From NCBI RefSeq assembly GCF_964204645.1, contig NC_134028.1, positions 5,642,001-5,706,000 of the forward strand: a stretch of DNA of 64,000 nt. The letters are read 5' to 3'. A program made the position numbers and the translations under genes. The notes under the pieces were generated by a model, which saw nothing but the letters and a program-made list of their open reading frames with translations, had not been told where the DNA came from and searched no databases. Positions 1-64,000 of the stretch are shown piece after piece; the stretch's first letter is position 1, and each line of letters starts with the position of its first letter. Source of the stretch: Tubulanus polymorphus (Eukaryota; Animalia; Nemertea).

Positions 1-1059
1 GGCGAACTCGTTACATAGACGTGTCTATCCTGTCGTGATCAAATTTGATAAGACATTCGAAAATCTATCAATCACCAAGTTCACTGTAAATTCGACAGCC
101 GATCACACAACTATATCTGTAGGCGCTACTTCGATTTCCGATTTCAAAATCAAACCCCCCTGTTTCGCTCCCGGCAGGTGTGGTGGCTATGTAAGGGACA
201 CCGAATCAAACCAAAACAAATCAAACTAAATCTATCTATCAAATAAGTAACAGGGTAATCCATATTTTAAGATTTCAAAATTAACATCCGACGTTTAAAG
301 ATGGTTTGGCCATTGATTGACAATTGAGTGTTGCGGTCTCGTCTGTCCAAGGGATGTTGATGATTTATCCATACATTCCTAGAGGGAAACTATGCATATC
401 TATCTTTCAATACTTTTTCCAGTTCTGACTGCGGTATCGACGACGCGAATCTAGATTGTTGGCGGGATAATATAGACTTCTATTCGAACGCGATTCTGCA
501 GTCTGTCAACCAGCGAGGAATCGTAGCTAATCACATCGGAGAATGGAAAAGAAAGCGAAATATGGCCATATACGACCCGGTCAGAGCGGCGGCGGTTATT
601 GAAAAAATAGCGGATAAAAACCCTGGACCTATGCCCGATAGCGCTATAAAAGTCATATTTACTGATATAGTCAACGAGGTACGTATTGCGCTGAAAACAA
701 ACGTAATTATTTCTATTCAGATAAGCTTTTATTGAGTAGTGCTGACGTCAGCATTCATGACAGCATCGTGCGTAACGGTTCTAATCTTATCGTTTCAGAC
801 GACAGTTTACGAGCAGAACTACCACGCCAAACCGCCCAAGTTCGTTTGTCCGGATAAAACATCGTGTGAATCGAATACGGCAGCTGCCGCGGTTGGAATG
901 CAAGAATCTCAAAGACTTTTCAAAGTCGTCATTATTCTACAGAGTATTATTCTAATAGCCCAATTTCTAGCGTTAGGCATCATGGGTTATTATCTGTACA
1001 AAGAACGTCGCAACAGGCAACGAGCACCGGAAGATAGTGAACTGAGGCCGTACAAATAA
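1..1059 (+). CDS. 5'-truncated spliced gene: type I membrane protein with an AroQ (chorismate mutase type II) domain and C-terminal TM helix; exons <1-177, 423-678, 799-1059
   Basis: Hand translation of 423-678 (absent from the ORF track): SDCGIDDANLDCWRDNIDFYSNAILQSVNQRGIVANHIGEWKRKRNMAIYDPVRAAAVIEKIADKNPGPMPDSAIKVIFTDIVNE, continuing TTVYEQ in the next exon. R..R..K..D..R spacing (17/11/9/3) equals E. coli CM R11/R28/K39/D48/R51. GT-AG introns 178-422 (phase 2) and 679-798 (phase 0) keep the frame. Hydrophobic VVIILQSIILIAQFLALGIMGYYLY is followed by basic KERRNRQR. Confidence 0.85.
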
Positions 1060-1628
1060 TGTCAAGGTCACATTTCGGCCGGCAATAATTGAAAAAGACA
1101 ACAAAACGGGAAACCTTTTGAATAAAATGCTACCTCTTTGTCTGCTAGAAATTTGATATGATATTTTCAACATTATTTTGGTTGTTATATAAATCAACAA
1201 ACGATATTCTAAGATATTTTCAATAATACCGTTAGAAAAAAATCTATAGAAATTTATGACAAAAGAAACGACTGTATGATAAGATTAACGGCAAATTTAT
1301 ATAGCATGTATTTTCACATTTACAAAATGTATGTAATTTCAATCTGTAATATTGAAACACAATGTAAATATTTATAGATATATACACATACAATAAGTGA
1401 TGTAAACATTTATTTGTTATGTAAAGCTTATATTCATATGTTGATGTTTCAATGGAAAACAAGCGATATTTTGTAAAAAATAAAACATTTAGATTCCATA
1501 ATATTCAATAATGAAGTTGACAGTCGATTTTGATTCAGGAAAGATGTGAAAATCATATGGAATGATCTTTGAAATCCCATTTCTCGTCGTTTTTCTGGAT
1601 TTCAACATTCCTCTTGTCTGCTGGCCAT

Positions 1629-2990
1629 TCACAGCTCGCCCCGTCGGCTATCCGCCACTTTACTGGTCAAGACAGCGTATTCAATAAATTGTTGCAGTGT
1701 GCGCAAATCAGCTTCCATGTAGCTATTCCGTTGCGCATCTTTTGCAATGATAGTACGAAATATCTCAGCCAGACCTCGAAATCTGACAACGAAGCTTGTG
1801 ACGTCACTCATATGCAGACTAATAACTACGGAATCGTCATTTTCCAGAACAAGGCCTCCGGCAAATAGGAAACCTTGCATCTTTGACTGCGATTTATTTT
1901 TAGAAGCCCTTTCGATGAATTTCGAGTTAACGTTTAATGGCGCGCTTGTATACACGATGTGAAAATAATCGGCTCGCATGATAACTAAATGAGCGGCATG
2001 GAGCACTTTCCCCGAGTTCAAGACGCGGGATCGAGCAACGCTGATGTAATACGGCCATCTGTACAATTCAAACGGTGTCGCTCCGCGCAGCAAGTCGGCG
2101 CTGTTTGAAAACGGATGTCTTTTTCGATCCGCTTGTTGGTGGACGAATTTGCAGACCAGTTCATCGCCGGCGACTTCGACCAGACAGGCGATCACTCGCG
2201 ATGGGTCAAACGTGTAAACAAAGTGTAACGTATCGTTAACTACGAACGGTGCCCAGTTCTTTTCTCGAAAGTTTAATCGTTCGTTTTGAATGATTACTTT
2301 TTGTATGGTGTTTTTTGCTAGATTCCATATGAACATATGCTCGCTGCTTTCGTAGTCTTCGCTCTGCAGCGGAAGGGACATGTATAACGTATCCCGAAGT
2401 ACGAACAGAGTCGGATTGATGGCTCGGCCGTATAGAATGTTCTTATAGCCTTTAACCTCGGGTGGAACTAGAATTCTCCCCTGGGAAACTGGTCGCAGGT
2501 TGGCATCGTATTTCTGCATGTACAGGAAGTTATCGCCGACATCTGCGTCGGGATATTTGCGCAGACGTATTTCATCTTCGGTCGGGTTGTTAACGCGAAT
2601 GCGCAAGACGACGACCAGCTCGCCTCGAAACCAAGTCATCGCCGGGCTGACAGCGCGGAGGCCAGACGTTTGGACTAGACCCCGCTGGAAGTGGGCTACG
2701 AATCCTTGTTGGATGTGCGATTCATCGAGGGCGTGAACGATTCCAATAGAAGCCGCAGCACCGAATATTTCCCCGCCCCTGTCGGAAAAATAACTCCCGA
2801 CGATAGTGAAATTTCTCATAGTTTCGATGTGTTTCTGCGTCAGACTAGCCCTGTTTATAAATTTCTCCATATCATTGTCCGCGTTATAGCTAAGAATTCC
2901 GGCAAGTTTGTAGCCGACGAATAAAACAAACGAAACGAATATGAGCAATTTCCCGATATTCAAAAACTGTCTTCTCTGTCGTTCCCTCAT
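1629..2990 (-). CDS. Type II membrane protein with an uninterrupted CDS (~453 aa); 5-bladed beta-propeller glycosyltransferase/glycoside-phosphorylase-like (GT91/GH130-like fold)
   Basis: 472-aa ORF 1629-3047. Likely start is ATG 2990 (MRERQRRQ), just after a pyrimidine-rich acceptor TTTTTCAG. Short basic tail, then TM segment LLIFVSFVLFVGY. Motifs SPAMTWFRGELVVVLR, REKNWAPF..LHFVYTFDP and LRGATP. Family assignment is from recalled motifs only. Confidence 0.7.
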   Translation of the reverse strand: MRERQRRQFLNIGKLLIFVSFVLFVGYKLAGILSYNADNDMEKFINRASLTQKHIETMRNFTIVGSYFSDRGGEIFGAAASIGIVHALDESHIQQGFVAHFQRGLVQTSGLRAVSPAMTWFRGELVVVLRIRVNNPTEDEIRLRKYPDADVGDNFLYMQKYDANLRPVSQGRILVPPEVKGYKNILYGRAINPTLFVLRDTLYMSLPLQSEDYESSEHMFIWNLAKNTIQKVIIQNERLNFREKNWAPFVVNDTLHFVYTFDPSRVIACLVEVAGDELVCKFVHQQADRKRHPFSNSADLLRGATPFELYRWPYYISVARSRVLNSGKVLHAAHLVIMRADYFHIVYTSAPLNVNSKFIERASKNKSQSKMQGFLFAGGLVLENDDSVVISLHMSDVTSFVVRFRGLAEIFRTIIAKDAQRNSYMEADLRTLQQFIEYAVLTSKVADSRRGEL

Positions 2991-3891
2991 AGTGAACTGA
3001 AAAACGCCAAGCACAGGAGAAATAACACACAAACAAATGACATTCATTTAATCTCTATAGAGATCTTCGATACGTATTTCATTTTCAAGGTTTTAACGTG
3101 TATCGAATAAAGGTCAATTCATAACCAAAAATTGAAATCACATAGTTACGTACTTTAAAAATGATCGTTAATTCCAAAGAGTTAAGTTAAGTGTATTCCA
3201 GAGTATTGTGTATTACCTTCTGTATTACGTTCGTTCGTCTGTCGTACAGTCCAGTACATTGAGGGCCAAACATGTCATAGCACCTTGCAGCAAAATCGCC
3301 CGAGCACGAACGTTACACACTACTTCATACAGTTGGTGGTCATACCTGCAATTATGTCTACAGTGATTTAACGACCGTGAAGTTGTCCAAAGGGTAACCG
3401 ATTTCTAAGCCCTCTGTTTCGTTCCCAGCAGGTGTGGTGGGTTTGTAACGGGCACTCCATCGTCATTTTGATGAACAAATTACATCTTCAACGTTATGGA
3501 AAAATTTCCCCTGGAAACTAGAGAATGATGATCTCTATTCGATTATTTTTTAAAGTTTGAACGTAGCGGAATAATGGATTGACATTATAAATTAAACAAA
3601 TGGATATTTGATTTGAGTTGAAATCAAACGGTGAACCAACCATATAGAAGCCTTTGAAACTAAAAAATCATTTTGGGCGATGTGTTAGGTCTGAGATATT
3701 GACCAGGCGGTCGACTGATAAGACGATCTATTACATCGCCATGATATGTGTAATTATTATCTGCATTGGTTGTTCAATGATTAACGCTTCATTATCCGTC
3801 AATATATACCCCTCTCATTGCTTCCACTTCACACAAACTTGTTTGTCTTCAGTTCCCGATTGATCGCAAGTCATCACTAGTCATCAACATC

Positions 3892-5015
3892 ATGTTTAGA
3901 TTCGCTGTCGTTCTGCTGTGCTTTGTCCTGTTCAGCTCCGCTTACGAGCGTAAGTACTTGGCTAAGTCCAAATCATGGTTATTGCCTTTACTGCAGAACC
4001 GCTAAGTTTACAATTTACTACCTCGATTTATTGCCGTTTTTATACATTGTCGATCACTGTCAGTCACTGCAGTCGACATTCGCGGAAGTCCTAGAATATC
4101 TTGGATCGGTCATTAGCCAGAAACGTATCATATACATATATGTATATATAACTGGATCTAAATTATTCTACGAAAAATCGGCAGTAAAGGTTCATGCATT
4201 AAATACAAATATTTGTTGAATAGAAAAACATTAACAAATCTAGAAAAATATCACTTATTAGTCGAAATCAACATAGAAAGATAACCCTTTATAATTTGCT
4301 GTGGTTATGATTTAAGTAATGAGAGATGACGAAGGTGGTGATGGAAGCGACTCCGGCAGTGGCGGCGGTGGAATTGAAGAGAGTAAGTTTATCTTTCAGT
4401 TATCTATAAGTTTTAAAACACGCCGTAATCGAAGAGAGATTCGATTTGTGTTTTTTTTCTCCTATCGTTTTAGCTTGCGTAGATAAAAGAGACACGTGCG
4501 ATGTTAAATACTGCACCAAATATGGTTACTATTTACAAATGTTGGAATACTGCCCAAAGACCTGTGGATTCTGCGGGTATGGACTCCCCATAGATATTTC
4601 AAATTTAGGCCAATTTATAATCGGAGAAACTAATGGTTGTATGTATTTCTTTTTTTCAGACAAGGTTCGTATGCAAGCATTAAAAAGACCACTCGCAGCT
4701 CTCTCTCTTGAAAAATTCAGTCATTTCGAATGAGATTTGCAATTTTACATATTAAATCTCTGTTTCTTTTATAACAAAATGTTTAGGATGTGTAGATAAC
4801 TTGGCTTATTGCGCTAGCTGGACTCACTTGTGTAACCTGCCAACCCACAAAGCCTCTATGATCAGGGATTGCAGGAAAACATGCGGATTTTGCGCGTAAG
4901 TTCAACACTCATTTATTGCTTATTGCCTTCAAAGGGGTTAACTTCTTAACTGAAGGATAACTCTTTCAATGTAAAAATTGTAAACATTTCAAAACACTTT
5001 CTTTTTAGTTTGTAA
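3892..5015 (+). CDS. Small secreted protein with two ShKT (ShK toxin-like) domains, 115 aa; exons 3892-3949, 4317-4382, 4474-4576, 4660-4664, 4787-4895, 5009-5015
   Basis: Signal peptide MFRFAVVLLCFVLFSSAYE, Gly/Ser/acidic linker, then two six-Cys domains CVDKRDTCDVKYCTKYGYYLQMLEYCPKTCGFC and CVDNLAYCASWTHLCNLPTHKASMIRDCRKTCGFC. All introns are GT-AG and the exons total 348 nt in frame. AATAAA at 5102. Confidence 0.85.
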
Positions 5016-6654
5016 ATTTGCGGGATTGCAATTGAAGAAGCCGTGCACCTCGAGAAATACAGAACCGCATTTTTGACTAGCTGTGCTTTAAATGATGAAT
5101 GAATAAAATCTATTTGTTATCAAATGACAGAGTAATTTTTGAAGGTTGCCTTTGGTGTCTATGCTTTTTTGAACGAAAATCTGTGAATCTGTGGCAAATA
5201 TCCCTGTAAATAAACAACTAATTGAGTTGTTGAGTTGTGGTAAACAACGATCAAGATGGTGACGGAGCTGTCCTTATTCTATATGATCTGTGGTACGCAT
5301 TTTAGTGAACACTTGTACGCGTACACGAGTTGCAACCGGTAGATGTCGTTGCGATTGGCACCGTTCACGGTTCATGGGTTTCGGCGAAAATAAAGCAAAT
5401 CAGGACCAATTTTGGTGGGTACAACTTGGTAATATGCTCGATTAACCTCATTGATCTGTTGTTAGAGTAGATGGCTTCGGTTTGCTAGTGATGGTAGAGT
5501 TACTGTCTAGAAGATAACTGCAGAAAAGATTAGTTTACAAGGTGAAATAATTTAAGCCGGTGGCCTGGACCGGGGGTGAGTGTCGAGTGACATTACACAA
5601 CCCATTCATCACACTTCATCATCTCAGACATCTCACGTTATTGGCTGCATTCCAAATTTGGTGCGCCTAGTTATTGCTGACTGATTTCATCAGATTTCGT
5701 AATGTCACTTACTAACGAGTAGTGGGGACTGCTGGAAGAATAAATAAATCAGTCTTTCTTAACGACGTGCAGATGGAAAACAGACAGCATTCTGTTGTGT
5801 TGTTTCGAAGTAGTTGACTGACTGAGTTTTAGATCATGCAGGATGCGCGTATCACTATTGGATGCCTAGCTTGAATTCTTAATTGTTTCTGTGATTAAAG
5901 GGGAACTTAAAAACTATTCAGCTGATTTGTGCATTGTTGTATTTTTTGGGTGAACATCATATAGACTAACTAACCGCAGTCTGGGAAACAAGGATTACAG
6001 GTGAAATAAAAATGCTTAGCTCATTTTTATAGTAGGACTGTGCTTGTATTGTAATTATTAATTTCATTCAGATACATCTAGTGTTCCACAGCTGTTATAA
6101 TACAATGGACTCAAACGTGTTGAGTTTTACAAACAGCTGTTAAAAGAGTAATACGTGCTGTCCCTTCTGGCAGGATTGAATGAATTTATCTTTCAACGTT
6201 GTGGTAGCTGTCACTAAAGAAAGGGTTTTTTTTGCACATTAATTACTGGTTCAAATTATGCAGGGGGCCAAGTTTTATAACTTGCGGCCTAGAGCTCATT
6301 AGTTCATCTTTTATTATTTTATCAAATTTGCTGTTACTTGCATAGGACTGGTATGATTATATGCAAAAGTAATTCAGAATGGTTATTTCCATGATTTTTT
6401 ATTGTACTTTAACTTATTTTTCCGAGTTAGGTTGAGTTAGTCAGTAACTATGGTTAGCATACCTATTCAGGAAGTCTGAACTTGGGTATTAAAATTTTTT
6501 GTTTGAGTAATTACTTATCCTACCACGCTAACAAAACCTTGGAATCTGCATGTAAACCTCTCCAAATGGTTCTTGGAATTCTGTTTGACATGATTTTCAT
6601 TTTTCAACAGATTTGTGATTTGAAGTTCGACTGATTGCTGATAATTCGGACGAA

Positions 6655-11600
<4,946 letters not shown>

Positions 11601-14446
11601 ACATCGGTAAAATCAGTGTGCTTTCACTGTGCGCGCGGTTACACAATTGATGATCATAGCAATATTTCCAACAAGTCATATAGCTCACGCCTCTGTTCTA
11701 CAATTTTACTATTCTAACCCTGCTGCTTGTACATGTATGTGTATATTGCTTGTCCATCCATTACCGTTTTAACTTCATTCATGTAAATTGAGCCCGTATT
11801 AGCTAGAAATAATGAATTCTGGTTTAGAAAGGCTGATGTTAACCGGCGTTTAGATTTACATTCATTTGTTATGATATTTTGAACACTGGTTAACATTTCA
11901 CTTACCATGAATTTGTCCCCGGCTATTATATATAATGTTAACGAATTTTAATAGTAATGAATTATGAGAAACTTAGAAATGAAATCATTGTTGGTAAATA
12001 TGTACCATGTTGTAATTTTAAAAAACCTAGTCATTTACTGAATCTGTAATTTTAACGCAAAGTAACTATGAACTTTTTTTTAGAATTCTTAACTGTATAT
12101 GTTGACAGATAAAAAATCAGTAATTAAAAGTAAATTTAATATTTGACGAATCTTGGTACTTAAAATGTAATCAGAAAAAGATTTTTTTTTAACGATAAGA
12201 AATCTTTCAAAATGACTGAAAGTATTTGATAATAAAGTAGTTAATCAATTGTAGAAAAAAAACCGATGGAATGTGAATTAGAATGTTTATATTGAAAGAG
12301 CTATGTAATTTTGAATTCGTATAATGAATCTTATCAAATCCATGATCATGACTACTGGTTTCATATGTTGTAATTTTAACTGTTGCTGTCACAATAGTGA
12401 ATGTTCTGGGTTTTGCTTGCGATGGAGTCAAATCTTAGAAGTCATTAAACATGTACATGTACCATTAGTAATGGTAAAATTCCACAATTTTGTCTAATAT
12501 CAGGTTAAAGGATATGGGGCGTTTTTGTCGTGAATAATGGAAAGTTTTGACCAGACAAGTGATCTACTGACTTAATTTATCAGTATTGACGATGTCTGTA
12601 GATCAGTCGGTAGATACTTAATCAGTATTCTACCGTATATTGCTATTATCTAGATTTTTTTCGATCTATGTGAATTTTATCATATTTCTCGAAAACGTGT
12701 CATGCATAGCATATATTACGATAAAAACTTTGTTTTACTAAAAAACCGGTCATCCAAAAAATATGATAAATTAGATTGATAAACTGTATGTTTTTTAGTT
12801 GGTGTTGAACCAATAAATTAGAAGATTCAAAGATAAATATGCAACAATGTTTAATCTCATTCTCTGCATACAGTAAACATCTGTTACAATGCCACTGTTT
12901 GGGACCAATGAAAAACATGGCGTTATAAAGAATGATTTTGCCATTTAATTTGAGTTAGATTGAGCAAATTTGGTCTTTTGGTGTTTAATGAGCAGTGGCA
13001 TAAAAACATATGGCGTTTTAACGGATGTTGACTTGACTGCAATTTGAGGAACTACACAACTGAGGACGAGTTATTGAAATGATTCATTCTTCCTGAGCCT
13101 GGTATTAACCCTAGCGTTTCCAATGAGTCAAAGGTCCTGGGTCCCAGGGACTTCATTCCTCATTATTAAAGATAATTGAAAAATTCCGTCAGCGTCATAT
13201 GAAGGTTTTATGCTACACAGACGCCACATACTGTTCACACCATTGCATAGGCAAGCAAATCTGTCGTCATAAGTTTATTTAGTTGATTCCTCTTAACCCT
13301 TTCAGTGCCTCTACACCGCAGTGTATACAGTATAAACATTGATGATGGACTTGGCCAGTACGCCGCATCGCAGTGTATCTGTGTTATTGGTAAATAGTTT
13401 TTTCTCTTGAAAGATGGCAGCACCCGTCCTATCAACTACCGATACACTGTAGCAGTTTAGACATACTATAGCTGTATGCCCATTATTCGACACACTGGTG
13501 GGATAGAATCTTTCTTCAGCACTTGCCGGTTTGATTAATCAGAAGCTCATTCCACTCAACAACTGTTAGAAGAAATGATTTGAAAATACCTGGTATGCCT
13601 TTATTACAGTAAATCAATGGAACACTATTTCAGTAGTGTTACCCTTCACAGAATAATATCCATACAAGTACAATATATTTGGTATATCATAGAATAGATT
13701 CATTAAAAGATCAATGTCAAATATATAAATGTAACCACTTTCATTATAACATGACCAATAATGTAGAGGTATGTGCAGTTTATACTCAACTAAACAGGTG
13801 GCAAGTGCATGCATGTTGTATTCCGAAGGGATAAAATCTGAGAAAATCTTTAAAATCATTAGACAAGAAAAAAAGTCATTTTAACCCACTCAAACCGTGG
13901 CATCTAACAAATGCCACACTTAAAAACTAATGTATAAAAATTAGATCGATTGCCAGTAATAAATTGTTCAGTGCTAAGTCCATGGTCCCATTAATGGGGT
14001 AATCTAAGTCAACAGCTAAAGTAACAGATTGTTGAACGGTAATTGAAAGTCATGGATATTAGAATTTCATAGTAAACATTAATACCAATAATAGGTTTAC
14101 AAGTCAATTGGTATTTAGCACCATAATATCATATTTTCTCCGTTTTGCCTAAATATACAATACTTAACCAGCATTGCCGTAATAAACAGGAAAATCAAAT
14201 GGAACACAGCCTAGTTTCAGAAAAAAAAAGGATTCATTTTCTAGTGTTATTTCCATCATGTAAGGAAAATTCTATATGAAAATGAACCCAGAGCTGCACC
14301 GATCATCGTTTCAGATTTTCATTTTGTAAAAAGTATAATTTGGTAAAATTCACGTTAAAATTTGACTACTGGGGGTGTATACACGTAAAGTAAAAATACT
14401 GGTAGTTCAAACTCTTCGACGATAAATCGGACTGGCGACGCGATGT

Positions 14447-17400
14447 CTACTTGTTTTCGGATAAGACTTCATCGATCGCTTTCGCGAATAGGTCGACGTG
14501 TTTCTCTTGGAATAAAAGCGACGGTCTGAATCGTATTGAGTAATCGCCGCATCCTCCCAGATGGAAACCTAAATCAAACACGAAATAATCGCAATCAGTG
14601 ACACAGCGAAACCTCATTACAACAACCGGCTCTGTATATAATCACTTATCCGACGTGTTTTGACCCAGATGAGAAATTTGATTAGAGAGAATGTACAATT
14701 GACCTCCATCGAAAAGGCAGAATCTACAAGAACGAACCTTTGTTTCTCAGCTTAGTGATTAACGAATCTCTGTATGCTCCGTCTTTACAGTCAATAGCAC
14801 AGAATGTTCCTTGTCCACGGGCGTTATTGACCTGGTCTGGATACTTAGCCTACAGTATAAATATGCCGCTAAATGTTATCCACTTACCATCGAATATGAT
14901 CGACATATTTAATGCAAGCAATTCGAGAAATTATCGAATACTAAGTATTGCTCCACTCACCGTCAATGTATTCAGCAGAGCTAGCAGTTTAGCACCAGTA
15001 GTTTGAACGAGTTGCAGAAGATTTTTCTCCTTAATCTCTTTCAGTACATTCTCTACGAGTATTAGTTTCTGCGGGTCTCCCATCCATGTGTTGTATATTC
15101 TATTGCCCTATTAACAAAACAAATCAGATCAACAAACCTCAAATCAACAAACGTGGCCATTATAAAAACCTTGATGTTTCTGTTCAGAGTAGTTTTCACA
15201 ACAAGTGGAATCATATCTAATGATGACATTTTTTTTGAATTATGAGATAAATTCTACCTCTTCAGGCATGAATTCTTCTTGGAAATAAAATCCGCCGGTG
15301 ATCATTTTCTTGCTGAACGACACGATACTGGGTGGCTCCGGCAAGTTCCAGTGTTCGTGAGCCCACATTTTACCGGTAGCTCCGCAGCCGGTTTGTACCT
15401 CATCCACGATGAATCCTATATCGAACTAAACGATAAACACATAGAGATATGGGGGGTCGATTAAGAAGCCTTATCCGTTAAAAAAGGACGATCGGAGTGG
15501 ATACAGTGTAGTCTCTTTACAACGAACATCAGGGGATATGAAAATCTGTTCATTTTAACAGATATTTCATTGCATCCAATGTAAAATTAAATCATCTCAT
15601 GTAGGATGAAATCTCCGATAAATCGTTTTATCCAAGTTCGTTATAAAGAGGTCTCACTGTGTTACATTTTTCATGAAACTCGGATAAATATTGTGAATGA
15701 TTCACTTAAAGTCGATCCTTACTTCTTTGCAAATTTGTTGAAGTTGTCGGAAAAATTCCGGCGAAGCGTAACGATCTCCGCCCTCGGCTTGAATCGGCTC
15801 GACTATTATACCGACGACCGGCTGGATATCCTTGTTTCGGTGAATCAATTCGCGAACCTGAAAAATAACGAAGAAAATATCTTACGCAGTGATACAGTGA
15901 GCCAGGGGCACGTGGTGACTGTGTCAGGAAAAGCACAGAGGGCACTTTACACAAAAAGGGCCAATATTTAGGCTGGCTTCAAAGTTGCAAAATCTATTTA
16001 CAATTATTTACTTTTCGAATAATTACAACGAATGTACGATGAGGGTATTACCCGCATCTCATTGTGAATGATCAACTAGCTAAAAACATTTTCGCTAAAG
16101 AAGACAAGGGCACTGACTGACACGCTTGACAAGGCCTAAAACTGTCCTAGAGTGGATAAGCATTTCAGACCAATACACTTCGCTTAACTCACAACTGCGA
16201 AACTCAATCCAGTACTTCAAATTTTTACCTCTTTCAGGGATTTTTCTTCAGCTGCTTTGTTTTCGGCCTCATGTTTTTCCAATGGGAATTTCGACGCGGG
16301 AAATTCAGCATACGGCCATTCGAGATGCGGGCTGTCGAGTTTATGCAACCATTTCGTGTGCGTTACGCTCAAACATCCTGCGATAAATATTCTATGGATT
16401 AAAATGCATGGATTTCTACTAGAAATGATTCGAGCGTAAGACAATTTCAGCCTGGCCGGATATCAGGTGATGATCGCAGTTGATTAAAGAAGTTTATCAA
16501 AGATTTTTTACGCATGATTATGAAAATGCTTTATAAATGCTTGATATCTAAGAGAATATTTCTGTTCAATATACAAAATCTTTAGCCAAAAAGAAAATGC
16601 ACTGTTGACCTCCGATGGACATAACAAATATTTTCGGATTGAAAGAAACTTATCCAGTACATTTATTTGGTCATTGTACAGTAAATGCTCAGGTAACACA
16701 AGACAATACTTTGGCCTCCACATGAACTAATTCATGAGTTCATGATAGGTTATGAAAACCTACATGCATATTATATGTAGGGTACAAGGTTTCCTCATTA
16801 TGCCCTGTGAGTTATACTCACTACTCCAAGACATGAAGTTGAACTGACCAATTGATCTTGTGATGACAAATAGGCTACCGATACATACCTATTGATCGAC
16901 CGTGAAATCCACCGGTGAATGACAGAATTGATAATGGTGGACAGCCTGGTGGCTTATTGGCCATCGCGCTGTCCATTTCTTCTTGAGTCGGGGGTTTACC
17001 ACCACGTTGCTTTCTCTAAAACGTAACATATTCAGAATAAATCTCGCCGGACATTTCGCTCAGAAACTGGACTTACTCCAATGAGTTATTTCAGATTTCA
17101 GAATCAAAATCATCGAAGATAATGCCCTCCAACTGTGGAATTGGGACCTGTTCATGTCATTTGACTAAACCTAAAATATGTAGGCTAATATCTTTTGAAA
17201 ATTGACTACTGTCTTATGTAGCTTAGCTCAATTAACTTTTCACAGGAGCTAACAAGCTCTAGAGAGCGTACTGTATCCATTCGACATAAATCAATTCATT
17301 AGATCTAATTGCTGAGGGAATTGTTAACAGAGCTAATACATTTGATAGCTATTCCATGCAGCTATGCGCGATGCTGTGTAAAAAGGCTGTACAAAGCCAA

Positions 17401-20400
17401 TTTTATTTCAAACATGTTCATTGCCATGTCATCCATGGAAAATGTGTGGCTTCCAAGGGACAATAAATCTTTCAAGTCTTAGATGAGAAATTGAGGAAAT
17501 CAATCAGAGTTTTCAAATCCTTCACTCGCCGCATGTTTTCTTACCATATATCGGAAAAATAACGATTTGAAAGAATGTTCGTTTGAGCAAGTACCGCACA
17601 TCATAGTCTGTACGCGGTTGAAACCAGGAGGCGCTACCTAAAAAATTTCCAAAAAAATAAAAACGAAAAAAAATTCAAGCGCTGATAGAAAAAGATGAAC
17701 TACCGGAAATTATACGACGAACTTACAGTCAGTAATATGTCTCGGAGTTTGTCTGGCCAGTCTGTTGGTGGGAATGCACCCAGGGCAGGACGGTTGACAA
17801 TTGTCGACTAATAAAAAAATTGAATTTAGAATAAGATTATTCACGCACTGCATCAATCTGTTTATTCATTTCTATAATCGGCGATGTAAAATATGCTTAA
17901 AAAATTTCAATACGTTGACACAAAATTCATAGATCACAGAAAGGCCTAAATGACTAGTTCGCTGGCTTTATGGCGAACTGTCAAATATGCAATTTTTATC
18001 GAAAATGAGCCAGACATACCATCAAAATCACCATCTTTTAAAGTTTCATTTCATGCTTATTAGGTATGGATCAGACAACTAATTATTTTACTCAGGCTAA
18101 TTAAATGGTGAATATGGTTTTTCCCCCGTTTTTCCTTTTTGGCGAAGGCGAATACCATATATGGGCATACATATACGTTGAATATGGGGAATTAATTAAA
18201 TCGTTGCACAGTGAACCGTTGTGCATGGTAAATCGATGACATGATTTTTTTGGTTAACCGTCGAATATATTCACTCCATATAAAATATGGCGACTTATTT
18301 CTTTCAGTTCAAAAACATTGGTAACTATTAGTCACTTTCTGTATTTGCTTGTTTATCAATAAGCTGAAAAGGGACCTCAATCAGCTGAGAGTGACAGAAA
18401 AGTTCAAAAAATCTTAAATTGATTATTTGACAGTTTTAACGCGAGCGCATATTCGGTTCACCAGAAAGCCAGAAAATTGACCTTTGATACAACGATAAGA
18501 TAACTTTAGCAGTCAATATAAAATCAATAATATATAATCTCCACTGATTGTTGGTAGTGTGTGCTAACAAATACATTAAAATGTTAAACTTACAGTAAAA
18601 TTTGTGTTACGCATCGCGTCCAATAGCCTTGGATGATTATACCCTAAAATCAATGAAATTCATGAGATGAATCCAGCAGGGCGAAAATCCATCAGGCAAA
18701 AAATCGCTTTTTAAAATGTTGAGCAATTGGTCAGGTTAGTTTGGCCTTTTAGGGAACTAACTAAGGGGGTTTTGAAAATAGAATGAATGCTTTGATTTGG
18801 TATTTGCTTCCCATCAAAGTATAATTTTCCTGATGATAAAATTCCAAAATTCTCAGAGAAAACTTTTATGTTAATGATCATTTTGCCCATGATTCAAGCA
18901 TTTACTCAAGGTAAATGCTGGATATGAAACCATTGAAGTCTTAAGAAAGATTAAATTATCTACGTAAGTCTTTGCTATCATCATAGCGGGGTATCGTGAC
19001 ATTTCTTCACGACGAGAAAAATCAATACTGCATCATCGGAATTTAATTAAGCGATGGTTTCATATGATGCCACTCTATGAAAGTATAACATCACAGCGGG
19101 GTATACTGATTACACTCTGTTCTCAGACTCAAGGTTAACTTCTATATAAGCATCCAACTTTCCCTGCTCCAAACGTTTGAACATGAAGTCGTGATTTTCC
19201 AGTCGCTGAGCTTTGGATCAAACTATCCATAAGTATGCATGCAAATGGTACTACAACTTAAATGCCAGTCAATGCTGGTTAATTTAGACAGTAAAAACTC
19301 TTATATGAAATACAGCGCTGGCTGGTATTGGACAGTCAATGCAATGCCTGAATGGCGCTCAGATAGTGAGGAAGAAGAAAGCGGCATTGAGCAATTATAA
19401 CGAAGATCCCAAACTCTCATGGTGGGATTTTAATTAATCCTTGACTAATGTAGGTAATAGGCCCCTGGTGAAAAATGACAGGAGCCCCGAAAGTATTCTT
19501 CATAGTGTTTCATTCCACAATGGGGACAAGTCTACCAGAACTGGTGTAGGAAGCTGGCGCAATCACTCCTATATCTCTATATCACTACCATATGTAAAAG
19601 CATCTACAGTCAGCCAGCTTGTATCTCCTATCATACTTTCAGTGATTCATAGAAAACAATTGTCTGGACATGTGCGCTGTCTCAAAAAACCAGACTAGAA
19701 AATAAAACAGTTTATCTTACCAAGAGGCAACGAGGATATTTGAGTAAACAAATCCAACAACACATTGCCATCCGCATCCACTACGTAATTGCCTTGACTT
19801 TTATCATAATCCACGAAGAATTGCACAGCTTTTGTATTCTGGAATAAAGAAAACCTAGTTACATGTAAACATCATTGTAAAAATGTTGAATCATCGGCCT
19901 TAATAATTTATGATATTTGTACCTGTATTTTGCTTAAATCGCTCAACAACTCTTTCGTTTTCGGTCCGGGTACAGCAGTTTTCACGCATGGTTCATTTGG
20001 CTCGTTTATTGCGAGGCTGGCAATTTGACGAACTACAACATGGGATCAATATAAACAATATTTTATGAAATATGTTGAAATTCATTGCATCCTAGCAGCT
20101 CCTCTCATTTGAGACAATATCAAATTATTGATATTATTTAAGAGATAGCTGATGATGGCATGAAAAAAAATGCATCATAAAAATAACTTAGGCCTATTGT
20201 TTCTCTGTCAACTAGTAACTTATTCACTATAATTTATATCTATTTCATGAAATACGATATTTTACAATAGGCTGAGTCACAGGCATTGTACAAAGATCAC
20301 TTTTCCAATATCATCTTGGAATATTGGTTATAACTGATTAAATACATTGGCATGGTTCTGAAATATTTCGTGGTTTCCAACCAATGTACTGATACTCTTT

Positions 20401-20944
20401 ATTATCTTGGGACAAATTACTGATTACAGTGATATCTGCGCTATACAAATATGAACATTCATTCATTCATTAACAAATGTTAATTACTCCAAGTAATAAT
20501 GAACCCATAGATAAATATTATAAAATGATTAAAACATAAGCAATATGAAAGTTATTGGATCATAATATGTATTGTAAGTGAATCCCATCCTAAATAGTAA
20601 TTAATGTCGAATTTGGCTATTTACCTAAGGCATTTGTATATCTTAAATTGATATTTATTATTATTGAATTGATAAAGATACATTCAAAAAATATAATACG
20701 CCACTCATGCGGAATTCAGCGGCAGGGGATTAACGTAACAGCCGTTACATACAAATTCAAAACATTAGTAATGTAGAATTTACATTGCATTACACTTTTT
20801 AAACTAAATTGATTATTTAGTTATGTTTTAGATTAAAGGTTTGAAGCAAACTGAGGGACGTTTTAGGTATTTACCTTGCCTTGATGAACCGATAGCAGAC
20901 CTGAATCGAGACAGCATCGCGCGACTATTCATGACGGCAGCCAT
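14447..20944 (-). CDS. ABAT: 4-aminobutyrate aminotransferase (GABA transaminase), mitochondrial, 493 aa; 13 exons: 20875-20944, 19923-20032, 19721-19838, 18594-18643, 17727-17807, 17545-17637, 16889-17015, 16229-16377, 15723-15857, 15258-15425, 14961-15107, 14738-14849, 14447-14568
   Basis: Arg/Ser-rich transit peptide, [66 protein letters not shown]-lysine motif [23 protein letters not shown]. Exons sum to 1482 nt in frame. Confidence 0.95.
15504..15659. mobile_element. Tc1/pogo-like MITE (CAGT termini) in an ABAT intron; related copies near 12871-13040, 29582-29766, 46490-46586
   Basis: Imperfect 24-bp TIRs: CAGTGTAGTCTCTTTACAACGAAC and GTTCGTTATAAAGAGGTCTCACTG. TA on the left flank. Confidence 0.6.
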
Positions 20945-21934
20945 ATTCCAACTGATCAACTCCTACGGTCAGATCCAGGGACGATTCAAGGAATTTCAAT
21001 CAACTAGGTCGTCGGCAATTGAACTTCGATTATCGCATAATGACGTGATTACCGCTATACTTCAAGATACGAGTTTACCTCGTTATCTGTTTCTCAAAGC
21101 GTATAGATATAATAGATCATTAAACGGAGATATCATCTTAGTAACGACCCCTGTAAATGGGCATATCCGACTAAATCGCCATCTAACGGAATTGGACGTC
21201 ATTAAAATTACGACTTTCAATACTGTTTCTAAATATTGCATTCTCAGTTACAAAGTAACAGTTTGATTAAACGCAAATCAATTATTTGGAAGGTCTCTCG
21301 CGTTGGAAAGATCCCCGATGACGATGAACTATAACATTGTATAAGTTAAAGTGGAGTAAACACTCAAAATTGTGACTAGATTAGTTATTAGATTTAAAGG
21401 AGAAATAAATTTCATAAATCTAAAAAACCATTAAATCAAGTTTTCAAAATGTTTTTCCTAACCCGAGTAACATGAGAGGCGATCTAGTATCTTTCGAAAC
21501 TGTGTTGAGTATAATGACAAATTTTAGAAGATTAACTCCTGCTGAAATGTATCAAACAAAGTGAGAAACGTTTTCAATATGCGCTGCTGGCCTTCCAAGA
21601 GAAAGGATTTTTCAACCGAACAAGAAGCCCAGGTAGCCGTTCGACTGCTTCTTTTTTTAAAGATCAACTGCTTTTATGGATAAATTAGATAAATTAAAAG
21701 TTAAATTAGATCGATTTATGAGTTAAACCTTTTTGTGAAACTGGGCCTCTGTCCATGGACCCAAAGTTGCTAATTATTTAAGGACGGGCCCAGTTTCATA
21801 AGAAAGTTCAAAAGCCTAAATCGGTTAAGTTTGAATTGTAATCCTCATTGAAAAATTAATCATTGACATAAAAATTGAGTTTAACCCATTTGTGAACCCG
21901 CCGAGCCTGGTCATTATTTGAATGCGGGCCCTGT

Positions 21935-22016
21935 AGACGTCATCAGTGATGTCATACTTCTACTCGATTTTGTAGTTATCACGGCTGCCACCAGATGGCG
22001 GCCACATCCCGGAAAT
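21935..22016 (+). promoter_or_regulatory. Putative STOX promoter: CRE-like GACGTCA, overlapping CTCF/YY1-like TGCCACCAGATGGCGGCC (21986-22003), ETS-like CCGGAA
   Basis: Motif matches lie ~100 bp upstream of the STOX ATG, within the 1.15-kb divergent interval between ABAT and STOX. Confidence 0.45.
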
Positions 22017-22096
22017 AAGATTGACGAAGTTTTCGAGAAGTGTAAACAACATGGGATGAACGAGGAGCGAATGCGGCACCAAAGATTACCTTCAAA

Positions 22097-25000
22097 ATGC
22101 ACCCCCGACACGCGAAAGATAACAAACACGTTTTACGGGGTAACGTTGCTCTTGTGCCTCGATGTTTGGCGGTGGTTTTGAAGGAAATACCGCGACACCG
22201 CAGTACTTCAGCTGAAGTTCTAGACGTGGAAGCCGCTGGCGGGGGCCAGAAAACTTCGAAAACCGGCCACCAACTACATCATCATGAATCGAGTCAGCAG
22301 GTCCACGACGAGCTGACTGTAAATGATGGAAATAAAACAGCATTGTCATCATCCGTCCATCATCACCATCATCATAACCACCGGAGCAGCGGTCACAAAC
22401 AACATGTTCATCATCGCATTGATTCGAAAATTCCGAAATTGGTTTTCGACGCTTTCGTGCAAGAGAATAAAAACTGCGCGTATTTAGGCGAGAGTATTCG
22501 TAAAATGAAATACAAGGGTTGCATCGAGCACGTTGTCGACGCGTTCGTGTTGCTTCTCGGCAGCGACGAGGTCGATTTGGAAATCATTCGGAATTCTTGG
22601 ACTAAGAGAATGTTGAAGCCGCCAAAAGGATTTTTCATTCATGGAATAGGTAGGTTTATGTGGTTGGGTTTCCGTAAGGTTTTATCAACAGAAATGTTGT
22701 GAGTTCAAAATTTTGGATGAACTTTTGAAACTAGGCTGTAGGATCCAGTTTTGCGGTTGCCAAGTGGGCCAAAGTCAGATGTAGGCCTATAGGCTCAGTC
22801 AAAATAGTGCATACCCTATATATGCACATTAATAGGCCTACATGCACTAATTTCCGACTTTATCTTATTTGTGCCACCAGGTGGTTCAAAACAAATTTAG
22901 ATACTTAAATGCAGTCAAACTGTGGAACTGGGTCTTGGAGCAGCTGTCAAAAAAAAATTCCTTTAGAATAGGCCTAAGCCTTTAGAATTGATTCCTTTTT
23001 GATTCAAGGCTTTTTCAAATTTGTCACTATTTAAGTTGTATTCATTGAAGAAATTGGATCATATTTTCTAGTGACTCAAGAATTGTTCAATTAATACACT
23101 TAATATTGAATTGTTCCTCTAGTTGTTTTTTTGTTAAGAAAACCGATTTACGGATTTATTTTCTCGATCTAGGTGACGTAAACGGGATCGAAATGCAGAC
23201 GATTCCTCAGACTCAGTTTATTTCGTTACCGGAAGCCGTAAGCGACGTCGTCTCCGACTTGAACGCGAACAAGATCCCGGCGACGAAGGACGTTCTGAAA
23301 CAGCGTCTTCTCGAAAACTTTCGCGGCATGCACTTACCGTCGGATAAAATGGTCGAGGAGAGCTTGCAAATTCTGGTCGCCGAACGGAAAGTTTATCAAA
23401 CCGGTAAGAAGAAATGTTCAGTTCGATGGAACTGTTTGACAGGGTGGCCACTGACCTGGGAAACCCGGAAAACTCAGGGAATCAGATAATTCTAGAAAAA
23501 AAAACAGCGAACTCAAATTTTACCAAAAACCTGAAAAATTCTGGGAATTTGGATAATGCTCATTACCTCGTGTTTCTTTATTGATACGCGATTCAATAAG
23601 AAATGAATTTTGAGTTAAACTTTTTCGTTACTCTGGGTCCTCGGCACAGTTTCATGGACCGGATTTGATAATCTTTAGGGGTTGAATCGTGAATCTTGGG
23701 AATAACTGCCCTAGTGACTATTATTAATCTGATAATGGCCCAGTACGAAAAATAATGAAGTTGTGATTACATTTTGTCTTCAATCGGTATTCAATATGCA
23801 GTCTAAACTGCAGTCCCTAATCTTTCATATCATTTTGACTAGTACTGGGTATATGATGAGGTTAGAAGAGTTCGGAATTTAGTTTTTGTTTGCATTACAA
23901 AAAATTCTTCGGAATTCTACCTGTAGCCATTCTCTCCGTTTTGAAAACTGTGACTGCGTTTAATTGAAAACGACAATCTTTTCGGTATTTTCTTTTAATT
24001 ATAGCCTAGTAGTACGGGGGTGTCGCGAACTGTTGTTCCGTTCAGATATTTCTATACTCGCTCGGTATGACTCTATCGCTATAAAATCGGTAACAAGACA
24101 ATCGGACAAAGGTTATTTCCGTAAATTCGTAGTAAACCGTTGTCGGCATTTGCTCAAGCGCGCGATTAATCCAATTTATATAGACAAGAAAACGTCGCGT
24201 GAAGCCTTTCCATTTATACTTCACTTTACTACAACAAACAGAAAGTTATCGCAAGTTTTCATTGTTTCGCAACATTCCAATTACTTGAAATAGCTTTTGT
24301 TTCGTTTCGAAACCACTCGTTGATCCGATTTTGGATTTTAGTTTTTTCATAGTGGGACTACTTAATACAATAGCGTTTCTTGAACCGGCCTTGAGACCCC
24401 AAATGCAGTGTCGAGATTAAGTTTACAAATTAATTTCAAACTTCTGTTATCGAATGTCATACTTAATGTTTTACTCTGATGAGAATTTATAATTCTGACA
24501 GTTCGCTATTGTGTACTAGGCCTACTGGGTATTAGTAGGAATTGTGCATACAGCCATTCTAAATGTACATACATAATTCACGGACAATTTTCGCTTGATT
24601 GCTCATTATTGCTGTGAGAAATCAATTAGCGTTCAGAGGCGTCATTATATAATACATGAGACATGTAATTATTGTCTGTTTATGGGGACAATAGTATGTA
24701 TTGTAACTATTATCTACTGATTAGTAAGCTTCGATTAACATGTTAACACTCTAGCCTCCATTACTATTGTCCTCTTGTTTATGACATAGTTCCTGTGCTA
24801 TGCCCCCTTTTCTTTAATTAGCAAGTCTCGATCTTGAGATCTCTTGTTCAGAGTGCCAGATTCTAGGATTTAGCAGCAACTTTATGACACCTGAATGTTA
24901 TCAATCCAGAGACACACTTCGACCCCACTAGAGTTTTATCATATTTTCTACTGATAGGTCTATTTAGATTTGTTTTTGAAACGACTTAACTGTTCTCAGT

Positions 25001-28000
25001 AATTTGCATGGTCATTCGCTAAAGTAATATTTTTTCATCTAACAGAAACCAAAATACATGTATTGTTTGATAGAAAAAACGTGATGGTTGCGGAACTAGG
25101 ATTAGTGGATGTGAATCCCGCTCTTTCGCTGGGTCTACTTTCCCAGTCGGATTTTAACTACAGTAAATCTTGTCTAATGCCGAGATACATGTATCAAACA
25201 TCCATTGTAATCCGGTATATATAGATACACGTATCAAACATCTGATGCAATCCGGTATATATAGATACATGTATCAAACATCTGATGCAATCCGGTATAT
25301 ATAGATACATGTATCAAACATGCGATGTAATCCGGTATATATAGATACATGTATCAAACATGCGATGTAATCCAGTATATATAGATACATGTATCAAACA
25401 TCTGATGCAATCCGGTATACATAGATACATGTATCAAACATGCGATGTAATCCAGTATATATAGATACATGTATCAAACATCTGATGCAATCCGGTATAC
25501 ATAGATACATGTATCAAACATCCGATGCAATATTCATTTATCATCGAGTTAATCTAGTTTTGATCCATCGGAGTCCGACCCCGCCGCTGCCGTTCTTTCG
25601 TTCGCCGTGGTCGTCATTTTTCACACTTGTCATTCGACGCTGGAGATGATCAATTCCGCCGGTCGGATAGTGCGTCGGCTTAAATTATAAAAACATCGCA
25701 TAATCAGAACTTGCACGCAGTAATGCAGCGATATTTTAGCCCGATCAGCTTCCTATACTGATAAACCGGTGACTGGCCTCATTCATCAATATGGAAATTG
25801 TTATGGTAAATATTAGAATTGATATTCATGGATCTAAGCAGAGGTGACATGGGGGCAACTGGTTCGCGGTAGAAATGCGATAGCGATAATGCCATAGGTA
25901 GAAAATGCTAGAGGTTTATGATTTATATCTCTAGCATTATTACCCTGATTCTGGACAACTAGATACTGGTTGCAACAGGGGCGCGTCCAGGAGTTTTGCT
26001 TGGGGGTTCACACTCACTCAAATGACCAAAAAATGTTTGAATTTGGCTTTCTGAGATGTATTCTGAGGTGTATTGATTGGGCTGAAGTATCTACGTTTTG
26101 TAGCTATAGGCTTATAATGCGATAAATACATTTTTACCCTCTTATCCTGGAAAGGTTTTTTCTGAAGGCTTTCAGAGGGGTTCTTCTGGCAACAAGTGAA
26201 CTCTCTGGATCCACCCCTGTACAATATGTTGTTTATCAACTGGTTCATCAAGGTTTAAAGATGTTTATTTAGTATTAAGATTTAGCTTCATAAGATATTC
26301 GTTTATACACCTTTCTCTAGATAGGCCTAAATCATAAAACAGTTTTTTGCGCGGATTTTTTTTCGTTGCGCTATCTGTTTGTACTCCAAAAATCGATCAT
26401 AATGCTTCAGTTTTTAGATTGTTTTATACAGTCGACACTATACCTCCCTTGGTTTTCTAGAACAGATTACCGTTTTTGCATAGAATGCTGCTGCTGCTAT
26501 TGAGTTCATTATTAAGTCGTTGCTGCCACTAATCAATTACATGAAATATTCCTTAGAGCTGAGATGTATTTCTGGTGATGAAGTTTGTTAGAGATATGCC
26601 CCTGATGCTAAAGTATAATATGCATATGGAAGAAAATCAATGGCGTATTGGGTTTTATGCCGGTAGCAATGATCTTATGGATTATCTTTCAGCTTCAAAC
26701 TGGTTTTAGGGGTTTTTGCTTCATCTCTCTATTATATATACGTATATCTTTATCCATATATGTATAGATATACATATGTTTATTTAGGTATCATCTGGTA
26801 TACGAACAAACAAGCCTATCATAATATATTTACAAATTTTTCAAATGCGTTCTCTTCATTGCATAGTATGTACACTTTTATTTGAGAAAATGTTTTGGGA
26901 TTTTTTCCTTCCGATGGCCGTGTAATCTGTAAAGGATTTTTTGTTGGAGTTTGGAAAACAGAAAGCTTGTATTACCGGTAATCCATGAAACAGGTTTAAC
27001 ATGATCTACTTTTTTTTAAGTCCAAATTTCCTTTGGGATTATGAATATTGAATCAGTAGGACGTATGAGTTTAAATGCTTATACATCACAAACAGTGTTC
27101 GAATTACATGAGGCCTATAGAATATTACTCGCCAGTTCTCATTACATACCACTCTTAATGTTATCCAGGAGAAACATTTCTTTTAGGAATGGTTCAAGTA
27201 TTTAAATGCTTTTCAGAGTGTTCTTTATTACGGACTCTTAAAGACTCTCAATCAAGGATTCTGTTTACATACAAGATTCCCGACTTCATTTTAAAAGCGC
27301 TTGCAGTTATCATCTGAATAGATCCTTCTTATGAAGCTAAGGGTTTTTGTCCTGATGGTTTACAGGGTTCAGAGAGCTATCAGTCTTTGAATGTTTTCTT
27401 CTGTTTTGGCTTATTTTGAAAAGTGCTTGAAACTCCTTTTATTTGAGCAAAATGCCTGAAACTCCTTGAAAACTCTTCCAATTTTGAGAAATAGGCGATT
27501 AGAAATGTTTGTAGTTGTATTGTAGACTACGCCTACATCGATAAAGGTGGGACTAGGATTTTTTCTTTTTCTACCCAATAAGGCGGCTACCAAATTAGAA
27601 AAACTGAGTTTAGTAGCATAAAGGATAAAGATATATGCTTACAAAACCACTGAATTAATGGTTTACTGAGATTGACAGTACCGGATTAAGGATGAGTGGG
27701 ATATGAAAGCGATGCAGACACTTCCTTGAAATTTCAAAATTTCCTCCTTTAAAACTCCTCGAAAACTCCTTATATCCAGGAATTACCGATGTCAGTGGTG
27801 ACCCTGTCCTAGATGTTGAAAATATATATGGAAAAATTTTAGAATTTAGATGGTATGTAAAATGTATATGGATTTTCGATGTTATTGTATAGGCCTGAGT
27901 TGAAATTAGTTACTTCCAATGTATTTCCCTTCAATCAAACTCAACAATTGCTAATGAAAACGCACAATGAAGTTTCGATAACTGCTCATTTATCCATTGC

Positions 28001-31000
28001 TAAATCGGGCGAATATTGACGTTATAATTTAATCGTATCAGAAAGACAAAGGTGCGCGCTCTACTCGTTTGCGTTTCGCCGATGCTACCGATATATCGCG
28101 TTTTGAAGCCGATGCAGGCTTTACTCGAACACGGAACTACGGCGTATTAATTATCGTTATTTCAATTTGCGTTCCCGTCATATCGTCTCTCTGCGCGAAA
28201 ATGGTCGTTTTTCAATCTGAATTCAACAGATATACGTAACGATGAATCGTGCCCGTCGTTAAAAAAACAATACCGATTCCGTTTTAGTCTATACGGACAT
28301 AAAAGGTTGTTGTCCGCGTGCCAGTTGAATCCTTTCCAAATCTGACTTGTACGGCGCGCTCGCGAGCACTATCTCGGCTTAATGTAGTGAATAATTAAAT
28401 ACCTTTATAGAGGGGGACTTCAAAGAGTTTGGCGTTGTTCGTCGTCATGACGACGCGGGGCGAAGTTGCCGCCGCGCCAGGAACAAGATTATCATCGGCG
28501 GGGTGCCTTTGTCGAACAACGGATGGCGGTACGATCAGGGATCGTCGGTCGACGATCGCATCGATCCGTTCATTCAAAAACATATCCTAAATACGCGGAA
28601 CTCACGCGCACGCTCGAGTGAAATCTAAGGTGGCCACTTACCAGGTTCCACAGTTTTGAGTTTGAGTTAACTCCGAGTTGAAATCAGTTCATTTTCAACG
28701 AGTAAACTGTAAAGTCAAATTTAACTCAGAACTGTGGAACTGGATCCTGGGTCCAGTTTGACAGTTCCGAATGAATTCCGATTTGACTCTGAGTTGAAAC
28801 ATTGATTATGAACTAATTTCAACTCAAGAGTTATCTCCAACTCACAACTGTGGGACTGGATCCGGGGTCCAGTTCGACAGTTCCGAATCAATTCCGATTT
28901 TTTACTCTTGAGTTGAAACATCGATTATGAACTAATTTCAACTCAAAGAGTTAACTCCAACTCACAACTGTGGAACCGAGTCCTGGATATCGGGGAGAAG
29001 TCGGGAATTTTCTTTGCTTTAAAAAAGTCGAGGAATAATCAGGGAATTTTGAAAAAAAAGAGCTTGAAATTAGGGAAAAGTCAGGAAAATTTGTTGAGAT
29101 TGTTAGATCATGTGTATGATCAAACAGTTTCTATGTTTTACGTATTTTACTGTGTTAATTGATAGAATTCTGAGCGGATCAAGTCAGGGAAAACAACGTG
29201 CATGTCAGGCAATAGTGAGGGAAAAAGTGAGTCAAATAGAAGTGGCCACCCTGAAAATGCATTTATCAGGATTCTTACGGGTTGGAAATGTTTGGAAAAT
29301 GGGAATTTCTATATGCCTAATGTCCTTACTAAACATTTCATAACAAACTTTATGAAAACACTTTGTCGATGGTATTGATAATTGGCACTTATTCTACATT
29401 GCCTGTTCTAGGTCGGCGATGTGTAGTTTAGTTTTATGGAAAAGGTCATGAAAAATTTAAGGAAAACGAAATTGGGAAACTGTAAATATCTTCTTTGATA
29501 ATACCGAAATACTCAGGGGCATTAATTAGTGGAAAGGTGACGTGAAATGCTAGGCTTTTTTACTGAAAATAGATTTCCGATACCGTGGAGCCTCCTTATA
29601 ACAAACTCACATACAATGACTGATCAGATGTAACAAACTAAGAAATTTGTCCCTAAGTAATAAGGCAAGTTATCTAATTTTATACTGAAAACAACTAAAT
29701 ATTGGGTCGTAGGCCTTCAAAACAGATGTTCTAACCCCTGCCGTTCATTGTAATGAGTTTCCACTGTAGGCCTGTATCGACATTTGTGAAATAATCCACG
29801 ATCACATGGAAACGGATTTAGCCCGGGCCAAATTGGCATGAATCTGGCCCGAGTCAAATTTGGTCCGCTGCATCGGCCTAATCTGGCCTGGGCCAATAAT
29901 GCTTGCGTGATCGCGGCTAACACAAGACCGGTACCATGCGAGGACAATTGTGCCAGAAGCCTGAATTTTCAAAAAACAATTTCTCGATTATAAATTTAGT
30001 TCACTATCGGAAAAGTGAAGACGTAGAAGATAAGAACTTCTTTCTTCGCATTGAACTGAAAGCTGTCATCATCCATTATCAAATCGAATTAGACTCGGGA
30101 CTGAATTTCACGGTCACAATTTGTCCGAATTAGTTACCGAAGAAAAGACAGAATATTTCCAAACTAAGCGTCGAGGGAGGAAGAACCGTCAGACATGCTA
30201 CGCGTTGATCGCGACGCGAGCGCTAATTATTTTTTCCCTGTCGTCGTCGTAAATAACGTCAAGTTGTTTGCATAATAAACGAAGTGGTTGATTAAACCGA
30301 ATTCGATGTTACTCGTTAAGGAAGTATCTTATCGCGCGATACCGTCGTCGTCGTGCGGACGGACGGGTCGTACGGATGCGGTCGCGGCGCGCGAGATGAC
30401 TCAATTCGGTTTATATCCCGCTCGCTAGATCGTTACGAAAACGGCGCTAATTTACGACCTCTTCGAACGCAGCTAATTCCGTCAACGATTCTAATTACTC
30501 GTTCGGCTCGTTTGAAGTTGCGCCCGAGCAAAATTTTCTCGACACATTTTTGAAACATTTTTTTGAATTAGGTTGGCCGCTTCCCGCCTGGTTTACAAAT
30601 CCTCTGTGTTTTCCTTGTGATAATTCCCTCGTGAATCAGGGAAATTTCTAGATTTGAAATGTTACGATTCATTTATTCATTTTTCATTGAATCATGTATT
30701 GATAAAGAACTAAGAAACAATAAGATCATCTGAATTCCCTTCCAGGTTTTGCAGGTTTTTGGTGAGAGTTGGTGAAATATTTTATGAGTTTTACCTGATT
30801 TTTATGAGTTTTCCAGGTCATTGGCCAAACTGATTATTAATTATCTTTGCATCTTGGTATATATTAATATATATAAAAATATGTCTATATATGTGTATAC
30901 TCCGAAAATTCATGAATTTTTATGAAACCTAAGGAAATTTAGCATCTCGTGTCACGGCAGATTTATACGGTTTCTCATTTAGAAAAATCTTCTATTTTGA

Positions 31001-34000
31001 GCGTTTGATGAGGGAGAACTTCTCAACGGAAAGTTTACTGAAACTTGTTTTTAGACGACGAAAATCTATATCTCAAACTTTCAGACAATTTGAAGCGTTG
31101 TTTTGATATGGCTTCGGTATAATCATCATTTCTATTCTGACCTATACAATAAGGCGCACGTCTTAGATTCATTATTCGGAAGGAAGCCTCTTAAATTTCT
31201 TGAAAACGCACCACTTTGTGTCGCATCGTGTCAACAGGCACCAATCTGTTGTTTCACACGCCTACTTTACCTATGTCAATTTGACTTGAATTGATATATC
31301 GGCTCTCAATACAATATCTTAACATTAAGTAAAGTTTGTTCTCATACTCTGAAGCTGTCGTTAGTTCGATATGTTGTTGATATGAAATGTTATATCTTGA
31401 ACATTGTCAACGACCCTAGCCTGACTGACTGGCTAATATAACAGATAGTCGTCAAGTTTGAAACTAGCTCCGTAGTCTGAAAATAGCTTCATTCTATTTT
31501 CATGACAATATGCATTGACGGTTAACACTCCCCTTAATATAACTGTGGTTTGTGGTTTAGAAAACTTTATTATCTAGAAATGTTGAGCAAACCATTCAAT
31601 ATTCGGTAAATGTTCGATCCTACAAACAAGCGGTATACACAAAATGGCAGCCTTTTCAGCCGCAGAAATTAGGGTTTAGTGTCAAGAGAGTTAGTATCTC
31701 GAGGGGTCGGGTATATATTATTAGGTTAAGATTCGGATGATAAGTAGTGCAAAAGTTGTGGTTCCGGTAGTTGACCTTGTTAGCTCAGGTGGTTAGAGCG
31801 CACTGCGTTGGTAAATCTAACATCTTCCTACTGATTGTTCCGATTTGACTGAATTTTCGTGCTTATTAGTCGCGATCATACAGATACAATTTGGACTGGG
31901 TCAAAATGGGCCAAAAGACAAATTTGGGCCATGCATATTAGAGGGCGCATTCACAAGCAAACCACTCACTCAATACTAAACAATGCTCAAAAAGTGAAGT
32001 GAGTCACTTCCGGAACCGGTGGCAATGATTTGGCGTGGGCCTCGTACGAAGTATTTAGTAGGGCCAAACAGGCATGGGCCCATGTGAACAGTTGTTCCGG
32101 GCCTGATTTGGCGGATGCCAAATTTTGCCCAGGCCAAAAGTGTTCGTCTGATCTCGGATATATAATTACATCGTTTAAGACGTGCAGCCTCAACAAATAA
32201 CCTCCCTGTTTTCATTCTGCTATATTTCTATTTGGAACAATTATCGGAAAGAATGAAGAACGACATTTTATTTCATTATCTATCGCTCAGTCGATGCAGC
32301 GCCATAATTGATGATCTCGTGGACTCAGTCGAATGCTTTTTGCGTATCCAATATCTTCCGTCGCCGTCGTCGTCGTCAACGCCGTGGAATATTGCATCAT
32401 TTAGCTTTGATCATTATCCGTAGTCCTCCTCCGTCATCGTCATCATAATACTGCAGGCGAATACCGAGCTCTGTCTCATCGTAGGAATAAAAAAACCATA
32501 CGTACTCGACACTTGCGTACGACTCCTTCATTCCTCCTCAAAACTCATTCTAAATGGAAAATGCATTGAAACTTTGCAAGGTGCTTGAAACTTTCTTAAA
32601 GTTGAGCAAAATGTCCAGAACTCCTTCACGTTTGAGAAATAGGCAATTAGAAATTTTTTTATTAAACTAAAGACCTAAATTGGTAGTGTTGGCATAAGAT
32701 TTTTTTTACGTAAGGCAGTTGCCAAATTAGAAATTTAGTTTACTTAGTGTAAAGGATAAAAGTTTGCTTAGGAAACCACTGCATAAATGGTTAACTGAGA
32801 TAAACAGTACCGGTTTAGAAGGAGTCTATGGTTATTGGAATATGAAAGTGATGCAGACAGACACTTCCTCGAAATTTGAAATTTTCTCCTTGAAAACTCC
32901 TTATATCCAGGAATGACTGATCTGTAGTGACTCGGTAACATATTTTGACGGGGATAATTACTCAATATTGTATAACTACGTCAAAAGTGACGTTAGGAGG
33001 GATGCGTACACGAGCCATGCACGCACGAAAGGATATTAAATCTCGTTTCGTCGATTTTGTCATCATCGTCCTCATCATCGCGCGGCTACTAGAGAGAAAA
33101 TCGACGAAATTTCATTATTTATATAACGTTTGCCGGCGCCGCGTCGTGAGAGACTGCTGTGGTTCGGAGGAACGGGGCTGAACAACTGCCCGCAGGTCTC
33201 GCAGCCGTACGTAGCTCAATTTCTATGCAAATCGTCGTCGCGGACAAAGACAACGCCGCCCGACGTTGAGTAAATAGAATTTGCGGTAACGACGAAAATA
33301 GCAGACGCTTCAAAGTTAAAAAGAGCGATATCCGATATTGCTGATGTTACAATCGGATCTGTCGTCTAATTCGATGATCGGTCGGTCGAAATAAACATTT
33401 TCCGAAATTAGTTTGTTCTGGGACTCTTTCGAGGCGGCCGTCGACTTGGAAAACCTGGAAAACTCAGGGAATCTAAAGAAATTCAGGGACAACTCGGGGA
33501 ATTTGACAAATTTTTCCAAAAACCTGGGAAAACTGGGGGAATTTAAATAATCTTATTAACCACATGTTTCTTAATTAATACAGGATTCTTTGAAATTAAT
33601 GAATTGTAAGATTCTAAACCAAGAAATTCCTTGGGATCAACTATGAGAATTTTGTGTTCTAACATGGAAAAATCAGGGAAGTTGTAAATTGGTGACCACC
33701 CAGTTATTATTCTGATGATTTTTTCACTATCCAGTTTAAGCACTTTATTTGGCCATGCAGTTATAGCCCAAAGAAAATTTAGCTCTGGCACCACCGTTAT
33801 AAAACTTTCCTTTAAGCTAAAATTTGACTATAACCTAATAGTCATCTTCAGGAACTACTTGTCTGAAGATGACTATTACTAGAAGGTAATTTTGAGTTGA
33901 CCCTTCTATTGAATCCTCAAAGCAGTTACTATAACGAATGATTTTGGACGAATTAATGGTTATTTGATAGAAAATGGAAGTTTTTTAGATTAGGATTCTT

Positions 34001-36991
34001 GTTGGTATTTCTAATCCGCGGGCGGGACAGGCGATATTACGGAGCGATGGCCGATGAATAGTCGGAGGACGACGGACGGATCGGTTGTTCAGCGCCGTCG
34101 CCGTCGCTAATAGCGCTCGGCGGCGTGACAGATTCGAGGCGTAATGATTTATAGAGGTAGATCTACCCGGATGATACGACCGGCGCAAAGTGTTTGATTT
34201 ATATAAGTCTGATACGCGTCTAAACATCCGTGCGAGTAATGGAATGTCCTCTCCCTCTCTCTCTGTACAGATGAGTCAGTAACAGATTACGCAGCAATGG
34301 CAGTTAGCGATGCATTCATGGGTGACATTGTTCCACACACACACGTTCGTCTCTATACAAAAACGTGTAATCAATGATCTGACGGAAAAGATGTCTTAAT
34401 CCATCAATATAAACGCCTACGGCGGAATCGGATATCGGCGGCACGCTCGGGTGGACGGGTGGAGGAGATGCGAAATCGATGTCTGATCAGTTTTCGTATC
34501 ATCGTCTCATATATCATATACATCACTCGCTGTCACTTGTTAATTGCGTCGTGTTTTTGAACGGAAAACGGATCGTATTCAACGCGGCGGTTGATCGTAG
34601 GGATCGCGTTTGTTTCACAGAAGATTTACTTTTCGATAGGTGCGGATCTATATTCGGGGAGGGGCGCACCCCGAAATAAGGCATATCGTGTATGAGGGCG
34701 CTCCGAAAGAGTGTTCATTGGGAAAAAATAAACTCATTTTTGGAAACACAGAGATCAAGCTTATGAATTTAAACTTCTTTAGGTATCGGTTTAATACATT
34801 TAATTTCGCCGTAACATTTCTGGGCAACTTGAAATTTTTAGTAGCCCCCTGCACCCTCCCCTTGGATCTGCTGTAAATCTTTATTCTGGTTTCTCAACCA
34901 TTTGTTAATCTTCATTCTGGGTAACCTAACATAAATACTCTGTATGCATTTTTGCTTATACTCATATTCGAATAGATCACCTGATACTAGTGCTTACAGC
35001 TGATTGGTTGACCTTACAGTACCCCTGTACCCCTTGATAAAGAATAACTTCAAGTCATCAACTTGCTTAAGATTCATTTAGTATCTGATCACGAAAGTTC
35101 TTTTCTGACATCTACCTCAGGAATTAAGAAGAAATTAACATGTTTCATTCTGAGGGATGCTTAGCATTTGGAGGATATCGCAGAGAATGTCCCTTGACTG
35201 TAGTTGCTCATTATAGCCATGATAATGAGATTCTGACATAAGCGCACTTAAGAGCTGGCTTTACTGACCTGAAACTTAAACGCCGTACAGCCCTACAAGT
35301 GCACTTATGTCGTATCATCTCTTACTGTCTCTCTGGATGTTATTATCGACAGTGTATATGTCCCCACTAATTGAATGGTAACAGGTGTGGCTAGCTTGTA
35401 TACGTCGTTAGAAATAGGGAGGCAAAAATTACTCTCTTCCACCGTGACTTGACATTTAGACGTCTGAAAAAAAGTCACAAAGGATTTCTCATCTGCGCCG
35501 TATTTATAGAAGTTCCGCATTCGGCCTCATAAGAAACGAGGTTTTCCTACAATGCAACACTAATGCATGATAGCTGTTTCGTGGCTGGGGGACCTGTTTC
35601 AGTCAATTAATGGCATGCGTTTGTTCAATAATCTTGACTCACCCACATTTCAGATAGTTTCACATCAAACGTTCGTACTGCTTTCTATCAATAAACCTTT
35701 CCTATCGTCATTAGCGTTCTCTCTGCTCTTGCGCGTTTTTTTTTTCGCTGCGGCAATCGTGACATTTCCACTTTGACAGCGTCTTGACGTTCGGCTTCGT
35801 GAATATTGGATACGCGGATGAAGGCTGATGTTTCTTTTATGACGACTGTTATTTAGAACGGGAATTGCTCCACAGAGGCGATAAGGATAGTATCACGATT
35901 GCATGTCATTCCTCCAGTATTGAGCTATGGTCTTTAACAGGGTTTCCAGCGGTCCTTCCAAGTCCTTCTTTGTCCTTCTTTCGGAAAAAGTTTGTGGACA
36001 AATATCACCTTCGTTCTTATTTTTGACTCCAAGTCCTTCCTTTTGATAAAAAAAAGTCTGTCAAAATTTGATTTTTATGTATTTTCGCGCTCAATTTTGT
36101 CGCAAATTCGACTGTTGAAGTATTTTATTGCTCAGGCCTGGTAATTCAGTTGTCAGTTAGATTGAATATACATGTAAGTGTTATAGAATTACCCTGAAAT
36201 AGTTCTGTGGTATTTTGTAAGATAAATTACTATGTTCTATGAAAATAAAATCAATCAATCAAATGACTGGTCTACACGGCTATAGCATTCCGGCAAAGGC
36301 ATTGTGAAAATGCTCCCTTATAGGCCCTCATTTTACTGGAAATTACTTCTTTCTGAGTCAAAAAGTCCGTCCTTTTGGGGTTGAAATTGCTGAAAAGGTC
36401 CTTCTTAGTACTTCTTTTTACCCTGGCCTTACCACTGGAAACCCTGTTTAATGTCTTTTATTCAGTTTTAAAGACCAAAATGGTCTATTTTATAGCCAGA
36501 CACACCAAGGTCAGGGCAGAGTTTCTTCACTCAGATATTGAAATAGTATAGTAACCCTGCCCAAATACGTATATGCCAGTTGCAGGAATTTGATTCTAAT
36601 AACAATGCCAAGCGATTTTCAGAAATCATTTCTCAGAAGACACTGCAAAGATACTGAACAAAATCCACAGTCGACGATTTTGCGATTTATTTTCCCGACG
36701 GTTTTGAGTTTTGACTAAACTTCATCATCAGAGAAACCGAAATAACATAATAATGGTATACAGTAGTTTGAAAATATAGACGTTGAACTACAGCGTACCA
36801 TTATTATGTTATTCTAGTTTTTCGGGTGATGAGATTTAGTCAAAACTTCAAAACTGTCAGAAAATAAATTGCGAAATCATAGTGGGTTTTGTTCATTAAC
36901 TCTGAATACAGAGATCAATATCAGTCCACCAGTCATACCACAAATAATAAACTAGTGTATTACATCGTTATAATAGTGCTTTACAATACTG

Positions 36992-37047
<56 letters not shown>

Positions 37048-40000
37048 CAGAAAAAATTATTTGAATTTTTATTGGCGATTATAACAGGTAGTTATAGAAA
37101 ATGCGACGCGTTGCGAACATTGCCGACTAAATGATCAACGAAATGATCGCGCGTTTATTTCATGATAAAAACTACTAAAGCAATAAACGTAACTGTGAGA
37201 AACCTCGCGATCAGTCGGTAATAACTGTAATTTCATTATCGTTCATTTCTCAATTCACAGTTCGCAATAATACGCAGCTGTATGTGTATATGAAATTACA
37301 CTAGGCCTTGTAGTCGTTCACTCAGATTTTCATGTATTATATTCAATGATATCAGTCGATGGCTCTCAAACTGTGAATTCAAATTCTCTATCGGTTCTCG
37401 CGGATTTTTTCTCGCTCGTTTGAAAGTACTTAAGTAGCGATATAGAAAATCCTTAACGCATTCCGTAATTGTGTCTTATCGCGGGCACCGCACGAGTAGT
37501 TATCGCATTTTTATGCCTAGATTTATTTCAATGTCGATGTTTTGTGATTTTCTCTTTTTCGAGAGGTTTTACGCCTTCAATTTCTGGAATATTCATTTTC
37601 AAAGATTTTTACACGCATGTATTTAAAGATATTATTAACCCTCTACTTTCCAAGCCCTCAAATATGGTGACAAGTTAGAACTTCGCACTGTGTTGCAAAT
37701 ATGAACTGATAGACAGAATGGACGTATAAACAGTAGTTAATACGTCCATGATGTACCCAAGAAATCAGTGCCTAGTTTCTGGATATATACCCAAACTCTG
37801 TTATCTGGATTAAAATCATTGTAATTCAGCCTCTTGCATCCTCATTACGTCTCAGACCAGATCGAAATTATTGAAACATGACTCAGTGGTCAACAACTGT
37901 ACAGGGATTATGGATATGTATTTATCAAAGTCATCTGTCGAGATCTCAGATAATATGAATACATTGTGCTGCATTCTAGTTATAATTCAGAAATGAAAGA
38001 TTCTCAATTTCCATTCGTTAAACGCATCGCGACCTTTCATCGAAGTTGATTTCAGGCGTATTGACATCGAATTACTTTTCAGAGGGAGATATCGACGACA
38101 TCGGCGGGTTCTGATTTGATTGACCAGTCGTCCAGATCGGTCTTACTAGGTCGAGAGACAGGGGGAGGGGGCGATAATGAGAGGAGACTCGGTGACGATG
38201 TATCTAATATCGCGTATCATCACCTCGTAAACCACGCCTCATCGTCGTGCCTACGTTTATTGTATTATTACGAACGTGATTCAGTTTTTCAGCCCGCGGG
38301 GCGCTCCCCGCTGACGCTAATGTCTTCCGTCTAAACATTCTCTCATCATCCTCGTCGTCGTCGTCGGGGATGAAATCTCGTGGATGATGTAATAACGGAT
38401 CGGTGTCGTCGTGTAAAAATGGCGCGATTGATTTTTCATCTCTCTCTCGCGTGCACGTACACATACGCCGTACCGTCATAAGCTACGTACGTCGTTCATT
38501 CATATCTCCGGGATGGATCCAATAAGGTCTTCGTAAAAATATTAGAAATATCCGACGTGATTCCTTTAACGCCAGATTTTGTATCTATTTCGCCCTCGAC
38601 AAATTTGGCTTGGAACAACTGTTTACACAGGAGCCAAATGTGTCCATACCTGTTTGGCCCAAGAAAAACGTCAGACCAGGCCCGAGTCAAATTTTAGCAT
38701 GGGTCAAAAAATGCGTCTGACTTGTCACCTGGTTCCAGAAGTGACTAGAATTTTGCCTCTCAATCTGTCCCTGATTCAATGCTGGGGGCACTATGAACCT
38801 CCATAACTACTACTACCTGCTATCTGCCATAAAAACTTTGACATTGAAAAAAGGATCTATTTATTCAGTTGTGTCAACTCTCTTAAGTGCACTAAGAACA
38901 ACTTTTATCTTGAAGTTTTTTTTTTGTCAAAGAACGACTTAGACCAGAAATCTCTTGTCTACGTCGAGTATAGTTTATTATAGTATTTACATGAACGAAA
39001 ATAAAACAATCTTTCATTCAAAAAACCCCTTGTTTTACAAGAATAACTCGGGTTTTATTGACTTCATCGTCTATAACTCCGTAGATTATGTGAAGTTAGA
39101 TTAAACAAACGAGTTTCAAAGAAATTATTAAACTTTGTGTTTAGGTCGGGTAAATAATAATGACATTTCTCGGTCAAATTTCATAAAAATCGAGTGCAAG
39201 TTATTCGGTTTGACCCGCGACCGACCGTTAATAGGCTCGTTGGATGTTTGATCGCGAAGGTTATGCCTCCGAAATTAGCTTCCACGCAAATAAAGTCATA
39301 AACATTTGGTGAATCATGTTTATAGCCATCTGATCAAATGAATCATGGGCCATTTGTTAATATCTCCGCTGCTGAGATGGTGGGATTTTTCACGAATATT
39401 AAGCCGCCGCTATATGACCTGTGAGGGTCACGAAGCTCCCTCGCGTGCTTGTGTGGCTCGTACGACAGAAACCTGCTTGTCATAATGATTTATTGAGCCC
39501 GGCAAATGTCGTCATGCATAATTTCAATGTTGTGATTAACTGAACTTAAGTTCATCGTTTTACTCATTGGCGTGTTGTTGCTCGTCAGCCGCATACGATC
39601 GATCAAATATTTCAATGAATTTATCCACTTTGAAATATTGCGGGCTTCCATTTGAATGGGGAGAAAGGTTTGCGCTGTATCTAGACCGAGATGAATTTCA
39701 TCCCGATGCGCGAATAGCAGCACACGCATCTCTACCAGATCTGACTGGGGTGTGGCAAGGTCTCGTAATGTCACCACCAAGTTCTTATTCTTGAACGTGT
39801 ATCTTGAGCAAAAGGTTTTTGACCAGGACCTGAGCCAAATTTTAGACCAGGTTAAATGAATATGTGTGAATGCTAATGGGTTCTGAAAGTGACCTCGCTT
39901 GCCACAGCATCATTTTGATATCATTTTGATAATGAGTGAGAGTGGTTTGCGTGTGAATCTGCGCTCTCTAATTCGGGCACAGACCAAATTTGATGCTGAT

Positions 40001-43000
40001 TCAGACCAGTTTTACCTGGGCCAAATTGTCCCTGTGTGATCACAGCTTTGTAGATATGTTTATCATATTGGATGAAGAGAGCTCTATTTCTTTGGAAAAA
40101 ATGCTTTTCCATGTATTCAAGTATGGCTAAGTTTATTCAGTCAGATTTCTATTATCTTAAATTTTGTTAATCAACGCAGATGACTCCTGCAAGAAAATTG
40201 TTTAAATTCTAAGATACTAAGAAAAGCCTTCTATGCAAAAGAATTCTTATCACTCCAATTTCAGGGATAAGCTAGATTTATCCTTATCTGAGAATGTTCT
40301 GATTAATTTCTTTGATGTTTGAAGTTTTTTTTGTCGTCGTTAATTCGAGAAGCTTTCTCAAGGATATCGGAGGGCTTACTTTCATCAGAGCTGATTACGC
40401 GAATAGATTTCGTAGCGCAATATAATTCGACAATCTGTCGAATTCTCTGATTTCTCCTTTGTTAAATTCGCAGATCAAAGCACTTGTTTCTTATGAGATA
40501 TTTATCCTTAGGGATTTTATTATGGAATCTGAAGGGATTTCGTTGCTGCAGCCTCGTATACACGCAGCACATGCTTTTATTGTCGCTGGATGACAGGATT
40601 CGCCTGGTCATTTATCATCCGGCTTGAATTTTTGACATAGAGCATGGGGGACACATTTGTTGCAGCTAAAGATCTGCGAGACGAAATCATGCTAAAGCTC
40701 AATGCACATAACGCAGAAGCAGAAACATGGAAAAAAATGTTTGATCTCCATGAAACCATGTTTCTGGTTTCTCGTAAACGCACACGACACAAGGAAATGC
40801 TAGGAAACATGTTTCTGTTTCCGTTTTTTCTGTTTCGATGGTCTCCATGAAAACCAGGGTTTCGGGAAACAATGTTTCCAAGATCAAACATATTTCATTC
40901 CATGTTTGGGAGTTTCCATGTTGCTTGGGTTTTTACTGATACAGGGAAATGGCATGGAAACATGTTTCCGTGTTTCCTTATATCGTGTGCATTGGCAAGA
41001 GTAAGGGTTAGCTTAACAATCATGACACTTTCATGTTCATCATTTTTGTGGTTTTGATTTTCTTGCAGGTGAAACATTCCACGTGACGCAGACTGATTCA
41101 GTAATACCGGCCGGTACGTCTGCCAGTGACCCATGTCCCATACACAGTCAACCAACCGCACCACATTCCAACAACGACGCCGCAGCCATCATCAAACAGA
41201 ATCAACTTCGCAGTTTGTCATTTCGTCTTCCGAAACAAAAGGAAAACAAGGATCCGTCACCAGGGGGCCTCGCAGCAGCGGCAGCCATGCGACCGGGATC
41301 GATACGCATCAATAACAATCGGCAACCGATTCACATTCGGCCGCCAGTCAAAAATACAAATATTAAGTCGAACAACCTGAAAGATAATGGTGAGTAAGAT
41401 GCAGTTGTCAAAAGTGTCTGCTCAAATTCAGGATCCAGTTCCTCAGTTCTGAGTTGAATTTGACTATAGAGTTAAAAACCTTAGAAATTAACTGATTTTA
41501 ACTCTGAATCACACTGTGGAACCCGGTCCAGGAATTGTGAAATTAAGCTAGAAAATTGGATTTTATGAAATGATGCATCTCATCCTTAGTCTTGGACCCG
41601 AGCACAGTTGAACATATAATCTTCGCAGATTCACTGTTCACTCCTTTTGAAAAATTGAAATGTATATCACCGTAAATCTTTTGCTTATTTCAGGAAAAAC
41701 GGAAAAACTATCATTCCTCGACAAGTTATTCGGTCGTTACAAAAAGAGGGAGCCACCGGAGAAAGACGTCGAATACGCTACATTTTCTGGTCAGTTCCCG
41801 CCGCCGGAGTGGCAGTGGTATGCTCAAACTCGTCAGGGCGCTTGTAATTACATCGTGCCGAAGTCTCAATCGTGGCATAATTCGGTGAACGGAGCGCCGC
41901 AACCTCAACAAATTCCTGAATCTCAAACTCTGTTCTCCGACATGCACATGTACGCGTGTATCGGAACGCGCGACGGTTCCGTTTCGAGCGGAGGAGCAGC
42001 CGCGTGTACGAACATGAATCGCCGATTCTGTATGACTCCCGACCCGGCGGAAATGTCGAAGCTAGTCAGTGCGTCGCCGCCGAACACCGTCTCGAATATC
42101 AGCGGCTCGCACGGGAATATCATCGGCGCGACGAAGCAGCCGACCGTCGTCAAGCGGCGCTCGCTGCGACGTAGAAAATCGCAAAACCGCAACAGCATGC
42201 CAGTGGCGCCGTCCGCCGCGGAACGGTGGAACGATACGATGAATCATCATTTCACGAAAAATAACAATAACAACGCCGTTCACTGTAGACGATCGATGGG
42301 TTATTATCCGTACTTTCACGGTAACGATATTCACATCGAATACGAAGGTAAACTACCGTCGAAGAATTCGACGTACGCGTTATCGCGGGATAGCGGAGTA
42401 AACTGCGTCGGTAAGGGCCCGACGCCGCAGCAGCCGGTCGTAACCGGTCGACAAGAGACGTGTAAAGCGCCGGTCGTCGTGGGACGTCGCGCGATGAGGG
42501 ACGCCGCGACGGCTAGCAGTAGCGGGCCGCAGTATCCTTCGCCGTGTCGTAGTTCGGAAACGTGTAAAAATGATCGCGATCACGCGCGGCAAAACAACGA
42601 CGAAACGGAAATGGAAAATGTTCCGTCGACGAGCGCCAGGTTGAGCAATAGTGATAGTATAGATAGAACGGACTGTGATGTCGCCGGTCGGTCGAACGAA
42701 TCGGAAATCGACGCTGAGTTCGTCGGAAACGACGCCAACAGCGATCGTTCGTTCGTCGTCGAAAGCGAAGGCGAAAGCAGCGCGAAAAGTTTCACCGGGA
42801 AATTACTGACGTGCAGCGAGAAATACCCGTCTCTGGGTACGGTAATCGAGGTACAACCGCCGGATGACGAGGATGACGGCGCAGTGTTCGAAGGTTCGCC
42901 CGATCAGCCGGCCGAATATTCCGGGGACTCGTGCGCGAATTCGTGCGCGCTCGAGTTCGACGGTCGCGGCATGTTACCCGAGTGCGATATGCTTGACGTC

Positions 43001-43420
43001 GATAACTACGTGACGAACCGGAACAATCGCGTCGTTGCGGCGGCAGCAGGTGGCGCCACGGGCGGCGGCAAACTGAACATGATACGATACTCGCCGTGTA
43101 TGTGTTCGCATTGTCGTCAGTTCACTTACGACTCGATGCGCGGCGCCGCGCGGCGCGTCTACGAGTCGCACATGTTCGAACAGACTCAATACACGAGTTC
43201 GTGTCCCGTTCACGGGCATTTCGTGCGTTCGTACAGCGCGCCCGTTAGCCATCACTACTGTCAACACTATATCGAAACGGACTTGGATCGCGATTCGTGT
43301 CACATGGTGCCGACGGGGGTGCCGCCGCCGTGTTACAGCCCTCCGAATTATAATTATATTCCGCCTGACGAACAGAAGCTGTCGTTTCTTGGTGATTACA
43401 AAGTGGTCGGAGTTGTGTAA
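22097..43420 (+). CDS. STOX: Storkhead-box winged-helix protein (STOX1/STOX2 family), ~943 aa; exons 22097-22649, 23173-23403, 41069-41389, 41694-43420
   Basis: SWTKRMLKPPKGFFIHGIG|DVNGIEMQTIPQTQFISLPEAV...LVAERKVYQTG|ETFHVT matches the storkhead domain (human STOX1 AWRRRALRPPRGF..GDV..QSQF..ERKIYHTGEGYFIVT). Downstream motif FSGQFPPPEW. Phase-1 introns, 2832 nt in frame. Small extra exons inside the 17.7-kb intron cannot be excluded. Confidence 0.88.
25181..25530. repeat. 40-bp minisatellite, ~8.7 copies (ATAGATACATGTATCAAACATCTGATGCAATCCGGTATAT)
   Basis: Head-to-tail period of 40 with no spacers; internal palindrome GATACATGTATC. Confidence 0.95.
25976..26219. mobile_element. hAT-like MITE with CAGGGGCG..CCAG / CTGGATCCACCCCTG ends; related copies ~34638-34873, 56335-56640, 59290-59555
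   Basis: Terminal inverted repeats visible; no coding capacity. Confidence 0.55.
27363..27806. mobile_element. CAGGGT-terminated MITE; a second partial copy at ~32570-32935
   Basis: CAGGGTTC...GACCCTG ends. About 350 bp of clear similarity to 32570-32935 (e.g. AAAACTCCTTATATCCAGGAAT in both). Confidence 0.7.
28626..29253. mobile_element. CAGGGTGGCCAC-terminated MITE with three nested tandem copies of a second MITE (28645-28982)
   Basis: Outer TIR TAAGGTGGCCACTT / AAGTGGCCACCCTG, with relatives at 23440-23550, 33431-33703 and 8266-8530. Inner units have G(A/G)TCCAGTT..CAGTT / AACTGTGGAACTGGATC ends separated by CWG-like triplets. Confidence 0.75.
31773..31806 (+). pseudogene. 5' half of a tRNA/SINE head (A box, D arm)
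   Basis: GACCTTGTTAGCTCAGGTGGTTAGAGCGCACTGC, with no T arm or B box downstream. Confidence 0.5.
35938..36446. mobile_element. MITE with CAGGGTTTCCAG.GGT TIRs and TTTAA direct repeats on both flanks; relatives at 61652-61900, 63401-63741, 50466-50781, 9158-9434
   Basis: CAGGGTTTCCAGCGGT ... ACCACTGGAAACCCTG, with TTTAA at 35933-35937 and 36447-36451. Confidence 0.75.
36655..36895. mobile_element. Foldback element/MITE with ~80-bp imperfect inverted arms
   Basis: TGAACAAAATCCAC...GCGATTTATTTTC...GTTTTGAGTTTTGACTAAAC mirrors TTTAGTCAAAACTTCAAAAC...GAAAATAAATTGCG...GTGGGTTTTGTTCA. Confidence 0.7.
36993..37045. repeat. (TA)n microsatellite, ~26 units
   Basis: Seen directly in the sequence. Confidence 0.98.
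40699..40995. mobile_element. MITE-like element rich in GGAAACATG/CATGTTTCC subrepeats
   Basis: Ends CAATGCACA / GTGTGCATTG. Internal inverted pair CATGGAAAAAAATGTTTGATCT / AGATCAAACATATTTCATTCCATG. Confidence 0.55.
41432..41528. mobile_element. Short PIF/Harbinger-like MITE with CAG target-site duplication; same family at 22742-22934 and 28645-28982
   Basis: CAG|GATCCAGTTCCTCAGT ... ACTGTGGAACCCGGTC|CAG. Confidence 0.7.
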
Positions 43421-43520
43421 TGATCCTGATTGACTGCCAGGGGCTCCTTCACCGGTGCTTTACTCGCTGCAAATGATAATTATGGAACATCGCTTTCGTT
43501 GAGCTTGTAATCGAAACTAT

Positions 43521-43778
43521 AGCTGCGATCGCACAAGCGTTTTTGGCCCAGGCCAAAATGACAAACCTGGCCTGAGCCAAATTTTAGCACGGGTCAAATT
43601 ATTGTCTGTGAATTGCTGCTGGTTCCTGAAGTGACTCATCTCGCTTGGTAAAAGCATTGTTTACTTTCGTGTGAGTGATTTGAGTGTAAACACGCTCTCT
43701 CAATTAGGTACGGGCAAAATTTGACTCAGTCCTAAACCAATTTGGTCTGGACCAAAACGTCTATGTGTGTTCGGGGCT
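43521..43778. mobile_element. Dispersed ~250-bp MITE family rich in GGCCAAATT/TTTGGCCC motifs; copies ~29797-29918, 31868-32158 (reverse), 38590-38750, 39810-40047, 62725-62992
   Basis: Shared core GGGTCAAA..GTGAATTGCT.CTGGTTC..GAAGTGACTC..GTGAGTG..GTGTGAATGCGCTCTC across copies; GC.GCGATC.CAC-like termini. Confidence 0.8.
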
Positions 43779-46202
43779 TATGACTTTATACAGTGTTCAT
43801 AATATGGCTTATTATTTGTGCCTGTATTTCGGCTTTTCAAAGAAATGTACTTAAAAACTATACGACGACGACTGGCTTAGAAAATAGTTTAGTTAACGGC
43901 ATTTCTTCGGTCACCATAGGAAATTTCAGTAGTCGGTAGATTTTTCAGTTAGGAAACTGTTGTACGCAGTGTATCAGTTGTGATATTATAGACATAGTAA
44001 GATGATGATAGTGTAAAATACTCTTTAAAAACGAAGACATTAATATATATGTAAAATGTATTGTATATTGGTAAAAATGATTTATTCGTACATGTTCTTT
44101 TTATGAACGCGACAATTCAATGGTTGATTCTACTTAGCGATTACAGGGATACCTGTAGATATTTGTTGAAGAGGGTGTTTTTCGAAGCAGTCTTAATTCG
44201 ATTTTTCATTTATCAGAAAATGATATCTCAATACCTAGAACAAATCAACAAGTCTAGTACTGTTATTCGTATGCTAGTTATCAATCGGACTTGACTGCTT
44301 TGAAAAGCACAGGTTGGTAAAAGAGTGACTCGAATGTTGTTAGGTAAAAAGGTAGGACTCTTGTCATTGATAGCAGGACTCACAGGTGGAGCCACTGGCT
44401 TGATAGAATAGGTATTTAGTATTGATAAATTGTGATATGTTTTATTATTATGAGCTCAGTTTTATCGAAACAGATATACGTGTGTGTTGATTTTCATCAG
44501 GGACAAATTCTCATTTATTCACTTGAATTCATGCTTAACATGTTCCGGTGGTTGTCTCTGGTTCGAGATTTTCATTTCACAGTATCTGTTAGTGGCTTGC
44601 CGCGATATAGTTGTTAACATTCTACACGTTCAAAAAATAATTTCACAAGCCAGGAGAATTTTTACTCTCACATCAAAAAATAATCAATTTTCAAGTCTTT
44701 CTGATGCCTGAATTGATGTGAAACCTCGATACTGAAGTGTAGATGAATTTTCAATGCTTTAACTTAGTTAACTTATAATTGGCTTTTCTGACAATCTTCA
44801 TGCATTCACATTTGTTTGTCTTTTAATATATATGATATATTTTATCATTTTTAACTTTTTAAAATTGTTTATCATAATGTTTTATAATTTATGTTATCAA
44901 TCGCTTGATTCCGAAGTAAATAAGTGGTCAGAGATCTGGCAGCCCCGAGTAACATTCGAAGAAAAACTATATTTTGGGTGTATTTGATGTTAATTTGATT
45001 TTTGTTTGATAAGAAATGACTGATAAATGTAATATGACCAAGACTAATTTGAGATCAATGTTTAGAAATATATGTATTATGAAACTAACAATTGATTTCG
45101 TTCATTTTCTTGATGTTGGCACCGAGCAGAATTAAGACAACGAACTCTTGATTATATGCAGAGAATCCCACAATAGTTGATCAATCTCAAACAAGAATAA
45201 CTGATTCCAGTGCCCTGTTAAATCCAGCTGAGATACTTTAAGAGATTAAATATTAGTCTGAAAATTATTTATTTCTTGAATTTGACATCTTGCATTCATC
45301 TTAACAATGTGTATAAACATTCATACTACAACCACTCGACTTAAACCATAACTTACTATAACGCTACTAATAAAACAAATAGATTTCTTTTATTAATTTT
45401 CATTGAATATCTGCACTAAATAGTGGTTCTCTTTGCCTGAAAGAGTTGATTTTCAAAAAAAATTGCCAGTGTTTCAACTTCTTCTCATGGCATTAATAGA
45501 AACCAGATACACCCTCCAGAAATCTCACAGAAACTGAAGTTTGGAGAAATAAAAAGTTGCCAAATCGTAGGTAGTAATATGGTTTATGAACAAAAAGCGA
45601 ATCATGAATGTCTCATATCTCTATGTACAGGTCACAGCCAAATGATAAGACTACTGATAAACTAAAAAGTATTTAACCTCTAACTAATGACTAACATGAC
45701 TAAAATCAACTTGACAGATATACTCGGCAAATTGTATCTATGTATGTATGTACATGTGCAATAAGTTCTTCAATAAACTAGACTCATATACATGTACATT
45801 CTGGGATAGAAAATGAACGTATCTAACATATCATTGAAGTATTACTTCAGAATTTCTACACACGTACTGATATTTACTCGTGATTCCAGCTTGGAGCGAT
45901 CATCTTCAAAAATGATCACTCCAAACTTCCAGTTTCATCTGAAAGATTTCATACTTCAACATATTTCACAATATCAATTGCAAAATGCCTAAATGCTGTC
46001 ACTGATTTGATTAAATTTAGTGAAAATCTAAGTTTTAGTTTAAATGAAAACATCAGATACAACCTCACTGAATCCTATGGTAACTAAATATCTACAAAAG
46101 TTCCAACGTTTCACTCGCCAAACCGGACATTTTGTTCAGGGTGCGGCTATAAACGTCTATTGTCACTTCGATGGACGAGGATCCACTTCCACATTTTACA
46201 AC

Positions 46203-48051
46203 TTACGACTCGGCCATTAAACAACAACAACATAAAACACTCCAACACATAGCTAGTAAACAGCAGTCCTCGGCGGCCTCTCGATCTCGTCGTGCAGAAT
46301 CATCATAAACATATCTGTTAAAAACGATAGAAATAGATCATTCTTTAAAAATATGCCATTTATTTTCTCAATATCTTTTGAGAAAAATCTATACAGAAGA
46401 AAATGAAATGACGGAGCTTCTGGTTACCAAAATTTCTTCAATTCGAATTACTTAGTTCAGAAAACCTAGTGTGGTGAAAATATGGGTATTTATAAACAAC
46501 GGTATTTTCATTGAATTTTAATGAGAGATTGAGCAAATTTTCTCCCTGGCATTACAAACGATGGCGTTATAACGGACCTTGACTGTATACATGTATGTTG
46601 TAATGGTTTAAAGTTTGATTATTTCATTGCTCAAGATTCAAACATATTGCAGTCTATAACGACGATTTCAATGTCGTAATGTTGTAATAATGATTATTGA
46701 AATTCAATTTTGGCGAAATTTGTTCAAATGAAACGTAAAACTGATCAATACAAGTTGACAAACATCACCTCTATTTATAGACATTACTCATTATAGAATT
46801 GTTTTCATTTCAGGATGATGAACATCACATACGTATATAAAAGTGGCATATTATACTGTGTTGAATTAATTTGGATAGAATACAAAATAATCTAAAGTAT
46901 GATCTACTGAATATATACTATTGACAGAAAACATGCAAATTAATGAAATATCGAATACGCCAACTCGGGCAGCAAAAGCATGCTAAAACATTTTAAGACT
47001 TTGAAAATCTCGCACCACATCTTTAACGTAAGACAAGACACAAAGCGCTTATTTCTTGAATAATGTGAAAAGAAAAGCTTAGAAATGAAGCAGGATGTTT
47101 TCTTCCAGGGTACTATCATGTCTCATGGTGTAAGAAGGGCGACTCACACTGTCTTAGTGCTGTGGGTTATTGGATGATGTTCTGTATAACAATGATCACT
47201 ATCAGTTGACGAAGAATCACTTACGCATACGACTTCCCTGTATCCATCAAACATCAAATCTATTAGTTCATCGTATTTAACTTCGAAATACTGGTTCATA
47301 TCTCAACATTAAGATGATACTTACACCGTATTGTGAGGGTTATGATGATGATGGTGGTGATTGCAACCGTCACTTGAGTCGCAACAATGCCCCGATGGAG
47401 GATAATAGCCTGGTCCGGGCTGGGCGTATGTCGGTTGTGTTGGATATGGCTGGGGTGGTCCTTGATACGCCGGAGGTGGCGGGTATCCGCCAGCTTGTGG
47501 ATTATAGCCAGGTGGCGGCGGTCCTCCCTGGTATGGTGGCACCGGTTGATAGTTACTCATTCTGCAAAAGCGTGAACATACGAAATACATTATCATCTTA
47601 TTTTCTATATGCATTTGCGAAATTCCATGATATAGAATGATAATATCCCTGTAGCAGGTGTTCAGTTTAAAATCAATAGTGTTTGAATGATAATATACCC
47701 AAATAACAATTCTACGTGTATACAAGTTACAAAACAGCATTTAACAGAATGTGAGCTCTCGACCATTTATCTACAAATTGCTCTTTTTCAAACAAAATGT
47801 CTAATACACATTTAGTGAAGCCCACATGTTTTGCTGTGTTGAATCAGATGTCAAAAACTTCCTGGATCAAGCAACATGTAGTTTATACAGGCATTTGCCG
47901 AACATTTTCATACCACCTAAATCAGGTAGTTTCTAACACAAGGTAACCTAAATTTGAATTCTCTGAAAAATTCCACTCGTCAAAATTCAAATACTTACGC
48001 GTACAGTTCATATGAAGGTGGGGGTTGTGGGGGAGCTGATGGATAGGACAT
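46203..48051 (-). CDS. CYSTM1: Cysteine-rich transmembrane module protein (CYSTM1-like), 133 aa; exons 47999-48051, 47325-47561, 46203-46314
   Basis: P/Y/G/Q-rich N-terminus (YPPPPAYQGPPQPY), TVYVYDD, and C-terminal DCCLLAMCWSVLCCCCLMAES*. Phase-2 introns, 402 nt in frame. Confidence 0.8.
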
Positions 48052-49171
48052 CTCTGCTATCGATTTGTCTATTTCCTAATGTTTCGACTTTCCGCGATTT
48101 CAATTTACACTAATTAACAATCGTTAATAATTAACGATGATCATTTCGATAAAACGCCACCGGTAAAACACCCACAGGTTCACAATGTGTGATGTGAACT
48201 GGCGACAAACTGCCTCATCAATATAATACAATACACGACACAGCTGTTCGCATACACAGGAAGTTGATTCACAGGATTTACAAATATATAATGACATCTT
48301 TTTATTGGCGCAAAAGCGTTTGTTTTTACAAAATTCCATGATTCAAGAAAATCAAAACTCTTCTTCGTAATAAGTACAATGTTTAATTTTACCGCTTGCA
48401 AAAATGGACTTCAACCACCGGGTGTAACAACATTATTTGAAAAATTTAACTTTTAGTGCGACTAGTGCCACTTGGAATTAGCTGATTCTAAATCGTATTT
48501 GTAGGTTATATCTTCCAAATGTAGGAACACAGTTTTCATCAACCCGGTAATATACATGTTGGGTACTCATATGGGTAATATGATGCAAATAGTTTACCTG
48601 TTAAACTGCTTAAAATAGTGAGTATTAATGACGTGCCTTAATCCTTCATCGAACGTGTTATAACTGTAGTGAAAATTATTGCTCGTCTAAGTTTATACAT
48701 GTGTCATCAGGAAGTTATCAATGAGTGACATCATAGTCATGTGCTTTGGTGGCGTGACATACATTTTCTGGTTTTCCTTTCATTACAACGTCTCATTGAT
48801 CTATATAATAAATGAACACATGCCTAAAATACGTCTTACATGTATTTGAGGCATGTGTTTATTCATTATATATTCATTCTGTTGATCCCAACAGGTAATC
48901 ATCACATGTCCAACCATATCAGCGATATCCGCTCAAAATGCTAAAGTTCATAGAACGGGACTCAATTCCGAAATATTACTCAGTTGTTTAAGAATTCGAA
49001 AATCATCTAAAATTTTCACATTTTTCACACATTTCACACGAAAATTTACTTCATTAGTCATGTCTATCACAAATATGCTATACAATTTATGTAATTCGAC
49101 CATTTATGTGGTTACGTTTAATCCACGGAAATTACAAAAATCTCATATTTTCACTGACCTCATTCAAAACT

Positions 49172-52100
49172 CTAATCTAGCTCATTATATAAAGGCATAC
49201 ATTGAGGATCGTGTTTGTAAGCGCCGGAATTTTCTAGCACACCGGAAGGTGCACAGATCCACGGATCTGAAGTTTTCAACTGCCACATTTTCAATTCCGT
49301 TTGAAGCGTGGCCAGTATTTTGGTATACCGCGGCTCATGCGCCAAGTTTTCAGTTTCTTGCGGATTCGCGATTAAATCGTAAAGTTCCCACTGTGGACGG
49401 TAGTAATAGTCGTGTAACGATATCGACCAATGCGTCGGCTGGTGAGATCGGGTACGATTGAGAATATCGAGAAACGTCGGCGAAACGTAGAAGTCTTGGT
49501 CGATCGGAAACGGCATTTTGTAGTTCAAATTTTGAATCAGACGAAATCGACGATTGCGCAATACTCTCATCGGATAATACATCGTTACTTCGTGTAGATT
49601 ATGGCTCGAGTATACGGAATCCCAGCCGGTTTGCGGCTCGAATGTCAGCAGCGGGAGCATAGATTTACCGGTTAATACGACCGGGCCGGCTTTTCTAAAG
49701 ATATACGAATGCGGATAAGGGATTCGGTACCAATCCAACACGGTCGGTACAATATCAACTAGACTGGTCATAGCATCCGTCACCTGAAAAATGAGCGCGT
49801 AAATTTTCAAAGATCGGAATAAATCTCTTCCAATTAAGGAGAGACTCATCGACGACTACAGGGTGATGAGCTTAGGTATGCTTTTTCTCAACAGAGATAA
49901 GGCTAAACTTATAACTAAAGCTAAGAACTCATTTCTACTGAGCTTAGAAATTGACACAGCCGGCTGCCAATCTACCCTATAAACCTCTTTAAAGAAAAAT
50001 TATGATCAAGTTAACCGTAACCGACCTGGCAGCTATAGGAATTAACTGATTACAAATTTCATTGCAGTTTACAAAATGACCTGACCGATTAAGAGAAAGA
50101 AGCTATCATTTTTTTAAGCTAATACAGAGTAGAGACTAGGTGTGATAAATTTGAATCATGTGGTTGCTTATCATAGATCATGCTTATCATGCTTATCATG
50201 GGACTAGAACACATTCGGAAATTCCTAGAAGGCAATAAAAGAAACACCTGCCTGGCCATAGCGTTCTTTATGTGCCGGGGATGAAATAATCATTGGTTCA
50301 GCCATTCCCGGCTCATATAAGTTTGTTCGACCCATCGGAAATGGAATGCCATTATCGGAACTATATATAATCAAAGTATCATTTGCGTGTCCAGCATCGG
50401 TCAATTCTTTCAAGATCAAACCAATTCCTGTAGAATTCAAATGAATTTTCATTATAACCTGCATTCAGGGACATAGTAGTATGGCTGAGGATAAAGTAAG
50501 CATTTCTAAGCACTTTTTGATGTTGGTAAGACGGAATATACACTTTTCTTTAAAACCTCGTCTTAATCCACAAAATAAATCATTGAAGTGGACAACAGGC
50601 TATAATGGACAATTACAGGCATTATTTATATTGGCATAACACATTATTTTCCCGAAAAATAATTTTGGACAACAAAAGTAAAAAATAAGCACTTTGAAAT
50701 GTTTGTGTAATGTAAGCACTTCTTAAGGTCCTTACTATATCGTTAGCACATTTCAGCATTTTGCAGGCTACTATGGACCCGAGATTCAAATAACTTCAAA
50801 TAACGCTGGTGGGACATTCAAGTCAGAAAAAATGTAGCTATACCGAATAGTTACCTTGATCTAATCTGCTAATGGTCGTATACTGAGCAGCGATATCTTT
50901 ACGAGCGATCGGCGTGTCCGGAATGAAATACGGCACGATTACTTCATCGGGAGAGTACAATATCGGTTTCCAGTCTTTAATACGGCCCATACCGGGTTCA
51001 CCGTTACCAAACTTTTCACAAAACGATCCGTATTCCGGATGCGTGTGGCCGCATCGATGTGGATCATGGAATCCAACATACAGGAAAAATGGCCTAAAAA
51101 TCACCAGAAACTAATCGTTATAATACAACATCATCGGGCAAAAATTCTTGTGTAACAATTTGATTCTTGCCTGGTATCATTTTCATGCAGAAATTTTCGG
51201 ACAAGGTGTTTCATCAACGTGATGTTGCGACCGACTTGAAGAATCGAATTGTTTTCTTCCGTTTCGGCAAAATCAAACGGATACACAGATTCGGGCCCGA
51301 CATGTTTCTTGCCAATTATTCCTGAAAATAAACCGAATTATTTAGATTATCTAGATAATTAAATTTTCCGTTTATAATTGTAGCAGATTGTTTTTACCTG
51401 TTCTTATTCCATTATTGCGTAATATTAATGGCAAACTTAGCACTTTATCAAACGAATTGAAATGATGCACATCATGATGTAAACCATAAATTCCATTCTG
51501 ATGCTGGGGAAGTCCTGTCAAAATAGCCGATCTTTTGAAAGAAGAAAATTTCAAATGGTCAAGTTTATGGTATATCCAAATGGTCAATTTTAATGACGTA
51601 CTCAAATGGTAAATTTTTACGCCATATTCAAAACTTTTGTGATGAATTTCGATTGTTACCTGCTAGGAGAGCAACTGCTCACCGATGTAAAAGCATGTTT
51701 CACGGTGAGTCCTCGTTTCGCTAAAGCATCAATATTCGGAGTTTTACAAACTGTGTGATTGTACGCGCCAGTTTCAAAACCGGCATCGTCACCTGAAATA
51801 TGAGACACATAATCATTCATTGGCTGCGTATTCTTGCATCTTCTACAGAGGGTTTCTGAAAATTTGATATGTCTAACACTTTTTATTTGTAAGATCGTGA
51901 TAATTAAAAGAATATCTTAAGAATCTCATTTAGGATTATTAAGTATAGCATGTCAACTCGAGGCCACAAAGGTTTTTTATTGCTTGAAGTTTGGGGGTGA
52001 ATAGTAGTTTAGATCGTCCAGTGATTACTTCGTTCACACTGGGCGCTTCGACCTCGGTCAAAAAATTTCAGCAGCCCTCAAAAAGAACAAATTGTTTATA

Positions 52101-52248
52101 ATTTTCTGTCAAATTTACCTATTATAACAAGGACGTTTTTGGAATTGATTTCAGAATGGAAAATTAATGAAAACAGTATACAGAGACATGTAAAATGTTT
52201 TTGAAGTGCGGCGTTGCAAATGTCAAATTTAAATTTGACAGCTGCCAT
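49172..52248 (-). CDS. SGSH: N-sulphoglucosamine sulphohydrolase (sulfamidase), 524 aa; exons 52119-52248, 51660-51792, 51398-51531, 51171-51321, 50855-51093, 50252-50427, 49172-49783
   Basis: NVLVIIGDDAGFE, sulfatase motif [74 protein letters not shown]. 1575 nt in frame if two GC donors are used. Confidence 0.95.
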
Positions 52249-52353
52249 TTTGTCCAGTCACATGACTTACTTACCAGAGGGAATAGTCGGACGGAAGCTC
52301 GGCTTAGAAATCGGACATAAACCGGACGGATAGTGGAATTTGTCCGTTCCTGC

Positions 52354-52483
52354 GTCTCGGTTAACAGCCAAATGGTTAGACTGGTTACCGGTCTCTATCT
52401 TCAACTACATATTGAATGGGACAGGCAACCAGTCTATACCGTGGCAATCTCGATGCCATCAGGTTCGAATCCCTCCCTGGGGA
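52354..52483 (+). mobile_element. tRNA-derived SINE head (A box, B box) interrupted by a 60-bp hairpin mini-MITE (52377-52436)
   Basis: A-box-like CAGCCAAATGG and perfect B box GGTTCGAATCC (52462-52472). The insert has ends TAGACTGGTTACCGGTC / GACAGGCAACCAGTCTA, and a shorter copy occurs at 54710-54741. Confidence 0.55.
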
Positions 52484-52644
52484 GGATAGGCAAAAATCCT
52501 CTACCTTTCAACTTCAAGTGAAGAGCTCGCGGTGATTTCAGTGTCTAAATCCAACAATCGATACATCAATGAAGCACAACATCTTATATTGTGTTAATAA
52601 CCAGATTCATCAAATGAACGTATTCTGAGCTTAGGAGAGCAAAA

Positions 52645-53296
52645 TTTGCAGGTCAGGGGCGACTGGCAGGGTCGGGCTATGGGTGATTTACTGGTAGGGT
52701 CGGGCTATGGGGTGATTAACTGGAAGGTCGGGATCAGGGGTGATTTACTGCTGAATAGAGGATGTACAGGGTTGTGACGGGTTTGAAACCTAGTAATTAC
52801 TGACACTGATTCAGAGTGGTCCTGATGCTGAATAGAGGATGTACAGGGTTGTCCCGGTTTTTTTGCAGGTCAGGGGCGACTGGCAGGGTGGGGCTATGGG
52901 TAATTTACTGGTAGGGTCGGGCTATGGGGTGATTAACTGGAAGGTCGGGATCATGGGTGTTTTTCTGCTGAATAGAGGATGTACACTAGGGGTGTCTCGG
53001 GGGTTCAAACCCAGTAATTACTGATACTGATTCAGAGTGGTCCGGATGCTGAATAGAGGATGTACGGGGGTATCCCGGGTTTGAAACTTAAGAATTATTG
53101 ATACTGATTCAGAGTGGTCCTGATGCTAAATAGAGGATGTACAGGGGTGTCCCGGGTTTGAAACCCAGTAATTACTGACTCTGATTCAGAGTTGTCCAGA
53201 TGTTGAATAAAGGATGTACAGGGGTGTCCCGGATTCGAACCCAGTAATTACTCATACTGATTCAGAGTGGTCCAGATTCTGAATAAAGGATGTACC
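52645..53296. repeat. Compound satellite: ~218-bp duplication plus a 76-77-bp tandem unit
   Basis: CTGATTCAGAG recurs at 52806, 53027, 53104, 53181 and 53257. 52645-52860 is repeated from 52863. Confidence 0.9.
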
Positions 53297-53613
53297 GTGG
53301 ATTAGCGGATTTTTCATACACTAATGTGAATTGTCTCTGGCAACCAAGAGTCTACTGCCAGAGTCAGTTCGTGTTAGTTTATGCAAATCCAAGCATAGTG
53401 AATCTTAAGAATCGGCAGAACATAGCATAACATAGCATCACAACCACTGACTGGTGAACTAATTAAGTTCAGAGTAGCTAATTAACTAAACAACAAAGAG
53501 TTTCTAACAATTATATTTACTCTCATATAACAATTATACGAAATGCCAGGTGTGCTCGAGGATTTATAACTTAAGTTTCTCAAACACGTGGACTGTATTT
53601 CAAAAACAGTCCA

Positions 53614-53658
53614 ACCATGGACGTATAAACTATAAACTAGAGTTTATACGTCCATGGT
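53614..53658. repeat. Palindromic mini-element ACCATGGACGTATAAACT..AGTTTATACGTCCATGGT; relatives at 37718-37750 and 53699-53731
   Basis: Perfect 18-bp inverted arms and dispersed copies. Confidence 0.75.
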
Positions 53659-53819
53659 CCAAGCATAGACCCTAAAAGAGAAACGTCTATAGCACACAAC
53701 CATGGACTCTACACTATGAGAGTGCATGGCTCCCCGCACTAAAACCAGAGATAAACCTGGCCGAATACCCTGGAAAGCATAAGATTTAAGTTGTGACCAG
53801 TTTTTATCAGTTTTTCGAG

Positions 53820-54250
53820 TCCAACGATTTGTGATTTGATGAATCGATTTGAATTTGATACCGTGTTAAATTCAAAGATTAGACCAAATCAAATTTGATT
53901 TTGCCATGATAGATAAAAACGCTTCATAAGCGTTTTTATCTAAGCAAATCGCTTTGGATTTGCAAATCCACCTGTCTCGCTGATTTGTTAAATCGATTTG
54001 CAGTTAGATAAACGCGCGGATTAGTAACCAGTGCTGGGAGACTTGCTGATTCTTTTCCGCCATCTTTACTCTCCATGTAAATCTACTAAAATCAGTTTGA
54101 CAAATCAAGCAAATCGCTCCACTAGCGATTTGCTTGATTAGTCAAATCGATTTGAGTAATCATTCAAATAAATGCATTGATTAGCTGAATCGATTTGATA
54201 AATCAAGTAGAGAAATGCGCAGTATTCAATATCTAGATAAAAGCGCCTAT
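53820..54250. mobile_element. MITE-like palindromic element(s) rich in AAATCG/CGATTT subrepeats
   Basis: Ends AGCGTTTTTATCTA (53929) / TAGATAAAAGCG (54234). Internal hairpin TTTGACAAATCAAGCAAATCGCT..AGCGATTTGCTTGATTAGTCAAA. Confidence 0.6.
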
Positions 54251-54371
54251 ATGAATTATACGATTTTACTTAAAATCAAATTTTTTGACGTGATAGATTT
54301 GCCTTATGGTAAATATCTTTAAGGAAACATATATTGAGGTGGCGCTAGCGTGAACGGATCGAAAAAATCTT

Positions 54372-54452
54372 CAACTAGCAAGTGTCATTTGACAACTAGC
54401 AATTGGCAACAAGCCTTACTAGCAAATGGCAACTAGCAATTGCCAACTGGCA
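54372..54452. repeat. Short degenerate tandem repeat (CAACTAGCAA core)
   Basis: About five copies of (CA)ACTAGCAA-like units. Confidence 0.65.
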
Positions 54453-54996
54453 TGGCATACCTTCCATAGTAGGAAATGTCCATTGCACCTATTAGTCAGT
54501 CTGCTCCGTGTCACATGGAAGCGAATGCGTTCACGGCTTTAAACTGATTAAAATCTATATTTGCCGAAAAAATGTCTAGCGTGTGAGAATTACAAGTGGA
54601 AGGAAAATGCTACTTCATGTATTTCTAGTCAATGGAGCAAAGCCATTAGGTTAGTATTGACAAGAAGCTCCAACCCGGAGCGCTTCCCTGTTAGCGTTCA
54701 AACATTATGTAGACTGGTTACCGGTCTAGGCAACCAATCTACCAAATGGTTACATCGCAGCTAAACAAACGGTATTCATATCTCGGAGTATTATTAATGT
54801 TGGGGTAACCGAATATACGTCAAAAATACTGGTTTCTTATCTTTTTAGAAAAAGTGAAATATAGGGAAATTTGCTGCTGTCGGTATGTAGCGTTTCCTTA
54901 TTTCTTTTTCTTTTAAATATTTTCGAATGGATACTGGAATAGGCCTTTTTTGGCAAATTTGTAAAAAAAGTTTCAAACAGAAACACCGACTGGGGA

Positions 54997-55186
54997 AAAA
55001 GTGCAGCTCCGCACCTCTCCGCGTAAACGGTTCAATCAATTACGTTAAATATCATTGTTTCAGATTCAAAATGTCATCAGCAATTCAGTACATTGCCATT
55101 GGTTAATTTTAAGATATCCTCACTAGAGAGAGTAGAAAGATTTTAGCAGATTGCGTCAATCACGAGAGGTGCAGATCTGCACTTTT
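54997..55186. repeat. 23-bp inverted repeat pair (probable MITE remnant)
   Basis: AAAAGTGCAGCTCCGCACCTCTC and GAGAGGTGCAGATCTGCACTTTT, 21/23 complementary. Confidence 0.6.
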
Positions 55187-56749
55187 AGCTAAATTGCTGA
55201 CAACCACACGACACAAAAGAACTCAAAAAGGGGTGTGAGGCAATTTTCTTAATGCAAGTGCAACAGCATCTAGGGACGGCAAATATGAAATAGATACAAG
55301 GGAGCCAACCCCTCACTGGATAATCCGAGCTTAGGTGTGTCACTTCAACAGTTAGTAACTGCGCTAGACTATTTGGCGGTCAAATATTTACGACTTTTTC
55401 GTTGTGCCAACGGTGCTGGTACCGGCACTCCAATAGTGATTTCTACAGTGCCCTTTCCTTAGATTGAAAGAGACGCCATTTTTTTAACTGGCGCTCTGAA
55501 TAGGATCATGAGTGGCTTAGAATGGGACCACAAAATGCTTAGCTTTTACCAGTACAACTGTAGACACATTATGTTTTCATAGAAATAACAAATCTCTGCG
55601 CTTTTCCAAGTAGTTTATGTAGGTTGCAATGTGCTACAATTTATAAATCGTTAGTCTAACTATGATAAGCATTTTTATCGGGTGAGCTTAAACCAACCCG
55701 ATTTTGAACCTAAAACCAATAAACGATGGGTCCATTACGCTACTGCATTGTTGGTAAAGGCAGTAAAAGGTTTAATACAATTAACACCAGCAATTAGGCC
55801 TAAGTCGCTCACTAATTAGGCAACTCGTACTAAGATCTCATCTTCAGATTCACTTGTAGCGTCTTCTAACTGTTTGCGATGTATCGTTTGCCTCTGTTGA
55901 TCACTATTGATTCTGAACCACTTGATGTGACTTGTTGTGCATTGGTGTGTAATATCGATAAGAACGCTTGAACAGCTTCATCAATCACATATCGACATTG
56001 ACATAGATTTCATTCGTAGCGTGAAAAGTCATCGAAGTACGCGATATTGCGCTATCCTACTTTTACATTAGACTCGGGTTTCTTGAATGAATCTGGAAAA
56101 ACTGATGTAAATTGAATCAAATTTTCTCATCTTGGTTGCTAGTTTTCAGTTGTTCATGTAGCCGATTAATTAGAACTTTTATATTATATTTAGTGAAAAT
56201 ATTATAATCGTATTTAATCTTTAAACTTCCAAGAAAAAATGTAAAAGTAAGATTGAGGACCTATTCTATCGTTTCGGTATTTCAACTTTTAACAATAGTT
56301 TCAACAATAGTTTCATTGGCTACTAAATAAAAACAGAGGCAGGGGGGATACAGGGAGTAGTAATTTTCCCGTGCTCTTTCGAAAATACGGTGGCAAAATT
56401 TTTCAGGGCATATTTTTGTCACCCATTACTGATAAGACCGCGGTCTGCGGCACAAGATTCAGCTTAACTCTTTTATTAAGTTACCCTGAAGTGCCTAGAT
56501 ATTGTATGAAAATGCCCTTACATTTCAAAAAATTTTCGAAACCTTGTTTTGGCTGTACTTAACTTGCCCTTTTTCGGTATGTATGCCCTTTTCATTGATT
56601 TGTATCCTGTCAAAGTTTGCCCAACTGGATTCGCTCCAGGGGAAGTTAAGTAAAATCAATCAATACGTTTCGATCGGTAGGCCTACAAGCTGATGATACA
56701 TGTCTAATTGCTAATGAAAGTTTTATGTGTCACATGTTACAAATGACGG

Positions 56750-57234
56750 GCACGCCAGAACGATATGATCATCGATATTATTGAAACGACGCCGGTCACA
56801 GCTGCGGTAGTCGGAAACACGTGCCGGTTTTTCAGCGTAGCCATCTCAACCGACGCGTCGTCGTAAATAACGTTAATACAAGAAATGAATATCGATCTAT
56901 CGATCGATCGCGGCGTTTTATTCCGCGAATGAAACTCTTTCTCGCGTATCAGAATTCCGCATTATTCTCGGCTGATCGATTGAAGAATGGATGCAGGGTC
57001 TCTACGGTCCAGCGGTTGCCGTCGAGCTTCGTAGGCTTTATAGGCCTATAACGATGGTGACTAAGTTCGATCGGTTTCGCGTCTTTTAAGGGATAGGTCA
57101 ATGAGATTTCCGTTGTATCGAGTGCGGAATTATCAATGAACTTTGTGTCGCGGGGCGGAAGAGACATCGATTCAGTGGCAGTCGAAGAGAAAGTATCTAT
57201 CGACGCCCACGCACGCGCCGATCAGTAGGTAAGG
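56750..57234 (+). promoter_or_regulatory. CpG-rich putative promoter and non-coding first exon of a gene lying beyond the window
   Basis: CpG-dense patch, Inr-like TTCAGT at ~57171, and strong donor AG|GTAAGG at 57228/57229. No recognisable coding exon follows within the window. Confidence 0.3.
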
Positions 57235-60200
57235 AGACGAGTGTCAGAAATTTCTCTGATCGTCGCGATACAACGAGCACCACTCGACTGCATCGCGGCT
57301 TTAATGCTGCTGCACCGTATTTATACGATTTCTACGAACACCTTCGAGTCTATTCGCGGCTCTATTTCTGATGATTTCACAAGGGGTCGAAAAATCCCAA
57401 AGTTAATTTTCGACGATGGATACGATGATGCTAGTTACCACATCGCATTGTAAGCAGCGGTTAGGCTTTCTATGAATTCTGGATTTATGCCGATAATCGA
57501 ATCAGTCTTAAGCGGCGCGGGGCTTGCTGCGATAGAGTTCGGTTATCAAAAATAATTTCCTAGCTGATATATTTGATGACGTCAAATATAGAATATAGAA
57601 TTGTCCTTTAAGCTGCTCTCAGGACGTGTGTAAGTAACTCTAGTGACTAGAGCGATGGCGATAGAATTCTAATGAAAGTCATTTGATTTTAATTTCATTG
57701 GATGATTGATATGGAAGCTCGTGCGATGAATAATCTGTAGGCTAAATGGCAGTGTATTATTGTGGTCACATCGTGTACAAGCGGTCATTCGATATTTTGT
57801 CGGTGTGAGGCTTACGAACGTGGATTAAGTCGTCTTAGAGAGCGAAATTCCTCGAGATTATTTCGCATTGATATACTCATTGTAATTGTAAGCGCGCCAC
57901 AGGTGTTTACGAACGAGGCAGTAAGTTGTAATAGTGTGCTGCCTTGAATAACGGACCGAGTGCTAAAGTGGCACATTAGAAAAAATCAGACATGTTCGGC
58001 TATGGACGCGAGGAAAACTGCTTGACGGAAATATTATCAAATTTCAAAATGATATCGTCGTTTCTAATACGGATATTTAAGAATGCGTTTTAGGAATAAG
58101 AATTGCTCGGTGAATCTAAGGCCGAATCAAAACGGTGTGTATGTTTGAAATTCGGCGTCGATTTCGTGTTTAGTAATCGGCGCAGGCGATCTTTTAGTAG
58201 ATGTAAGTCAATATTTGAAACACGAACACAAATACATAAAACAGAAACCTATGAAGCGCTAAATCAATATTATCAAGTTTCGAACGTTGCCAATTGATTG
58301 GCCATTATCGTTAATGACGTCAGACCTCGCGATCGCAAAATGTAAAAAAAGCTCGTATATTATCCGATAACAATTGTTCCTATCATTGTTATGTTTACCT
58401 GCGCTGATTCGTTGAGCTAATTAGATAGTCTCTCGTTAAGAACTTATTTATGATTTTCGTACCTACGTAAAACTTTGAAAAGGCTGCGTCGATCGCAAAC
58501 GCGTATAACTTGTAACGTTTGCGACACCGGTAAAAATCCGGTATCTACGAAAAGAAATCGGACGTTGAACGTTTTGCGAATTCATCTATTTGCAGACGAC
58601 TTTTCGGATTATTAAAGGCTGGTATATGTTTACTTCTAACTTCTACTAAACATCTCCAGCAAGTTTTATCGAAAACGATCCGTACGATTCATTGGTTATT
58701 GGCGTATTTTGTGAGAAAAACAATACGGAAAGAATAATATCGTGCGGCAGTTTTGTTTGGTCTCGCGGAAAAATTGCCCTCGCAGAATCATTTATATCTC
58801 CCGTAAATAGACAAAATGACTGGTGGGGAAATAACGCTTCACGAGATTAATGTTAGCTATAAACCGTCGTCGACGAAACCGAACGGCAGTCAATCTAATA
58901 ATGATGAACCAGCGGCGGCAGTCATCGATGGTACGTAGGCTGAACGTAGTAGTTACTCAATCCCCTGCAGTCCGCTCAGATCAATCTGACACAATGCCAG
59001 TAACGACTCCTTTTTCTTTAATGTCATTCATTTATCGATAGGTCGTAGCAAATGCTTTCTTGCTACAATCTGTAGTGATCGGTGCGGTTTTGACAAACAT
59101 ATTGCATCGGTTCTAATTTGAATGACTACAGCCCGATTTCAGATAGAAATCAGGTAACTTCTGTATAAGTTTGTTGATTGGAAATGTTTTCATTTGTCAC
59201 CAAATTGGCAGTTACTGTAGACGTTATGATAACTTCATAAAGCTGGGTTAATCTTGCGAACTTGTCGCACGCTAGGGGACTCTTTTGAACAGGGGCAGCT
59301 CCATGGGGTCTTGTGAGACTTGAAGTCCATCAAATCTTTGAGTGCCATTGTTCGTTTTATTAACAAACAAAAAATGGGGATTTTTGACATGAAAGTGTCA
59401 TTTGGGATGTTACAAGATCCTGTTACAAGTTACCACCAAGAAACAGCTGGGGTGTACAGTTTGATTTGCCCTTCAGCGTGGAAGTGATGTTATATTGCCT
59501 TTGAACATCAAAGTGCCCTTTTGCAATGTGACAAGTTCTTCAAATTTAGCCCCTGCATGCACCCGTGTTGAACTCACCGAATTCAATTTTTCCTTTAGTT
59601 TTAAGGTGGATAGGTGAATTCTGGAAAGGAATTCTGAAATAGACATTTTACATCAATGTTTCCGCTACCAGATTTCGTTGTCAGGCAGGTGGCCAGGTGT
59701 TTACTTCGTAAGCTCTCCCCTCTTCATAAGCCAACTATTGAAGTACTTGTTAGGCTTGTGCACCTGCACCCCGACTGTCAACTGAAATGTAGAAATTGAT
59801 ATTTTCAAATCCAGCTTGTTGATCCCCCGGGTATAGAAAAGTTGAGGATTCATATTTGGAAAAAATGTGCATCGATTGTATCGGGTTTATTTTATTACGA
59901 GGAACATTTTCATATTTAGTGCATTTCATGTTAAAATGAAACTGGACAAAGCTACCCTGGGTTATGTTCTTTGAATGTTTGTTTGATTAGAAGGCAAATC
60001 ATTTCAATGTCCACTGACATAAGTACCTGATATACTAAAAAAAATATCCACTGATAATAACGAAGTCAGTTGATAAATAGGCCTGTACTCAAATTGTGTC
60101 TGTTTTTGGGTTATGACTTATGACTGATAAGTACGTATGGTTTAAATATGCAGGACACGGTTAGATAGTTAGTCTAAACACAAAGTTAACTTCCTTTACT

Positions 60201-60499
60201 GATTGGGAATAAGGCTGGAAGACATCGTAAAAGTCTTTCCTGCCGTCGACTGACATGAAATCAAACCGAGTATTGATCATCAATACATCGCAATGTGAAC
60301 TAAATGATACGAATAATTATTCAGATTCAGGTAATTCTGTATTCATTATTCTGAAGGTCGTTCCGTAATCGCTATTCAGAAGGTGTTTTCTGGAGGTAAT
60401 CAATTTTGTGCATATCTATTTTTTGGAATATCTGCTAGAACCTCGAGAATCTTTGTATGCGTAGGCCTATATGTTTGTTTATCTTGCATTACCTCGTTC

Positions 60500-60603
60500 G
60501 TATCTCGGTTTCCCAAGATTGACCCTATTTGACGGGGCGGCAGTGTTGTCCGCACTCTAGTGTAATCAGCCAGCAGGACTCGAACCCGCTTGTCACCCAG
60601 CAC
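60500..60603 (-). mobile_element. tRNA-related SINE fragment
   Basis: Minus strand GCGGGTTCGAGTCCTGC is a B box within a T-arm hairpin, followed by a GC-rich body; no 5' tRNA half. Confidence 0.45.
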
Positions 60604-63600
60604 AAAAAATTCATAAAGACTAGTCTTTATGAATTTTTGTCAGCACTGATAGTCAATACGACAACAACATCACATCTTATCCTAGTGAGCTACTGGAGGC
60701 CTGAACATTGATCCGATAAAAATTCCTACACGGCCCATCACTTTATACCTGAAAATGTTAGATTCAGATGGGATATTATTCAAACCCACTGTATTGGTAT
60801 TGATGATGATTGAAGCAAGAAACATTGATTTGTTTCAGTATTGATCCAGGGTTTCTATTGAAAACCTAGAAGTTGAGGCCGAGTTAGAGATGTGATCTGT
60901 GATTATTTGCTCTCGCATCAATATTCCGTGCGTTAGTGGCAATATGAATGTCCGATTTCTATCACTGGTTCCTCTGATATGCGGCTGTATAGCGTGCATG
61001 TAAATTAGCTACTTTCACGAGAGCAGCTAGCAGTGCATTCCTATGCTGACCATCAATGTGATAGACAGCGACTCTGACGTATCTATTCAATAGTGGAAAA
61101 TGATTTATGATTTCCCAGTAGCAACCTAAAAGATATGATTATTATCAGATAAAGAATATGTGCTCCATATGGTCGTGTAGGCTGTGGTGCTAGTATTTAA
61201 CCATGTTTAGCACATCAGGGAGTTGGATATCATAAGGGAAATGAAAATTGAATACAAGAAAGATTCATGTTTTACTGTGCGTTTTGTCGTCTAGTGGATG
61301 ACTTAATTGTTTGAAAAGCAGACAAGATGTCTCACACTTGTGTATGACATATTGAGAATCGTTATGCAGCATGGTAGTTTATGACATGTGATGTTGTGAA
61401 TGGTTGAATACTTGATCGAAATTTTGCACGCATCAATTTCTCGATTGAAAATGATGTATTTTTGATATAGTGCTTCAATGATGGGAATATGACATGTATT
61501 TTAGCTGTAACATTAACATCTCTCTCCATCAACGAGAAGCACTGTCACCAAACATTATTGGAGCCAAATGTGAACTTGTGTTTGAGATATGTATTGATTG
61601 AAAAATGGCAGTAAGACTAATTGATATTTGTCTATGAATGGTTTTAAATCTCAGGGTTCCTGCGGGTCCTCGAATACCCTAAGATTTCAGAAATTCATCA
61701 AAATCTTAGCGGTGAAATGCCTTGAAATTTTAAGGCTAGTCCTAAGTCGTTAGATTGATATGCCATAACACGAAGGTCTTCAGACTAAACCTTGGCTTCA
61801 TAATTGGCTCCCTGTGGCTGTGATTGCAGGATTTTTCAATGGTTAGTGGAGGCTCGTGGTCGATGGTTCTCCATCAGCACTTTGGTTGCAGAAACCTTGA
61901 AGTATCCATTATAATAGATCGACATCCACAAATATAATATCTTATAATGGCTTGAGTGGCGTTTCAGTGCAAATTGAAATTAGAAGTGATGAATGCATTT
62001 GTAATGCAGCAGTGTCAGGCGTTGAACACACTGGCATTACATGTCACATACACTTCAGACAAATAAAGGCTGATTTCAACTGATTAATTCGATCAACGAT
62101 TCAGTTTAGATTGTGAATCAGCGCAAAAACCGTTCTTCAAAATAGATCAATAGCGTATACAGATGTTTGGGATAGTTTGACCCGCCGGACAGATATAGAC
62201 TGCCTACTGCAATAAACTGGTTTTCACAGTGGCCCTTCTTGTCTGTAGTTCTTAAATTTTACTAACATTTTCTGCACGAGTACATGTTGAGTCGACGTTT
62301 TAAGAGAAAGTTCATGAGTTTAGTCTGCAATCCGCTGATTCATGCATGTAAGTTTGTCCATTGATTTCTATCTCAATTTTATTCATATATCCAGCTGACA
62401 TGTGAACGCTTTCATCTTCCGCAATGACGCTGTTAAGATCTAATACATTTTCCATCAATTTTCTCGACTTATCTACCTCATACATATTATAGTAAACTCC
62501 TCTTTACTGGATAGAATTTTACCGAGATTGTCATTGAATTACTAAAGCTTCTGTTGAGAGAAGAGAATTATTTCTCCATTGATTTGACCAGTTATTAGTG
62601 GACTCAAATCTACTAGGGGGTTATATCTTCTCTGAAAAGTTATCGCGTCCAGAACGCTTTCGCTAAATAATGAGATATAAGAAAAAATGGATGCATGTGA
62701 ATTCGGATAGTTTAAGCTGCGACCACACAGGTGTTCACAGTTGTTCACACGGGTGCCAAATGAACCAGATTTGGCCCAATCAAAAATTTTGAACCAGGCC
62801 CAAGTCAGATTTTTGCATGGGTCAAAATTATCGCTGTGAATTGCTACTGGTTCTGGAAGGAATCATTTATTTCACTTTGTGCATTTTTAGTATCGAGTGA
62901 GTGATATATGTGTGAATGCGCTCTCTTATAAGGCACTGGCCAAATTTGACGCAGGTCTGGTGCGGGCCAAATCGTCTCCGTCTGATCGCGGTAGTAATTC
63001 TAGTAGTAAACGATATGATTTCCCCGATGTCGTGTTATTTGGGAGAGAAAACGCGATCGAACCATGAATAAATAAGTAGCCATTTTTCTCGGCGTTCGTC
63101 TCCCGTCGGAAATTAGTAGCGCACTATCCCGTACTCGCAATGTTCGCATCTTTTGCACCGTTATAGAAAGAGCTCGTTTTAGAAGACTCGACAACGCTTT
63201 CTAATCACACCGACGACGAGATGCCTTACATCAAAAACCCATTGATGTTCGAGGCTCAGTCGAGCTATCATGCAGAAATTTCCATTTACCCCGCGAAGAA
63301 AGTCGGCAATTCGTCCTCTTAAGATCATCGAAAATGTTACTTACGAAAATAGGGTTAGATCTATAGAAAATCTCAGTTGAATGAAGCTATCTGTAATTAA
63401 CAGGGTTCATAGCAGTCCGTTGAAGGCTTTGAAATGGGAATGGGTCGATTCGAGTATCAGGCATGGAATGGGCTCTAAAATCCTTAAATATAATCATTGT
63501 CATGATCCTCGAATGGCATCAGTTATCAGTTATCGTCTGTAGATCCAAGACACATGTTCACTGTAACAGCTCCTGATCTACTGATTACAAAGAATGCTTG

Positions 63601-64000
63601 GAAAACGTAGATTTCAGGATACCTGGCTTAACCATAACGATTACTGGTATGTTTAAGTCTTGGAATCGATAAAAAAATCGGTAAAAAACAAGTCTTTGAA
63701 AGGTCATTTATTGAGTTTGGTCATTGACACTATGAACCCTGGATTAGTATTTGAATAAAGATAATTGGATGGTTTACTAGCTTGGTTTTTGTTAGGCTTA
63801 TTTACCAGTTTGAAATATGGCAAGCTTGATATTCATCCCTTGGGAATCATCATATAGGGAACTGAAATAGTTGGTTTACTCGATCAGCTCTGTGAAGACC
63901 TGGGTGACGCGAAACATCACTCGGAATTGAAAGTAATTGATTACTTCCCAGTTATAATAAGAGCGCCGATCTCGCGATTATTCGATTTTTGCGCGGAGAT

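Follow-up and report, generated by a model that had tools for sequence, protein, structure and literature searches.

A spliced bacterial-type AroQ domain with a predicted membrane anchor in a gene of the nemertean Tubulanus polymorphus

We describe a gene of the nemertean Tubulanus polymorphus which encodes a bacterial-type AroQ (chorismate mutase) domain, interrupted by a spliceosomal intron and followed by one putative membrane helix. It lies at the beginning of a 64,000-nucleotide stretch of contig NC_134028.1 (positions 5,642,001 to 5,706,000, forward strand), referred to here as the window, and Pfam match, splice, fold and host context all agree with the original prediction of such a gene. 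We consider it an even bet that the product is a disulfide-bonded, glycosylated, membrane-tethered ecto- or lumenal dimer of old bacterial origin, which converts foreign chorismate to prephenate. The features of the locus, in window coordinates, are the following.

1..422, + strand: putative intron between a leader exon beyond the window and the exon at 423; dispersed repeat at about 84-198; not coding in the database protein P0001
423..678, + strand: coding exon with the end of the leader, two Cys, helices H1 and H2 and most of H3, including R38, R55, K66, D75, R78, A79 and N108 (P0001 numbering); CM_2 match and identity with P0001
679..798, + strand: 120-base phase-0 intron, GT..AG, with one in-frame stop; a run X2 contig lacks it to the base
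799..1059, + strand: last coding exon with the end of H3 (T110, T111, E114), then the stalk with C126 and C132, membrane helix, basic tail and stop; identity with P0001
about 916-996, + strand: membrane helix within the last coding exon; model helix 138-184 and hydropathy
1060..1297 at least, + strand: 3' untranslated region; the spliced X2 contig ends at 1297; AATAAA at 1121 (motif scan)

The database protein P0001, a chain of 195 aa named 'uncharacterized protein LOC141903785 [Tubulanus polymorphus]', is identical over residues 25-195 to the translation of 424-678 plus 799-1059, and splice signals are found as an AG acceptor ahead of 423, a GT donor past 678 and an AG acceptor ahead of 799. 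One contig of run X2 starts at 422, lacks precisely the 120 intron bases (GT..AG) and reaches 1297; with P0001 it reproduces the predicted 678/799 junction to the base. This contig establishes that the spliced form exists and says nothing on expression level, and a long contig of run X1 reads through the intron 679-798 unspliced. Runs X1-X3 are public, belong to the same study and may include the assembly's own source. The N-terminal 24 residues of P0001 form a signal-peptide-like leader, so the upstream coding sequence and a putative signal peptide, as had been anticipated, are present in the protein record, while being absent from the window. A leader exon is suggested by the database model and by the relatives P0002, P0004 and P0153; no spliced contig carries the leader.

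A second junction, 177 joined to 423, had also been proposed and was rejected, since no contig makes the joint, the frame 2-229 has neither a Pfam match nor any likeness to the chorismate mutase family, and the region overlaps a repeat; one X2 contig moreover reads 260-451 unspliced. Positions 84-198 are matched by many run contigs with differing flanks, and for its larger part the frame ending at 177 is dispersed repeat. This repeat has a second copy in the window at 3404-3455 (83% over 52 bases), and the runs contain it in many diverged forms. Both sequons cited earlier as a sign of secretion, NLS (62-70) and NST (89-97), fall outside P0001 in this largely repeated stretch; they are not in the database model because the leader of P0001 lies elsewhere and the 177/423 joint is unsupported.

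The domain assignment rests on sequence profiles and on a predicted structure. Frame 424-678 matches Pfam CM_2 (PF01817) with 54.4 bits (E 1.5e-14), above the cut-off of 27, as the proposed profile search had been expected to return, and the best sequence match of known structure is the chorismate mutase domain of Bacillus subtilis AroA(G) (5gmu, E 7.7e-9), the very relative named in the original prediction. The P0001 model (AlphaFold2, 95-row alignment) reaches a pLDDT of 84 and displays helices at 35-68, 76-88 and 96-116 and a long one at 138-184, so that the three-helix protomer with long H1, short H2 and H3 is seen in this predicted model. All 9 Foldseek matches with E<=0.001 are three-helix AroQ chains (Bacillus, Thermus, Geobacillus; rmsd 0.6-1.5 A), in keeping with the fold anticipated for this gene. 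E. coli 1ecm_B follows with an rmsd of 1.3 and an E of 0.04, PchB chains are found at rank 20 or lower (rmsd 2.3-3.5) and six-helix gamma chains at rank 28 or lower. A structure search of the atlas returned 4 bacterial CM_2 rows and no feature match. Among the NCBIfam mutase models, none of the 12 matched reaches its cut-off for P0001; the best is CM_A with 58.8 versus 106.35, and the gamma-type models give 17.9-20.5 bits (TIGR01806 17.9 versus 74.15).

Column for column, the predicted R-R-K-D-R spacing coincides with R11/R28/K39/D48/R51 of E. coli PheA, a pattern with a single occurrence in the six-frame translation of the window and just one among all 100 base-shuffled windows. The full site maps as R38=R11, R55=R28, K66=K39, D75=D48, R78=R51, A79=E52, T110=S84 and E114=Q88, the roles of the E. 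coli residues having been described (PMC5526877). Six of the eight are kept or replaced by a standard conservative swap, and Gln88 and Glu52 are changed to Glu and Ala. Thr at the S84 position and Glu at the Q88 position are found in 36 and 102 of the 149 other alignment rows, whose domain context, together with a few name look-ups, leads us to treat them as prokaryotic. An acid pH optimum deduced from Glu114 was rejected in view of the latter count. The loss of the E. coli-type Glu52, which the original prediction had not mentioned, is characteristic of the family: seven of eight site-bearing domains carry Ala or Val there (Val in five) and Glu is retained only in the paralog P0004, versus Glu in 143/149 other rows. 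According to the accessible text of PMC12329711, Glu52 binds the 4-hydroxyl of chorismate and about 80% of AroQ sequences carry Glu at this position.

The altered column raises the possibility of a re-tuned pericyclase, which would split isochorismate into salicylate and pyruvate as PchB does, or act on another enolpyruvyl compound. Val at this position is tied to isochorismate lyase activity, marking PchB and four of six annotated lyases, and the efficient mutase variants of PchB required Glu there (PMC12329711); Val is also found in the sole mutase with trace lyase activity. Besides the Ala or Val of the family, the family-specific N108, T111 and aromatic residue 113 line helix 3. The exported M. 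tuberculosis mutase, however, has Val and is efficient nonetheless (kcat/Km 3e5) with another Glu as substitute (PMC12329711). Where PchB has Ala and Tyr, P0001 keeps D75 and T110 and, with Y74, is mutase-like at the positions that tell the two activities apart; P0001 is not among the matches (E<=0.01) of the NCBIfam isochorismate lyase model, PchB ranks low in the fold comparison and P0004 retains Glu. We regard such a re-tuned site as rather unlikely. For the mutase reading, position 111 offers a candidate compensation, being Thr in seven of eight site-bearing family domains versus Arg in 102/149 others: Thr111 may take over the hydrogen bond to the 4-hydroxyl that Glu52 would have made.

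Contamination or an inactive relic was also considered, and that only three named animal proteins turned up among the best 150 of 803 matches (13 + 10 name look-ups) could be read in that sense. The exact splice, the intact site residues, the 27.4 Mb contig and the animal neighbours speak against it, as do an ortholog and a paralog of the same architecture. A contig of run X1 spanning 216-3300 links the gene with its neighbour, and the window also holds a Storkhead-box exon (63.7 bits, Pfam Stork_head) and two ShK-domain exons, so that the gene is integrated in the host genome together with its spliceosomal intron. GC3 of the mutase exons is 0.44-0.48 versus 0.48-0.63 in five other ORFs of the window, and runs X2 and X3 show three coding differences, every one of them synonymous (for transitions, p about 0.03 in a tiny sample). 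Contamination is thus very unlikely, and splice and ortholog largely refute both it and a relic, to which together we assign a marginal chance at most.

Several neighbouring features were observed along the window. Tail to tail with the mutase gene lies a stop-to-stop ORF of 472 aa with an N-terminal hydrophobic stretch (1629-3047, - strand), which weakly resembles the Pfam beta-mannosyltransferase family BMT (26.8-27 bits, cut-off 28.3) and may be a second unusual gene; we take this family to be one of yeasts. The two ShK-domain-like exons lie at 4410-4896 (+; 31.7 and 40.7 bits), probably with a leader exon near 3892, and the Storkhead-box exon at 23049-23489 (+). Further exons encode GTP_EFTU (7949-8464, +) and a sulfatase C-terminal domain (49172-49855, -), and a GC-rich ORF of 589 codons at 41651-43420 (+) has no Pfam match.

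The sequence of P0001 predicts a type I membrane protein. The leader has a hydropathy of 1.91 over residues 1-19, and the Cys-containing stalk, single transmembrane helix and short basic tail that had been described are found after the domain (C126, C132; 19-residue hydropathy of 2.57 from residue 152). N108-E-T110, straddling the splice, is the sole sequon of P0001. The N108-x-T110 sequon is conserved in seven of eight site-bearing family domains versus one of 149 other rows, and the eighth (P0005) reads into the intron at this place. Each mature unit of P0001, P0002 and P0004 contains five Cys; the tandem proteins P0003 and P0153 have two sets of five. Five Cys and an N108 sequon would fit an oxidising, glycosylating compartment. 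The secretory topology of the original prediction thus gains from the leader and the conserved N108 sequon, whereas the upstream sequons on which it had drawn drop out. The tail of P0001 comprises about 19 residues, in which a motif scan found no dileucine, tyrosine or other sorting or signalling motif. The relatives have differing tails, and in P0003 and P0153 a hydrophobic stretch closes the chain, leaving almost no tail. Lysosomal sorting of P0001 was considered and rejected for want of a motif; a PLL-acidic motif occurs only in P0006 and P0008.

When 1.84 billion representatives were searched with HMMER, 803 matches were obtained; the family was drawn chiefly from the best 150 of these, so that more members may exist. 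P0002 is the ortholog from Lineus longissimus (LOC135498284), with leader, domain, Cys stalk and membrane helix, and P0004 is a paralog, the second T. polymorphus gene LOC141900212. Other records of the same build among the best 150 of 803 are P0003, P0005, P0006 and P0008; P0153 was added from a separate search, and P0151 is a near copy of P0003. CM_2 matches were obtained for all seven family proteins scanned (40.5-67.3 bits). Domain identities of these relatives to P0001 are 61, 53, 58, 41, 42, 42 and 40%, and the best identity among the 149 other rows is 45%. P0005 diverges from the family at both places where exons of the P0001 gene end, which suggests introns shared between the two genes.

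In the trees, the 10 family domains form one clade, with an SH-aLRT of 98 in a 160-row tree (a quick method, with P0151, P0015 and P0018 left out) and 100/96 in a 57-row tree. The latter was built from the 10 family domains, 7 near rows and those 40 of the others that come first by id, omits the rest of the others as well as P0089_d1, P0151, P0152 and the E. coli row, and has a bootstrap that is not fully settled. Since P0001 groups with P0002 (99/89, 57-row tree) to the exclusion of P0004, and T. polymorphus is a palaeonemertean, the gene predates the split of Palaeonemertea and Pilidiophora, and probably its duplication does as well. The 94-column unrooted tree places the family as one clade without a supported sister group. 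A bacterial origin by horizontal transfer, as originally proposed, is compatible with these data, the nearest solved structures and models being prokaryotic, while a recent transfer is not, as the gene is old and found in at least a second nemertean class; the likely source of the domain is a prokaryote, with the transfer preceding the separation of the Tubulanus and Lineus lineages. Related DNA was confirmed for none of 192 and none of 60 pattern matches in metagenome contigs and for none of 9 in prokaryotic genomes. Word-based protein searches yielded only P0001 among 23 candidates and only the query among 19; the sensitivity of such searches was low, another one having overlooked four of its own seven input rows. 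Outside the family, P0010, P0152, P0060, P0030, P0033 and P0123 combine a three-helix AroQ domain with a hydrophobic N-terminus and are possibly exported prokaryotic AroQ-alpha proteins; in the 160-row tree they fall apart from the family. P0057 and its cluster join a chorismate mutase domain to MltG, an endolytic transglycosylase (Candidatus Kryptonium thompsonii, by source names).

The tandem relatives P0003 and P0153 provide the strongest sign of selection on the pocket. In AroQ-alpha dimers, the partner chain supplies R11 to each site (PMC5526877, PMC10520331). Domain 1 of both tandem proteins retains R28, K39, D48, R51 and Glu88 and has lost R11 (Ser, Lys), while domain 2 retains R11 and has lost R28, K39, R51 and residue 88. 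By sequence, the two domains are complementary and leave exactly one composite site, which argues for selection on that site, in a pattern that comes from two related sequences and fits catalysis and binding alike. The P0153 model (pTM 0.71) aligns over residues 31-242 with single-chain six-helix gamma and beta mutases; ranks 1-12 of its structure comparison are all mutases (Z 13.2-8.5, rmsd about 3 A; first unrelated chain 7.3). The Z values near 11-13 obtained for P0153 lie in a range that the tool itself flags, since helical bundles in general may score up to about 13. The stem of domain 2 is longer than that of domain 1 (2.84 versus 1.14, 57-row tree). The tandem proteins resemble a caught intermediate between a two-chain, two-site and a one-chain, one-site AroQ. 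For the intertwined homodimer proposed for P0001, indirect hints are the complementary residue loss and the two-domain bundle, both from these relatives.

We propose a model in which the leader would route the AroQ domain into the secretory pathway, where two chains would intertwine to a six-helix bundle with two composite sites, each made up of R55, K66, D75, R78, T110 and E114 of one chain and R38 of the other. The five conserved Cys per unit would form disulfides and N108 would be glycosylated. At the cell surface or in the lumen of gut or vacuole, the dimer would act on chorismate of microbial or dietary origin and yield prephenate, a compound that breaks down to phenylpyruvate under acid conditions. 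Because animals are without the shikimate pathway, its substrate would be foreign. The likeliest purpose would be to drain chorismate of resident or ingested microbes from siderophore, folate and quinone routes, and such an interception is plausible. As chorismate is chiefly cytoplasmic in microbes, its supply is the weakest step of this model; candidate sources are food or microbes digested in gut cells and mucus-dwelling bacteria. Further points against the model are the loss of Glu52, the weak activity of the AroA relative, the NCBIfam cut-offs, none of which is reached, and the position of the leader exon outside the window.

The AroA relative also motivates a different reading, in which the domain would resemble the Bacillus AroA regulatory domain, binding chorismate, prephenate or some comparable dicarboxylate while converting little of it, and would report or capture this ligand. 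As a mutase, the B. subtilis AroA domain is weak (kcat 0.78/s, Km 1514 uM) and serves largely in regulation, in spite of its full residue set (PMC5526877), and the presence of site residues is therefore no proof of efficient catalysis. AroA regulatory domains are the nearest solved structures, Glu52 is lost, and the pocket kept in the tandem relatives could be explained by binding alone. The K39 and R51 columns, however, are retained in all eight site-bearing family domains, and a sensor role is less likely with the short, motif-free tail of P0001 and the differing tails of its relatives, P0003 and P0153 being almost tail-less. Overall, we judge a pure binder or sensor to be unlikely.

An active mutase could alternatively face a symbiont vacuole and complete phenylalanine synthesis, as has been proposed for the host-encoded mutase of the whitefly, a gene of enterobacterial origin among further bacterial-origin metabolism genes (PMC4607527). 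A lumen-facing topology would suit this function. We know of no nutritional symbiont of nemerteans, though, and these worms are described as predators and scavengers (PMC6410017), living on protein-rich food; a nutritional partnership hence seems quite improbable, and interception of microbial chorismate by the secreted dimer is kept as the preferred reading.

We found no description of this family in the literature on chorismate mutases in Nemertea or Lophotrochozoa, where supplements and subscription journals may name such genes, and the accessible part of PMC7618685 does not mention chorismate. The animal mutases in the literature found are those of plant-feeding nematodes and insects, explained by plant defence or symbiont nutrition; new here are a different structural subclass, its occurrence in marine predatory worms of two classes, and the predicted membrane anchor. 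If active, the protein would be a host enzyme aimed at a metabolite made only by microbes, fungi, algae and plants, and a simple handle on the role of chorismate mutases beyond the cytoplasm. With so small a domain, and with standard assays and a complementation strain available, the claim is cheap to test. As a speculation that we hold to be rather unlikely, the proteins could belong to a eukaryotic family of AroQ enzymes anchored at the cell surface, old and so far undescribed, whose range would extend beyond nemerteans. Where host and microbe meet, its members would act on an intermediate of the microbial shikimate pathway, either draining chorismate or turning isochorismate into salicylate, and tandem duplication would have led the family independently to the single chain with one site that exported mutases of bacteria and yeast possess.

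Compared with known systems, P0001 shares fold, R/R/K/D/R site and spacing with the three-helix AroQ domains (5gmu, Thermus thermophilus 2d8d/2d8e, E. coli 1ecm), AroA-type chains being 27-30% identical to it. The bacterial domains, however, are cytoplasmic and mostly fused to pathway enzymes, whereas P0001 features a leader, sequon, membrane helix and introns, has five Cys per unit and Ala in place of Glu52, and comes from a group of organisms that lacks the pathway. Mutases are rare in animals, which lack the shikimate pathway, and the accessible text of PMC4828791 treats those of plant-parasitic nematodes and insects, with the nematode genes grouping with Burkholderia. Exported mutases, the nematode ones included, belong to the disulfide-stabilised six-helix gamma subclass, with a role that is considered open (PMC10520331). 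The AroQ-gamma enzymes of bacteria, fungi and plant-parasitic nematodes, such as those of M. tuberculosis and Hoplolaimina, are non-cytoplasmic and disulfide-stabilised, as predicted here, and the tandem relatives appear to reach the same one-site single-chain bundle; yet the gamma enzymes are soluble, six-helix, single-chain proteins, while P0001 is one three-helix unit with a predicted anchor and scores better on CM_A (58.8), and the nemertean gene involves no plant host. The whitefly mutase is, like the nemertean gene, host-encoded and intron-bearing and has the bacterial origin that is likely here, but belongs to a sap feeder with symbionts and an Enterobacteriales donor (PMC4607527), a comparison made by description rather than by sequence. 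PchB (2h9d) has the AroQ fold and, as P0001, no Glu at the Glu52 position, but differs in Ala for Asp48 and Tyr for Ser84, where the P0001 family has Asp and Thr, and is the weaker structural match. The gene thus belongs to the AroQ fold family and most likely operates in the mode of an exported mutase, but is not of gamma type and does without the E. coli-type Glu52.
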